Shown one piece after another: positions 1 through 64,000 of a stretch of DNA of 64,000 nt. The notes under the pieces were generated by a model. The model was not told the origin of the DNA, searched no databases, and saw only the letters and a list, made by a program, of their open reading frames with translations. Source of the stretch: Monocercomonoides exilis PA203 (Eukaryota; Protista; Preaxostyla). A program made the translations under genes and the position numbers. Location: positions 1,488,001 to 1,552,000 of the forward strand of contig LSRY02000017.1 of assembly GCA_001643675.2 (NCBI GenBank), read 5' to 3'. Every line of letters starts with the position of its first letter. The stretch's first letter is position 1.

Positions 1-549
1 ATTTCAGTCATTGGTACAGGCAATGCTAAGAGTTCGATTGGAACAGGAACACTTTCATCAACAAAAGCATTGTTCGGTGTGACAACAGGTCACCTTTATT
101 TATTGCACATGAAGGTTGATTGCAACTCAAATGCAAATCCTTCTTCGCCGAGTGTGGTTGTGGTGTCTGATGGGGGTGGGTCACTCTCATTGGAGGATGT
201 TGTGATCACCACGAGTGTTTCTTCAGGAAACTATGTGATGTCGTAGTCTGTGTTTGTGGCGCCGCTGTAGCAGCTGTTGATGACCGATGTGGAGATTACA
301 GATATGAATGCCTCAAAACCATTGTTCTCAGAACCGTTGTTCTCTGAGCCGGATCCATCTTCTTCTTCATTATCGTTATCGTCTTCATCCGCACTGTATC
401 TGACAGCCATAGCTTCTGGAGATAGCATTCTTGCGAATGTGATGTCAAACAATGTGAAGGTGGAAAGAGTGGAGAGATTATCTGTGTGGAGCGAGAGAAC
501 AGAAGGAATCAGACTGGATGTGTGTTGGAGAAGTGCGATTCTGAGATGA
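1..549 (+). pseudogene. Decayed fragment of a large beta-helix-type surface-protein gene (5' part outside window)
   Basis: Frame 1 reads as protein from base 1 (ISVIGTGNAKSSIGTGTLSS...GGGSLSLEDVVITTS...LMTDVEITDMNASKPLFSEP). It is broken by in-frame TAG at 244-246 and 268-270, has a short LFSEP duplication, and drifts to TGA at 547-549. The family assignment is inferred from sequence style. Confidence 0.55.
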
Positions 550-955
550 AATTTTGGTCACACGTGAATTTAGAGGAAAAAATAAAAAATAGTAACAAAT
601 TCGCAATATTATTCTCCTTATTGTAATTTTCATGATAAAAAAATATTACAAAATAAATAAAAAATTTAATTTCATGCTCAACTAACCACGAATAATAAGA
701 GAATGCATCGAGGGAAAGACGTTTTATGAGAAAGAAAAAATACTTTGAAACACAAACATTTGAATAGCAGAAAGAAACATATCACAAAATAAAAGATTAA
801 TAAAATGAGAGTTTAGAAACACTCATTCATAAAATTAACATATTAATTCGATAAATCTAAACACAACAAAAATGTTAAAAAACACAAAACTTGCATACAA
901 ATGATTAGAATGAAAGGATTATTGGATATAAATTACAACAGATTTGAAAATTTCT

Positions 956-2256
956 TCAGACGGAAGAAGCATAAGGGGAGGTGAAATGTTCATAATCAAA
1001 GGTTTCTGCACCAAATGAACAAGAATCCGATCGCCTAAAAGCCGACAATTCTTCATCTGGAAAGTGGGAATTGCTGAAATGAACAGGAAGAGATGTGGAG
1101 CTATCTTGAATCGTCCCGTATCCAATTTTTGACGAATCATTCATGAATGCTGTTGTTGCTCCATTTGAAAAAGGCATTTTCGCGTGAAGTTGATTACACT
1201 TTTGTCTCTTTCCAATGTCATTCACATTATTCTCTCTTTGACCATTTGCTCCTGCTTTATTTGAAATGAATTTTCCCTTTGAACAAACTCCTAATTGCTT
1301 TGTCGCATTATCACTTTCACAACTTGCAGAAGAATTTCCTTTTCTGTTCGAAGTTGATAAATTCTTTTTATTGCAACAGCATCGATAACGGCTAAGCATC
1401 ACAAGCATTGCAGTTGCCAGCAATGCTTGTCCAACTATCATATTAATAAAAGTGTACAACGAATGATCTACATCCATTTTTTCAGTGGCATATCTGAAAA
1501 CTATACAAGAATACATAAAAATACTAATTCAATTTTGTAAACAATGCGCAAACATTCAAACCTAAAAGAGCACCACGAATGAGAAAACCAATCAAACAAA
1601 TTGATGCTTGCGCAATCACCTTTTTCTTGAATGTAGGTAATCCTCGAAGTCCTTGAACCTTGTTTATCTGCTGGATCAGTCTAATTCCGTATATCAAAAA
1701 AATAAATGCAACTATTATGTTTAATGAAGCAGCATAAGCTCCTTCAATGATATGCAGACAATTTGTTTCCTTATGTTTTGTAAAAAACATTGGAATAATG
1801 AGACATAGAGGCACAATATAATTAAACATAATTGTAAATACAACTATGAGGAATTTCTTTCGTGAAAGCTGGATTGAGAAATGTATGGCCAAAACATAAT
1901 GAAGAGAAATGATTATAAAGCAAGTTATGAATGTGTAACTTGACATTGCAGTAAACAAAGTTCCCGGGATAGGTTGCTCTAACATTGAATTTGCTAATGC
2001 ATCAAAACAAAAAATCCCAATGGTTCTTTAAATTTGATTTACGATTCATGAAATAGCAAGAGATTTATACAAACCTCAGTAAAAATGACACAAAAATTAA
2101 TAAATGAAACAGAAACTGAAGATGATAAAGATCTTTTCCTTTCGGAAAACGACAAATAATTTCTAACCGTATAAACTCCTCTAATGAATAGATAGTTAGA
2201 AAAATTACTATAATTCTAAATTGAAAATCAAAAGCAATATAAAAACATGTCTTCAT
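956..2256 (-). CDS. Multi-pass (7TM-like) membrane protein, THH1/TOM1/TOM3 or GPR137-like; 3 exons
   Basis: ORFs 2065-2256, 1524-1985 and 956-1516 join through two short GT-AG introns (first donor GTTTGT at 2074). There are about seven hydrophobic helices, including FIFLIYGIRL and ICLIGFLIRG motifs typical of this family, then a polar cytosolic tail. Confidence 0.6.
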
Positions 2257-2337
2257 AAAATAATAAAATTCACATGCTGTTGCGGTAATGCATAAGTATT
2301 ATCTGTTGATTCCTTTCCCATCTTCGAATGCTCGAAG

Positions 2338-5300
2338 ATGAAAACTTTTTCTGATCTGATCAGTAATTTAGAACATTCATTTTTTAATATTCGAACTTCG
2401 TCTACACCTTTTAAAAGAGAAATGCCGGTGATTTCAAAGTTGCAGATGGTATTCTTTTTAAATTTAACGCTTGTTGACAAATTTATAATTTTTCTTTTTC
2501 AATGATTATGAATTCAGAACAAAAAAACAATCATTGTTTCTCAGGACTATATAGGAGACAAAATGATGGTTATAAATTCACAAATTTGGTTTATAAACAA
2601 CTATTCGGTTGCTTCCATTAGTGCAATTGACAATAGATTGCTTTATCGCTTCAATTCAAAAAATACATTAACGTCATTTGTTCATCTTCCAACAACCAAA
2701 AGAATTTGGGTATCCGATACCAAAGGATATATCTTTGTCATAGACTATTCTGTTTGCTTCAATTATTATTTTTTTTGACAAAAAAATTTTTTTAAATGAA
2801 TGAATTGAAAAATTGAAATATTCACAGGATCCAAAAGCAATGAAAAAGGTGAATAGAATGTTTGCCGACAAATTAAAATAATGAGTTCAATGCCTAAATT
2901 TTGATAAATTATTTCACATTCTTTTTAACTTTTAGAAAACTTCCTGAACCTTGCGTGATCAACAACATGTGCGTATCAGATAGAGATTGCAGGGCTGTTC
3001 TTTGTGCATGCGACAACGGAGAAATTGCGATTATTGATGGAGACAATGAAACATTTTATTGCAACAAAAAGGTTTGTTCAAGCCCATTGACAGCAATTGG
3101 ATGCAATGGAGAAGGAAAAGTCTGGATTGGATCGAATGACGGAATTGTGAAATGTTTTGATTTTGATCAAATATGCGACTCCTCCGAGACTATGGATGAA
3201 AGTGCATATGGGCAAGAGCCCCCATTGTCTCCATCTGGAAAAGCGATGGAGTGTCAGCCACTTCTTCGAGTGCAGTTTGGAGGCGAAAGAGTAATGTCTG
3301 TTTGCTGCGAAAATGAAGTTGCATTTGTTGCTCTTCGGTCAGGAGTTATTCAACGGATAGAGTTGAAAGCAGAATCTTCTGAAGAAAGCAACAGCGCAGG
3401 AATAAGAGATGAGAAGGAGCCTGGAACTTATGCGCTTTCACCCGAAGGCTCTCAACAGAGTCCAACTTCGTTGCGTTCGTTGTCTTCTTCTTTGGAAACA
3501 CCAAGCAAGCAACCAAAAAGCAGCACACAAACATCTTTGTCTCCTCCAAAATCACCGAGCCGCTTTTCTTCAAACACATCGCAGCAGACGCTGTCGCCGA
3601 TCATATCTTCTGTGTCGCTTTCCCAATCGCCAATGAGATCTTCTTCTTCTTCTTCTTCTTCTGCCTCCTCATCTAACTCTCCGCTTGGAGCAAGTTTTTC
3701 ACAACATCCATCCCACTTCTCGTCAACACTTCGTTCATCCTCACCTCATTCACCAGCAAAAGATCGGACTTCCACGCACAACGACACACTTCAGACACTT
3801 TCTTCCATCCAGCCATCATCCTCTGCCCTCTCCACAACCAAAAGCCCCCTCTCTTCTTCTGCCTCAGGCACAGCATCTGACTCGCCCCTCAGCTGCTTCT
3901 CCTTCTTCCGCTCGTATTTGGTCTGCGTGAACCGCTCAGCGGTGCGTCTTGTGCAGCGCCGCACACTTCCGAACGATGAAGGAAGCGGAAAAGGAGCTAA
4001 TATTGGGCAGGGAGAAGGAGCGAGAGGGAGAGGCAGTGTGTTCAAGCTGACGAAAATGAAGCTGGATCTGAACTGGGACGAATACCCAGCGATTGCATGT
4101 GCTGTGCAGGTCTTTGACGACGCGCCGTCTGCTCAGAAAAGCGCAGGATTTGAAGCAACGGCAACAAAAAGCAGAGGAGATAGAAGCAGAGGCACAACAA
4201 GAAGAGGGAATAACATGCAGAACGGGAAAGGAGAAGGAGAGGAAACAAGAGGAGAGGAAGGAGAGGGTATGTGGAATCAGCAAAGTAGAGAGAAAGCAGC
4301 GTTGTGGATTGCGTTGAAGACAGGTGTTGTGATCAGCTATGGAGACATTCCATCAGACAATGAGATGATGGAGAGAGAAGAGAGCCTGTCGAAGAAGAGG
4401 AAGACGATGATGAAGAGGAACGAAGAGATGCTGAAGACAAAAGGGATCAACAAAAAGGAGTTGGAGGTTTGCAACAAAGCTGTTATTTGCCTTTGAAAGA
4501 AAGATGTTAAACAAAAAATTATGAAATTTTATTTATTTATTTTATTCACTTTATTTATTCTTTTAACTTTTGGCAATTGAATCATAACCCTTCTTTATTT
4601 CTTCTCACGTCCAATTATAAATAAACAGACAATAGACGTCATTGCCCCAACACCCGAGCAGCCACGTAAAGTTCTACGCTTTTATTCTCCGTATGCCTTT
4701 CCTTCGTCTCCTTTCCGGCATTCGCCATTGGCAATGAGCAGAAGTGCCGAAGGAAATTTCACAGAAGAGGAAGTGCTTGCAATTCTGAGGCATGTTATTG
4801 AAGGAGAAGACGAAGACAGGAAAGAAGGGGGGAAAGGTGATGGAAATGAAGAAGAAGAAGAAGAGGAAGAGGAGGAAGAAGAAGAAGGAAAAGGGGATTG
4901 GGAGATAACTATGCACAGAATTCCGAAGGATGAACGGAAAGAAGAAAGAAACAAGAAGAACCATCTGCCTTCGTTTGGGTCAAATGAAGAGAAAGAGAAA
5001 GTGCTTGAAGATGTGACGCATGCAATGCAGAAGACGATGTATGAGATGTTGGAAAGGAAAAGAAGAGAAAGAGAAGAAGAAGAAGAGAAAGAGAAGCATT
5101 CAGAAGAAAAAGTCATCCACAACAAAGAGAATGGAAGTGAAAGCGGAGAAGAAGCAGAGAATGATGTTGAGTGCATACGACAGCTGCAGAGTGCTGTGGA
5201 AGCCAAACACGAGGAAATAACACGATTGAATGCTCTTTTGGAAAAGAATGAAAGGAAATTCTCTCAAAAATGTATGCAAAATGTTGAATGAATATTGGTT

Positions 5301-5952
5301 ATTAGTTTTGTTGATTGGAAAATAAAATATGTTTGAATGAATATTTGCTATTTGAAACGTTTTTTTTGTTCAAAATTTTTATTAAACCTCTTCTTTATTC
5401 ACTTTATTATTATTCATTTTATTTATACTCTCTAAATGAATATGTTCTCTTTTCACATTGACAGCTGTGCGTTCGTCAGCATCGTCTGACTTATGCTCCT
5501 CTTCTGCATCTCAATCTGCCTCTTCATTTTCTTCTTCCTCTTCTCTCTCTTCTCTCTCTTCTCTTCCATCATCATCAACATCATCATCATCATCATCTAT
5601 TCCTTTACCCTCTCTTTCTCCTTCTTCTCCTGTTCCTGTCGCCCTCTCCTCTTTCTCTCAGGCCAGCGCCGACATCCAACTTCTGCAGGACCGCCTGCTC
5701 GTTCAGTTTGAGCAGACGTGCGGCAGATTCGATGAGGCGCAGATGAAACTGAAGGACTTTAACAGTCTCGTCGCTGCTGTCATCCTCAAAGAAGAATGCC
5801 AGCTGATAAAGAGTGCAAATCAATGGATGTCATTGATTTCATCAATTGAGCAGGGAGGGAAAAACGATGAAGCTGTAGAAACTGAGCCATCACAATCAGA
5901 GAAGGAGGAGGAAGGAGAGGAAGCTTGTGAAGAATTACTTGAAGAAAACTAA
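2338..5952 (+). CDS. WD40-like beta-propeller protein with Ser-rich insert and C-terminal acidic coiled coil; multi-exon
   Basis: ATG at 2338; exons in ORFs 2563-2778, 2901-4496, 4728-5291 and 5458-5952 are separated by AT-rich GT-AG introns. Blade-like segments: RIWVSDTKGYIFVID, VLCACDNGEIAIID, KVWIGSNDGIVKCFD, AFVALRSGVIQRIE, LWIALKTGVVISY. That all exons belong to one gene is inferred. Confidence 0.55.
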
Positions 5953-6194
5953 ATTAGTGATTATCATACATTTTTTGTTTTTGATAAATTATTTATTGTT
6001 TAATTTCAATAATAAGAAGTAATCGTTTGGATTTTTAATTCTTAAAGGTTTCATTAGTACAAAATGCAGTATATTTAGTTAATTTGAGAATATTAAAACA
6101 TGAAGAAAAAAAAATTACACTTATTTGTTACCCATTACTTTCCTTCACATTTCCTTCGACGCATTAATCAAAGATATCTGTTGGAAAGGAAAAA

Positions 6195-9100
6195 ATGAAA
6201 AAGCATTCAAAAACTTCATTTTTAATCATTAACAACAGGCAAACAGTAATTTTGAACACAAATCCACAACTTTTGGATTTTGCTGCATATGTCTCAATAA
6301 CACAAGAAATGCTCGAAGAAGATGCGCTTGGAGAATGTCGAACAATGGAACTTGGAAAATATTCATTTGTGTTTTTAACATCAAATTCTTATTACCTTAT
6401 GGCGTGCACATCAGACAAACTTTCTGTTCCATTTCTGTCTCTACAAATAAATGTTCTAAAACACCTTATGAACGCAGTAATTGGACCAGATACAGATGTC
6501 AATAGATTGTGTGTAAAAACATACAATTTTTTATCAAATTAACATTTCGAATCAATTTGTTCGTTATTTGTTTATTTGACAATTTAGACCTTTAAATGAC
6601 TTCGAACGATTGCAACAACGTCTTTCAATGCTTATCACAACATATTCCAACCTTATATTTTCGCATACATGCTTTGCTGTTCAATGCCTTCAAAGAATTC
6701 CATTTTCATCTCCAAAAAATCCTCTAACGCTTGTTGGAGCAGCATTTCCAAACTATACGCATGCGTACTTAATAAAGGAATGCAAAATATTTAGTGAAAT
6801 TCATCAAAAGGGTTATAATGCTCTTCAAGTTGAAGACGAATTACTATTGGTTGCTTATGTTTCACAGTGTATTGAGCAATTGAATGAGTGCGAAGATGAG
6901 ATCATACCAAACCAAGCAGGTTCTGTAAACGATGCAAAAGCATCAAACTTAGTGTCATCTTTATACAGTAAAGAAGCAGAAAGCGTTTCACAACAGAAAC
7001 CAATGAATGCATTCTATACGCCCGAAAGAAAAATGCCCAAAAGTGCGCCAAACACTGAAAGGATACGGAAGCATCCAAAAATAGATGAAGTGTCAGAAAG
7101 CCCAAAAGAGATTGGAAGCGAACAAACTTGCGAGAGCATTTGCGCTGCTGCAGAAACAGCTCTTATTAGCGAGCAAACAGCTTCGGATGAAATGAATGAA
7201 AAAGCAGACGGAGGAGAAAAAGAGAGCAGAAGCATGTTTTCTGAGAAGAAGCCTGTGGACGAAGACGAGGCAGCAGACAAAGAGGCAACTGAAGCAGAAA
7301 AGCCTGTTTTGGAGAGAATGACAAACGGTGAAAAGGAAAACAGCGAACTGAAAGAAGGAACTGAGGCAATTGCTCCGTCTTCCTCACAGACACGTCTTGA
7401 AGAGGAAGCACAATCGCCATCTTCATCCGTCTCCTCTTCCTCTGAACAGCTTTCTCCTTCGCTTTCAACCCTCTCTTCGTCTCTTCTGTCGCCAGACACT
7501 TCAGCCAAGTTATCAGTGCGCTCTTTGTCTTCTGCTCCTCCTTCAATTGAACCAGACTCTGTGCCTCTTCCTCTCTCATCATCTCTTTCTGCCTCAACGA
7601 CACCTCCTCTCTCTCCTTCTCTCTCTTCTCTTTCTTCCACCTCTTCTTTCTCTCCACTGCCTTTCCCATCGCCCGCTCTTTCCCAATCGTCTGCTGCGTC
7701 TTCTTCTGCTGCTCATTCGCCTAAACACACAGCAACTGCCTCATTCTCGTTTTTCTCGACTTCTTCCTCTTCTTCTTCAATGGTCGATCATCTGAGCACC
7801 CTTCGCAACTCAAAAGCTGTTTTCTATCTCAACGACGAGGTCAAACAGAACAAGTTTGAATTTCTAATTGCAATTTTGTTAATTTTGATATTATTTCATC
7901 ATTTTTGTATATTTTATGTAACATTGTGTTAACAATTGATTTATCCATCTTTTTTTTCTCAAATAATTCTTTCATTCTGTTTTCCTTTGTTTTTTTCTTT
8001 TCTTTCTTTCCAACCAACATTTCAGATTAATTGCAGCCAAACGAGAAGTCGAGCTGTATCTTCTCAGCGATGATGTGGCTCTTATCATCGTCATCAGGCC
8101 GAAACAGACAGCTAATCCGTCTTCTGCCAAGCATCGCTCTTTTCTCCGTTCTTCTGTCTCAACACGCTCTTCATTCAAGGCAGCTGCTGGCTCTGCTGCT
8201 TTTGAGCAGACAAAGACGGAGTCTCAATCAAAATGGATTTCATCATCATCGTCATCGTCATCATCATCATCATCATCATCTTCTTCTTCTTCTTCTTCTT
8301 CGCCATCTCCATCATTGCCTGCATCTTCATCAACTTCTTCATCTTTGCCATCTACTCCTGTAACATCATCTTCATTGCTGTCATCAATATCTCCTTCTCC
8401 TTCTCCTTCTCCTTCTTCATTATCAACATTTTCTTCCTTAACATCTGCGCCTTCATTGCTATCTGCATCTTCAACATCTCCTTTGTCTCATTCATCTTCT
8501 TCAACAGCATCTTCATCACTATCATCATCATCATCTTCATCTTCTTCTTCTTCTTCCACTTCTTCTTCTTCAACTTCATCTCTTTCAACTGAACCTTCTT
8601 CTCTTGTCCAATCACCTCAACTCTCTTCTTCTTCCACCCCTCCGTCTTCCTTCCAAAAACGCTCATCTTCTTCTTCTCCTTCACCTTCTTCTTCATCATC
8701 ATTTTCATCATTTTCATCATCATCATCATCTTCTTCTTCTTCTTCCCCTTCTCCCTCTTCCCCTTCCCCTTCTCTTTCTTCCATATCATCCTCTTCTCAT
8801 CCTCTTTCTCATTCAAAGTTGACTTCTCCTGTTTCCATTCCAAATCTTTTTGAGAGAAATTCTCTTTTCTTCTGCTGCGCCCACTCTTCATTTCGCCAGT
8901 CCATTGCCTTTCTGAATCTTCTGTGTGTTTTTATTATCTTATACATTCTTTCATTCATTCATTCATTCTTTCTTTTAATGTTTCTTCTTTCTTTTTTATA
9001 AAAAAAAACCTATCCTTTTTTATAATATTTGATATATTTTTCCCACTTATGTATTTCGTATTTTCCATTCTATTATTCTTTTTATTTCTCTTTTCTATGT

Positions 9101-9276
9101 TTATTTTTTCTTCCCTTTTCTGTCCAATTTTTTATTTTCGATGATTTTTCAGAAGCCGTCAGAACACCATCTCTTCCTACATCCTCCACCGCCACAGCAT
9201 CCGCTCTCATTCTCTTCTTCTTCCTGCTGAGCCTCCCCCAAGCAGCACTCAAAACTACGTCAGCACATTTTCTTCC

Positions 9277-9309
<33 letters not shown>

Positions 9310-11520
9310 TCCTCTTCACTTCACCCAGTCCTCTCCAAACACCCCTCTGCCAACATCCGCTATGCCCCGCTCTCATTCAACTCTCTTGCTGCAAGCCTTC
9401 GCTCTGTCTCCTCCCGCCAGCCGTTTCGCCATCTTCTTCACTTCGTCTTCGCCAACCGCTCCACAAACAACGTCATTTCACCTCTGCTCGACTTCCGCGA
9501 GGCGCAGCTTAGTCTCCAGAGAGAGGCACAGGGGAAGATGGAAAGAATGAGAGAGAGACAGAAGAAGAAAGAGATGAGGGCGAGGGAAATGAGTCAGCCA
9601 GCACAGAATGTGGATGATGAAAGAGACAAAATGCAGAGGAGTTCTCCTTCATTTCAAGCACCTGCATCACGTGTGCCCATCCCACTTTCTATTAATTCCT
9701 CATACACAACACAAACATCTCCATCATCATCATCATCTTCTTCTTCATCCACATCCTCTTCTTCTCCTTCATTCACCAGAACATCTTCTGTCTCATCCAA
9801 TCTTTCTTCCTCTTCTGCCTCTTTTTCTGACGCTCCCTCTTCACTCGGTGTGTCTCCCCAGTCTCGTTTCTTTTCTCAGCCGCCAATCGCCTTCACTTCT
9901 TTGTCGCATCATTCTTCTGAATCAACTCCTCCGCCTTCCCATCACTTTGTCAAATCCATTTCGCCTTCTCCACTTGCCTCGTCTGCCCCTCGTCATTCGT
10001 CCTCTCTTGCTTCTTCTCCTTCTTTCTCGTATTCCTCTCCATTGGGACGCTCTCCTTCCTCTTCTCCTTCCTCCTCCTCCTCCTCCTCTTCTTCTTCTTC
10101 CTTTTCCTCCTCCTCTTCTTCTCATCTCTCTTCATACACTCACTCGTCTGTCCCTCCATACAAATCTCCATTGAGTTCACTTCAGTCTGCACCATCGCTG
10201 AATGAGCTGACAGAAATGGCACTTTCAGAATATTACGCTAAATTGCTCAGAGGAAAGAGAAACAGGAGGAAGAGAAAAATGAAGATAAATGGCAAACAAA
10301 TGAGTGGTGGTGATAATGATGCTGCTGATGGGACAAAAGATGCAACATGTTTGGAGTTAGAAAGAAAGAAGAAGAAAGCAAAAAAGAACAAAAACAAGAA
10401 AAGAAGCTTTGCACTCACACAGCAAAGCATCATTGCAAAGCTGCAAAGGAAAGTGGCGTCTGTTCTGAATGAGGCTGTTCTTTTGGCTGTTGTGCTTCCA
10501 CAGCACTTCTTCTTCCCTTCCACATCTCTCAGCCTCAACCCATCCTCCTTCCATCTCAATGGAACTACTGCTACTACTTCTTCTTCTTCGACTTCCTCCT
10601 CCTCAATATTCCGCCCCCTCTCATCTCGCACCCAGCCATCATCAGCACAGCCACGTTCACTAGTGTCCCGTATTGGAGCATCGCCTCAGTCGCAGCAGCC
10701 GAACGGGCCAGCCACTCCGTCTGGCAGCATCCCTCTCATTTCGCACGCCATCATCAGATATCCTCCCTTTTTGCTCGTGTACACAATCCATTCAGTCACT
10801 TTGTCTCTCTTTCAAGGGGAGATGGCGACGCGGCTGTGGAAGAAGAGAGAGGAGATGAAGGCGCTGCTGAGGCAGAAGAAGCTCGAAGCGAAGAGGCGCA
10901 AGCTGGAAGAGAAGAGGAGGCGCAGGATAAGAAGAGCAGAAAGGAGGAAAGAGAGGAAAGAAAGAGCACAGAAGGATAAGATCAGCAGAGAGTCCACCGA
11001 AAGCAGTGCAGACGAGTCCTCCTCTTCTTCCTTTTCATCACAGTCAGCGTCGCCTCTTTCGTCGTGCTCTTCTGCTCCCCCTTCGCTGTCTGTGCCATTT
11101 GTCTATCTTCACTCACACAACCCGATTCCAGCGCCTGCCAAATCGAGCTTTGCCAGCAGTGGTGGGGGAGCCGGAGGTGGAAGCAGCTTTTGGAGTGGCT
11201 GTCCGCAATTCTACAAGCAGCTGCTGAGGAGGATTCAGGATGAAGAAAGAGAGAAGACGAAGAAAGGAAAGAGAAGGAGGAGCGAGGGGAGGGCGGGGAA
11301 CAGGAGTGGAGAAGGAGAAGAAGAAAGCAGAGGGAGCGAGAGGAGGATGCGGCTGGATGCGCTGGCAGCAGAGAGAGGGAGTGGTGCGAATACAATCAAA
11401 GAGACTGTGCTGTGTGAGCTGTTTTGTGTGTATGACGGCGTGATGAGCACTTCAGACGCACTCATTGTGAACCAGCTGCTGGTCGAGTACATCCTCAGAA
11501 AGCGGCGCGGTGCGGAGTAA
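6195..11520 (+). CDS. Tri-longin-domain protein of the HPS1/Mon1/Fuzzy family (most like HPS1, BLOC-3 subunit), expanded by Ser-rich inserts
   Basis: N-terminal longin-like segment. TYSNLIFSHTCFAVQCLQRI...THAYLIKECKIFS...EDELLLV resembles HPS1 as recalled (TYS...CFAVEALERL...HAFLL..SKLL...DLLAL). C-terminal ELFCVYDGVMS..A....LL.YI resembles the third longin domain. The frame stays continuous across introns near 6510-6587, 7854-8025 and 8923-9152. Confidence 0.65.
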
Positions 11521-12044
11521 AATGGCTTTGATTGGATTTTGCAATGGAAACTGAGAAAATGTTTTATTGTTAAATGGGATGAATAGATAGAGCAATAAAG
11601 TTAGAAATTGTAAATGAATAATTGTTTGAGTAAAAAAAATGTTATTTATAAATTTCTTTATTTCTTGTTCTTTTTGAGTATGTTTTGATTTTTTTTTTTA
11701 AATTTCTAATTGTAATTCATTTTTCGTGTAAATTATCTTTCGAATGCTGTTGATACAACAAAGACAACTTCTAAAAATTCATCAGATGGTGCAAAACCAA
11801 AGAAAAAATCTTCTTAAAAAAATAATGTGAGGATTTGTTGTGCATTTGTAATACTCAACATATTAATGAATTGAATTGAAAAAGGAAAAATAAAAGACGG
11901 AAAAGTTTAAATGAAAATCAATGAAGAGATGGTGTGCATAAGTTCGAATAGCAGAAGAATGACTTGGATTGATATTCTGTTTTGTCCAATTATTTGATTA
12001 AAGGAGATGAGGTTAGACTAAAATTTAACTCACAAAAACGAAGC

Positions 12045-13211
12045 TTATTCTCCTTTTCTCCTGACAATAAATCCCCAGTGATTTTTCTCTGTCTCGGCTC
12101 GATGATGATCTAAATCCCTTTTGCAGAATACTTCCTTTTCATTTCCGAAGATGTTTCTAAGGAGCATAAATACATCAAAGCAAATAAAATGTTAGAATAA
12201 ATCAAATAAATTAAACAACAAATAAGAAATAAAAAAAAGACATTCCGTTCGCGAAGCGAAAATTAAAAATTTGAAGAAAAACGAAAAAATTTATTCTTTG
12301 TTCTCCAATTTTCTTTCTTTGAATGAACAATTTTCCTTTTCTCTCTCAACATACGCATAAAGAATATTATCTGCGGCAAGATGAATTCCAGAGTGTGAAT
12401 GAGTTACAATATATCGTGTTTGTGAACCATCAGGATTCTCAGCTTTCACTGGTTCTCCATCAGTCTCGTCTCTCATCAATGGATCTTTATGCAAAAGTCT
12501 CCAGCAACAATGATAACTTTTAACGTCTGTCAAGAAAACCAACTGTTGTCTCGAAAAACGACTTGATAATTGAGGAGTTACAATTACAGATGACAGATAA
12601 TATGGGGTTGTTGTGTAGTTTGGATGAGCTCGTAGGCAAAAATTCTGACCATAATGAAGCACATCATTTAATAAATCATCAGGCATTAAATCTTCCTCAT
12701 TGGGCCTTTCGATAACAAATACATTTCTAAGTTGAGGAGTTAGGGTAGATGAAGTAGTGACAGCGAATGTTCTTTGTTTCTCGTCAACACTAATTTCGTC
12801 ACCAAAATCAGATGAAAGAACTTAAAAATTGAAAGAAAAAACAATACAGTTAAGTTCAATGCTTAGAAAAAAAACCTCCGTGTGTTGTAAAACTTTGAAG
12901 CAAAACCATATCTCCAAAACGCAGATACTCGTCTTCTTTTATGCAAGAAAGCGTAGCCTTTTGCCTGCTGTGGACAATAATCTCATGTGTTCTTAATGTG
13001 CTAAGATCACCCTTGTCTTTCTTCTCAAGAAATTCGTCAATTTTTGATTCTTCAAGCTTTCTATCCTCGACGCTTTCATTGCGAAAATATCCATAAAAAG
13101 GTAGTGATAATTAATTATTTTTGATAGAACTAATGTAGATGCGGCAAACTAATTTCCGATTTTTACACCTTTTGTGTAAATGTTTTTTCCAACAGCCGTT
13201 TGAAGAATCAT
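12045..13211 (-). CDS. CFAP161: Cilia- and flagella-associated protein 161 (axonemal microtubule inner protein); 4 exons
   Basis: Spliced product MILQTAVGKNIYTKGVKIGNYVEDRKLEESKIDEFLEKKDKG...YLRFGD...VLHYGQNFCL...YYLSS...QLVFLT...CW...DP..R.E..GEPV...HSHSG..LAA...EKEV.....D.HR.E..KNHW follows the CFAP161 motif order. Confidence 0.85.
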
Positions 13212-13363
13212 CTTTTTTATGGTTAAATTTGATCCTCAAATAAATATCTCACAAATAAGATTTGTTTTTTAAAGAAATTATCATTGTAATCATCAATACA
13301 TTCAATTTATGAAAAGTTAATTTGAATCGAAAAGATCATAATACATAGAATATTTTTATTGAC

Positions 13364-14298
13364 ATGTCTTTTTCGTTTGAAAACGGAAAAAACCCTGATG
13401 AAACGCAAAAGAGCGACAGTACAAATCAGACAAGACAAAACACTTTAATATCACGTCCTGTTGCAAAGAATCAAGATTTTTGCGACCCTTCAACTTCTCC
13501 ATCACCAGATAATTCTTCAAATAAGCAGCTCAGGGCTGTTGAACCATTGTCACAATCCGCTGTCATGCTTCCTCCACGTCAACAAACTCCGGCTATTGTA
13601 AGAAACAATTCGGGCACAATCATTTTATTCATATTAATGGGAATAACATTTCTTTTTGTTCCCACGAAATATGCTATAATAGCAACTATTTCAGGGATTT
13701 TGTTTGCCATTCATATTCATTCTTTATGTTTATTCGCATGTGCGTTTTAATAGCTTTTTCTTTTTGCCTCGCAAAGCTGCGCTTATCATTATGTGCTTGG
13801 TCTATGCTCTTTTCCTTATAATGGCATCTTTGGGAATGTTCACACCTCCTCCTCCTCCGCCCATGGTTTGCACATATTGTCTTTGAATTTTGAATTCAAA
13901 AAACAATGTATATTTATATGTTTGATGCTTAGCAAGATGATTCTTTGAAAACAGAACATGCAACAATTGTTGATATATCCGCCGCAAGTTTGCTAAAAGT
14001 AAAAGTGCTTGGATGCGATCCAAGTGCTAAGGTTGTTACTGTTGACACTTCTTCAAAAGGCAAAAAAAAGAAATCAGGCTCCCATGTGATGGAAGCTGGA
14101 CCTTGTGAATTTTATATTTTGACCCCAGCAAAAGTTGGCTTAGAAGAGTTTAATGTTGGTGATTATGCAACATTCCAGCGAACACGAAATCCCGTTAAAA
14201 CGATTTTCCAAACCGAAACAGTGATGAAGCAAGTGTATCGCAATGAAGGCGATTTGAGGGGATTTGATATGGAGAAAGATTCATGGAAAAAAGCATAG
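13364..14298 (+). CDS. Hypothetical membrane protein (polar N-terminus, 2-4 TM helices, poly-Pro linker, small beta-rich C-terminal domain)
   Basis: ORFs 13364-13750, 13704-13886 and 13945-14298 can be joined by short introns (e.g. ATG|GTTTGC at ~13866). No family recognised. Confidence 0.5.
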
Positions 14299-14780
14299 TT
14301 TGCCAATTTTTTACAAGCAATGAAATAATTATTTTCTTTGGATTTTCTTTTTCTTTTTGCAATATTTTCTTAACTCATTAATCTTCATTTTTGATCTTTG
14401 ATAGTGAAAAAAAGAAGACTCAATAAAGCAATTGTAAAGAAGTCTTTATAAGCATTTTCCAAATTCTTAATTTCAAAGATTCGTATTAATTTTCCCGTTT
14501 CTTTTTATACAACTTCTATGAATTTGCTGATCACCAAAATGTTTTTACAAAAACTTGTTTTTATCTTTATATAAATCAAATAATCTAGTTATTTTTATAT
14601 TCAATTCTACTTTTCCAAAAGTTATAATAAAAAATACACAGAAAATTTTTTATTTTCTACCAAAATCTTGCAATACCTTTTGTTTTTCTTGAAAAAAAGA
14701 GTCTCACTTTTTAAAAGAGCCAAAACCGTGAATTGAACACCAGCAATTATTCTTTTCACACATGGTTTTTGAGATGATAA

Positions 14781-14785
<5 letters not shown>

Positions 14786-14823
<38 letters not shown>

Positions 14824-14886
14824 AAAAAAAAAAAAAAAAAAAAGAGAGAGAGAGAGAAGAAGAAGAAGAAGAAGGAGAAGAAGAAA
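14786..14886. repeat. Compound simple repeat: poly(A), then (AG)n, then (GAA)n
   Basis: Seen directly: two A-runs split by GT, followed by AG and GAA/GGA units. Confidence 0.9.
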
Positions 14887-15496
14887 TGTTGAACAACAAT
14901 TATTAAAATAATTACAAACTGATGGAATAATTGCTTGATTTAATTACAAATGTTTTTTAAAAAAGTTTAATACAAACATATTCATCATTAAAATTTCGAT
15001 AATTGCACTTAAAAAGAAAAAAGAAAAAAGAAAACAAAATTATGAGAATAAATATGATGATTTGGTGCTTTGTTCAAATAGTGAAAAATCCATTTTTAGT
15101 AATAATGAACTATTTGCTGGAACAACAGTAATTCAAATATTAATTGAAATTTCAACAAATTCCAATATAATACATATTTGGCTTCACTAACAAGTATTAG
15201 TTAGCATTGCATTTAAAATGTTCGATTGCTTTTGGAGCAATCCTTCTTTAAACAACATTTATTGATTTCAGCAAAACGTTAATTTATTATTATTATATTG
15301 GGTAAACAGTTTTGCGCCATATTTCACATTTTTTTCCAACAATTTGCAATCAAATTTTGTTTTATTTGAATCATAGATACATTTAACATTGATTTATAGG
15401 AAATATGAAAGAAAAAAATTTTTTTGGAGTTAAAAACAGTACAATTGGGTCAAAAGGATCGAACATTTTACTCAAGACCGTGGTGCCATTTTCGAA

Positions 15497-16201
15497 ATGA
15501 GCATGATGTCTAAACATATGATGCCACATGCTTCTTTCACTAAAGAGGACTCGCGCCCCTCGGATTTGCGGACAATATTTATAACTGGACTTCCAAAAGA
15601 TGTCAAGCTGAGAGAAGTTTATCTTCTGTTGAGAACACAAGATGGATTTGTAGACGCTACTGTAATGCAAAAGACCACAACTTCAAATGCATTCGCAACA
15701 TTTCGAGAGCCTTTACAAGCAGTCTTGGCAGTTTCAGAATTTCAAAATTTTCATTTTGATATTGAAGATCCATCATCGAGACTGACTGTACAACTTGCCA
15801 AATCTAATAGTAGATCATCGCAAACTACAAGTTTGATTCGTTTAAAATTATTTATTTCTCTTTATATTTGAACCTTCAAATTTTCAGTTGTATCGCATTT
15901 GCCTACTCATTCCAAACCTCAATCTTCGGATAAACCTTCAAAACCAAAAATTATTCATCATTACACTGAGCCAACAAGCACGCTACCTCTTCTTCCCCAC
16001 CCTCCTTCTTCAATGGTATTGCCCCCTCCCCGTCAATACGTGCAACCCATTACAACTATGCCCGAAATTCCTCAACCATATCAAGCATTGCCTATAACTT
16101 CCCCGCAGATGATGTTTCCTCAACCTTATCTTCATGTTTCACCAACTCATGAACTTACATACTCTGCTACTCGCCCACCAACTCAATTCTACCCTCGCTG
16201 A
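15497..16201 (+). CDS. Single-RRM RNA-binding protein, RBPMS/couch-potato-like, with Pro-rich tail; 2 exons
   Basis: RTIFITGLPKDVKLREVYLLLR...GF...AFATF...A..A....Q..HFD......L.VQLAKSNSR matches the RBPMS-type RRM. Intron at ~15831-15887 (GTTTGA...CAG). Confidence 0.8.
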
Positions 16202-17021
16202 TCTTTCTAAAATGTGTATAAAATTCTGAGCATTCTTAATATTTGTTTGATAATTTTTTATATGTTTTCTTCGGTTGTTTTTATTATCCTTCACTTTTCA
16301 TTCGGAAAACATGGGGATCCGAGGATCCCTAAACTTCACAGTATGATAGTTTTTTAATAATTTTTTGATTATGAACATAGAGGTGCTTTTTTTTTTTCAA
16401 AAGGAAAATTGAAAATTTTTCGCTGGTGGTCCATATTGCAAGTACTGTAAGTAGTTTGATTGGGTTACCAGATAGTCTATTACAAATTAGAGAGTAAAAT
16501 TGGACCGAATAAGCTTTTATTTGTTAGTATTTATTTTTTGTTTTATAAAGTCAAACATTTGGACCAAAGAATATATGTAGTATCATTAAGAAAATGTAAT
16601 TCATGTGTTGCTTTTCAGTTATCAACTGGCTTGCATTTATGTGAATGAATATTTTTATTTATTAAAAATTGAATACAAAATATTTTGGAATTTAAAAATA
16701 AAAAAAAAAAAGGAAAATCTGAATTTTGAGATATGTTCATCTTATTTTTATTAATATGCAACAATTCTCATTTCATTTTTGATTATTCATTTTTGTATTT
16801 TTTTTAATACAGTCGGTATTATGTCTCTAATTATTTCTTTTAACTGGAATATTTTATTGTGATTATGTTGATCAATATGTCAGTTGTGGATTACCTAGGG
16901 TTGATCTTTTTTAATGAAATGTTTGTAAATATTTTTGTGATGTGTTGTCCTTATTATTTATGTGCTAATTTAATAAATTTTTATGTATTATTTGTGATGA
17001 ATATACTTACAATGGTATAAG

Positions 17022-17577
17022 TGTGCAAACCGGGGCAAATTGCAATTGTGCTTGCTGGACGCAACAAGGGACGAAGAGTTGTGTGCCTAAAAAATCTTAA
17101 GAATGGATTAATTCTTTGCACAGGTATTCAAATTATTTTATAAAAAAGAATTGAGAAAATTGATTGCAATTTTAATTTGGATTTTTAATTGAAAATTATT
17201 GTTTTTTATCATTTTGCTATCATTGTTAAATAACAGGACCATACAAGATGAATGGAGTTCCACTTCGCCGCTTTAATCGTGCATATCTTATTCTTACAAA
17301 AACACGTGTTAATGTTTCAAAAGTTGATCTTTCAGGAGTGAGAGAAGATATGTTCAGAAAGAAGAAACTTCGTTTCAAGAAAGCACATAAGGATGACTTC
17401 ACCCAAAAGAAGCAAAGAGCACGTAACACAAAGAGGACTAAGGAATTACTTGCCCTCCAAAAGAAGATTGATAAGCCTTTGATGGCTTCAATCAGAAAGA
17501 TTCCCCGCATGCAGGGATACTTGAAATCATTTTTCACCCTCACAAACACACAGCGTCCACACATGATGAGGTTTTAA
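17022..17577 (+). CDS. RPL6: 60S ribosomal protein L6 (eL6); first exon not resolved
   Basis: CKPGQIAIVLAGRNKGRRVVCLKNLKNGLILCTG|PYKMNGVPLRRFNRAYLILTKT...QKKIDKPL...YLKSFFTL.N..RPH.M.F. An in-frame TAA lies directly upstream, so an upstream exon is required. Confidence 0.9.
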
Positions 17578-17869
17578 AGTCTCATTTCATTTCGTTGTAT
17601 CAAAATAAGTCATGAACTCTATTCAAAGAAAATTTATTCCTAAAAAATCAATTAAGAGGTGTTTCGTTGAAAGATTTCATCGAAGTTGTTTTTGTAAAAG
17701 TTCAAAAAAGAAGATTTTTTCGAAGTCAACTTTTCACAAACAATTCGTTAAGAATAATGCAAGAAAACAAGTAATTAATACGTATCGAAAACACCACATG
17801 TGTGTAAATTTTACAAAATAGAAGTGATGAAATATGATAAGAAAAAAGTTTGAGATGTTTGTGAAATGA

Positions 17870-18393
17870 TTAAATTTCTGGCACCCCCTCCATTTCTGAT
17901 GCCTCATTTATATCCTGAGTTTTCATTGCCTGTAAAATCACTTTTTTTGATGTGTCAAGAATCTCGCCAGCCATGAGAAGCTCTTGAAGAAGATAATATG
18001 CCTGTAAAATTTAGTATGTTTTTTAAAAAAAAATTTAATATATGATAATTATCCAAAAAAGCAAACCTTATGGAAATTAAATACCAAATCAAGCTCACAT
18101 ACGCTTCCGAAGTATGCGTCCAGCATTTCGACATATTGTTGGATGAGTTCAAGAATTACAAATTCGTTATCTTGTGGATCAATTCCAGTAATAAAATACA
18201 ACGAAGCATATTTCCTATACACAACTTTCAATCCTTTGTATTCGAGAAAATTGCACAGCTTTGATGAACGGGTGAGAACAGCCGTTGCTAATTCACGAAT
18301 TATTCGTGTTTGTTCTTTTTCTGGAGCTCCATCAAACCATCGCTGTAGCCTGCATTTTCCGACTCTATTTACGAGAATAAAAAAATGAATCAT
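17870..18393 (-). CDS. AP1S: Adaptor complex small (sigma) subunit, best fit AP-1 sigma; 2 exons
   Basis: GKCRLQRWF...CNFLEYKGLKVVYRKYASLYF...DNEFVILELIQQYVEMLDAYFGSVCELDLVFNFHK|AYYLLQELLMAGEILDTSKK. Confidence 0.85.
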
Positions 18394-18527
18394 CCAACAA
18401 GTCTAATTTTTGCTGAATAATAGTTTTATTTCCAATAAAAATTGAATTCCGCAAAATTAAGGAATAGATCAAAAATTATCAGTTAATAATAGTTTGTGAT
18501 CGAGAAAGATCAATATTAAAACGAAAT

Positions 18528-23511
<4,984 letters not shown>

Positions 23512-24385
23512 AAATTCAGATTGGTTTCTATGTTTATATTCTTTGTTTTTGAAGGCTTGCATGCTTTGTAATTGTATCACTATAACCTCATAACATCAAC
23601 ATATGTTTGTTTTCTTGCTGCGAAATTGGAATTTAACGTTTATTTTTTCTAAGCTTCATCTTCTGCTGCAATGGATGAATGACTTACCTTTGTTCTTAAG
23701 TAAACTTTTATGAGAACATTTTTCTTTCATTTCATTTTTTTCAATATTAGTCATATTGGAAGCGAAAATAGTATCAGAATAAATCTTCTTTTTGATGTTT
23801 CATTGAATTCAAAGAGCAAAAAACATGAGCTTTGAATTAAAACAATTCCATTTTGTGAGAAAAACATTTTTAACACCTTATATTTTGTTGACTGTTATTT
23901 CGTCGAGAAATGACAAAGCACATGAACAAGTATTTTGTCTTTGCAAATTGGAATTCACAATTTAAATTTTTAGACTTTGAAAAAATGCCAAAATATGAAA
24001 AGAACAAAAGACATTCATTACAAATTAGTTCGTTATGAAGTAATAGAATTCGGTGTTTTGCATGTTTTTTTTCTTGAACTGTATGAAAATAAGTTAAATG
24101 ATTAAAAATCTAACTCGACTGTGTTTTTATGACTCACATTCAAAATTAAACACAACAATTGTTTGTAAAAGAGAAATATTTAGTTAACACAGTCAAAAAA
24201 AAGAAAAAGAAAAAGAAAAAGAAAAAGAAAGACGTTATTCGCTCAAAATGAAAATATGAAAAATGATAAGCATAAACTTACATTCACCATCGTTCAAAAC
24301 TTACAAAGAAAAAAATTATTTCAAAGCATCAACAGAATTAGAGTATATTTTTTGGGAGAAAAATAATTAATGCTATTGACCTCAG

Positions 24386-25551
24386 TTAAACTGCACCCAT
24401 TTTGTCTACATCTTTATATCCCGATTTTGACTTCAGGCAAGGCGACAGGATGAACTTCACCCCATCAATCACAAGTCCTGGCACAGCCAGCCAGAACCGA
24501 ACAAATGGGATGATTTCGATCCCTTCCTTCTTCAGCCCAAACTTCTGAATATCCACAAACACATTGCCATCATTGTCATCATTGTCATCATTGTCATCAT
24601 TGCACCCAATTCCATTCGCATGCCCAACCACAAGCACAAAATAAAAAGCACAAAAACAAAAATCATAATTAATACGGAAGATAGAAAAGAAAAAGGAAAG
24701 AAAAGAAAAGATTGCAATGGTAAATATGAAATGGATCTCTCCTTCTCTCTCACTCTCTCTCCTTCTCTCTCTGTCACACCATGATTGGTATTCCTGCCGC
24801 AAAGTACAAAACAAGCAGCACCGACAAAATAATCAGCATGATCGATCCAAAGCTCAGCTTTTTGCTCTTTGGATCCTTTTTCGGATCTGGTTTGTTGGGA
24901 TCTGGCTTGTCCGGATCGGGTTTGTCTGGATCTTCAAGTGGACATCCGCAGGGCGAACGATGTGTAACAGTTATATAATAGTTTCTACAAAGTTTGAATT
25001 TTCTTATGAATCGCAACAACAAGCACAAAAGCAGTACCGATCAACTAGCGTTGGTTTAGATGTTTCTTTGTCGCAGACAACTTTTATTGTAAATGATCCA
25101 TCTTGAATTGCGTATGATTTATCTAAATGTTTCATAAATGTTTAAAAATGAAACGAATATATTTCCAATATCTTAAACATATTTTTCAAAAAGGAAATTC
25201 AAACATGTGAGTGAAAATCCTTCTTCGTCATCAAGCAATTTCGGGTCCTCTGTTTCAATTTCAGCAATGCAGTAGCATAAACTGGATATTGATAATGCAA
25301 CGCATTCTTGGTCACAGTTTGAAAAATCGTCTATTGATACATTGGAGTGAACATTCCAATAAACTTGTTCATCCTTATCTTTTGCTTGATATGGATCAGT
25401 TCTTTTGTCAAAAATAAATGAATAATCAATGAAAAATCTTAAAATTGCGATACCCATCCTTTACCAGTCCAGTTATATTGAAGCTTTTTCCTTCAATTTT
25501 CAATACTTCACTCTTCACTGAGACAAAAAGCAAAAATAACAACACAGACAT
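24386..25551 (-). CDS. ATG27 / cation-dependent mannose-6-phosphate-receptor-like type I membrane protein, copy A
   Basis: Signal peptide MSVLLFLLFVSVKS; Cys-containing MRH-like lumen (VYWNV...NCDQEC...LCYC...KVVCD...PCGCP); (DKPDP)n stalk; TM SFGSIMLIILSVLLVLYFAAGI; tail EGIEIIPFVRFWLAVPGLVIDGVKF, typical of ATG27/M6PR; YKDV sorting motif. Confidence 0.75.
24413..24905 (-). repeat. ~493-bp near-identical inverted repeat, copy 1 (partner 42786-43278)
   Basis: The reverse complement matches 42786-43278 across the stalk end, TM exon, whole last intron and last exon. Only one mismatch was seen (24894/42797). The spurious 81-aa ORFs at the two loci are identical. Confidence 0.95.
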
Positions 25552-25738
25552 TTTTGATCTTCTCCTTTATATAATCTTTTTCAAGATTATCGATCAAAAC
25601 AAATTTTTCAAAACCGAACAGTAATATTAACTAACCATTTCTAATTTGCAACTGAAACAATAGAAAACAATGGTTAATTACAAATGTATCAATAATATTT
25701 TGTAGTTATAAGGCATTCTCAATTCAAACAATATTTAG

Positions 25739-26142
25739 ATTACAGATATCGCATAAAATACCGAACATCGCAAAATATACCGGACAAGATCGATTTCACA
25801 ATAACCACAAGAGGAATAATTCTGACATTTTTCCTCAAAATACATCTCATCAATACAAACTCATTTGATATACAAAACATTCAAAATATCCTCATTTGTG
25901 CTCAGAAAAATTATTCATCTAAATCTCGGAGAAATAGAATTTTGAGTTTCTCCGAGATTTAAAAAATTACTCATTTCTGAGCACAAATAAAGCTGAAGTG
26001 AAGTATTGTTTTTTAAATGTGTTTGTTTTGACGAGATGTATTTTGAGGAAAAATGTCAGAATTATTCCTCTTGTGGTTATTGAGAAATCGATCTTGTCCG
26101 GTATTTTGTGCGATGTCCGGTATTTTATGCGATATCTGTAAT
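25739..26142. mobile_element. Imperfect foldback palindrome (~400 bp), MITE-like, non-coding
   Basis: ATTACAGATATCGCATAAAATACCG... pairs with ...CGGTATTTTATGCGATATCTGTAAT. The inner stem AAATCTCGGAGAAA/TTTCTCCGAGATTT closes a 12-nt loop (25935-25946). No clear TSD, so mobility is inferred only. Confidence 0.6.
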
Positions 26143-26437
26143 TTCTCAAACATAAACACATACGCAATTTGTTGGAATATATATTTTAATAAAAATTCTC
26201 AAGATTAAAGCAAGATAAATGCAAATGATGATTCAAAAATGTGAATGAATGTTCGAAATGCTCAAAATAAAAAATTTTTTTTGAAATTTCTGTCTTTAAA
26301 AAGCTATTCCTTAACATATTTTTTCTTTGTGATTATTGACAATCAAAATTCGTTTTTCGGTGGGAGGGTTGATTGAATTCACTTTGGAAGCAATTAGAAA
26401 AAAAATTATTCAATAAAAACGTTTGGCCAGAGGAGAC

Positions 26438-27451
26438 TTAGGGCCAACTTTTTAATGGGACTTTTTCCCTTATTGGCACTTTTTTTGTTTTTGACTGCCA
26501 ACTTTCAACAAACGTTGATTGGCTTTCAGTACTTCAAAAAACGTTTTTTACAAGTTTAACACAATTTATTTACAGTTTGTTTTTTAATTTTTGCTTATTA
26601 CACATTGAGAAATTACGTTTTTTTGTTAAATTTGAAAGGACTTTTACCAGCCAACTAGGCAACGTCCAAGAAATTGGATACATGTTTTGAATAGCAAATA
26701 CTATTATCTAACTACTTTTAAATTCTTTTTTTTCATAAACACTTTTTTCTTGTTTTTTTCACATTTCATTTTTTTAACAACATTCTAACATAAAACCGAT
26801 TATTTCTTTGTTAATATAATGAAATGATAAAAATAAAAATTTGATATGAAAAACAAATAGTCTAATAATAAAGTATTGGAAAAATGAAACATTAATTTTT
26901 TCTATTTAACTAAAACGGACAAATGGCGCTTTCTTAAAATAATCGATGATCAAGTTTTTGTAAAAAAGTTAAGTTCTTGACAAATAGTAAAAATTAATGT
27001 TTCATTTTTCCAATACTTTATTATTAGACTATTTGTTTTTCATATCAAATTTTTATTTTTATCATTTCATTATATTAACAAAGAAATAATCGGTTTTATG
27101 TTAGAATGTTGTTAAAAAAATGAAATGTGAAAAAAACAAGAAAAAAGTGTTTATGAAAAAAAAGAATTTAAAAGTAGTTAGATAATAGTATTTGCTATTC
27201 AAAACATGTATCCAATTTCTTGGACGTTGCCTAGTTGGCTGGTAAAAGTCCTTTCAAATTTAACAAAAAAACGTAATTTCTCAATGTGTAATAAGCAAAA
27301 ATTAAAAAACAAACTGTAAATAAATTGTGTTAAACTTGTAAAAAACGTTTTTTGAAGTACTGAAAGCCAATCAACGTTTGTTGAAAGTTGGCAGTCAAAA
27401 ACAAAAAAAGTGCCAATAAGGGAAAAAGTCCCATTAAAAAGTTGACCCTAA
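26438..27451. repeat. Near-perfect long palindrome: 470-bp arms (26438-26907 and 26982-27451), 74-bp spacer
   Basis: Arms were compared by eye and are reverse complements with only two mismatches, each near an arm end. The ends read TTAGGG...CCCTAA. Confidence 0.93.
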
Positions 27452-28033
27452 TAAAACGGGACAAAATTCTTGCTTTTATGAAAAAAACAAATATTCGTTC
27501 CAAACTTTTTCCACTTTCATATCATAGCAAGTCAAACATTATCATACAAAAATGTTTAGAAAGTTAAAAAAAATGTGACATTTATTCGGAAACTCTGAAT
27601 GGAACAAAATTCATAAAGCAAAAAATATCGTCCCAAACCTTGGAACAGATATAGGGCTTATTTTTTCCATTTATGAAAAAAAGAAAACTCATATTTGCTC
27701 CCGACTTTTTCTGAGAAAAAATAGAAATGAAAGTTAAAAAAAAATCATCTTTATTCTTCTCATTAAATAACTAAAAAACAACGTTATCGAGGAATATCCA
27801 TGTTTTTTTTCATTCAAAATTATTATTTCTCGAATTCAATTGAAATTCATTTATTTCTTAACAAAAAAGTTTAATTTCATTCAAAAATTTCACAAATAAA
27901 CAAACATGATGAATTAAAACGATCAATAATTCAATAATTTGAAAAGTTAAGATCATAAGAAATCCCATTTTTTATTATTTTAAAAAACAAACTTGAAACT
28001 GTAAAGAAATATACATATATTTTCGCAAGTGAA

Positions 28034-31000
28034 ATGAAGATTACATGCTTTAACGTTGTATTATTCTTCATTTGCATAAAGAATGTTCAAGATTGCTTCT
28101 CGGTTGTATCAACAAGATCACACCAAATTTCAGCAAATGCTCAAATAAAATCAATGTTGGGGTTATCAAACAAACAAAATGAATTTGAACTTGCCTCATC
28201 AACAAATGACAGTCACTCGTTGAATTCAAAAAAAGAAATAGACTTCAAAGATAATGAAACAATAATTCCCGAACAAAGCACTTTCCTGAAAGATAACAAC
28301 AATCAACAAAAACATGAAGATGAAACATTTGCTAACTGGGCAAAAACTTATAATTCAGTTCTTTTTTGGAAGAATGTTTCATTGAATAAAGCAGTTATTT
28401 CATCAAATTTAATACATTCCAATTGTTCATTTGAATTGAATAAAGTATTCTTTCAAAATGAACATTACCAAAAATTTTTCTTGAATTCAATCAACTCAAA
28501 CATTTTCGTAAAGGAATCCACTTTCATTTGTAATGACTGTTCAATTCAGACCCCTTTTAACATTTCAAGTGGAATAATATTCATAACGAACATCAGCATC
28601 ATTCATAACGATCATTTGAACAATCCATTTTCACTTGTAGTAACATCAGTCAATGTCTCTTCTAGAAATAAATTAACCGGATCAGTATTGATAAGCAATT
28701 GCAAATTCTCTTCAATGACTTCATCTTGCAATCACTCCCTGTTAGGAAGCAAGTATTTTTATCAAGTCAAAACAAAGCATTGCATATTCACGAATATCAC
28801 GGAAAACCAATGCGAAAAACGAATCATTCATCAGCTCCATACGGTTCAGACAAATATGATAGATAATTGTGAATTCATTGATTGTGAAAGACCTTTTTAT
28901 GGAGTTGTTGTTGAAGGTTCAACCTCAAACGAATTATTTGCATTTAACAGTTCTTTTGAACGTTCTTCTGGAACAATAAAAAACACAGATTTTCTTACCA
29001 CAAGAGGATCATTCGCTGAAGGTGAAACAATATTTGAAGAATGCTCTTTTACAGGATGCACTTCACTTCATGGAGGTGCAATTACAGTATTAAAAAATGG
29101 AGTTTTAAAGATCAAAAGTTGTTCGTTCTCAAAATGTAATTGCACATACACTCGTAGGTATGCATATGGAGGAGCAGTTTTCTGTAATGAAACAAATTGT
29201 GAAATTCACAACACAACATTTTTTTATTGTGTTGGAGTTGAGAATTATTCAATCGGAGGAGCATTTATTCACACACATAATGGGTTGTCTTTAATCAAGG
29301 GATGCAGTTTTATTGGATGTGAAGCGGCATTTGGTGGAGCAATTGCATGGGATGAAGGAGGAAGCGGATGTGCTTACGATTCAACATTTGATAACAACAA
29401 AGCAAGAACAGGCTATGCAGGGACTGTTTTTCTTCAAGATCAAAAAGTTATGTGCAATTTTTCAAATTGTTCAGTGTTGAGAGGATACTCACCACTAGGA
29501 GCAGCTGGAATTGATACTGCTGTTTCTTATAATGAATACAGATTTTCAATTAACTTCTGCTTTTTTGCGGAAAACAAAATGGAACAAGAGATGTATGCTG
29601 CGGACATTTTTATTGAAACGTCGTTCGAGCCTGATTATGGAAAGAATTTAATAACAAATTGCTATTCACTCTCCACCGCAAAAAGAAGAGTGGTTGTTTG
29701 TTCAAATTACAATGGGCAATGCGAAGATAATGACAATGAGAAGAATTCATGGCTCCCTATTCAACCAATTGAAATTTGTATAAAAGGATCAGGTACAAAT
29801 ATTTGCACATGCGGAAGAGAAGGTTCAGAATGCAAGACAGTAGCATATGGGATAACACTATGGAGATCTGATATGAAGCAAAATATCATTCTTGCAGGAG
29901 AAGAATTTATTGAAGATGAAATTTTATTAAATGGAAAGAGTTTCATTTTCGTTGGATGTTCTGACAAAAAGACAAAACTCAAATGCTTGGAGTCATCTTC
30001 AAATGAATGCCTTCTCGTCATTTCAAATGGATCTCTTACTGTTAATACAATATCTTTTGTGAGTGCTTTCAATAGAACAGTTATACGAATCGGATCAAAC
30101 GGAATAACTAGTTTCAATGACTGTTCATTTGAAAATGAAACTTCACTTATGGATTGTTCATGCAAAACACTAATTTGCATCGACAGTGGAAGTTTAAAAA
30201 TGGTGAACTCAAGAATGTGTAATTTTAATTTTGAGGCAGCAAGCTGCATATCAATTATTAATGCTCAGAAAATTGAAATTTCAATGTGCACTTTTGAAAA
30301 TATTATGAATGATGGAAATGGAGGATGTATTAACGCTGATTATCCTGATGTTGGGAATGAGCACAGTATTGATATAAATGGAAGCAAATTTATAAATTGT
30401 AACATTACCGGAACAGAAAACGAAGGAGGAGGAATGTTCATATCAATTTCCAATGGATGTTCGTTTAATTTAGCGAACACTGAATTTGAGAAGTGTGTAG
30501 CACCATTTGATATCGAAGAAAAAGGAAAGGGTGGTGGCTTGATGATAATTTTGAAGGATTTATCGTTTGAGTTCAATTTATCAGGAGGAATATTTGGCGA
30601 AAACAATAACGCAAAATATGGAAAAGACGTGTTCATTCGATCAATAAATCTTCTATCAGCCATCAATATTAACAGATTTTTATTTTGGAAAGAAGACGAT
30701 GCTTCAGATAAACTTATGGGAATGGAAAATTCCATACCTGACGTAGTTATTCCATTGGAGATTTATTTTCTACAACTTAAATCTGCAGTTAAAGTTGCAG
30801 AAAATGGAGTGGATTATGCAAAATGCGGTTTTGAATCATTTCCGTGCCAAACACTGGGATATTCATTTTTCAGAAAGAAAGGATTTATAAAAAATGTTGA
30901 GATATATGGAAGTGTTCAGGTTAATGAGAAAATGATAATGAATGATCTTGGATATTGCATCAATGGAGGAGAATCAATGAGCATTATGCGAATCAACAGA

Positions 31001-34000
31001 AACGAGAATAATGATGAGTCAAATGGGATGATCGAAATAAGTGTATCATGTACCTTTAAAAGCATCAAGATGATGTTGTGCAATTCAATAAGACCCTATT
31101 CTTCACTATTTAAAGTCAACGCTGATTGCCTAAACATTGACAATATAATAATTGAAGGAAATTCAGAAGAGTGCAATGGGCTTGAAGTTGAATATAGTAT
31201 CATCTCTATTTTGAATGGACATGCTATTGCAAATCAATTATTTATTGATGGAATTACTATTGGTGATCATTCCATCATTGAAGTGATTGGCGGGGATTCA
31301 ACCGCAACTACTATCGCTTGCGAGTGGCGGAACATTCATTCATCTGGGCAAATTGGATTAATTCATGTAACAGAACACGGATTTATTGATGCAAATGATA
31401 CTAATATTTGTGGATGCATATTTGAAGAAGGATGTGGTATTAAATTGAATTGTCCAGGAATAGCAACAATTGGTAACATTTCATTTTTGAATAATACCAT
31501 TTCAAAAGGAAATGGAACATGCATCAACTGCCAAGATTTAGATAATAAGACAGATAAGATCACAATATATGATTGCAATTTCGAAGAATGCAAAGTTATG
31601 AGTGATGAAGATGGAGGAGGTGGACTTTTCTGTTCGTTATCAAATTCGTCAGAAATTATTATTTCATCCTGTCATTTCAACAGATGCGAAGCACAAACAG
31701 ATCAAATGATTAGCTTTGGAGGTGGAATTCTTTTGGATAGCAATGAAGCAGATTGCTTTATTTTAAGAGATCTTGATTTTTCTTATTGTAGTGCAAAATT
31801 CGGAAAGAATATGTTTATTCAATGTTCTGATTTATTCAATTCTGTAACAGAAGCTGCATTTGACTTTAATGTTTCCAAAGGATGGGAAGATGATAACCTG
31901 TTTGTTGGAAAGGACAAGATATTTGAGGGTTTTGACATCACCAGGCTTCTTCTTGAATACACCTCTGAACAGATATTTGTAAGTGAAACAAAGGGATTGG
32001 ATACTTTACGATGCGGAAGAGAAAATGAACCATGCTTGACTGTACCAAAGTGCATTGAACACTTTCGACATTCTGTTGACCCAAACCCTCTCACAAACTT
32101 TTCTTTTTCGCAAGCTGCATTAATAGACCCTTCTTTGTTCAAACTATTTGTGATTGAAGATGTTCTTGTCGATTGCAAGCTTGATTTATCTGGCATATGC
32201 ATCACATCAGCGATGCCACTTGAAAGGAGCTTTTTAAGATTCAATCCGATTTTTAATTGCGAAGCAAAAGGAGTTATAGATTGTGAATCCGTTATTGAGA
32301 ACAGCAGAGACATGACAATCAGTAAGCTGAATTTGAGTTTCACAAATGTTAATGAACTGGACGCTGAAGGAGTCATTTGGACTTCAAACGGACTTTTCAT
32401 ATTTAGCGAATGTGATGTATATGATATTTCCAATAACAAGTTGAAATGTTCATTCATCATTTGCACATCAGGAAAATGTGAAATAATTGCGAGTTCATTC
32501 AGCCAACTGAATTGCGAAACCTATTTTATTGTTTCGCATTGCGTTGAAGAGTTGTCTATCAAAAATATTTCAATAATAGGAGTAACACTGAACGGAATGA
32601 GTTTTTTCAAGCATTGCTGTTCATACAGTGACGAAACGGAGAGCGTTAGAAACGAGAAAATGATTGTGTATAAATTGTGCGAGTTTGAGAATATCACACA
32701 CAAATCAGAAACAGAACCAGCCATAATTTTTTGTGATTGCAACAGTAATTGTTATAGAAACATTATCATTGAGAATACAACTTTAAAGAAATGTGGAAGT
32801 GAATGGAGCAAAAAAGGAGGTGGGATGATGATACAATTGAACGAAAACAATGGAATGCAAATTCATAATTCAAGTGTAATCGAATGCTATTGTGCATTGG
32901 ATGGACGTGGAGGTGGGATGTATTTGGACTGCATTGAGAAAAAGGAAATACTGTTAAACTTTGCCATTACAAACGTAACATTCATTAGGAATCTTGGATA
33001 TTGTGGAAGAGATGTTTATGTGAAATGTCAATCCATTGAAAAACAATTAAGCGATGTGCAATTCCAAATTAACTTCAATCTACCATTTGACAGAGAGTTA
33101 GCGATCTGGGGATGTACAATGGATGCATTTGAAGATGAGGAGGATCTTCTTCCTTATTTGATTGTTTTCAAAGATGAAATGATATTTGTATCAAATGTAA
33201 TGGAAAACAACGCTGACAATCGTCAATGCGGAAAACAAATAAGTCCATGCACATCTGTGGATATTGGAATGTCACATGTAATTCCTTCAGTTTACAGTCA
33301 CTTGCTTATTTATAGGAGATCCTCTGTGAATGGCGAAGGATATGTCAGTGATGTCACAATCAAAATGCTCGATGCTGATCAGCATGATGGAATTATTGTA
33401 TTGAATAACACAATTAACAAGAAACGTGATGCTTTATTCCTTTTAAATTCCACAGTGAATATATACAATGTATCATTTGTTTTCTCCAACAAATTTTGTA
33501 GTGAGCATGTTGGACTTCTTTGGATGGATAGAGGAAATTTGAACATTGACGGGGTTTGCTTTCGTCAGGATATCGATGAGTACATGAAGAACGAGAGAAG
33601 TTTGAATTGTTCATTTGTTATTGTTACCCAAGGGTCTATGAGTATACGTGATTGCTCAGTATCTAACATCAGAACAAAAGAATGCTTCGTTGATGTGAGA
33701 AATGGAACAACGGTTAGGATAGAAAGAGTGTTATCCAATGCGATTCATTTGTATAAATCGTTCATAATTATTCAAAAAACATTAAACTTATCTCTTTCCA
33801 ACGTAGAAACATTTAACGAATATTCAGAAGGAAACATGATTCAACTAAATAACGTTGAAAATGCCATTGTACAAGGACTGACAATTGATAAATGCTCAGG
33901 TAATGGCTTATTCTTTGAAACAAAGAATATTCAAAATATGGCAATTTCAAAAGTGAAAATATCCTATTCGACATTTCAATGGGGATGGCATATCATCAAG

Positions 34001-36445
34001 GCAGAGGAAGACTTTGATTCAGAAAGAAAACATTTAGAGATTAAAATTGAATCAAAAGAAAAAGAAAGCGCAAAAGAAAGCTTTAACGACATCAAAGAAG
34101 AACAAGTCGAGATTAGCCAAATCGAAGGAAATGGAGTGCAGATTAAAAAAGAACCTTTCATTTCTGCTGTTAATCTTCAAACTTTTTCCACATTCTCCCA
34201 TATTAGTTTGATGAACATATCCACAGAGTCACTTGAATCAAGCGTCTTTTGTGTTAAGAACAACAGCGAAAAAGTGGAGTTTATTAACTGTTCCATTGTG
34301 AATTGTAAATCGCCAATTGAAACGGGAACTCTTGTTAATGTAGATGAAAGCACAAATTTGTTCATGAATTTGTGCTTATTTGACGGATACGAAAGTGAGT
34401 CAAAAAGCGTTAATAAATATACTTCGAAAGAACATGATCGTAACATTTGCTGGTGGAATGGGTCATCAGTAGAATTCTCTAGAACGACAGCACAGATGAA
34501 AGATACAGAAATTACAAACTGTTCAAAGGGTGCACTTTCACTGATACGCACAAATATATTTATTGAAGATGGAAAATTCAATCACAACAATCCTTCATTC
34601 ACCGGATTTGAATCTATTCATCGCAACATATTATGCAGTGGCAACGGATCCTTATCAATAAAAAGTTTGAAAGGCGATCCAGGAATGGATGCAAATTCTT
34701 CCTTATGGATTTTGAATGATGGATGTAAGTTATCAGGAATCGCAGCTGATCGGCCATCTGCTTTTTTCATTCCACTGCTTGAGAAAGCAGAAACAGTTTG
34801 CAGTGAAGGAGAAACGATAGTTACGTTATTTGGAAGAGAACTATTTCCTTGTAATCTAACAGCTAGTATCGTTATTTCAGAAAATGCAAGTGAAACGTTC
34901 TTGAGCAAACCACTTGAAGACGAATGCTTTGAAGATGAAAATAAAGTGCATTTAACAGTAGAAATAGCACTTAATGAATTGTCCAATGAAACAACAGTTG
35001 GTATATTTTTAACTTTTGGCAGCACTGATGCTCCATCACAAACAGAGGCATTCATCCTGAAGAACAAAACAGATTCGAAGATTGATGATGAAGCGAAGGT
35101 CGCGAAAGGAGCAAATGGCTCAACTCCTTCGTTATCACTGATAATTATTTTTCTTTTCGCTGTTTTGTTTTTGATTGTTCTTATTGTTGCAATCGCCTTT
35201 ATTGTTCGTTGGAGAAAGCAAAAGAGGAGAACAGAAGAGCTGGAGTTGATTGTTGAAGACACAGTGAAAAAGGATCCGAAGCTGATTGAGATGGTGACAA
35301 TGGAGACGTCTCCCGAGGAACAGTGGAGGAGAGCAGAGAAAGAGGCAGAGAAGAAGAATGAAGAGAGGATCAAGAAGAGAGTATACGAGAAAAGTTTGGG
35401 ACATTCAGAATCATCAGAGCATCTTCTTTCTGAGAGTGGATCAACAGAATATATTCTTGGGAGAGATTCAGACAAGATCCCTGATTGGGCATTAGAAAAG
35501 GAGGAGGAGGAAGAGATAAGAAAGCAGACTCCATCTCCATCCATTTCATCCACTTCAACGACTGATTCAGATTCAACTTTTGTTCGATCAGAGAGTCTGT
35601 GTCCAACCACTTCGTCGATGTCAAACCTCGTGGATGCTATAAGCTGTTCATCGCCTCACGAAAAGCTGATTGTTGATCTGAGGGATTCACTTTTCATGCT
35701 GCTTCATGGAAGAAATGAAAAGAAAGAGATGGCGATTGGTACTCTGCAAGAGAGGGAGCAGACAGGTGCCCAGATCCTGTTCTGGGTGGCGAATGGGGCA
35801 CTCCACTCATTTGACGAAATGGAAAACCCTCTTTCCTCTTTGGCCAATCTGAGTCCTCACATTGTGTTGTTCTCAGAACATATGGTCATCTGCATTGTGA
35901 TGCACTCCGACTTATCATCTGACGATGATTCAGATTCTTCATCTATTTCTTCATCAACTGTTGTCACATCTGCCAGCGATGATGATGATGAATACTCTCT
36001 TCCTTCATCAGCCTTTGAGGAGGAGGATGATTTCAAAAAAGAGTGTCTAAGGTGGAAGGCGCCAGAACTGCTGATGAACAAGAAGATGGGGGCGACGAAG
36101 GAGTCGGTGGCATTCTCAATTGGGATGATGCTGTGGGAGTGTCTGACACTGAATATTCCGTTTGGGGAGTATGAAGCTGTGATTGCTGGAGATAAGATTG
36201 TGAATGGAGAAAGGCAAGGTTGTAAATCCATTGAAGGCTGTTCACTCTGTGGGTTGATTGGAAGGTGTCTAAAACAGTCGGGAGAGGAGAGGCCGACGCT
36301 GAACGAGCTGAAGCGGGAGTTTATCCAACGCTTTCCAACTGGAGCTGTGATGCTCACTATTTCTGATGCAATAGGGCTTCATTTGTGTTCAGGAAATCAT
36401 AACCACATCAATGTGAAAAAAAGTTCAAAAAGCTCATCTTTCTAA
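28034..36445 (+). CDS. Intronless 2803-aa type I surface receptor: beta-helix (GGA[I/V], GGG) Cys/Asn-rich ectodomain, one TM, degenerate kinase C-lobe (pseudokinase)
   Basis: Signal-like N-terminus; repeated HGGAI/YGGAV/GGG(M/L/I) turns; four CG-x4-(P/E)C-x-(T/S) modules; TM ~35138-35211 followed by RWRKQKRR; RWKAPELL...SVAFSIGMMLWECLT..IPF...CL......RPT kinase subdomains VIII-XI, without HRD or DFG. Confidence 0.88.
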   Translation: MKITCFNVVLFFICIKNVQDCFSVVSTRSHQISANAQIKSMLGLSNKQNEFELASSTNDSHSLNSKKEIDFKDNETIIPEQSTFLKDNNNQQKHEDETFANWAKTYNSVLFWKNVSLNKAVISSNLIHSNCSFELNKVFFQNEHYQKFFLNSINSNIFVKESTFICNDCSIQTPFNISSGIIFITNISIIHNDHLNNPFSLVVTSVNVSSRNKLTGSVLISNCKFSSMTSSCNHSLLGSKYFYQVKTKHCIFTNITENQCEKRIIHQLHTVQTNMIDNCEFIDCERPFYGVVVEGSTSNELFAFNSSFERSSGTIKNTDFLTTRGSFAEGETIFEECSFTGCTSLHGGAITVLKNGVLKIKSCSFSKCNCTYTRRYAYGGAVFCNETNCEIHNTTFFYCVGVENYSIGGAFIHTHNGLSLIKGCSFIGCEAAFGGAIAWDEGGSGCAYDSTFDNNKARTGYAGTVFLQDQKVMCNFSNCSVLRGYSPLGAAGIDTAVSYNEYRFSINFCFFAENKMEQEMYAADIFIETSFEPDYGKNLITNCYSLSTAKRRVVVCSNYNGQCEDNDNEKNSWLPIQPIEICIKGSGTNICTCGREGSECKTVAYGITLWRSDMKQNIILAGEEFIEDEILLNGKSFIFVGCSDKKTKLKCLESSSNECLLVISNGSLTVNTISFVSAFNRTVIRIGSNGITSFNDCSFENETSLMDCSCKTLICIDSGSLKMVNSRMCNFNFEAASCISIINAQKIEISMCTFENIMNDGNGGCINADYPDVGNEHSIDINGSKFINCNITGTENEGGGMFISISNGCSFNLANTEFEKCVAPFDIEEKGKGGGLMIILKDLSFEFNLSGGIFGENNNAKYGKDVFIRSINLLSAININRFLFWKEDDASDKLMGMENSIPDVVIPLEIYFLQLKSAVKVAENGVDYAKCGFESFPCQTLGYSFFRKKGFIKNVEIYGSVQVNEKMIMNDLGYCINGGESMSIMRINRNENNDESNGMIEISVSCTFKSIKMMLCNSIRPYSSLFKVNADCLNIDNIIIEGNSEECNGLEVEYSIISILNGHAIANQLFIDGITIGDHSIIEVIGGDSTATTIACEWRNIHSSGQIGLIHVTEHGFIDANDTNICGCIFEEGCGIKLNCPGIATIGNISFLNNTISKGNGTCINCQDLDNKTDKITIYDCNFEECKVMSDEDGGGGLFCSLSNSSEIIISSCHFNRCEAQTDQMISFGGGILLDSNEADCFILRDLDFSYCSAKFGKNMFIQCSDLFNSVTEAAFDFNVSKGWEDDNLFVGKDKIFEGFDITRLLLEYTSEQIFVSETKGLDTLRCGRENEPCLTVPKCIEHFRHSVDPNPLTNFSFSQAALIDPSLFKLFVIEDVLVDCKLDLSGICITSAMPLERSFLRFNPIFNCEAKGVIDCESVIENSRDMTISKLNLSFTNVNELDAEGVIWTSNGLFIFSECDVYDISNNKLKCSFIICTSGKCEIIASSFSQLNCETYFIVSHCVEELSIKNISIIGVTLNGMSFFKHCCSYSDETESVRNEKMIVYKLCEFENITHKSETEPAIIFCDCNSNCYRNIIIENTTLKKCGSEWSKKGGGMMIQLNENNGMQIHNSSVIECYCALDGRGGGMYLDCIEKKEILLNFAITNVTFIRNLGYCGRDVYVKCQSIEKQLSDVQFQINFNLPFDRELAIWGCTMDAFEDEEDLLPYLIVFKDEMIFVSNVMENNADNRQCGKQISPCTSVDIGMSHVIPSVYSHLLIYRRSSVNGEGYVSDVTIKMLDADQHDGIIVLNNTINKKRDALFLLNSTVNIYNVSFVFSNKFCSEHVGLLWMDRGNLNIDGVCFRQDIDEYMKNERSLNCSFVIVTQGSMSIRDCSVSNIRTKECFVDVRNGTTVRIERVLSNAIHLYKSFIIIQKTLNLSLSNVETFNEYSEGNMIQLNNVENAIVQGLTIDKCSGNGLFFETKNIQNMAISKVKISYSTFQWGWHIIKAEEDFDSERKHLEIKIESKEKESAKESFNDIKEEQVEISQIEGNGVQIKKEPFISAVNLQTFSTFSHISLMNISTESLESSVFCVKNNSEKVEFINCSIVNCKSPIETGTLVNVDESTNLFMNLCLFDGYESESKSVNKYTSKEHDRNICWWNGSSVEFSRTTAQMKDTEITNCSKGALSLIRTNIFIEDGKFNHNNPSFTGFESIHRNILCSGNGSLSIKSLKGDPGMDANSSLWILNDGCKLSGIAADRPSAFFIPLLEKAETVCSEGETIVTLFGRELFPCNLTASIVISENASETFLSKPLEDECFEDENKVHLTVEIALNELSNETTVGIFLTFGSTDAPSQTEAFILKNKTDSKIDDEAKVAKGANGSTPSLSLIIIFLFAVLFLIVLIVAIAFIVRWRKQKRRTEELELIVEDTVKKDPKLIEMVTMETSPEEQWRRAEKEAEKKNEERIKKRVYEKSLGHSESSEHLLSESGSTEYILGRDSDKIPDWALEKEEEEEIRKQTPSPSISSTSTTDSDSTFVRSESLCPTTSSMSNLVDAISCSSPHEKLIVDLRDSLFMLLHGRNEKKEMAIGTLQEREQTGAQILFWVANGALHSFDEMENPLSSLANLSPHIVLFSEHMVICIVMHSDLSSDDDSDSSSISSSTVVTSASDDDDEYSLPSSAFEEEDDFKKECLRWKAPELLMNKKMGATKESVAFSIGMMLWECLTLNIPFGEYEAVIAGDKIVNGERQGCKSIEGCSLCGLIGRCLKQSGEERPTLNELKREFIQRFPTGAVMLTISDAIGLHLCSGNHNHINVKKSSKSSSF

Positions 36446-37406
36446 CATTAGTATCAATTATATCATTGAGTCATAAAAAAATTATCAATAAAAAAGATAA
36501 AAGAGGAGTTAAACAAACAATAGGGAAAAAATAAAATGGAAATAACTTTGATTTTCATTTGATTGTGGAAAAAATGCTTATTTATCGTGGAAAAAACTAA
36601 AAATAAACTCCTTTGTAAAGGAGGAGCAAACTTTTATGAATTAAAAATGAAAATCAATATTCTCAAAGTCTCAATCAAATATTATTAGAACAAACATATT
36701 CTTTTCACATCTATTGACAATTTTCAAATCACGAAAAAATGTTAAGACAACTTCGAATAACTTCCATTTTGTTCATAACAGTTGCAATAAAGTCCTTATT
36801 TAAATTAAAGTATTGTACGCTCAATTGATCAAAAACACTCAAGGCATTTTGAACGAAATTCTAACTGTTAAATTTCATCTGATTGTCACACAATTCCGTC
36901 ATTTAAGCCCAACTTATCTCTCTAATAGATTATCCTTCATTCATGTGAGCGGGAAAGTTAACGATCCTTGGGATATTTTTCTGTATTCTTAAATAATTTA
37001 TAAAAACTCACAATTAATGAATTAAAAATGGTTTCTTTGTCAATTCTTTGAAGAAATTGTTTTTGGAATATTTTCCAAAAGATACAAGAAACAAATAAAG
37101 GATGCTTAATAATAATTGTCAATAACTTTAAATTGTTAAAACAAAAATGCAGGAATAAAAACTTTTTATCAAGTTAAAAAACTTAACTCCATCATATTCA
37201 ATTCCACAACGAACTTGTTCGTCTTTTTCTTTTTTCCAAGTTAAGCAAGTTAAAATAATAACTGTTTCAAACATTACTTTTCAACTAGCAATAAACTTTT
37301 AAATTTTTAGATAAAACCGGAAATGAAAACAAATAAAAATGAAGAGTTATTTTTTTTTTTTCTGTTTTCTTTAAAACAAAAATATGCATGAGCTAAATCT
37401 TCGTTA

Positions 37407-40400
37407 TCACTCTCCTTGTCCAGCTGCTATGGATGAAACATATTCCGCTTCTCTTTGAGTGCTCCACTGAGCAACCAAATTTGCAAGGTTGCCAGATTTG
37501 CCAGTTTCTTCGAAGACAGAAGAGATGAGACTGACAAAATTGGAACTGCGAAGAATCTGCTCTTCCTGATAATTCCCCAAATGCATTCAGAATCATTGAG
37601 AAAAGAACAACAAAACAACAAAAAAAGCATCACGCACAAAAGACAGTGAAAAAAAAAATGAGTTGTAAAAAATCTAACTGAGTCAAGAATAGCATGATAC
37701 CTCCCATGATTTACGCTTGATTAGCTCATTGAGCATCCAGGTGTCTATTTCTATTAGACGACGCTCGATCGACTGTGGCATTTGTGAAACACAATAAATG
37801 TTGAATAGAAATGAACGAAAAAAGGAAAGAAAGATGGAAAGAAAGAAGTCAGTTGGAGGGTTTTTAAAAAAAAGTTAAAAAACAAAATTCAGCAGATAAA
37901 TTAAAATTTCTATAAAAAATACGTATTTCCAAAACAGTTTCAACAAAACAAACAAATAAATGAACAAAAAGCAGAAAAGCATGTTTTAGTTGTATTTTCA
38001 TAATTTTTATTCACACAACACACAATCACTTAAAAAAACAACAGAGGCATACCGAAATACACTCACGAAGAATTTCAATGCATTTTGTCAATGGCAATGA
38101 ATTACTGCTATTTGAAGAAGAAGAAGAAGAAGAAGAAGAAGCTGAGCTTTTACTTTCAACAGCTCTTTTCGAAGCAAATGGATCGCCTGCCTCTTCTGTC
38201 CTCTGCTCGACTGGATTGATTGGGCACAGCAGCTGCTGCAGATAAGAGACATACCACTTCTCAAAGCCACACAGCGTCGGCAGCTTTGCAGGCAGCGAGT
38301 TCTCAACAAGCGTCGCATACGTCGTTCCTGTCGGGCGGGCGATAGGCTCATCACTCGAGGCACTTTCTGTGCAGGCTGCTGTGTTCTCAGAAGAAGAAGA
38401 AGAAGAAGAAGAAGAAGATGATGATGATGAAGGAACAGAATCATTAGCTGAAGCAGTCGGGGTGTCTGGATTAGGTTCATTTATTGTACCAAACTGGGAA
38501 GCAGCTGATGTGATGTTTGGGAGTGAAAGATAAGGATCCAACAGAACAGGAAACGGAAACTCTTTTGGCGGTTTTATGTTAGAAATATCAGAAATGTCAA
38601 ACGCATCGTCATTTTCTGCTGGATTCTCTTTCTCCTTCTCTTTCTCTTTCTCTTTCTCTTCCACAGCATCTGTCGATGTGTGGCCATCTGTGTCTACGGT
38701 GTACTCTCTCTCAGCTTCTCGCTTCCACCTTTTGTCGTCTTCAGCCCGTCTCTTCGCTTCTTCCTCTGCCCATCCAGCAAATTCACTGCTGAAATCAGCA
38801 GCCTCCTTCTTTTCATCCATCGCTGCCTCTGCTTTCTTCTTCTCTTCCTCCTCCTTTGCCAACAGCTCATTCATCTTCTCTTCGATTCTTTCCTTTCTTC
38901 TCCACAACATCTTCCGCCGGCAGCTCATTTCAGGGCGGATGTCTCTGCCAATTGCAATCAGAGAGAATGACAGCTCATCGTCGCCCATCGACTTGATGAA
39001 GTCGCGGATGCGCTCCAACACCAGGCGGACCCAGGGTGCTATTGTGGGTGTGGTGGATGAGGATGAGGATGAAGAGGAAGAGGAAGAGGAAGAGGAAGAG
39101 GAAGAGGAAGAGGAAGAGGAAGAGGAAGAGGAAGAGGAGGAAGAAGAAGATGATGATGATGGCGATGATGACGATGATGAAGTTGAAGAAGATGAAGAAG
39201 GTGAAGAAGATTCATTCAGAGCTTCAATGCTTGCTGCGAGTGCTGCCTGCATAAGCTCCTCATCATTCATTGCTTCTTCGTCGATGACTCCGTTTTTATT
39301 CTCCACGTCCATCTGGATGGACTCGCCTGTTGAAGAAGAACCGGATGTTTCGCTGTTTCTTGTTTCGGAGATATTCCCAGAGGCAGACGACGACGAAGCT
39401 GCCTCTTCAGAGGATGACACTTCAAGACTCGCAGCAAGTGCAGCAGCAATCATCTCGTCTTCAGTCATTTCTATTCCATTTATCTGATTAATAGAATTTC
39501 CGTCGATCGAACTAGACTGTGTTGAAGAACTGGGTGACTCAGAAAGATGATGCTGAGAGTCAACTTTTTGATTTGTTGGCTTGATAATAACAGGGCATTT
39601 CTTAAGACCATCCAATTCAACAACTTCCCCTCTTTCATTCATCAATGGAACAAAGCCAACATAATGATATGCATCTTCACCTTTTGAAGGATCTTGCGTT
39701 TCTTCATGAGCAAAAAGTGCTTGACTAAGAATATCATTAAAAATAAAAGAATTGAAAAACAACTTTATACAGTAAAATTTCAAACCCTGTAAAAGAATTA
39801 TGCGCTGTTCGAATTTCTTCAATAGATTGAAGAGATGCCCCTCGTTCTTCAGGAGGCAATGCCATTAAAAAATCTTTTGCATTTGATAAAACTGGACCAA
39901 GTGTTAGATTATTTGAAAGTTTTAAATTCAACAAAATGGATATAAGTGCATGAGTGCAACAAGAATTCTTTGCTTCTTGTCGTGCAAAAAACACATCTGG
40001 AAGATAATTAGCAGGGGTGTTAATAAGCTTGTAAGTATTTCCTACAACTGTATTTTCTTGTTGAGCGTTTTGCCTCTGCTTTTTTGAATAATTAAACAAA
40101 AAAACAAGTCCAAATATTTCTCTAAAAAATGAAATGTCTGTTGAAAAAAAGAAGATAAATTATTTCTAAAAAAATACCCAAGCTCTGCAAATCCGCTTTC
40201 TTCGAGTCCAACAACTTCCGTACACTCAAAACCTTTAGTTCCCAATTTCTCAAGCAATAATGTAAAAACCCCTTCAATTAAACATTTATGTTAAAACGTA
40301 AAAATAAATTGTAACTCAAACCAGGATCAGATTCTATAGTACCCCAATCGGATTCTATAGCACCTTGAGCTGACGGTATAGCAGCAGATGGGATACTTTG

Positions 40401-40412
40401 TCCAGGACCCAT
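37407..40412 (-). CDS. UCHL5: Ubiquitin C-terminal hydrolase, UCH37/UCHL5-type (peptidase C12), with large inserts
   Basis: WGTIESDPGVFTLLL; FGLVFLFNY; FFARQ...NSCCTHALISILLN; IRTAHNSF; DAYHYVGFVP...ELDGL (Cys/His/Asp triad intact); FSLIAI; C-terminal EEQILRSSNFVSLI (UCH37-like tail). Confidence 0.82.
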
Positions 40413-40600
40413 GAATTTTTATATATTGGGCGGTGATCATATTCTTCATATCGTTTTTATTCTTTCATTACAAATCAAATTTTGATGGACTCTTTATATT
40501 TATTTTTGAAATAACTATACGTTAATAATCAATAGATATGTTTATGGGAATACCCATTAGTGATATAAAATTTTTCGATCGAAATATCTGTTGGTCAACA

Positions 40601-42046
40601 ATGACGGAAATGATAAAAAATTTAATTCGCCCCCTTGTGTCAACTAAAACAGTTTCAACTTTCTATACAGACGGAAAGTTAACTCCAGAAGAATTTGTAG
40701 CTGCTGGTGTGCTTCATCCTGTTGATTACCTTCACTTGAAATTACAAATCATTTGCTTCTATTTTCGCTTCAGGTGATATATTATGCAGACACTGCCCCA
40801 CATGGAAATGGTTGAAATTAGCTTTTGAAAAATTGATTTGTATTTTCAAAAATGTAATAATTCCGCAATCTTTAGGGAATCAGGAGACCCCAAAAAGAAG
40901 CTTGCTTTCCTTCCTCCAGAAAAGCAATTTCTTGTAGCGCGTGGAATTCCTTGCAGAACGCGTGCAAAAAGTGCATATGGCGAAGGGGATGGACTCAAAG
41001 TTGGAGCAGGCTCATCTGGAGAGGCAGCTGAAGATGAGGACAATGGATTCAACATTGTGACAAAAGAGGAAGGATGTTTGAGCTCTTTTCAAATGTGAAC
41101 GTTTTTGTTTTAGAATTAATAATTTCCAGCTTCAGGAACATCTTCGTCATCAGTGCCATCTTCTGCGACACCTGAAGATGATGACGATGAAATTGAAGAT
41201 GATGACGATATGCCATCCGTTGCAGAATCTTCTGATCCAGTTTGCTAAAAGGATTTTCTTGATGTTGTATTTTTATTTATTTATTTTTTTTAATTTTGAA
41301 TAGAGCTCTGCTGCACCAAATGCTGCTCCATCTCGTCCAAAATGTCGTGTTTATGAAGCAAGCCTAACATACGATAAACTTTACACATCACCTCGTTTTT
41401 GGCTTCGTGGAGTTGATGAAGACGGAACCACTCCATTGACCCAAGAACAAATTTTCGAAGATATCAGCGAAGTCTGTTGCTTTTTAATTTGTTGGGGGAA
41501 AATAATTTATTTACCATTTAATTCAAATACGCTTCTTTCTATTATTTTTATGATTTCTAACCAAATGTGCAAATAACTTAATGGTAAATATTTTAATAAT
41601 GTTCTTTGATTAGGAGCATGCAAAGAAGACAGTTACAATGGAAAAGCATCATCATTTGGACGTGTTGTACGCATCTATTCATCCATGCAAACATGCCCAT
41701 ACAATGAAAATGATGATGGAAATGGCAAAGGAAGCTAAAAAAGAACAAAACAAATTGAAAGCTGAAGCAAGTGGAAGCGCACCATCAGAAGGTTAGCACC
41801 TTTTCTTTTGAAAATATATTTATTTTTGTTTATAAAAATTGTTCTACTACTTTTTTTTCTATTATTTCACTCTTTATTATTAGATGATTCAGAAGAGCCA
41901 ATTCCTGTTGATCAGTACTTCATTTATTTCTTGAAATTTATTTCAACAATTTGCCCGGTTTGTTTTATAATTATTACAGTTGTTTTTAATAATAAATTTC
42001 AATTTAGACAATGGATATCGATTTTACTGTTTCCGCAAAATTGTAA
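40601..42046 (+). CDS. ATG3: Autophagy E2-like enzyme ATG3; multi-exon
   Basis: [85 protein letters not shown] (catalytic HPC); VDQY...FLKFI....PT..IDFT. Confidence 0.95.
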
Positions 42047-42146
42047 ATCAAGCGTATATTCTATTTCTTTGTTTTTTCAAATATCTTTTTTTTCCCATTT
42101 TCATAACTAAATAAAGGGTGAGCTTTGATCTCTCAATTTTTTTAAA

Positions 42147-43305
42147 ATGAAGATTTTATTTCTAATACTTGTATATAATTCTATTTGTAAACTTCATAAT
42201 TTTGATGGAAAAGATTTTGATCTTGATCCACTGATTAAAACAGGGTATGATTTCACATTCATTAGATTTCAACTTTTGTGATTGTTTACCTTCAGTACAA
42301 ATCGTTATAGTGGAAGATACAAAGGGGATGATGTATATTGGAATATCTTGTCTAATGTATATGTTGGTGATGTTGAAGGATGTGAAGATAAGGAACAAGT
42401 TGCTGTCACGGCATCAGAAGGTTTATGCTATGGAAGAGCATCATTGGAAAATCAAACCAGTTCTCTTATCAATTCTACGGGAGGACTTTTGCTAAATTGT
42501 ATCATTTTTTTCATTTATTATTATTATCTTGATTATTTTTTGATGAATTTCGTGTAATTTAGATACATCTTCTGAAATGTTTCTTGCAAGTTTTGCAATT
42601 AAGATTGTATGCTCAGAAGAAGAATCCACGCCATCAATAACCTCCACGTTTGAATTCATGATTATTCGTGCATTGTTTCTTTCATTTGGCTTTATTCATT
42701 CATTAAATTATTAAGAAAAGAGCATTTTGTTGTCACTATGGAAACAAAATATGGATGCCCTGTTACAAAACCTGATCCCAATAAACCAGATCCCAATAAA
42801 CCAGATCCGAAAAAGGATCCAAAGAGCAAAAAGCTGAGCTTTGGATCGATCATGCTGATTATTTTGTCGGTGCTGCTTGTTTTGTACTTTGCGGCAGGAA
42901 TACCAATCATGGTGTGACAGAGAGAGAAGGAGAGAGAGTGAGAGAGAAGGAGAGATCCATTTCATATTTACCATTGCAATCTTTTCTTTTCTTTCCTTTT
43001 TCTTTTCTATCTTCCGTATTAATTATGATTTTTGTTTTTGTGCTTTTTATTTTGTGCTTGTGGTTGGGCATGCGAATGGAATTGGGTGCAATGATGACAA
43101 TGATGACAATGATGACAATGATGGCAATGTGTTTGTGGATATTCAGAAGTTTGGGCTGAAGAAGGAAGGGATCGAAATCATCCCATTTGTTCGGTTCTGG
43201 CTGGCTGTGCCAGGACTTGTGATTGATGGGGTGAAGTTCATCCTGTCGCCTTGCCTGAAGTCAAAATCGGGATATAAAAACGTCGATAAAGGCGAGGCCA
43301 TATAG
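42147..43305 (+). CDS. ATG27 / M6PR-like type I membrane protein, copy B
   Basis: Signal peptide MKILFLILVYNSIC; FDLDPL; VYWNI...GCEDKEQ...LCYG; KIVCS; KYGCP; (PDPNK)n stalk; TM and tail identical to copy A except the final YKNVDKGEAI. Confidence 0.75.
42786..43278 (+). repeat. ~493-bp near-identical inverted repeat, copy 2 (partner 24413-24905)
   Basis: Reverse complement of 24413-24905, including the intron; one mismatch seen. Confidence 0.95.
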
Positions 43306-43426
43306 CGTTGCTTGCGGTTTATTGCAAGCATGTTTATTTTTTTAAATATTACCTTTCCTTCGATTATTGAGATAAATGAATTATTAATATTTCTGAAACT
43401 AATGAGCTTATTTATATTCACTTCAT

Positions 43427-43495
43427 TTCTTCTTCTTCTTCTTCTTCTTCTTCTTCTTCTTCTTCTTCTTCTCCTCCTCCTCCTCCTCCTCCTCT
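43427..43495. repeat. (CTT)n(CTC)n microsatellite downstream of copy B
   Basis: Seen directly. Confidence 0.9.
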
Positions 43496-44098
43496 GTTTC
43501 TTATTCATTTCGGAAGGACTTTGTTTCTAGTTTGGTTGGGGTAAGTATTCATTTGTGGAAGAGCTGTTGACTTTTTTGTGATTTTGCGCTTTTAATAAGT
43601 TTTTCAGTTATGTGTGATCGAGATTATTGTTTTACTGAGTTACAACAATTTTCTACGTCATTATCAGTTTATTATTTTCGTTTTAGTTGATTGTCTCTTA
43701 ATTTGATTACCACAGCAAAAGTTTTTTGCAGGGTGTGTAATAAATGTAAATAATAAGAATATTGATTTCCTTTGGAGCGAAATTATTTTTTGTCACAAAT
43801 AGTCTTTAAAAAACGCTGTTATATAGATATTAATTTGTCTCAGTTTTTTTTTTTAAATGTTGTTGATTGATGGAGAAAAAAAAGTTTCTGACCCATTTCA
43901 ATTTTTATTTATCTTAAAAATATCGGATAATTGCACTTTTATTAAGAAAGGATCATTTATTTCATTAATCTTATAAGTTACACAAGCGGAAAAAATATAT
44001 TCATACTCATATCATTTCTGGTATAATTTTACTTTCAATTATAACTGAAATAAGTGAAAATTTTGCTTATTTGCTTTTACACAATTTGTATAGGCTTT

Positions 44099-47000
44099 AT
44101 GGAACGAAGTTCAGAATTTATTTCGCGTCAGATTCCTTTTGATGATCCAGCATTCCTTTTTGGAAGCTTTGAAACTCCGGAAACACGAGCAATTTCTTTA
44201 AAAACGAGTGATAGTCCAAAGCTTTGTGATAGCTCAGCACAAAGAGATTCCTTAATAGATGAGCAACACAGCAAAAATATTGACAAGCCAAATTCTCAAA
44301 GTTCATTTTTTCATAGAAGTGACTTTCTTGGAGATTCAGACAAAACAAACTCAACGAGCTCTTCGATTTTTGATTTGATGAAAATATCAATTCCAGAGCC
44401 TCCTCGTTTATTGGAACAAATGAGCCATCGAGTGGAGACTATAAAGTTTGAAAAACTTCCAGAAATTCACGATAATACTACATATCCTGAAATAATTGAA
44501 AAACAGCAATTTTCGAAAAAAGAGACCACGTCAGGGTTAAATCCAATCGATAGCTTAAATTCAGTGAACGATAACTCTGAAAAAGAAGTACGTGGAGAAG
44601 AAATACAAAGAAATTACCCAGCAACAGAAAGAAACAGTTTTGGCATGAAAAATTCAAATAAAAGAAAACTTTCAAAAAGTACACCGAAAAGAATCCCAAA
44701 GAAGCATCTTCGCATAACTGATCAAGTCGGAGCTTCATCATCTTTGGATGGATCGTCGGTTCGTTCTGCTTCTTTTAGAGCATCAGAACAAGTATTTTCT
44801 TCATCTCCTCATTTGTCATCGAAACAGTCTGATTCACATTATTCACATTCTCATTCAACTGCTGAATCACACACCCATCGCAACAAACATAAAAATAGCC
44901 GCACTGCAAAATCTTTCAAGAATTCAGAGAGGCAATCTGCTATTCCTCATTCCAATCACCCCTTGCATTATCACAAACACCACGTGCATCGCTCTCCTTT
45001 AGAGAAAAGAGATGCATATCACAGCACCTCCTCCTCTTCTCGCTCACCACATTCACTTCACTCACACACATCTTCTATTGACAGTCATTCACTTTCTCCA
45101 TCTACAAGCAATTCAACATCAGAATATTCACATTCAGATTCCTTTTCTTCTTCTTCTTATAAAACAAAAGCGCATTCAACAAAGAAGCGGCATCATTCCA
45201 TCAAAAACAGACATCGTACTGCTAATTCTAGAAAACATGCAAATCCATTAGCCAGCGCTACACACAGCCAACAGGAATCATTTTATCAAAAACCAGCTCC
45301 TCCACCCAACACAGCACTGATGAAAGACACCCGATTCGTCATCGACACTCCAACTACACTGCATACACCTTCGATTATGAAGCCTGGTCTCCAACAGCCA
45401 GCTGTCCCTCCCCATCTTGTTCAGATGTCTGCATACTCTCCATTCAACGGTACACCTTACTACCCTTCCCCTTCTCCCTCTCCTTTCCTGCAGACATTCC
45501 GAGACATACAGTCGCAGCAGCCTTCACTCCAATTCACACAGACTCCCTCTCTTTCGATGATCTATTCCTCCAACCGCCGCCCAGCCCCAGTATTTCCTCA
45601 GAGCACACTTCATGACCCAGCTCTGTTCCACCCGCGCATGCCAATCACATCCACCACACTTTATCACTTCCCTTTCGCCTACCACAACCAGCTCAGACTC
45701 GACAATCCATCCACTCCACTTCCTTCTTCCCCTCTCGTGTCTTCTGTTGCCAACACGCCCATCCCATTCAAACTGCCTCCCCCACCACCACCGTCGTACA
45801 ATGCTACCTCGCAGCATCTGCCTGCTTCTCCGTCTTCTTCTTCTGCTGTTGATAGTCTTTCCTCGTCTCGTCTGCCTCCTCCACCTCCTCCTCCAACAGA
45901 AGGTGCGATACCTGTGAAACATTTGGGATTGCCCTTGTCTTCCATTTCTTCTTCTTCTTTGGCAAATTCTGCTGTTTCTCGCTCTGAATCCTCGAGCGAC
46001 AGTTCTGAAGAAAGCGATTCGATGGAATATTCAAAAGAAAAGGAACGCAAAAGACAAGGGAAGAAAGCATTGAAAGAAGACTCTCACAAACACAGAGGCC
46101 ATTCAGATGCAGAAAGCATAAAGAAGTTTTACAATGATTTGATGAAAAAAAAGAAAAAGAACGAAACATATTCAGCGAAAAGATCGCCTTTGGCAAAAAA
46201 AGACGAAAAAGACAAGAACAAAAAGGAAGATAGACAAAGCTTCAAAAGAGCAAATGCCAGCATTTCTAGTCATTTAGAAGGAATTCTTGATAAAGACGAA
46301 TCATCTGATGTTGATGCTGACACTGATTCCGATGTTGATGTTGATGCAGACAATGCAGAAGAGCAGAAGGGCAGCATTGAGCTTTCTCCGACCCCTCCTT
46401 TCTCAGCCAGTCCAGAGCCAACGCTTCAGTCTTCGTCTGAAATACAAAATTTGCTGAAGACTCATCCAGCATCACTTTCTGAAAGCACACCAGCTGCCTC
46501 CTTTTCGTCTCCAGTTCCATCTACGAGTAAATCTCATGTTGATACAGCATTGTCAGCAACTTCACCTTCACTCGCACTTCATTTTGCCTCCTCTTCTTCT
46601 TCTTCTTCTTCCTTTTTGACTGAAGGCTCTTCTTCTGAAGACGAAAGCAAAGCACTTTCTTCATTGACAAAGCCTCAGTTCCAACTGTTAAAGTCATTAA
46701 ATTCGAGTGCATCAAGCAATATAACGACTCCTTCTCCTTCTCCTTCTCCTTCTCCTTCTCCTTTTCCTTCTCCTTCTCCTTCATCATCTCCTTCACCTTT
46801 GCACAGTTCACTTCAAACTTCTCTTTCACATCACTCAATTAAAACACCCCTTTCTTCTTCTCTCTCTTCTTCTCTCTCTTCTTCCTTATCCTCTTCCCAT
46901 TCACCCTCTTTATCGTCATTTCACTCTCATTCTCTGTCTCATTTTATTTCATCAAGCGATCTTTCCACTTCAGCCATTCAGACACCTCCATCTCATTCAG

Positions 47001-50000
47001 CCAGAGCACTTCAGCATTCACTCACTTCATCTCATTCATCTCATTCATCTGCTTCACAATCACCCAATTTGGAATCGTCACTCAAAAGGAAGCTATCTGA
47101 TTTGAGTCTGAAGCACAACCACTCTCCATCTCTTTCTGATCATTCATCTTCTCCTTCTCTTCATTCTCTTCATTCTCCTTCTCTTTCTCCTTCTTCTCTG
47201 TCACATTCTGATTCCCCAAAGTCTTTTTCTCCTCGCTCTTCTGCCTCTCTTTTGACACCTCGTCTGTCTGCTGTTGGACTTCCTTCGTCTTTCCAGCCGA
47301 TTGCTTCGTTGCGCACGTCACTTGCTCCTCCACTCGATGCACTTCCTTTTGGAGTGCACAAAACAGAAGGAGAAAGAAAAGGAGAAAGAGGAAGAGAAGG
47401 AGAAAGAGGAGGCAATGAACGATTTAAGGAAGATATTGCATATGTGAATGGAGCAGATGAAGAATGGTTGAGACAGGAAAATGAGAAGATTATGAAAGAA
47501 CAGAATGAATTGCAATTAGCTCAAATGCAGCAGATGATGCAACAGCAATGGGCATTGCTTCAGATGCAGCAGTACAACAATGAACAAGAAGAGGAGGAAG
47601 AAGAAGAGGAAGAGGAGGAGGAGGAGGAGGAGGAGAAAGAAATTGAGTCAAAGGAACGATTCATCAAATATAAGCAAATAGAGGAGTTGAAAAGTCCAAA
47701 AGCATCTATTGAAAAAAGAGGCACAAAAGATGAGAAACAGAAACTTGAGCAGAAGAAAAGAAAGGATAAAAACATTCCAATTCAGAAGACATCTGAAGTT
47801 CATTCTGAAAGCAAGCCAAAACTGACAATTCGAAAAATTGACTCTAATAAACAAAACAAGAAAGCAACACAAAAATTGCCAGAAAAAAATTTGAAAGAAA
47901 AAGATGTCGAAGAAAAAGATGCAAAAAAACACAAAAAAGCAGCTGTGAAAATATCTCCAATCCAAAAAGATAACAAAAAAGATGAAAAAGAATTGAAGAA
48001 GAAGGAGAAAGAGAAGGAGGAAAAGAAGAAGGAAAAAGAAAAAGAAAAAGAAGATTCGAGAGAAAGACATAAGAGCAAAAAAGATAGTGACAAAAAGGAA
48101 AAAAAGGAAAAAAGAGAAAAAATTGATGAAAAAAGCGAAAAAGCTGATGATAAAAGAGAGAAGATTTCAAAAGAAAAGCACAAAACAGAAGCCAAAAAGA
48201 AAAAGGAGAAAGAAAAAGAAAAAGAAAAAGAAAAGAAAGAGCAAAAGAAAGATCAAGAAATTAACTTAACGATGAAGCAACTTGGCAAAACTGACCTCCC
48301 TATTTTTGCAGACAACACAATCCAGCCAAATCTTTCTCATCCATTTTGTGACAACGCAACGGCCTTTCCTTCTTCTGATCATCAGACTGCACAAATGGCA
48401 CATACAGCTCAATCACATCCTTCTCATATTTCTCCATTGTCTTCTATTCCACAGTCATCTCAATCATCTCAGTCACCTCAATCTTATTCAAATGCTCGTT
48501 CAATTCATTCTTCCACTCCCTCATTTCCCACTCATCTGTCTTTGCCTTCACAGCAGCCTCAACTTCATCGTGTCTCTTCTTCAGTCAATGAAATGCCACA
48601 GGAAGGAAATGACTCTGCATTAGACGACACACAGCTCAATCCATCCTCTTTCTCTTCTCTCTTTGCATCTCCTCTTCCTCCTCCGCCTTCACATTCATCG
48701 CCTTCTTCTTCTGCACAAACTGCTTCACATCCTCATCCATCTTCATTTAATTCTCCTCAACATTCTCCACTTTCCTCTTCTCTTCTGTCAACCCCGTCTC
48801 TTCAATACAGCTCAGCCCATTCGCCTTCTTCATTCTCTTCTTCGATTCATCCAAATGCAAATGCTTCTGCTCTTTCCACGCCTGCATCTCTTCAGACGAC
48901 ACAAGAATCAGATATGTTAAGAGAACAGGCAATGACACCAGCAGAAGAGAAAGAGGATGAAAGAGAAGAAAGAGAAGAAGGTTTGATGAAGAGGAAGAAG
49001 ACAGCGCAGGAGAGAGTGATGCAGTTGAGTTCTGCTCTTTTGAGAGGCGAAAGAGTGCTGAAGAGAGAAGATGTGAGCAGCGAAGGCACAAACAGTGAGT
49101 CAGATGAAAGAGAAGGGAAATCAATGAAAATGTCAAAGGAGAGGAAAGAAGAAAGAAAGGCAACACAAAAGAGAGACAGAAAAATTGGATTGAAACCAAA
49201 TGGAAAGCAGTCTGCTTCCAGTGGCATTTTGGATGATGGAATGTCATTTTGGAGGATGGCATTGAGGCCAAAAGGGAAAAGGAGTCAGATGCTGCCACAG
49301 TCAAAAGGGAATAATGGAAGCAAAAATCAGCTTTCATCAACTGCTCCATCTGCAATGCATTCTTCTGCTTCTTCTTCTTCTTCTGTTCAATCTACTTATC
49401 CTTTTGATAAAACTTCATCGCTTCTTCGTGGCTCTTCAAAGCAAGCATCGCAACATCAGCCATTAGTCTTGTCGCGTTCTTCTGCTTCACACAAACACGA
49501 TTTTGTTGACAATCCACTTCGATCTGTTTCTCCTTCTCCAAGCATTTTATCTATTAAGTCATCAGCTTCTTCTTCTCCTCCTTCTTCTTCTTCCCCTTCT
49601 TCCCCTTCTCTTGATCCACTTCATTCATCAAATCCTTCTTTAAATGCAGATGTTTCATCCGCTCAGAATTCTCCTCTTGAAATTGAACAGAATTCGCTCA
49701 GAGATTCCACACAGCAAAGAAGACAGCTTCTGAATCAGCTTCGCGAAGAGTCCCTTTCTTCACAAAAAATCCCTTTTGCTTCAAAAACAATGCGTTCCAC
49801 TGCAAATAAAGATTCTTCTTCTTCTTCTTCTTCTCTTTCTTCAACTCTTCCATCGTCGACTGCAATTTCTCCGCCTGTGTTTCGCTCTCAGCTCTTTTCT
49901 CCGCGAATCACTTTATCTCCCAAGCTTTTTGGCCAAAAAGAAGGGAAATCGCAAGAATCGCCTTTGAAAGCGCTTGTTGAGAGAAGAATGGAGCAGATCA

Positions 50001-53000
50001 GACGAGACGAGAAATTGAGGGAAGATTCAGAGAAAGAGCAGATGAACATTCTGATGGAGAAGAGGAAGAGAGAAGAGCAGGCAAAGAAGAAGAGGAAGAG
50101 GGAAGCAGAGGCATCGAATGTGGAAGATGAGAAAGGGGAAAATGGAAAAGATGAGTTTCCTTCTTTTAATTCGAAAAAGGATATTTCAAAAAGAAATAGA
50201 AACGAAGCCGCTTCTGAAGAAGGCAAAAAAAGAGTGCAATTTTCATCGTCTCTTGTGGCAGCCACTTCGACTCCTCCAAAATCACAGCATTTTTTGGAAA
50301 CAGAACAAACTCCTCTTCTTCAGCAGGAGGACAAGAATAATCAGAAACAGCAAGCCAACACTGCTCCTGCTGCTATTTCTGATAAATCAAATGTTTCGAG
50401 AGGAGAAGAAGAGAATTCAATTAATCAAACTGCTTTGTCTCCTTCTTCTGCTCTTGAGCCAACTGACTTATCAACTCTGTCTGTGTCTGAACATCCTGCT
50501 GGCATCTCTCGTTATCCTGCCTCTTATTCTTCTTCTTTTGCTTCTCCCTCATTTTATTCATCAACAGCATCAAATGAACATCCTCTGAATGAAACGACTT
50601 CTCAGAAATGGGATGAATATAGCGCAACTCCATCAAATTCAGCTTCTGTTTTATTCACTGCACTATCTTCTGCTTCTGCAAATGGTTTGTCTCCTCCACC
50701 TCCTCCGCCTCCTCCTTCTCAATTCACTCAAAGTCAACATTTATCAGCACCTGATTCATTGACTTCATCGAATGTTTCACAGAATTCACACAAAGACAAC
50801 AGATATAAGCATTCTCCGAATAATCAAAGAAGCAAAGAATTTGGTTGTGATTCGGATAATTTGGATTCCTCATTGCCGATGCAATCTGTTGCAAGTTCGT
50901 TTTCTTCTTTTGCATCGTCTGCTTCTTCTTCTCTTGTTCTGCCACCTCCACCACCTCCTCCTCCTATTCTCTCCTCCTCATTCTCTGCTTTTTCGTCTGC
51001 ATCTGCCTCTGCCTCTGCATCTGCCTCTGCCTCTGCTTCTTCTTCTTCAGCTTCGTCATCATCTTCATCTCCTTCGCCATTTGCCTCATCCATTCCATCA
51101 TCATCTTCAGATCAATCATCAGAAAATGCAATGAATACTTCGAATGAAGACTCATTGCTGTCTGATCCATCTTTTGTTGCTCTTCTCTCTGCATTCAAAC
51201 AGAGGAAAGAGCAGATGATTGAAGAAGGAGTGCCTCCTCAGTCAATCACAGCACTGGATGCCTTGTATCCTCAATTACATGATGTGATGGAAAAGATGGA
51301 GAAGATGGAAAAAATGGAAAGAGGAAACAAAACAGATAGAAAAGAAAAAGATGATGAAAAAGAATTGGAACAAATGCAAAAGGAAAAGAATTCTTCAACA
51401 AATATTGCTTTTCCAACAGAATTGAATGAAACATCAGCTTCACAACAGACACAAAAAAGTGAAAAGGATGGATTTTCTTCTGAAAGAAATAAAAAAGAAC
51501 AAACTTCACAATCATTGGATCCATTCCAATCTTCAAGCATATCCTCAACTGCTGAGAGCAGTCCGAATGCAACACTTGAAACAAAGACAAATGTTGCGTC
51601 TTCAAATGCTCCTCTGAATGTTCTGATGAAAAATGTCACTCCGCTTTTCAGCTCAATCCAAAAGACGAAGCAGCAGCTGCGGCAGAAGAAGGAGATTGCG
51701 AAGCAGATGATTGCAGCCACGCAGATTCTGCTGAAGCAGAAGGAAGAGTGGATGAAGCTGAAAAAGGAAGAGAGGGAAATCAGCAAGGCGCTGGACAAAC
51801 TGAAAGAGGAAGGGGAAGAAGCAGCGGCAGTTTCAGAGGAGCAGACAGATGAAGGAGATTCTGATGAGGAGGAAGATGAAAAGGAAGAAGGAAACGAAGA
51901 GGAAGGAGAAAAGGAGAAAGAGGAAGAAGAGGGGAAGGAGGGAAATGAGGATGGCAAAGAAGAATTGAAGGCGAGCAAAGAAGAAGTTGGGAAGGAATTG
52001 AATGAATTGAGGAGGATGATAAAGCAGATTAAACAAGAAAAGGCGAAAATGAAGAAAGAAAAAGAAGAGTGGAGAAGAGAGAACGAAGAAAGGAAGAAGA
52101 AGAAAAAAGAGAAAGAGAAAGAGAAAGAGAAAGAGAAAGAGAGAAAAGAGAAGGAAAGAAAAAGAAAGCAAAAGAAGGAAAAACGAAAGAGAAAGAAGGA
52201 AGAAAGCGAATCAGCAGAAAGCTCAGAGGAAATGTCAGTGTCTTCCTTATCAACAACTTCCTCTTCATCCTCCTCTTCTTCATCCTCCTCAAAGACATCA
52301 TCATCTGAATCTGAAAAAGAAAGGCATAAAAAAAGAAAGGCAAAGAAAGAGAAAGCAAAGAAACGAGCAAATAAAGAAGTGCCTGAAAAGATTCCATCGC
52401 ACTCAGAAAGAGAAAAGGAGCATCAGACAGAAAAGCTAAATGAACAGAAAAATGGAACTGCAATGCCACCAAAGACAAACAAAGACAATGAGCATTCTGA
52501 ATGGACTGATACAACAGCAACAAAATCAAAAGAAAAGGAAGAAGAATCAACAGAAAATGAGAGCATGAGCAATGAAGAAGACAAAGACGATGACTTTGTG
52601 GATGAAGATGAAATCAAAGCAGACAAATTGGAAGAGACGAAAGACGAATGGAAAGACGAAGATGAAGATGAAGAGAAAGATGAAGAAAATGCAGATGAAA
52701 GAGAAAGCAAACAGATAAATGAAGGAAAGCAAGTGGAAACAGATGAAGATGAATTCAAAGATGAAGATGACGAATACAAAGATGAAGATGCATATAGCGA
52801 TGATTTTGAAGAAGAGTTTGTTGACGAAGACAAAACACAAAGCAAACAGCCAACAGAACCAACTGAACCATCCAAAGATGTCGAAGAGAAGATGAGCAAT
52901 GAAGAAGAAAGTGATGGCAATTCTTTTGTTGATTCAGACTTTGAAGACACTCAAAATGACATTTCTCCATTTGCTGATATCAAAATATCTTCTTCTTCTT

Positions 53001-56000
53001 CTTCTTCTGACAAGAAAAATAACAATTCCCCTGCAACTGCATCTGCAACACAAGAAAATGAACAGAATTCGAAAGAGGCAGATGAAAAACAAGAAGATCA
53101 GTTGGATGGAAGCTTTGTTGATCTGAGCAACACGCTATCTTCGACAACATCAGCAAAAGTGTCTCCGATGATGGGGATGAAATTCAAATGGAGTTTGGAT
53201 GATGATGATGATGATGACGATGACGATGACGATGGAAAAGATGATAAGGAAGAAAAAGAAGGGAAAGGAAAGAAAGATGAGAAAGATGAGAAAGAAGTGG
53301 AATTAAAACAGAATGATAAAAAGGATGAGGAAAGAGAAGATGAAGAAAAGAGTGATGCTGAATCAGAATACAAAGAAGAGAAAGAGGATTATGAAGACGA
53401 TTGGGAAGATGAAGATGAAAAGGCAGAAGACTTTGTTGATTCGGACAAGCAATTGTCGAATGAAGATAAAGAAAAAGAAGATAAAGAAAATAAAGACAGA
53501 AATAAAGACAAAGAAGAGAACGAAAGAAATGAGACAAAAAATGATGAAAAAGAATCTAAAAAGAAAGATAAAGAAGAAGCTGAAGACAACAAATATGAAG
53601 ATAGTGATGAAGATGATGATGAAAACAACATTTTTGGGAATATTTTGGGGAGAGGAAAGATAAAGTTCAGCTTGGACGATGAATCAGATGAAGAAGAAGG
53701 AGAAGAAAAAGAAAATGAGAAAGAAAAAGAAGAAGAAGAAGTTAAGCCTTCACCAAAAAAAGGAGATGAAGAGACGAAACAATTTGATGAAGTTGAAAAG
53801 AAGGAAGAAGAAGAAGAAGAAGAAGAAGAGAAAGAAGAAGACAATTCTGAATGGAATGATGAAGATGACGAGCAACCATTTAAGGAGCCTCATATGATGG
53901 ACGATGCAGATGCGATGAAAGAGGAAGATAACAAAGAAAAAGATGACAATGATACAAACAAAGAAAGTGATGAAGCAAAAGAAGACAAAGATAAAGAAGA
54001 AGAAGAAGAAGAAGAGGCTGATGAAGATTATGAATCAGATTTCTTTGAAGACACAATTAAATCACAAAAGAGTGCAGCTAAACAAGAAGAAGAACTTAAT
54101 CTTCAAAAGGAAGAAACAAACAACAAAAAAGAAAAAGAAGAAGAGAAAGAAGAAAAAGTAACAACCAAATCATTGAAAGACGATGATTCAGATGAAGAAA
54201 CGGAAAAGGAAGATAAAAGTGAAGATGAAAAGGAATTTGATGAAGAAAGTGAAGATATGGATCCATTTGGAGATGTGTTATCAAAAGCATCGTTTAATCT
54301 GGAAGCAGAAGAAAAAGAAGAAAAAGAAGAAAAAGAAGAAGAAGATAAAAAAGATGAAGAAAAGAATGATAAACAGAATGAGCCAAGTGGGATAAAAGAT
54401 GATATTTCTGCAAATAAAGAAGCGCTTTCCAAAGCAAAAGAAGACGAAGAAGACGAATCAGGAGCAAAAGATGAAGAGAATTCAGAAGAAGAAGAGTGGG
54501 GCGACTTTGAAGAAGTTGATGAAGACAAAGAAGTGAAAGAAAAAGACGATGTGACAAAGGAAAATGATGAAGAAGAGCAAAAAGAGAATGACAAAGAGAC
54601 TGTTGACAATGCAATAAATGATGCAACACGTTCTGATGGCAATCAACAAGAGCAATTGAAGACAGAAGAGAAAGAGGAGAAGGAAGTGAAAGAAGAAAAA
54701 GAAGAGAAAGAAGAGAAGAATGATGAAGAAAAAGAATCGTATGGAGATGATTTTGACTATTATGAAGATGACTTTGAAGCAGCAGATGTTCCTTTGGCTG
54801 AAAAAGGCTCTTCAGACGAAAAAGAAGAAAAGAATGTCACTTTTGAAGGAATTTCTCAATCAAAAGCAGACAAGGCAAAAGAAGATGAAATGATGAATGG
54901 AAAGAAAGAGATGAATGAAAAAGAACAAGAGGAAGAGGAAGAGAAGGAGAATCCTGAAGATGAATTTAAGGATGATGAAGAAAGTGAAGATGACGAAGAA
55001 GATGAAGACGATGACGATTTTATTCATTTTGGACGAGCAAAAAAGGCATCGTTCCATTTGGATGAGTCAATTGAAGAGGAAGAGGAGAATACCGAAGACA
55101 AAAAGGAAGAGGAGGAAAACAACAGATTGAAGAAGACAAAAGAAGTGGAGGATGATCAAAAGAAAGAAGAGAAAGAAGAAGAAGAAGAAAAGAAAGAAAA
55201 GGCAAATGATGAAGCGAACGATGAAAGTGAAATATCTGATGAATGGAAGGATGATGATGAAGAAGAAGAAGATGGTTGGATTGAGGATGAAGCAGCAGAA
55301 CATGAAATCAAAGAAGACATTGATGGAATGGGAATGAATGAAAAGAGGGATAAAAACAATTTGGATGAAGAAAATGGAGAGAATGAAAATTCATTAAAAG
55401 AGGCTTCTATGAAAGAAGAAAAGGAAAAAGAGGAAGAGGAAAGAAAGCTGAAAGAGGAAGAAGAAAAAAGGAAGAAAGAAGAGGAAGAGGAAAGGATAAG
55501 ACGAGAAGAAGAAGAGAGATTGAAAAAGGAAGAAGAGGAAAGGCTGAAAAGAGAAGAAGAAGAAGAAGAGAGAATAAAGCGAGAGGAGGAAGAGCGTTTA
55601 AGAAAGGAAGAGGAAGAAAAAGAGAGGAAGAAGAAAGAAGAAGAAGAAAGACTGAGAAAGGAGGAGGAGGAAAGAAAAAGGAAGGAGGAAGAAGAGAGAG
55701 TAAGGAAAGAAGAGGAAGAGAGGAAAAGAAAGGAAGAAGAAGAAAGGTTGAGAAAAGAAGAGGAAGAGAGAAAACGCAAAGAAGAAGAGGAAAGAAGGAG
55801 AAGGGAGGAAGAGGAAAGGGAAAGGAAAGAGGAGGAAGAAAGAAAGCGGAAGGAAGAAGAAGAGAAAGAGAGGAAGAGGAAAGAGGAAGAAGAACGATTA
55901 AGAAAGGAAGAGGAAGAAAAAAGAAGAAGAGAAGAAGAAGAAAGAATAGAAAAGGAAAGGGAAAAGGAAAGGATCGCAAGAGAGAATGAAGAAAAGAGGA

Positions 56001-58399
56001 AGAAAGAGGAAGAGAATCAAAAGAAAGAAAAAGAAATTGAGTGTTTAATTGAGAATCTCTTTGACGAACTATTTAACGACATTTTTGAGGAGATTGAGGA
56101 AGAGAAGAAGACAACACAAGAAACAAAAAAGAATGAACAGCAAATGAGCAGAACTTCTTTGAGTGAAGAAAATGGAGGAAAAGAATCAGAAAATGAATGG
56201 AAGGCAAAAGAAAGTGAAGATGAAGATGATGAAAGAGATGAAAGAGATAAAAGTGAGGAAGAAGGCGAAGATGAAGAAGATAACGAAGATGATGATGATC
56301 TGGATGATACTTCGATCAGCGATTTGACAGAGACACAGCTGGAAAGGCAGCTGCAAGAGCTGTCCAGAGCAGGAGCAGAGGAAGAAGCAGCCACAAAAGC
56401 GGCAGCTGAAGAGGAGAGGAAGAAGAAGGAGGAAGAGGAAAGATTGAGAAGAGAAGAAGAAGAAGAAGAAGAAGAAAGGAAAAGGAAAGAAGAAGAAGAA
56501 AAAGTCAAGAAGGAAGAAGAAGAAAGAAAGAAGAAAGAAGAGGAAGACAGAAAAAAGGAAGAAGAAGAAAGATTGAAGAGAGAGGAGGAGGAGAGGAAGA
56601 GAAAAGAGGAAGAAGAAAAGAAGAAGAGAGAAGAAGAGGAAGAAAGAAAACGCAAAGAAGAAGAGGAAGAGGAGAAGAGGAAAGATGAAGAAAGATTGAA
56701 GAGAGAGGAAGAAGAAAGGATTAGAAGAGAAGAAGAAGAGAGATTGAGAAAGGAGGAGGAAGAGAGAAAAAGGAAAGAAGAAGAAAGAATAAAACTGGAA
56801 GAAGAGGAACGGTTGAGAAAAGATGAGGAAGAAAAAATGCGACAAGAAGAAGAGGAAAGAAAGAAGAAAGAAGAGGAAGAAAAGAAATTGGAAGAGGAAC
56901 GGCTGAGAAAAGAAGAGGAAGAAGAAGCAGAAAAGGAAAAGATGGCTGATGAATGTGCCAGCAACATTGTTGACGATTTGCTTGATTGCGTTTTGGATGA
57001 AGTTGAATCTGATTTGGCGAAGGTCAATTTGCAGAAAGAGAAAAAAGAGAAAGAAGAAGAAGAATTAAGCGAAAAGGCTCCAATGAAGAATGAAGATGAA
57101 AGTGCAAAGATAATTGTGGAAAAGGAAGAAGAGGAGGAGGAAAGGAAGAGGAAAGAAGAGGAAAGGAAAAAGAGAGATGAAGAAGAAAGAAATAGAAAAG
57201 AGGAAGAAGAAAGAAAGAGGAAGGAAGAGGAGGAAAGATTAAGAAGGGAAGAAGAAGAAAGATTGAAAAGAGAAGAGGAAGAGAGGAAGAGAAAAGAGGA
57301 AGAAGAAAGAATGAAGAAAGAAGAAGAAGAGAGATTAAAGAAAGAGGAAGAAGAGGAAAGATTGAAAAGAGAAGAAGAAGAGCGCTTGCGAATAGAAGAG
57401 GAAGAAAGAAAAAGGAAGGAAGAAGAAGAGAGGAAGAGAAAAGAAGAAGAAGAACGATTGAAAAAGGAGGAAGAAGAAAGGCTTAGACGAGAAGAGGAGG
57501 AAAGATTGAGAAGAGAAGAAGAAGAGAGAAAGAAGAAAGAAGAGGAAGAAAGGAAGAGGAAGAAAGAGGAAGAAGAAAGGAAAGAGGAGGAAGAGAGAAT
57601 AAAGAGAGAAGAGGAAGAGAAGAAGAGGAAGGAGGAAGAGGAGAGAAAGAAGAGAGAAGATGAAGAACGAAAGAGAAGAGAAGAAGAGGAAAAATTGAAA
57701 AGGGAAGAAGAAGAGAAAAAGAAAGAAGAAGAAAAAGTCAATGGAAATGAAGAAGATAAAGCGGAAGAAAGTGAAACTACTTCTGTTGTTGATGATGCAT
57801 GTGAAAGAAGCGATGTCAAAAGTGAGTCTGAGGAAGAACAGAACAAAGAAATGGAAAAAGAAAAAGAAGAGAAAGAGACAGAGGAAGAATCTGAACAGAT
57901 TGACGAACCAGAAATAGAGAAAGAAGTGGAAAACATCATTGACTCGATGTTGGACGAAGTGTTGGATGAATTGTGCAATTCCGTTCTTATTCAAAAAGAG
58001 CAAAAGCCTTCCAAAGAGAATGAAATTCAGGGAAAGAAACTTGCATCTGCACAAAAAGAACCACAAGAATCAGAAAGCTTCATTTTTCACAGCGATGTTG
58101 ATGATCTAAATAGCAAAGAACCAGAAAGTGCAGAAAATGCTATTGATAGCACTGTTGGAGAAGATGATCTTTCTGAAACAACAGTCACCGTTCAATCAAT
58201 GGAATTATTTAATCAACTTCTCAGCCCTCAGCATGTGGAATCTCCAATTTTGTTTACTGAAGCTTTGAACAAAGCACGAACGGAAGAGAAGAAAAACTAT
58301 CAAAATAATGACGGAGATAAAATTAAAAAGCAAACGAATGAATTGAATAGTGACGAAGAAGAAGAAGAAATCGAAGAAGGAGATCCATTTTATGGATAA
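44099..58399 (+). CDS. Giant (~4770 aa) low-complexity protein: Ser/Pro/His-rich N-half, acidic middle, ER/K single-alpha-helix C-terminal part
   Basis: An uninterrupted 14.3-kb ORF in an AT-rich genome; first ATG at 44099 (a small upstream exon is possible). (EEERKRK)n tracts run from 55420 to 57735. No globular domain recognised. Confidence 0.8.
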   Translation: MERSSEFISRQIPFDDPAFLFGSFETPETRAISLKTSDSPKLCDSSAQRDSLIDEQHSKNIDKPNSQSSFFHRSDFLGDSDKTNSTSSSIFDLMKISIPEPPRLLEQMSHRVETIKFEKLPEIHDNTTYPEIIEKQQFSKKETTSGLNPIDSLNSVNDNSEKEVRGEEIQRNYPATERNSFGMKNSNKRKLSKSTPKRIPKKHLRITDQVGASSSLDGSSVRSASFRASEQVFSSSPHLSSKQSDSHYSHSHSTAESHTHRNKHKNSRTAKSFKNSERQSAIPHSNHPLHYHKHHVHRSPLEKRDAYHSTSSSSRSPHSLHSHTSSIDSHSLSPSTSNSTSEYSHSDSFSSSSYKTKAHSTKKRHHSIKNRHRTANSRKHANPLASATHSQQESFYQKPAPPPNTALMKDTRFVIDTPTTLHTPSIMKPGLQQPAVPPHLVQMSAYSPFNGTPYYPSPSPSPFLQTFRDIQSQQPSLQFTQTPSLSMIYSSNRRPAPVFPQSTLHDPALFHPRMPITSTTLYHFPFAYHNQLRLDNPSTPLPSSPLVSSVANTPIPFKLPPPPPPSYNATSQHLPASPSSSSAVDSLSSSRLPPPPPPPTEGAIPVKHLGLPLSSISSSSLANSAVSRSESSSDSSEESDSMEYSKEKERKRQGKKALKEDSHKHRGHSDAESIKKFYNDLMKKKKKNETYSAKRSPLAKKDEKDKNKKEDRQSFKRANASISSHLEGILDKDESSDVDADTDSDVDVDADNAEEQKGSIELSPTPPFSASPEPTLQSSSEIQNLLKTHPASLSESTPAASFSSPVPSTSKSHVDTALSATSPSLALHFASSSSSSSSFLTEGSSSEDESKALSSLTKPQFQLLKSLNSSASSNITTPSPSPSPSPSPFPSPSPSSSPSPLHSSLQTSLSHHSIKTPLSSSLSSSLSSSLSSSHSPSLSSFHSHSLSHFISSSDLSTSAIQTPPSHSARALQHSLTSSHSSHSSASQSPNLESSLKRKLSDLSLKHNHSPSLSDHSSSPSLHSLHSPSLSPSSLSHSDSPKSFSPRSSASLLTPRLSAVGLPSSFQPIASLRTSLAPPLDALPFGVHKTEGERKGERGREGERGGNERFKEDIAYVNGADEEWLRQENEKIMKEQNELQLAQMQQMMQQQWALLQMQQYNNEQEEEEEEEEEEEEEEEEKEIESKERFIKYKQIEELKSPKASIEKRGTKDEKQKLEQKKRKDKNIPIQKTSEVHSESKPKLTIRKIDSNKQNKKATQKLPEKNLKEKDVEEKDAKKHKKAAVKISPIQKDNKKDEKELKKKEKEKEEKKKEKEKEKEDSRERHKSKKDSDKKEKKEKREKIDEKSEKADDKREKISKEKHKTEAKKKKEKEKEKEKEKKEQKKDQEINLTMKQLGKTDLPIFADNTIQPNLSHPFCDNATAFPSSDHQTAQMAHTAQSHPSHISPLSSIPQSSQSSQSPQSYSNARSIHSSTPSFPTHLSLPSQQPQLHRVSSSVNEMPQEGNDSALDDTQLNPSSFSSLFASPLPPPPSHSSPSSSAQTASHPHPSSFNSPQHSPLSSSLLSTPSLQYSSAHSPSSFSSSIHPNANASALSTPASLQTTQESDMLREQAMTPAEEKEDEREEREEGLMKRKKTAQERVMQLSSALLRGERVLKREDVSSEGTNSESDEREGKSMKMSKERKEERKATQKRDRKIGLKPNGKQSASSGILDDGMSFWRMALRPKGKRSQMLPQSKGNNGSKNQLSSTAPSAMHSSASSSSSVQSTYPFDKTSSLLRGSSKQASQHQPLVLSRSSASHKHDFVDNPLRSVSPSPSILSIKSSASSSPPSSSSPSSPSLDPLHSSNPSLNADVSSAQNSPLEIEQNSLRDSTQQRRQLLNQLREESLSSQKIPFASKTMRSTANKDSSSSSSSLSSTLPSSTAISPPVFRSQLFSPRITLSPKLFGQKEGKSQESPLKALVERRMEQIRRDEKLREDSEKEQMNILMEKRKREEQAKKKRKREAEASNVEDEKGENGKDEFPSFNSKKDISKRNRNEAASEEGKKRVQFSSSLVAATSTPPKSQHFLETEQTPLLQQEDKNNQKQQANTAPAAISDKSNVSRGEEENSINQTALSPSSALEPTDLSTLSVSEHPAGISRYPASYSSSFASPSFYSSTASNEHPLNETTSQKWDEYSATPSNSASVLFTALSSASANGLSPPPPPPPPSQFTQSQHLSAPDSLTSSNVSQNSHKDNRYKHSPNNQRSKEFGCDSDNLDSSLPMQSVASSFSSFASSASSSLVLPPPPPPPPILSSSFSAFSSASASASASASASASSSSASSSSSSPSPFASSIPSSSSDQSSENAMNTSNEDSLLSDPSFVALLSAFKQRKEQMIEEGVPPQSITALDALYPQLHDVMEKMEKMEKMERGNKTDRKEKDDEKELEQMQKEKNSSTNIAFPTELNETSASQQTQKSEKDGFSSERNKKEQTSQSLDPFQSSSISSTAESSPNATLETKTNVASSNAPLNVLMKNVTPLFSSIQKTKQQLRQKKEIAKQMIAATQILLKQKEEWMKLKKEEREISKALDKLKEEGEEAAAVSEEQTDEGDSDEEEDEKEEGNEEEGEKEKEEEEGKEGNEDGKEELKASKEEVGKELNELRRMIKQIKQEKAKMKKEKEEWRRENEERKKKKKEKEKEKEKEKERKEKERKRKQKKEKRKRKKEESESAESSEEMSVSSLSTTSSSSSSSSSSSKTSSSESEKERHKKRKAKKEKAKKRANKEVPEKIPSHSEREKEHQTEKLNEQKNGTAMPPKTNKDNEHSEWTDTTATKSKEKEEESTENESMSNEEDKDDDFVDEDEIKADKLEETKDEWKDEDEDEEKDEENADERESKQINEGKQVETDEDEFKDEDDEYKDEDAYSDDFEEEFVDEDKTQSKQPTEPTEPSKDVEEKMSNEEESDGNSFVDSDFEDTQNDISPFADIKISSSSSSSDKKNNNSPATASATQENEQNSKEADEKQEDQLDGSFVDLSNTLSSTTSAKVSPMMGMKFKWSLDDDDDDDDDDDDGKDDKEEKEGKGKKDEKDEKEVELKQNDKKDEEREDEEKSDAESEYKEEKEDYEDDWEDEDEKAEDFVDSDKQLSNEDKEKEDKENKDRNKDKEENERNETKNDEKESKKKDKEEAEDNKYEDSDEDDDENNIFGNILGRGKIKFSLDDESDEEEGEEKENEKEKEEEEVKPSPKKGDEETKQFDEVEKKEEEEEEEEEKEEDNSEWNDEDDEQPFKEPHMMDDADAMKEEDNKEKDDNDTNKESDEAKEDKDKEEEEEEEADEDYESDFFEDTIKSQKSAAKQEEELNLQKEETNNKKEKEEEKEEKVTTKSLKDDDSDEETEKEDKSEDEKEFDEESEDMDPFGDVLSKASFNLEAEEKEEKEEKEEEDKKDEEKNDKQNEPSGIKDDISANKEALSKAKEDEEDESGAKDEENSEEEEWGDFEEVDEDKEVKEKDDVTKENDEEEQKENDKETVDNAINDATRSDGNQQEQLKTEEKEEKEVKEEKEEKEEKNDEEKESYGDDFDYYEDDFEAADVPLAEKGSSDEKEEKNVTFEGISQSKADKAKEDEMMNGKKEMNEKEQEEEEEKENPEDEFKDDEESEDDEEDEDDDDFIHFGRAKKASFHLDESIEEEEENTEDKKEEEENNRLKKTKEVEDDQKKEEKEEEEEKKEKANDEANDESEISDEWKDDDEEEEDGWIEDEAAEHEIKEDIDGMGMNEKRDKNNLDEENGENENSLKEASMKEEKEKEEEERKLKEEEEKRKKEEEEERIRREEEERLKKEEEERLKREEEEEERIKREEEERLRKEEEEKERKKKEEEERLRKEEEERKRKEEEERVRKEEEERKRKEEEERLRKEEEERKRKEEEERRRREEEERERKEEEERKRKEEEEKERKRKEEEERLRKEEEEKRRREEEERIEKEREKERIARENEEKRKKEEENQKKEKEIECLIENLFDELFNDIFEEIEEEKKTTQETKKNEQQMSRTSLSEENGGKESENEWKAKESEDEDDERDERDKSEEEGEDEEDNEDDDDLDDTSISDLTETQLERQLQELSRAGAEEEAATKAAAEEERKKKEEEERLRREEEEEEEERKRKEEEEKVKKEEEERKKKEEEDRKKEEEERLKREEEERKRKEEEEKKKREEEEERKRKEEEEEEKRKDEERLKREEEERIRREEEERLRKEEEERKRKEEERIKLEEEERLRKDEEEKMRQEEEERKKKEEEEKKLEEERLRKEEEEEAEKEKMADECASNIVDDLLDCVLDEVESDLAKVNLQKEKKEKEEEELSEKAPMKNEDESAKIIVEKEEEEEERKRKEEERKKRDEEERNRKEEEERKRKEEEERLRREEEERLKREEEERKRKEEEERMKKEEEERLKKEEEEERLKREEEERLRIEEEERKRKEEEERKRKEEEERLKKEEEERLRREEEERLRREEEERKKKEEEERKRKKEEEERKEEEERIKREEEEKKRKEEEERKKREDEERKRREEEEKLKREEEEKKKEEEKVNGNEEDKAEESETTSVVDDACERSDVKSESEEEQNKEMEKEKEEKETEEESEQIDEPEIEKEVENIIDSMLDEVLDELCNSVLIQKEQKPSKENEIQGKKLASAQKEPQESESFIFHSDVDDLNSKEPESAENAIDSTVGEDDLSETTVTVQSMELFNQLLSPQHVESPILFTEALNKARTEEKKNYQNNDGDKIKKQTNELNSDEEEEEIEEGDPFYG

Positions 58400-58571
58400 A
58401 TACAAAAATTCTTTTTAATTTTTTTATTTTTTCATTTCCAAATAATTATCTATTTACGTTAACGTTTTTGTAACATTGTTATTCAAAAGAATCTTTGATC
58501 GGTCATTCCCCAAAAAAACAACCAACTGTTAGTAATGTTGGGTGTCCAGAATAAAAATCTATTTCTCGGCA

Positions 58572-60408
58572 ATGGCAACTCCAGCTGAATCAATTAGCCC
58601 AGGACTTGACATACCTGAAGATGAAGAAGATCCAAAACAATTAGAAAAAATACTGCAACAAGAATGCGAGTCAGTTTCTATTGACGATTCTCGCCGCGTT
58701 GAATTGAAGCCTCTGATTGAAACTGAACAAATTGACGATAGTTTCTTGAAAGAAGATAGGTTCTATTTTTATTTGTTTTGCATTTATGATGTTTATTTTT
58801 TCTTTTTGGATTGTTTTTTGAAATGAAATTTTAATTTTTTTGTTTTTTGTTTTTCTTGTAAAGACCTTCTGGACATTTGACAAACGATCCTGTTTTGATT
58901 CGTTATCAGCGTTCAGTTGTTGGTTCTTTAGCGAAAAGCGCTGGTAAGAATTTGCTTATGGGGAAATCACTTATGAACATTTCACTTCCTGTTCGTATCT
59001 TTGAAGCACGTTCTTATCTTCAGAGGATCACGGTTTTTTGATATTTTAAAGGATTTTCTATCTCATTTTCTCGAATGTATCTTTTTTGACAGGATCAATG
59101 GGGAAATATGTCATTTTTGGTTCAATCTGCTGGTTTGTCAAAAGAAAAAAAAGAAACTCGTTTTATTTTTTATAAAAATATTGTTGATTTCTCGTTTTAT
59201 GTTAGATGCAACTGATCCAGTTGAAAGGATGAGGCTTCTTTGCACTTGGATGATATCTGGTTTACGTTTCACAGTTCTTCAGGCTAAACCTTTTAACCCT
59301 ATTCTTGGAGAAACTTATCAAGCTACATACCCTGGTGGAATTAATGTATATGCTTTTCCTTATTCAAATGTATTTTCATAATCTTGCCTTTAAATATATG
59401 TGATTTGCAATGTTTATTATGAATCATTTGTTCAATAAAAGTTGTACATGGAGCAAGTTACACATCATCCTCCAGCATCAAGTTGGCTAATGACCGACGA
59501 TGCTAAGAGATTCACTTTCACTGGCTCAGCAGAGTATCATGCAATGTTTAAAGGAAATTCAATCAGCGCGTATACTTATTTATTAATTTTTTATTATTAT
59601 TATTGTGTAATTTGTATCCTTTATGTTCAAATTGTTGCCTTATTTATCTTCTTAATCTTCTTTGCGATGATGTTATGCTTCAGTCATCAATTTGGACCGC
59701 AGCGTGTGGAGTATCGAGATGGATCATCCATTGAATTTGACTGGCCCAATCTTCACATGACAGGATACATATACGGGCAACGATATTCCCACTACAACGG
59801 CACACTCACGTTCCGAGATGTGAAGAATCAGCTTCAGTGCCAGATCACATTCAACCCTGACAAGAAAAGCTGGTTTGGGTCTGTCACGAGCTGGTTCAAA
59901 AAGCCAACCAAGACTCTGCCAAGTGACTTCTTCCGTGGAGAGATCTGCCGCTATCCTCTGATGAATGCCACATCGATGAAGGCGGTTGCAGCATCTGCCA
60001 CGTTATCTGCTCCTGTTGCACCTCTTCCATCCAGCATTGCTTCACAGAAAACTGTTTTATCGACTTGCTTCGGTACCTGGCTTGGGTTCATTGATTGGGA
60101 TAAAAAAAGGTGTGTTAAAAATAAATTGTTGACTAAATTTCACTTTCTCTTGAAATTTTCATTTGCTGCCGAACAACACTCTGTGATGATAAATCACTGG
60201 CGTCAGATATTGGGATGTTCGGTTGATGAGACCAATTGCTCCAACGCCTGTTGAAAATCCTCTTCCATCTGACTGCCGTTTTCGCAAAGATCTTCAGCAT
60301 CTCGCTAGAAAAGAGCTTGACGAGGCACAAAAAGCAAAAGAAGAAATGGAAGACAAGCAAAGACAAGAGGCATCTTGGAGACTTAGTGGATATGGAAGGA
60401 AAACGTAA
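58572..60408 (+). CDS. Short oxysterol-binding-protein-related lipid transfer protein (ORD only)
   Basis: ISLPVRIFEARSYLQR; KPFNPILGETY; EQVTHHPP signature; GTWLGFI.WD; PLPSDCRFRKDL..L......AQKAK..ME..QR. Confidence 0.93.
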
Positions 60409-61337
60409 GATCACACTTGTTTTGATCAAAACTCACTCATCTTACATGAATTTTAGTTGTTAACCTGAAAGTTGCTGCATTAAAAGTAGTTATTGCAGTA
60501 ACTTTGCGGATAGTCCATTTCAATATTTTTATATACATAACAAACACAAATATTAATTTTTTGAAAGAAACAATTAATAAAACTTTTGTTGATTGTGTTT
60601 TATTTTATTTTTGTTTTTGAAAAAAAATGAAATGAAAAGCTATTTCGAATTCAAAAAAATTTTTTTTCTTACAGGTTCAAGCATTTCTACAAAAAAGGAT
60701 AAAGGAGGAAAATGGGTCAAAAATCAATTAAAAATCAAAAATGCATTGCAAAAATTACAAAATTCACTAAAATTGAAGAGATCAGAGAGAGGAACCATTA
60801 GAAGTACGCTATCTTCATTAAATATCCGATATGTAAAAACTTCGTGCTCATCATTTATTCAAAATTATACAAAACACTTTCTCACCACATTTTTACACAC
60901 CATTAAAAAACTAAATGTTTGGCTTTCGGACAATCATTGCAAACAAAAATCTTTATCATAAATACTGCAAAATAAATTATAAAAATTTCTTCAAGGAACA
61001 TTATGTTCATTGTTCATTTTCATACTATGATCACATAACCATAAAACAGAAATGGAACGATCTTTTCTAGCATACCTTTATAAAAATGAAAGATGCTTTC
61101 GTAATTATTTACACATTTCTTTTAAATAAAGAATAATTTTCAAAATGCAATTATTGAATAAAGTATATCAAAAAATTAAATACTTTCAATTATTTAATAA
61201 TTATTAATCATCATCCAATATTATTTTTTATCCCATGTAAAGTAATAAAAGTTTGTGGCATTACATTACAAAATATCTTACATTAATTTCATTAAAAACA
61301 AAAATGAAGAAATTATAAATTTTTGTTCTACTTTCTT

Positions 61338-62509
61338 TTATGCGTACATTGAGCTACCTTTTCCAAAAGAACTAATTTTGATAATCTCTTTCATTTGTTT
61401 CAATTCCTCTGGAGTTGGAGTGAATAAACTTGATTTAGAGGAGGAAGCCGAAGGTAGCGAAGAAGGAGATGTTGAAGATGTTGTTGCTGAATCTTGTGTT
61501 TGAGTGAATTCTGGAAGAAGAGACGGGCGAAGTGCAGACAAATTCCTCGATGAAAGAATTCCGTTGGTCATCAATGATATCATTGAAATTGTTGGAATTT
61601 TCCTAATTTCGCTCTGTGATATAAAAAACCAAAATAAGTTAACATAAAGTACAAAAATGCAAACATATGTAATAATTGCAGCTGGAAGCCCAGCAAGCGT
61701 TGGTGGAGAGGCAAGTTGAAGAAACTTCGATAAACTTGGATGTTGAGTTTTCTGTAAAATCATTTGCTCGTTATGAAATAATAAATAAAAAGGAAGTTGA
61801 CACACATCAAATGCAGATGTTGCTATATAAAAAAGAGAAGGTTCATCTGGTATAGCATCCAAAGTTGTCGATGTAAGAAAAGAAAAAGATTCCATTCCAT
61901 CCAGCATAACAATTCTAATGCAAACGGTTAGAATCGTAATTAATTAAAATTTTTACAAACTGTTTTGGCTTTACAATATCCAGAATTGTTCTAGCAAATG
62001 GGTTTGCCTTTATCTGTTCAACAGGATAGCCAATGCTTAAAAATGCACAATTTGGGTATTCTGGTGATGTGAATAGTGTAGCAATCGGACTATTCGGTCC
62101 TTTCCCTCGGGAATGTGGATTCTGAAATAAAATGAATGATTGCAATTTCGTGTACAAAAGTTATAAAGAAAAAATCAATGTGAAAGTCCAACAAACTTGT
62201 TTTTCGTCTGGAGAAATATTAAAAATAGCATGGTCTTGTATTTGTGATCCAAATTTAAAATGCAAAAATGTATGACCAATTCCTATATTTTGGCAATGAA
62301 ATAATTTGAACTTTGAAAATTTTAAAGACTTTCAAACCATAAACTCCGATAACAAGTGTAGTGAATTCGGGAAGAGGTTTTTGTTCACCTCCAATCCAGG
62401 AAATATTTGGAACAACAGAGATTTTAACAGGAGCATGAAGGCAATCTTCTTCTAAAAGTCCTGAGACTGTATTTTGAGGTTCTTCATCAAGCTCAAAAGT
62501 ATAACTCAT
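61338..62509 (-). CDS. PSMG1: Proteasome assembly chaperone 1 (PAC1/PSMG1)-like; multi-exon
   Basis: LASPPTLAGLPAAIITY.EIRKIP resembles PSMG1 (LEQPNIV..LPAAVLSYC....IP). The protein ends in an HbYX motif (SSMYA). An alternative start exists at 62539. Confidence 0.65.
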
Positions 62510-62764
62510 TTTTCCTTTTTGATAAGTTATTTCTAACATGAAGCATTAAAATATAATTTTTAATAAATTCTCATGTAATATATTGAGCAAACATCTTTAT
62601 TCAAATAGGAAAATGCAAATTTTATGATCTGAACCATTTTATTTTGAAAAGAAGATCAGTACCATTGTTTTTGTTATAAGTGTGTCAATTAAAAAAGCGT
62701 TTTTTCTTTATCGTTTACGTTTCTTATTGTTTGTTTTTAATATTTTTTGATTTATAATAATTAG

Positions 62765-64000
62765 ATGTCATCTAGCAAACCGCAAAAAGTTTCGCTTGCT
62801 GGTGTAGTAATACGGCAGAGGAAGCGAGATGTAAAAACTATTGCAAATCCAACTGGTTTCAAAGAAACGCTTAGCGCTATCGTTGAGCAGTCAATGGCTC
62901 CCGATGATGTTTTTAAGCTTTGTGATCAATATGAAGATGAATTGGATTTCCGACGATATGATGAGTATTTTTGGGACCTGTTTCTTGCAGGTGGCACCGG
63001 TGCTTGCATCGGGAAATTTGAAGACGATGTTACTCCTATTAATCAATCATTTTTTGGCATTGAGAAAAAAGAACTTCCAAAGCCTCAGGAACTAAAAGCA
63101 GAAATTGTCACATTGCTTCGTGAATTTGTAAGGTTTGAATTTTGCATCATAAATTTCCGTATTTCAAATTATTTTTTTAATTGCATTTTTGGTTAATGTT
63201 TAGGAGGAAACCTTTCTTGGAACCAACACTTCAAAAAGTGATTGAAATGCTTTTAAATTCATCTTCATTGCTCGAAGAAAAATATCAGACGGCGACAAAA
63301 AGTCTTGTTGCACATTTGCTGGCATGCAGAATTTTAAGGCGTGAGTGTTTGCAAGCAATGTTGAGAAACGAAGCTGCAATTGAATCAGGACAAATGTTGC
63401 AGCAATTAACAGGAATTTTCAAAGCACTTCAGACTGAATGCAATCAAGAAGTTTCTGCAATAGTAAAACTTCTTAACGAAGGGAAAATTATGAACAGGTT
63501 TGTCATTGTCATTTTTCTTATTGTTTTTTACAAATAAATCTTTCTTATGACGCCAACAATATCTATTTTTTGTTTTCTTCTTTGATCTTGAACAAAAAAA
63601 TTATATCTTTAACATGATTTAAAATATTCAGATTGATGGACTTCTTCCCTTCACCAAAAAGAACTCCAGAAGCATTTGCCGAGCACTGGAAAAAGGAAGG
63701 TTTACAAGGACTTTTAGTTGTTGCCCAAAATATAAAGAAGAAGGAACAAGCACAGAAAATCAAGAACATGGTGGAAGAATTTGTCAAGCGAAGAAATGAA
63801 GAAGAGGAAGACTACGACGAAGATGATAACGACGAAAATGATGAGGACGAAGAGGAAGATGAAGCAGCAGGAAGCAAAAAGAAAGGGAAAGGGAAAGATT
63901 CAGCGACATCTTCATCAGTTGCATCGAAGCGCAGCGCGCAGCAGCAGCAGCGTGTGGAGGATGCAGTGAATGAATTCCTGGCTGAGCTGACTGAGCTGCA
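62765..64000 (+). CDS. BZW: eIF5-mimic protein (BZW/5MP), truncated by window end
   Basis: KVSLAGVVIRQRKRD...PTGFKETL; LDFRRYDEYFWDLFLAGG; RRKPFLE; RLMDFFP..KRT...F..H....GL match BZW1/2 motifs. Confidence 0.85.

Follow-up and report, generated by a model that had tools for sequence, protein, structure and literature searches.

Two receptor genes of Monocercomonoides exilis PA203, A and B, probably owe their identical 3′ segments to ectopic gene conversion in the recent past, the two being ancient paralogues in inverted orientation. Both genes lie in a window of 64,000 nt, the whole stretch of DNA analysed here, and all positions refer to this window. The shared tract looks like the usual trace of such a conversion, and there is no sign of a switch by which receptor parts are shuffled.

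Gene A (24386..25551, minus strand) is modeled as a CD-MPR/Atg27-like type I receptor of 247 aa and gene B (42147..43305, plus strand) as its 246-aa paralogue, in both cases from a gene model and exon-wise Pfam matches. The two models have five exons each and the same intron phases. The exons of A are at 25551–25454, 25401–25205, 25122–25038, 24984–24780 and 24544–24386, separated by introns of 52, 82, 53 and 235 nt, all GT–AG; those of B are at 42147–42244, 42296–42498, 42563–42647, 42716–42911 and 43147–43305, with introns of 51, 64, 68 and 235 nt. The 5′ ends (25551 and 42147) are 16.6 kb apart and transcription is divergent, as described in an earlier note on this DNA that had the genes facing away from each other at that distance. 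As read from the models, both products have a hydrophobic N-terminus (signal peptide), a single transmembrane (TM) segment encoded in exon 4 and a short tail, GY-K-[DN]-V, with a YxxΦ motif. RNA runs contain 36% of the words of 23400–26400, which only suggests that gene A is expressed.

The repeat search identified one inverted repeat pair with arms of 523 nt that are 98% complementary and separated by 17,844 nt (arm A, 24401..24923, minus strand; arm B, 42768..43290, plus strand). Compared base by base, the arms match without interruption over 481 nt (481/481), with B 42798–43278 equal to A 24413–24893. The 493-bp, near-identical 3′ block with its intron reported in the earlier note is therefore real, with a letter-identical core. 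The run has well-defined edges: there are six mismatches in the 30 nt before it and four in the 12 nt after it, and identity over 60 columns drops to 0.45–0.6, the alignment background, within 12–30 nt on each side. The tract covers the 3′ portion of exon 4, which encodes stalk and TM, all of intron 4, and exon 5 up to …SGYK. Codons flanking it on both sides are homologous, and its edges fall at homologous in-frame positions. The block is present only twice in the 82 Mb genome, and because it has only these two occurrences it is not a mobile element; capture by such an element is ruled out by the copy number together with the positions of the edges.

Introns 1–3 of the two genes do not align, whereas intron 4 (24545..24779, minus strand, in A; 42912..43146, plus strand, in B; 235 nt, phase 0, GTGTGA…ATTCAG) is identical throughout. 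In A, a GA-rich/CU-rich hairpin makes up its 5′ part and a 9-nt microsatellite is also present, so that the microsatellite-bearing identical intron described previously is confirmed. The intron 4 site is common to 11 of 13 family members, where the intron measures 69–142 nt. The splice junction is real: in C11b and C16b, paralogues that lack the intron, and in P0001, a model based on transcripts, the TM helix continues directly into the tail. A conserved intronic RNA as the cause of the identity finds no support: Rfam matches beside 43087–43129, in intron 4 of B, are far below the gathering scores (at best 28 versus 85 bits), and these sub-threshold matches reflect the hairpin formed by the GA/CU tract.

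The rest of the coding sequence presents a different picture. The luminal parts of A and B have 34% amino-acid identity over 140 codons, and third positions agree at 0.39, where chance alone would give 0.27. Of the 48 conserved luminal codons, 23 differ synonymously, whereas none of the 79 tract codons differs. The earlier note's description of the luminal domains as strongly diverged also stands, but its statement that only the W and C anchors align does not, since the alignment extends over 140 codons at the identity given above. In the stalk just upstream, 6 of 14 conserved codons differ synonymously, which is the background rate; in the last eight codons downstream, which had been noted to differ (YKDVDKMGAV versus YKNVDKGEAI), four residues are changed and three of the four conserved codons differ synonymously, although YxxV is kept in both. 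Synonymous sites outside the tract are near saturation, and on this sequence evidence A and B are ancient paralogues. The left flank, right flank and interior of the pair show no mutual similarity by tblastx at 1e-4, and a larger, decayed inverted duplication is ruled out on this basis.

At least 13 members of the CD-MPR/Atg27-like receptor family, including A and B, were found in the M. exilis ONT assembly. The earlier note suggested searching for further members that share the block; the search yielded the family, but the block itself is confined to A and B. Over the TM plus tail, A and B have 54–70% nucleotide identity to each other family member, and the highest pairwise nucleotide identity in the family apart from A–B is not above 78%. 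In the same region A and B are 100% identical, while the best value against any other member is 78–81%, and pairs with a luminal identity like that of A–B (e.g. C21–C42, 41%) have 78% amino-acid identity. The luminal distance between A and B equals that between A and C5a, a paralogue on another contig. In the luminal tree A, B, C5a and C5b group together (100/98) on branches of at least about one change per site, and no A–B pairing is resolved. The tract and its flanks, represented by the TM plus tail and the luminal part, therefore indicate conflicting relationships within the family.

Assignment of the family is based mainly on the paralogues. Searched singly against Pfam, the exons of A and B score 12–20 bits at consistent profile positions (Man-6-P_recep, PF02157/ATG27, PF09451). 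Paralogue P0001 is above the Pfam cut-offs at 45 bits (ATG27, its best match) and 35 bits, as are C11b (37 bits) and C16b (29 bits), and the Man-6-P_recep cut-off is passed by three paralogues; the M6PR-like label originally given to A and B is supported through these paralogues. A and B have 78% amino-acid identity to the product of the P0001 gene over the TM plus tail and 33–34% in the luminal part. Most of the 13 members retain the tail motif G[YF]xx[VIFM]. A profile of luminal exon 2, with CD-MPR sought among solved structures, gave no match, and P0001 gave only a chance TM match against the PDB. Among the papers searched, none connects Monocercomonoides with MPR or Atg27.

Identity of an intron and of synonymous sites implies recent ectopic conversion or recombination rather than selection on the protein, the interpretation already offered in the earlier note and supported here by the 235-nt intron and the unchanged tract codons. 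Under gene conversion, a non-reciprocal transfer (ectopic gene conversion or template-switch repair) would have replaced ∼481 bp of one gene with the homologous segment of the other. The transferred segment would start in the Pro/Asp/Lys-rich stalk, take in the TM helix and intron 4, and end four codons beyond the conserved Tyr region. The presumed mechanism is homologous repair of a break, and one could speculate that the break was caused by the polypurine/polypyrimidine hairpin in intron 4. Homologous conversion is inefficient between sequences that are ∼70% identical, which counts against conversion starting here; the entry homology might perhaps have come from repeated stalk codons. The sharp edges favor a single conversion, or at least a single final one, over continuing conversion. 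We infer from these observations that the transfer is recent and that a switching function is absent.

Long-term concerted evolution, in which repeated conversion since the duplication, possibly favored by selection for a shared sorting module, preserved the identity of TM and tail under diversifying selection on the luminal domains, would have the advantage of supplying, through continuous homogenization, the high identity that conversion needs to start. We nevertheless regard it as unlikely. Both edges are sharp, there is no gradient of older tracts and the stalk upstream is already at the background synonymous rate. In addition, C5a and C5b, a tandem pair at a distance of only 7.4 kb, have 72% amino-acid identity over the TM plus tail and have not been homogenized. 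An artefact, with truly different 3′ ends homogenized by Canu, Nanopolish or Pilon, is very unlikely. It is the case that A and B are absent among the EukProt proteins retrieved with the tail query, which leaves the identity without independent backing from the older annotation, and that the assembly went through ten rounds of short-read polishing with Pilon, with short reads mapping ambiguously in a two-copy block (PMC8767320). Such polishing might have removed real differences from the 481-bp block, but a few at most: it cannot turn ∼70%-identical paralogues with unequal introns into a perfect 481-nt match that ends at homologous in-frame positions, and a 0.5-kb repeat is easily spanned by the ONT reads (N50 8.9 kb; PMC8767320).

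The remaining question is whether the segment between the arms inverts. This interior (24924..42767, 17.8 kb) includes the 5′ part of each gene and would be flipped by any crossover between the arms. It contains a 404-bp MITE (25739–26142), a 1-kb foldback element (26438–27451), an ORF on the plus strand for a 2803-aa receptor with a kinase-like C-terminus (28034–36445), a UCH (peptidase C12) gene on the minus strand (∼38026–40257) and an ATG3-like gene on the plus strand (∼40538–41796; Autophagy_act_C), the last three assigned with Pfam. The location of the ATG3-like gene beside gene B may be a coincidence. Pfam found only these kinase, peptidase C12 and Autophagy_act_C domains, and no recombinase domain, in the large interior ORFs, an ORF scan that a heavily spliced gene could escape.

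Recurrent crossover (NAHR) or programmed inversion would place the interior in both orientations, with the receptors exchanging C-terminal ends and 3′ UTRs. In principle, inverted arms that match perfectly over 481 bp at a distance of 17.8 kb are sufficient for a homologous crossover, and crossover and conversion are alternative outcomes of one repair process. The geometry of the invertible cassette proposed in the earlier note is sound, as a crossover would flip ∼17.8 kb with both promoters and both luminal parts; its interpretation as a variable/constant cassette or invertible segment is not supported, given nearly identical C-termini and scanned ORFs with no recombinase. Since the two genes do not differ from each other in TM and tail, a flip would exchange no more than the final eight codons and the 3′ UTRs, and the promoters would move together with the luminal exons. 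Judged from the sequences, then, inversion would change the product in no meaningful way, altering four residues and the 3′ UTR and leaving YK[DN]V in both tails. The assembly has a single orientation, and we consider inversion of this kind very unlikely. There is a similarly slim chance that reciprocal exchange keeps up the identity and is still made possible by it, that the orientation of the interior is polymorphic in culture and that the locus is one case of a genome-wide habit of pairing inverted paralogues.

Expansion of MPRs is known from other metamonads, with TvMPR1–7 in Trichomonas vaginalis and 5–12 paralogues in parabasalids (PMC8717582; bioRxiv 10.64898/2026.10.22.760878); the main text of the latter report does not mention Monocercomonoides or describe gene conversion. 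The M. exilis proteins resemble these receptors in their type I topology, MRH domain, single TM helix, C-terminal YxxΦ motif and many paralogues in an anaerobic gut protist, but differ from those of parabasalids in that all of the members, at least 13, have a single short MRH-like domain. This number is above the parabasalid counts reported, and the family may serve cell biologists more than the tract itself. By sequence, P0001 is also similar to yeast Atg27 (PF09451): its lumenal domain is MRH-like, it has a single TM helix, and its short tail carries a Tyr motif close to the C-terminus. The Man-6-P_recep cut-off, however, is also passed by three paralogues.

Programmed invertible segments include the Hin/Gin-type switches and the shufflons. 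As in those systems, inverted repeats lie within the 3′ ends of coding sequences, and inversion of the segment between them would join gene halves in new combinations. The A–B locus, however, is eukaryotic and nuclear, surrounds housekeeping genes with no recombinase seen in the scanned ORFs and lacks alternative C-terminal modules of consequence. A further parallel is provided by interlocus (ectopic) gene conversion between inverted duplicates, as in the arms of human Y-chromosome palindromes and the inverted Hsp70 pairs of Drosophila, where identity likewise includes non-coding and synonymous sites, the copies are on the same chromosome and the flanks are not homogenized. The A–B arms differ from these in lying 17.8 kb apart around unrelated genes, rather than forming a palindrome of whole gene copies, and the tract is short (0.48 kb) and located inside genes otherwise saturated with change. 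Should ectopic repair between inverted neighbors prove common in this genome, this would affect how its large receptor families evolve and how much trust assemblies and annotations of such regions deserve. The A–B tract itself is a clean, well-bounded natural example of short-range conversion in a deep-branching amitochondriate eukaryote, between paralogues that are very old.

Gene A (247 aa, minus strand, ATG at 25551 to stop at 24386) and gene B (246 aa, plus strand, 42147–43305), the two CD-MPR/Atg27-like receptor paralogues, each comprise five exons with GT-AG introns and have identical intron phases. The exons of gene A lie at 25551–25454, 25401–25205, 25122–25038, 24984–24780 and 24544–24386 (introns of 52, 82, 53 and 235 nt) and those of gene B at 42147–42244, 42296–42498, 42563–42647, 42716–42911 and 43147–43305 (introns of 51, 64, 68 and 235 nt). 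The genes are divergently transcribed, and the block they have in common forms the outer, 3′ end of each. Exons were joined for codon counts and alignment, and database searches were done exon by exon. Expression of gene A is suggested by RNA runs, which hold 36% of the words of 23400–26400.

The fourth intron (A, 24545–24779; B, 42912–43146) lies inside the block and is, judged by comparison across the receptor family, genuine. Its phase-0 site bears an intron in 11 of 13 family members, and in the two that lack it (C11b and C16b), as in the transcript-based EukProt protein model P0001, the transmembrane (TM) helix reads directly into the tail with unchanged spacing. The first ∼100 nt of the intron are predicted to form a ∼40-bp GA-rich/CU-rich hairpin (24660–24779, minus strand; −36 kcal/mol, z = −3.2), the identical sequence of which is present in gene B. 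This hairpin accounts for many weak miRNA-precursor-like matches in Rfam, every one far under its gathering score.

A repeat search of 22000–46000 identified one long-range inverted pair, 24401–24923 and 42768–43290 (523 nt, 98% complementary), with arms separated by 17,844 nt. Base-by-base comparison bears out the near-identical, intron-containing inverted block described in the earlier note: 481 consecutive nt are identical (B 42798–43278, A 24413–24893), a stretch that includes the whole 235-nt intron with its microsatellite counts, and 0 of 79 codons differ, with the reservation that a few true copy-specific differences could have been lost during Pilon polishing of the assembly (ONT reads assembled with Canu and polished first with Nanopolish and afterwards in ten Pilon rounds; PMC8767320). 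The run is bounded by 6 mismatches in 30 nt upstream and 4 in 12 nt downstream, and its edges fall at homologous, in-frame positions of A and B. Past these edges, a global alignment of both genes gives identities of 0.45–0.6 per 60 columns, which is background in AT-rich DNA. The earlier note had proposed a search for further members sharing the block; across the whole 82.3-Mb genome (101 contigs) it is found at two sites only, genes A and B; the next-best matches are 69–76% identical fragments of other family members.

The 5′ and 3′ parts of the two genes, the comparison of which the earlier note had proposed, differ sharply in divergence. The luminal parts are 34% identical in amino acid sequence over 140 codons, with third-position identity of 0.39 versus 0.27 expected from composition, and 23 of the 48 luminal codons specifying the same amino acid are synonymously different, against none in the tract. 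Immediately upstream of the tract, 6 of 14 conserved stalk codons differ synonymously, which is the background rate; in the eight codons past the block, four residues are conserved and three of those four codons are synonymously different. Family pairs as close as A and B in the luminal part have ∼78% amino acid identity over the TM and tail. At the nucleotide level, A and B are 54–70% identical to each other family member in this region, and all pairs apart from A–B are at most 78% identical. A luminal tree groups A and B with C5a and C5b, two receptor loci on contig C5 (support 100/98); branch lengths in it are around one change per site or higher, and it does not resolve an A–B pairing within this group. 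The flanks outside the pair have no detectable similarity to the interior. Outside the block, then, A and B are old paralogues.

Selection on the protein is excluded as the cause of the identity, given that the intron and the synonymous sites are identical as well. Recent duplication of a whole gene is excluded by the divergence of A and B outside the block and by their dissimilar flanks, and a mobile element by the homologous, in-frame edges and the presence of the block at just two genomic sites. Recent copying remains, and the sequence comparisons support the 481-nt block as a recent gene-conversion tract between A and B, in agreement with the earlier reading of ectopic conversion. The event would have been a non-reciprocal, recent copying of ∼0.48 kb from one gene into the other, and exchange would have begun between sequences otherwise ∼70% identical. 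The repeats of Pro-Asp-Pro-Asn-Lys codons that border the tract on its 5′ side may have aided its start, as may the 40-bp GA/CU hairpin at the beginning of the intron. The sharp edges and the background-rate synonymous differences in the upstream stalk make one recent event more likely than overlapping tracts accumulated over a long period, although the latest in a series of events would leave the same picture.

The promoters and luminal parts of A and B alike lie in the interior of the pair, and the geometry is right for the inversion suggested earlier, in that a crossover in the block would flip the interior. The proposed variable/constant receptor cassette or invertible segment, in which luminal domains would be exchanged between the two C-termini, is unsupported. 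Since the TM and tail are already alike on both sides, a flip would alter just the last eight residues and the 3′ UTRs; the C-terminal endings are KDVDKMGAV and KNVDKGEAI, with a YxxV motif common to both. The large ORFs scanned between the arms revealed no recombinase, and with so small a change in product, nothing suggests a functional cassette. An orientation polymorphism at low frequency, arising through homologous crossover, is possible.

Other features of the interior include two foldback elements. A 404-bp MITE (25739–26142), whose inverted ends measure 140 nt, is situated 190 nt upstream of the gene A ATG and has at least 40 full-length genome copies, 80–88% identical (568 first-look candidates). 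A 1-kb element (26438–27451) is a near-perfect palindrome with 479-nt arms and a 56-nt loop; its copies, at least 30 on many contigs, include several that are 97–99% identical, which points to recent activity of an interspersed element that is not special to this locus. The interior also holds a receptor ORF of 2803 aa with a kinase-like end and a UCH (peptidase C12) gene (38026–40257, minus strand) whose C-terminal ORF is very long, Ser-rich and of low complexity; the acidic, Glu-rich ORF on the opposite strand is probably spurious. An ATG3-like gene (40538–41796, plus strand; Autophagy_act_C, 36 bits on the exon bearing the HPC motif) directly precedes gene B in the same orientation. The adjacency of an autophagy E2-like enzyme and an Atg27-like receptor may be coincidence.

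A six-frame genome search with the 52-aa tail exon recovered 13 family loci (L007–L019) on contigs C11 (three), C5 (three), C16 (two), C21, C35, C42, C31 and C12. One exon plan is common to all of them, with a signal peptide, a luminal exon anchored by Cys, a short F-x-C exon, a stalk-plus-TM exon bearing W-x-HP-x-GC and a tail of the form IPFV-FW-PGLV-DG-K...SPC...G[YF]xx[VIFM]. The TM and tail module is conserved (45–81% amino acid identity), and the luminal domains are very divergent (13–41%). C5a and C5b form a same-strand tandem 7.4 kb apart (G000:C5:614328–621891) without homogenization, at 72% amino acid identity across the TM and tail. The sole protein matched by the tail query is MONOS_12173 of Monocercomonoides in EukProt (P0001, the product of C5a), which scores above the cut-offs of two Pfam families, ATG27 (45 bits) and Man-6-P_recep (35 bits); C11b and C16b do so for Man-6-P_recep, and exons of A and B searched singly match below threshold at agreeing profile positions. 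On these matches the earlier label "M6PR-like" is a fair one, and Atg27-like suits equally well.

Our literature search found no paper connecting Monocercomonoides with MPR or Atg27, and the main text of a 2026 MPR survey (bioRxiv 10.64898/2026.10.22.760878) does not mention the genus. The seven MPRs of T. vaginalis have been called the largest set among 53 surveyed species (bioRxiv 10.64898/2026.10.22.760878; PMC8717582). With at least 13 single-domain CD-MPR/Atg27-like genes, M. exilis exceeds the 5–12 reported in parabasalids, whose paralogues each combine a TM helix with a YxxΦ tail (bioRxiv 10.64898/2026.10.22.760878; PMC8717582).
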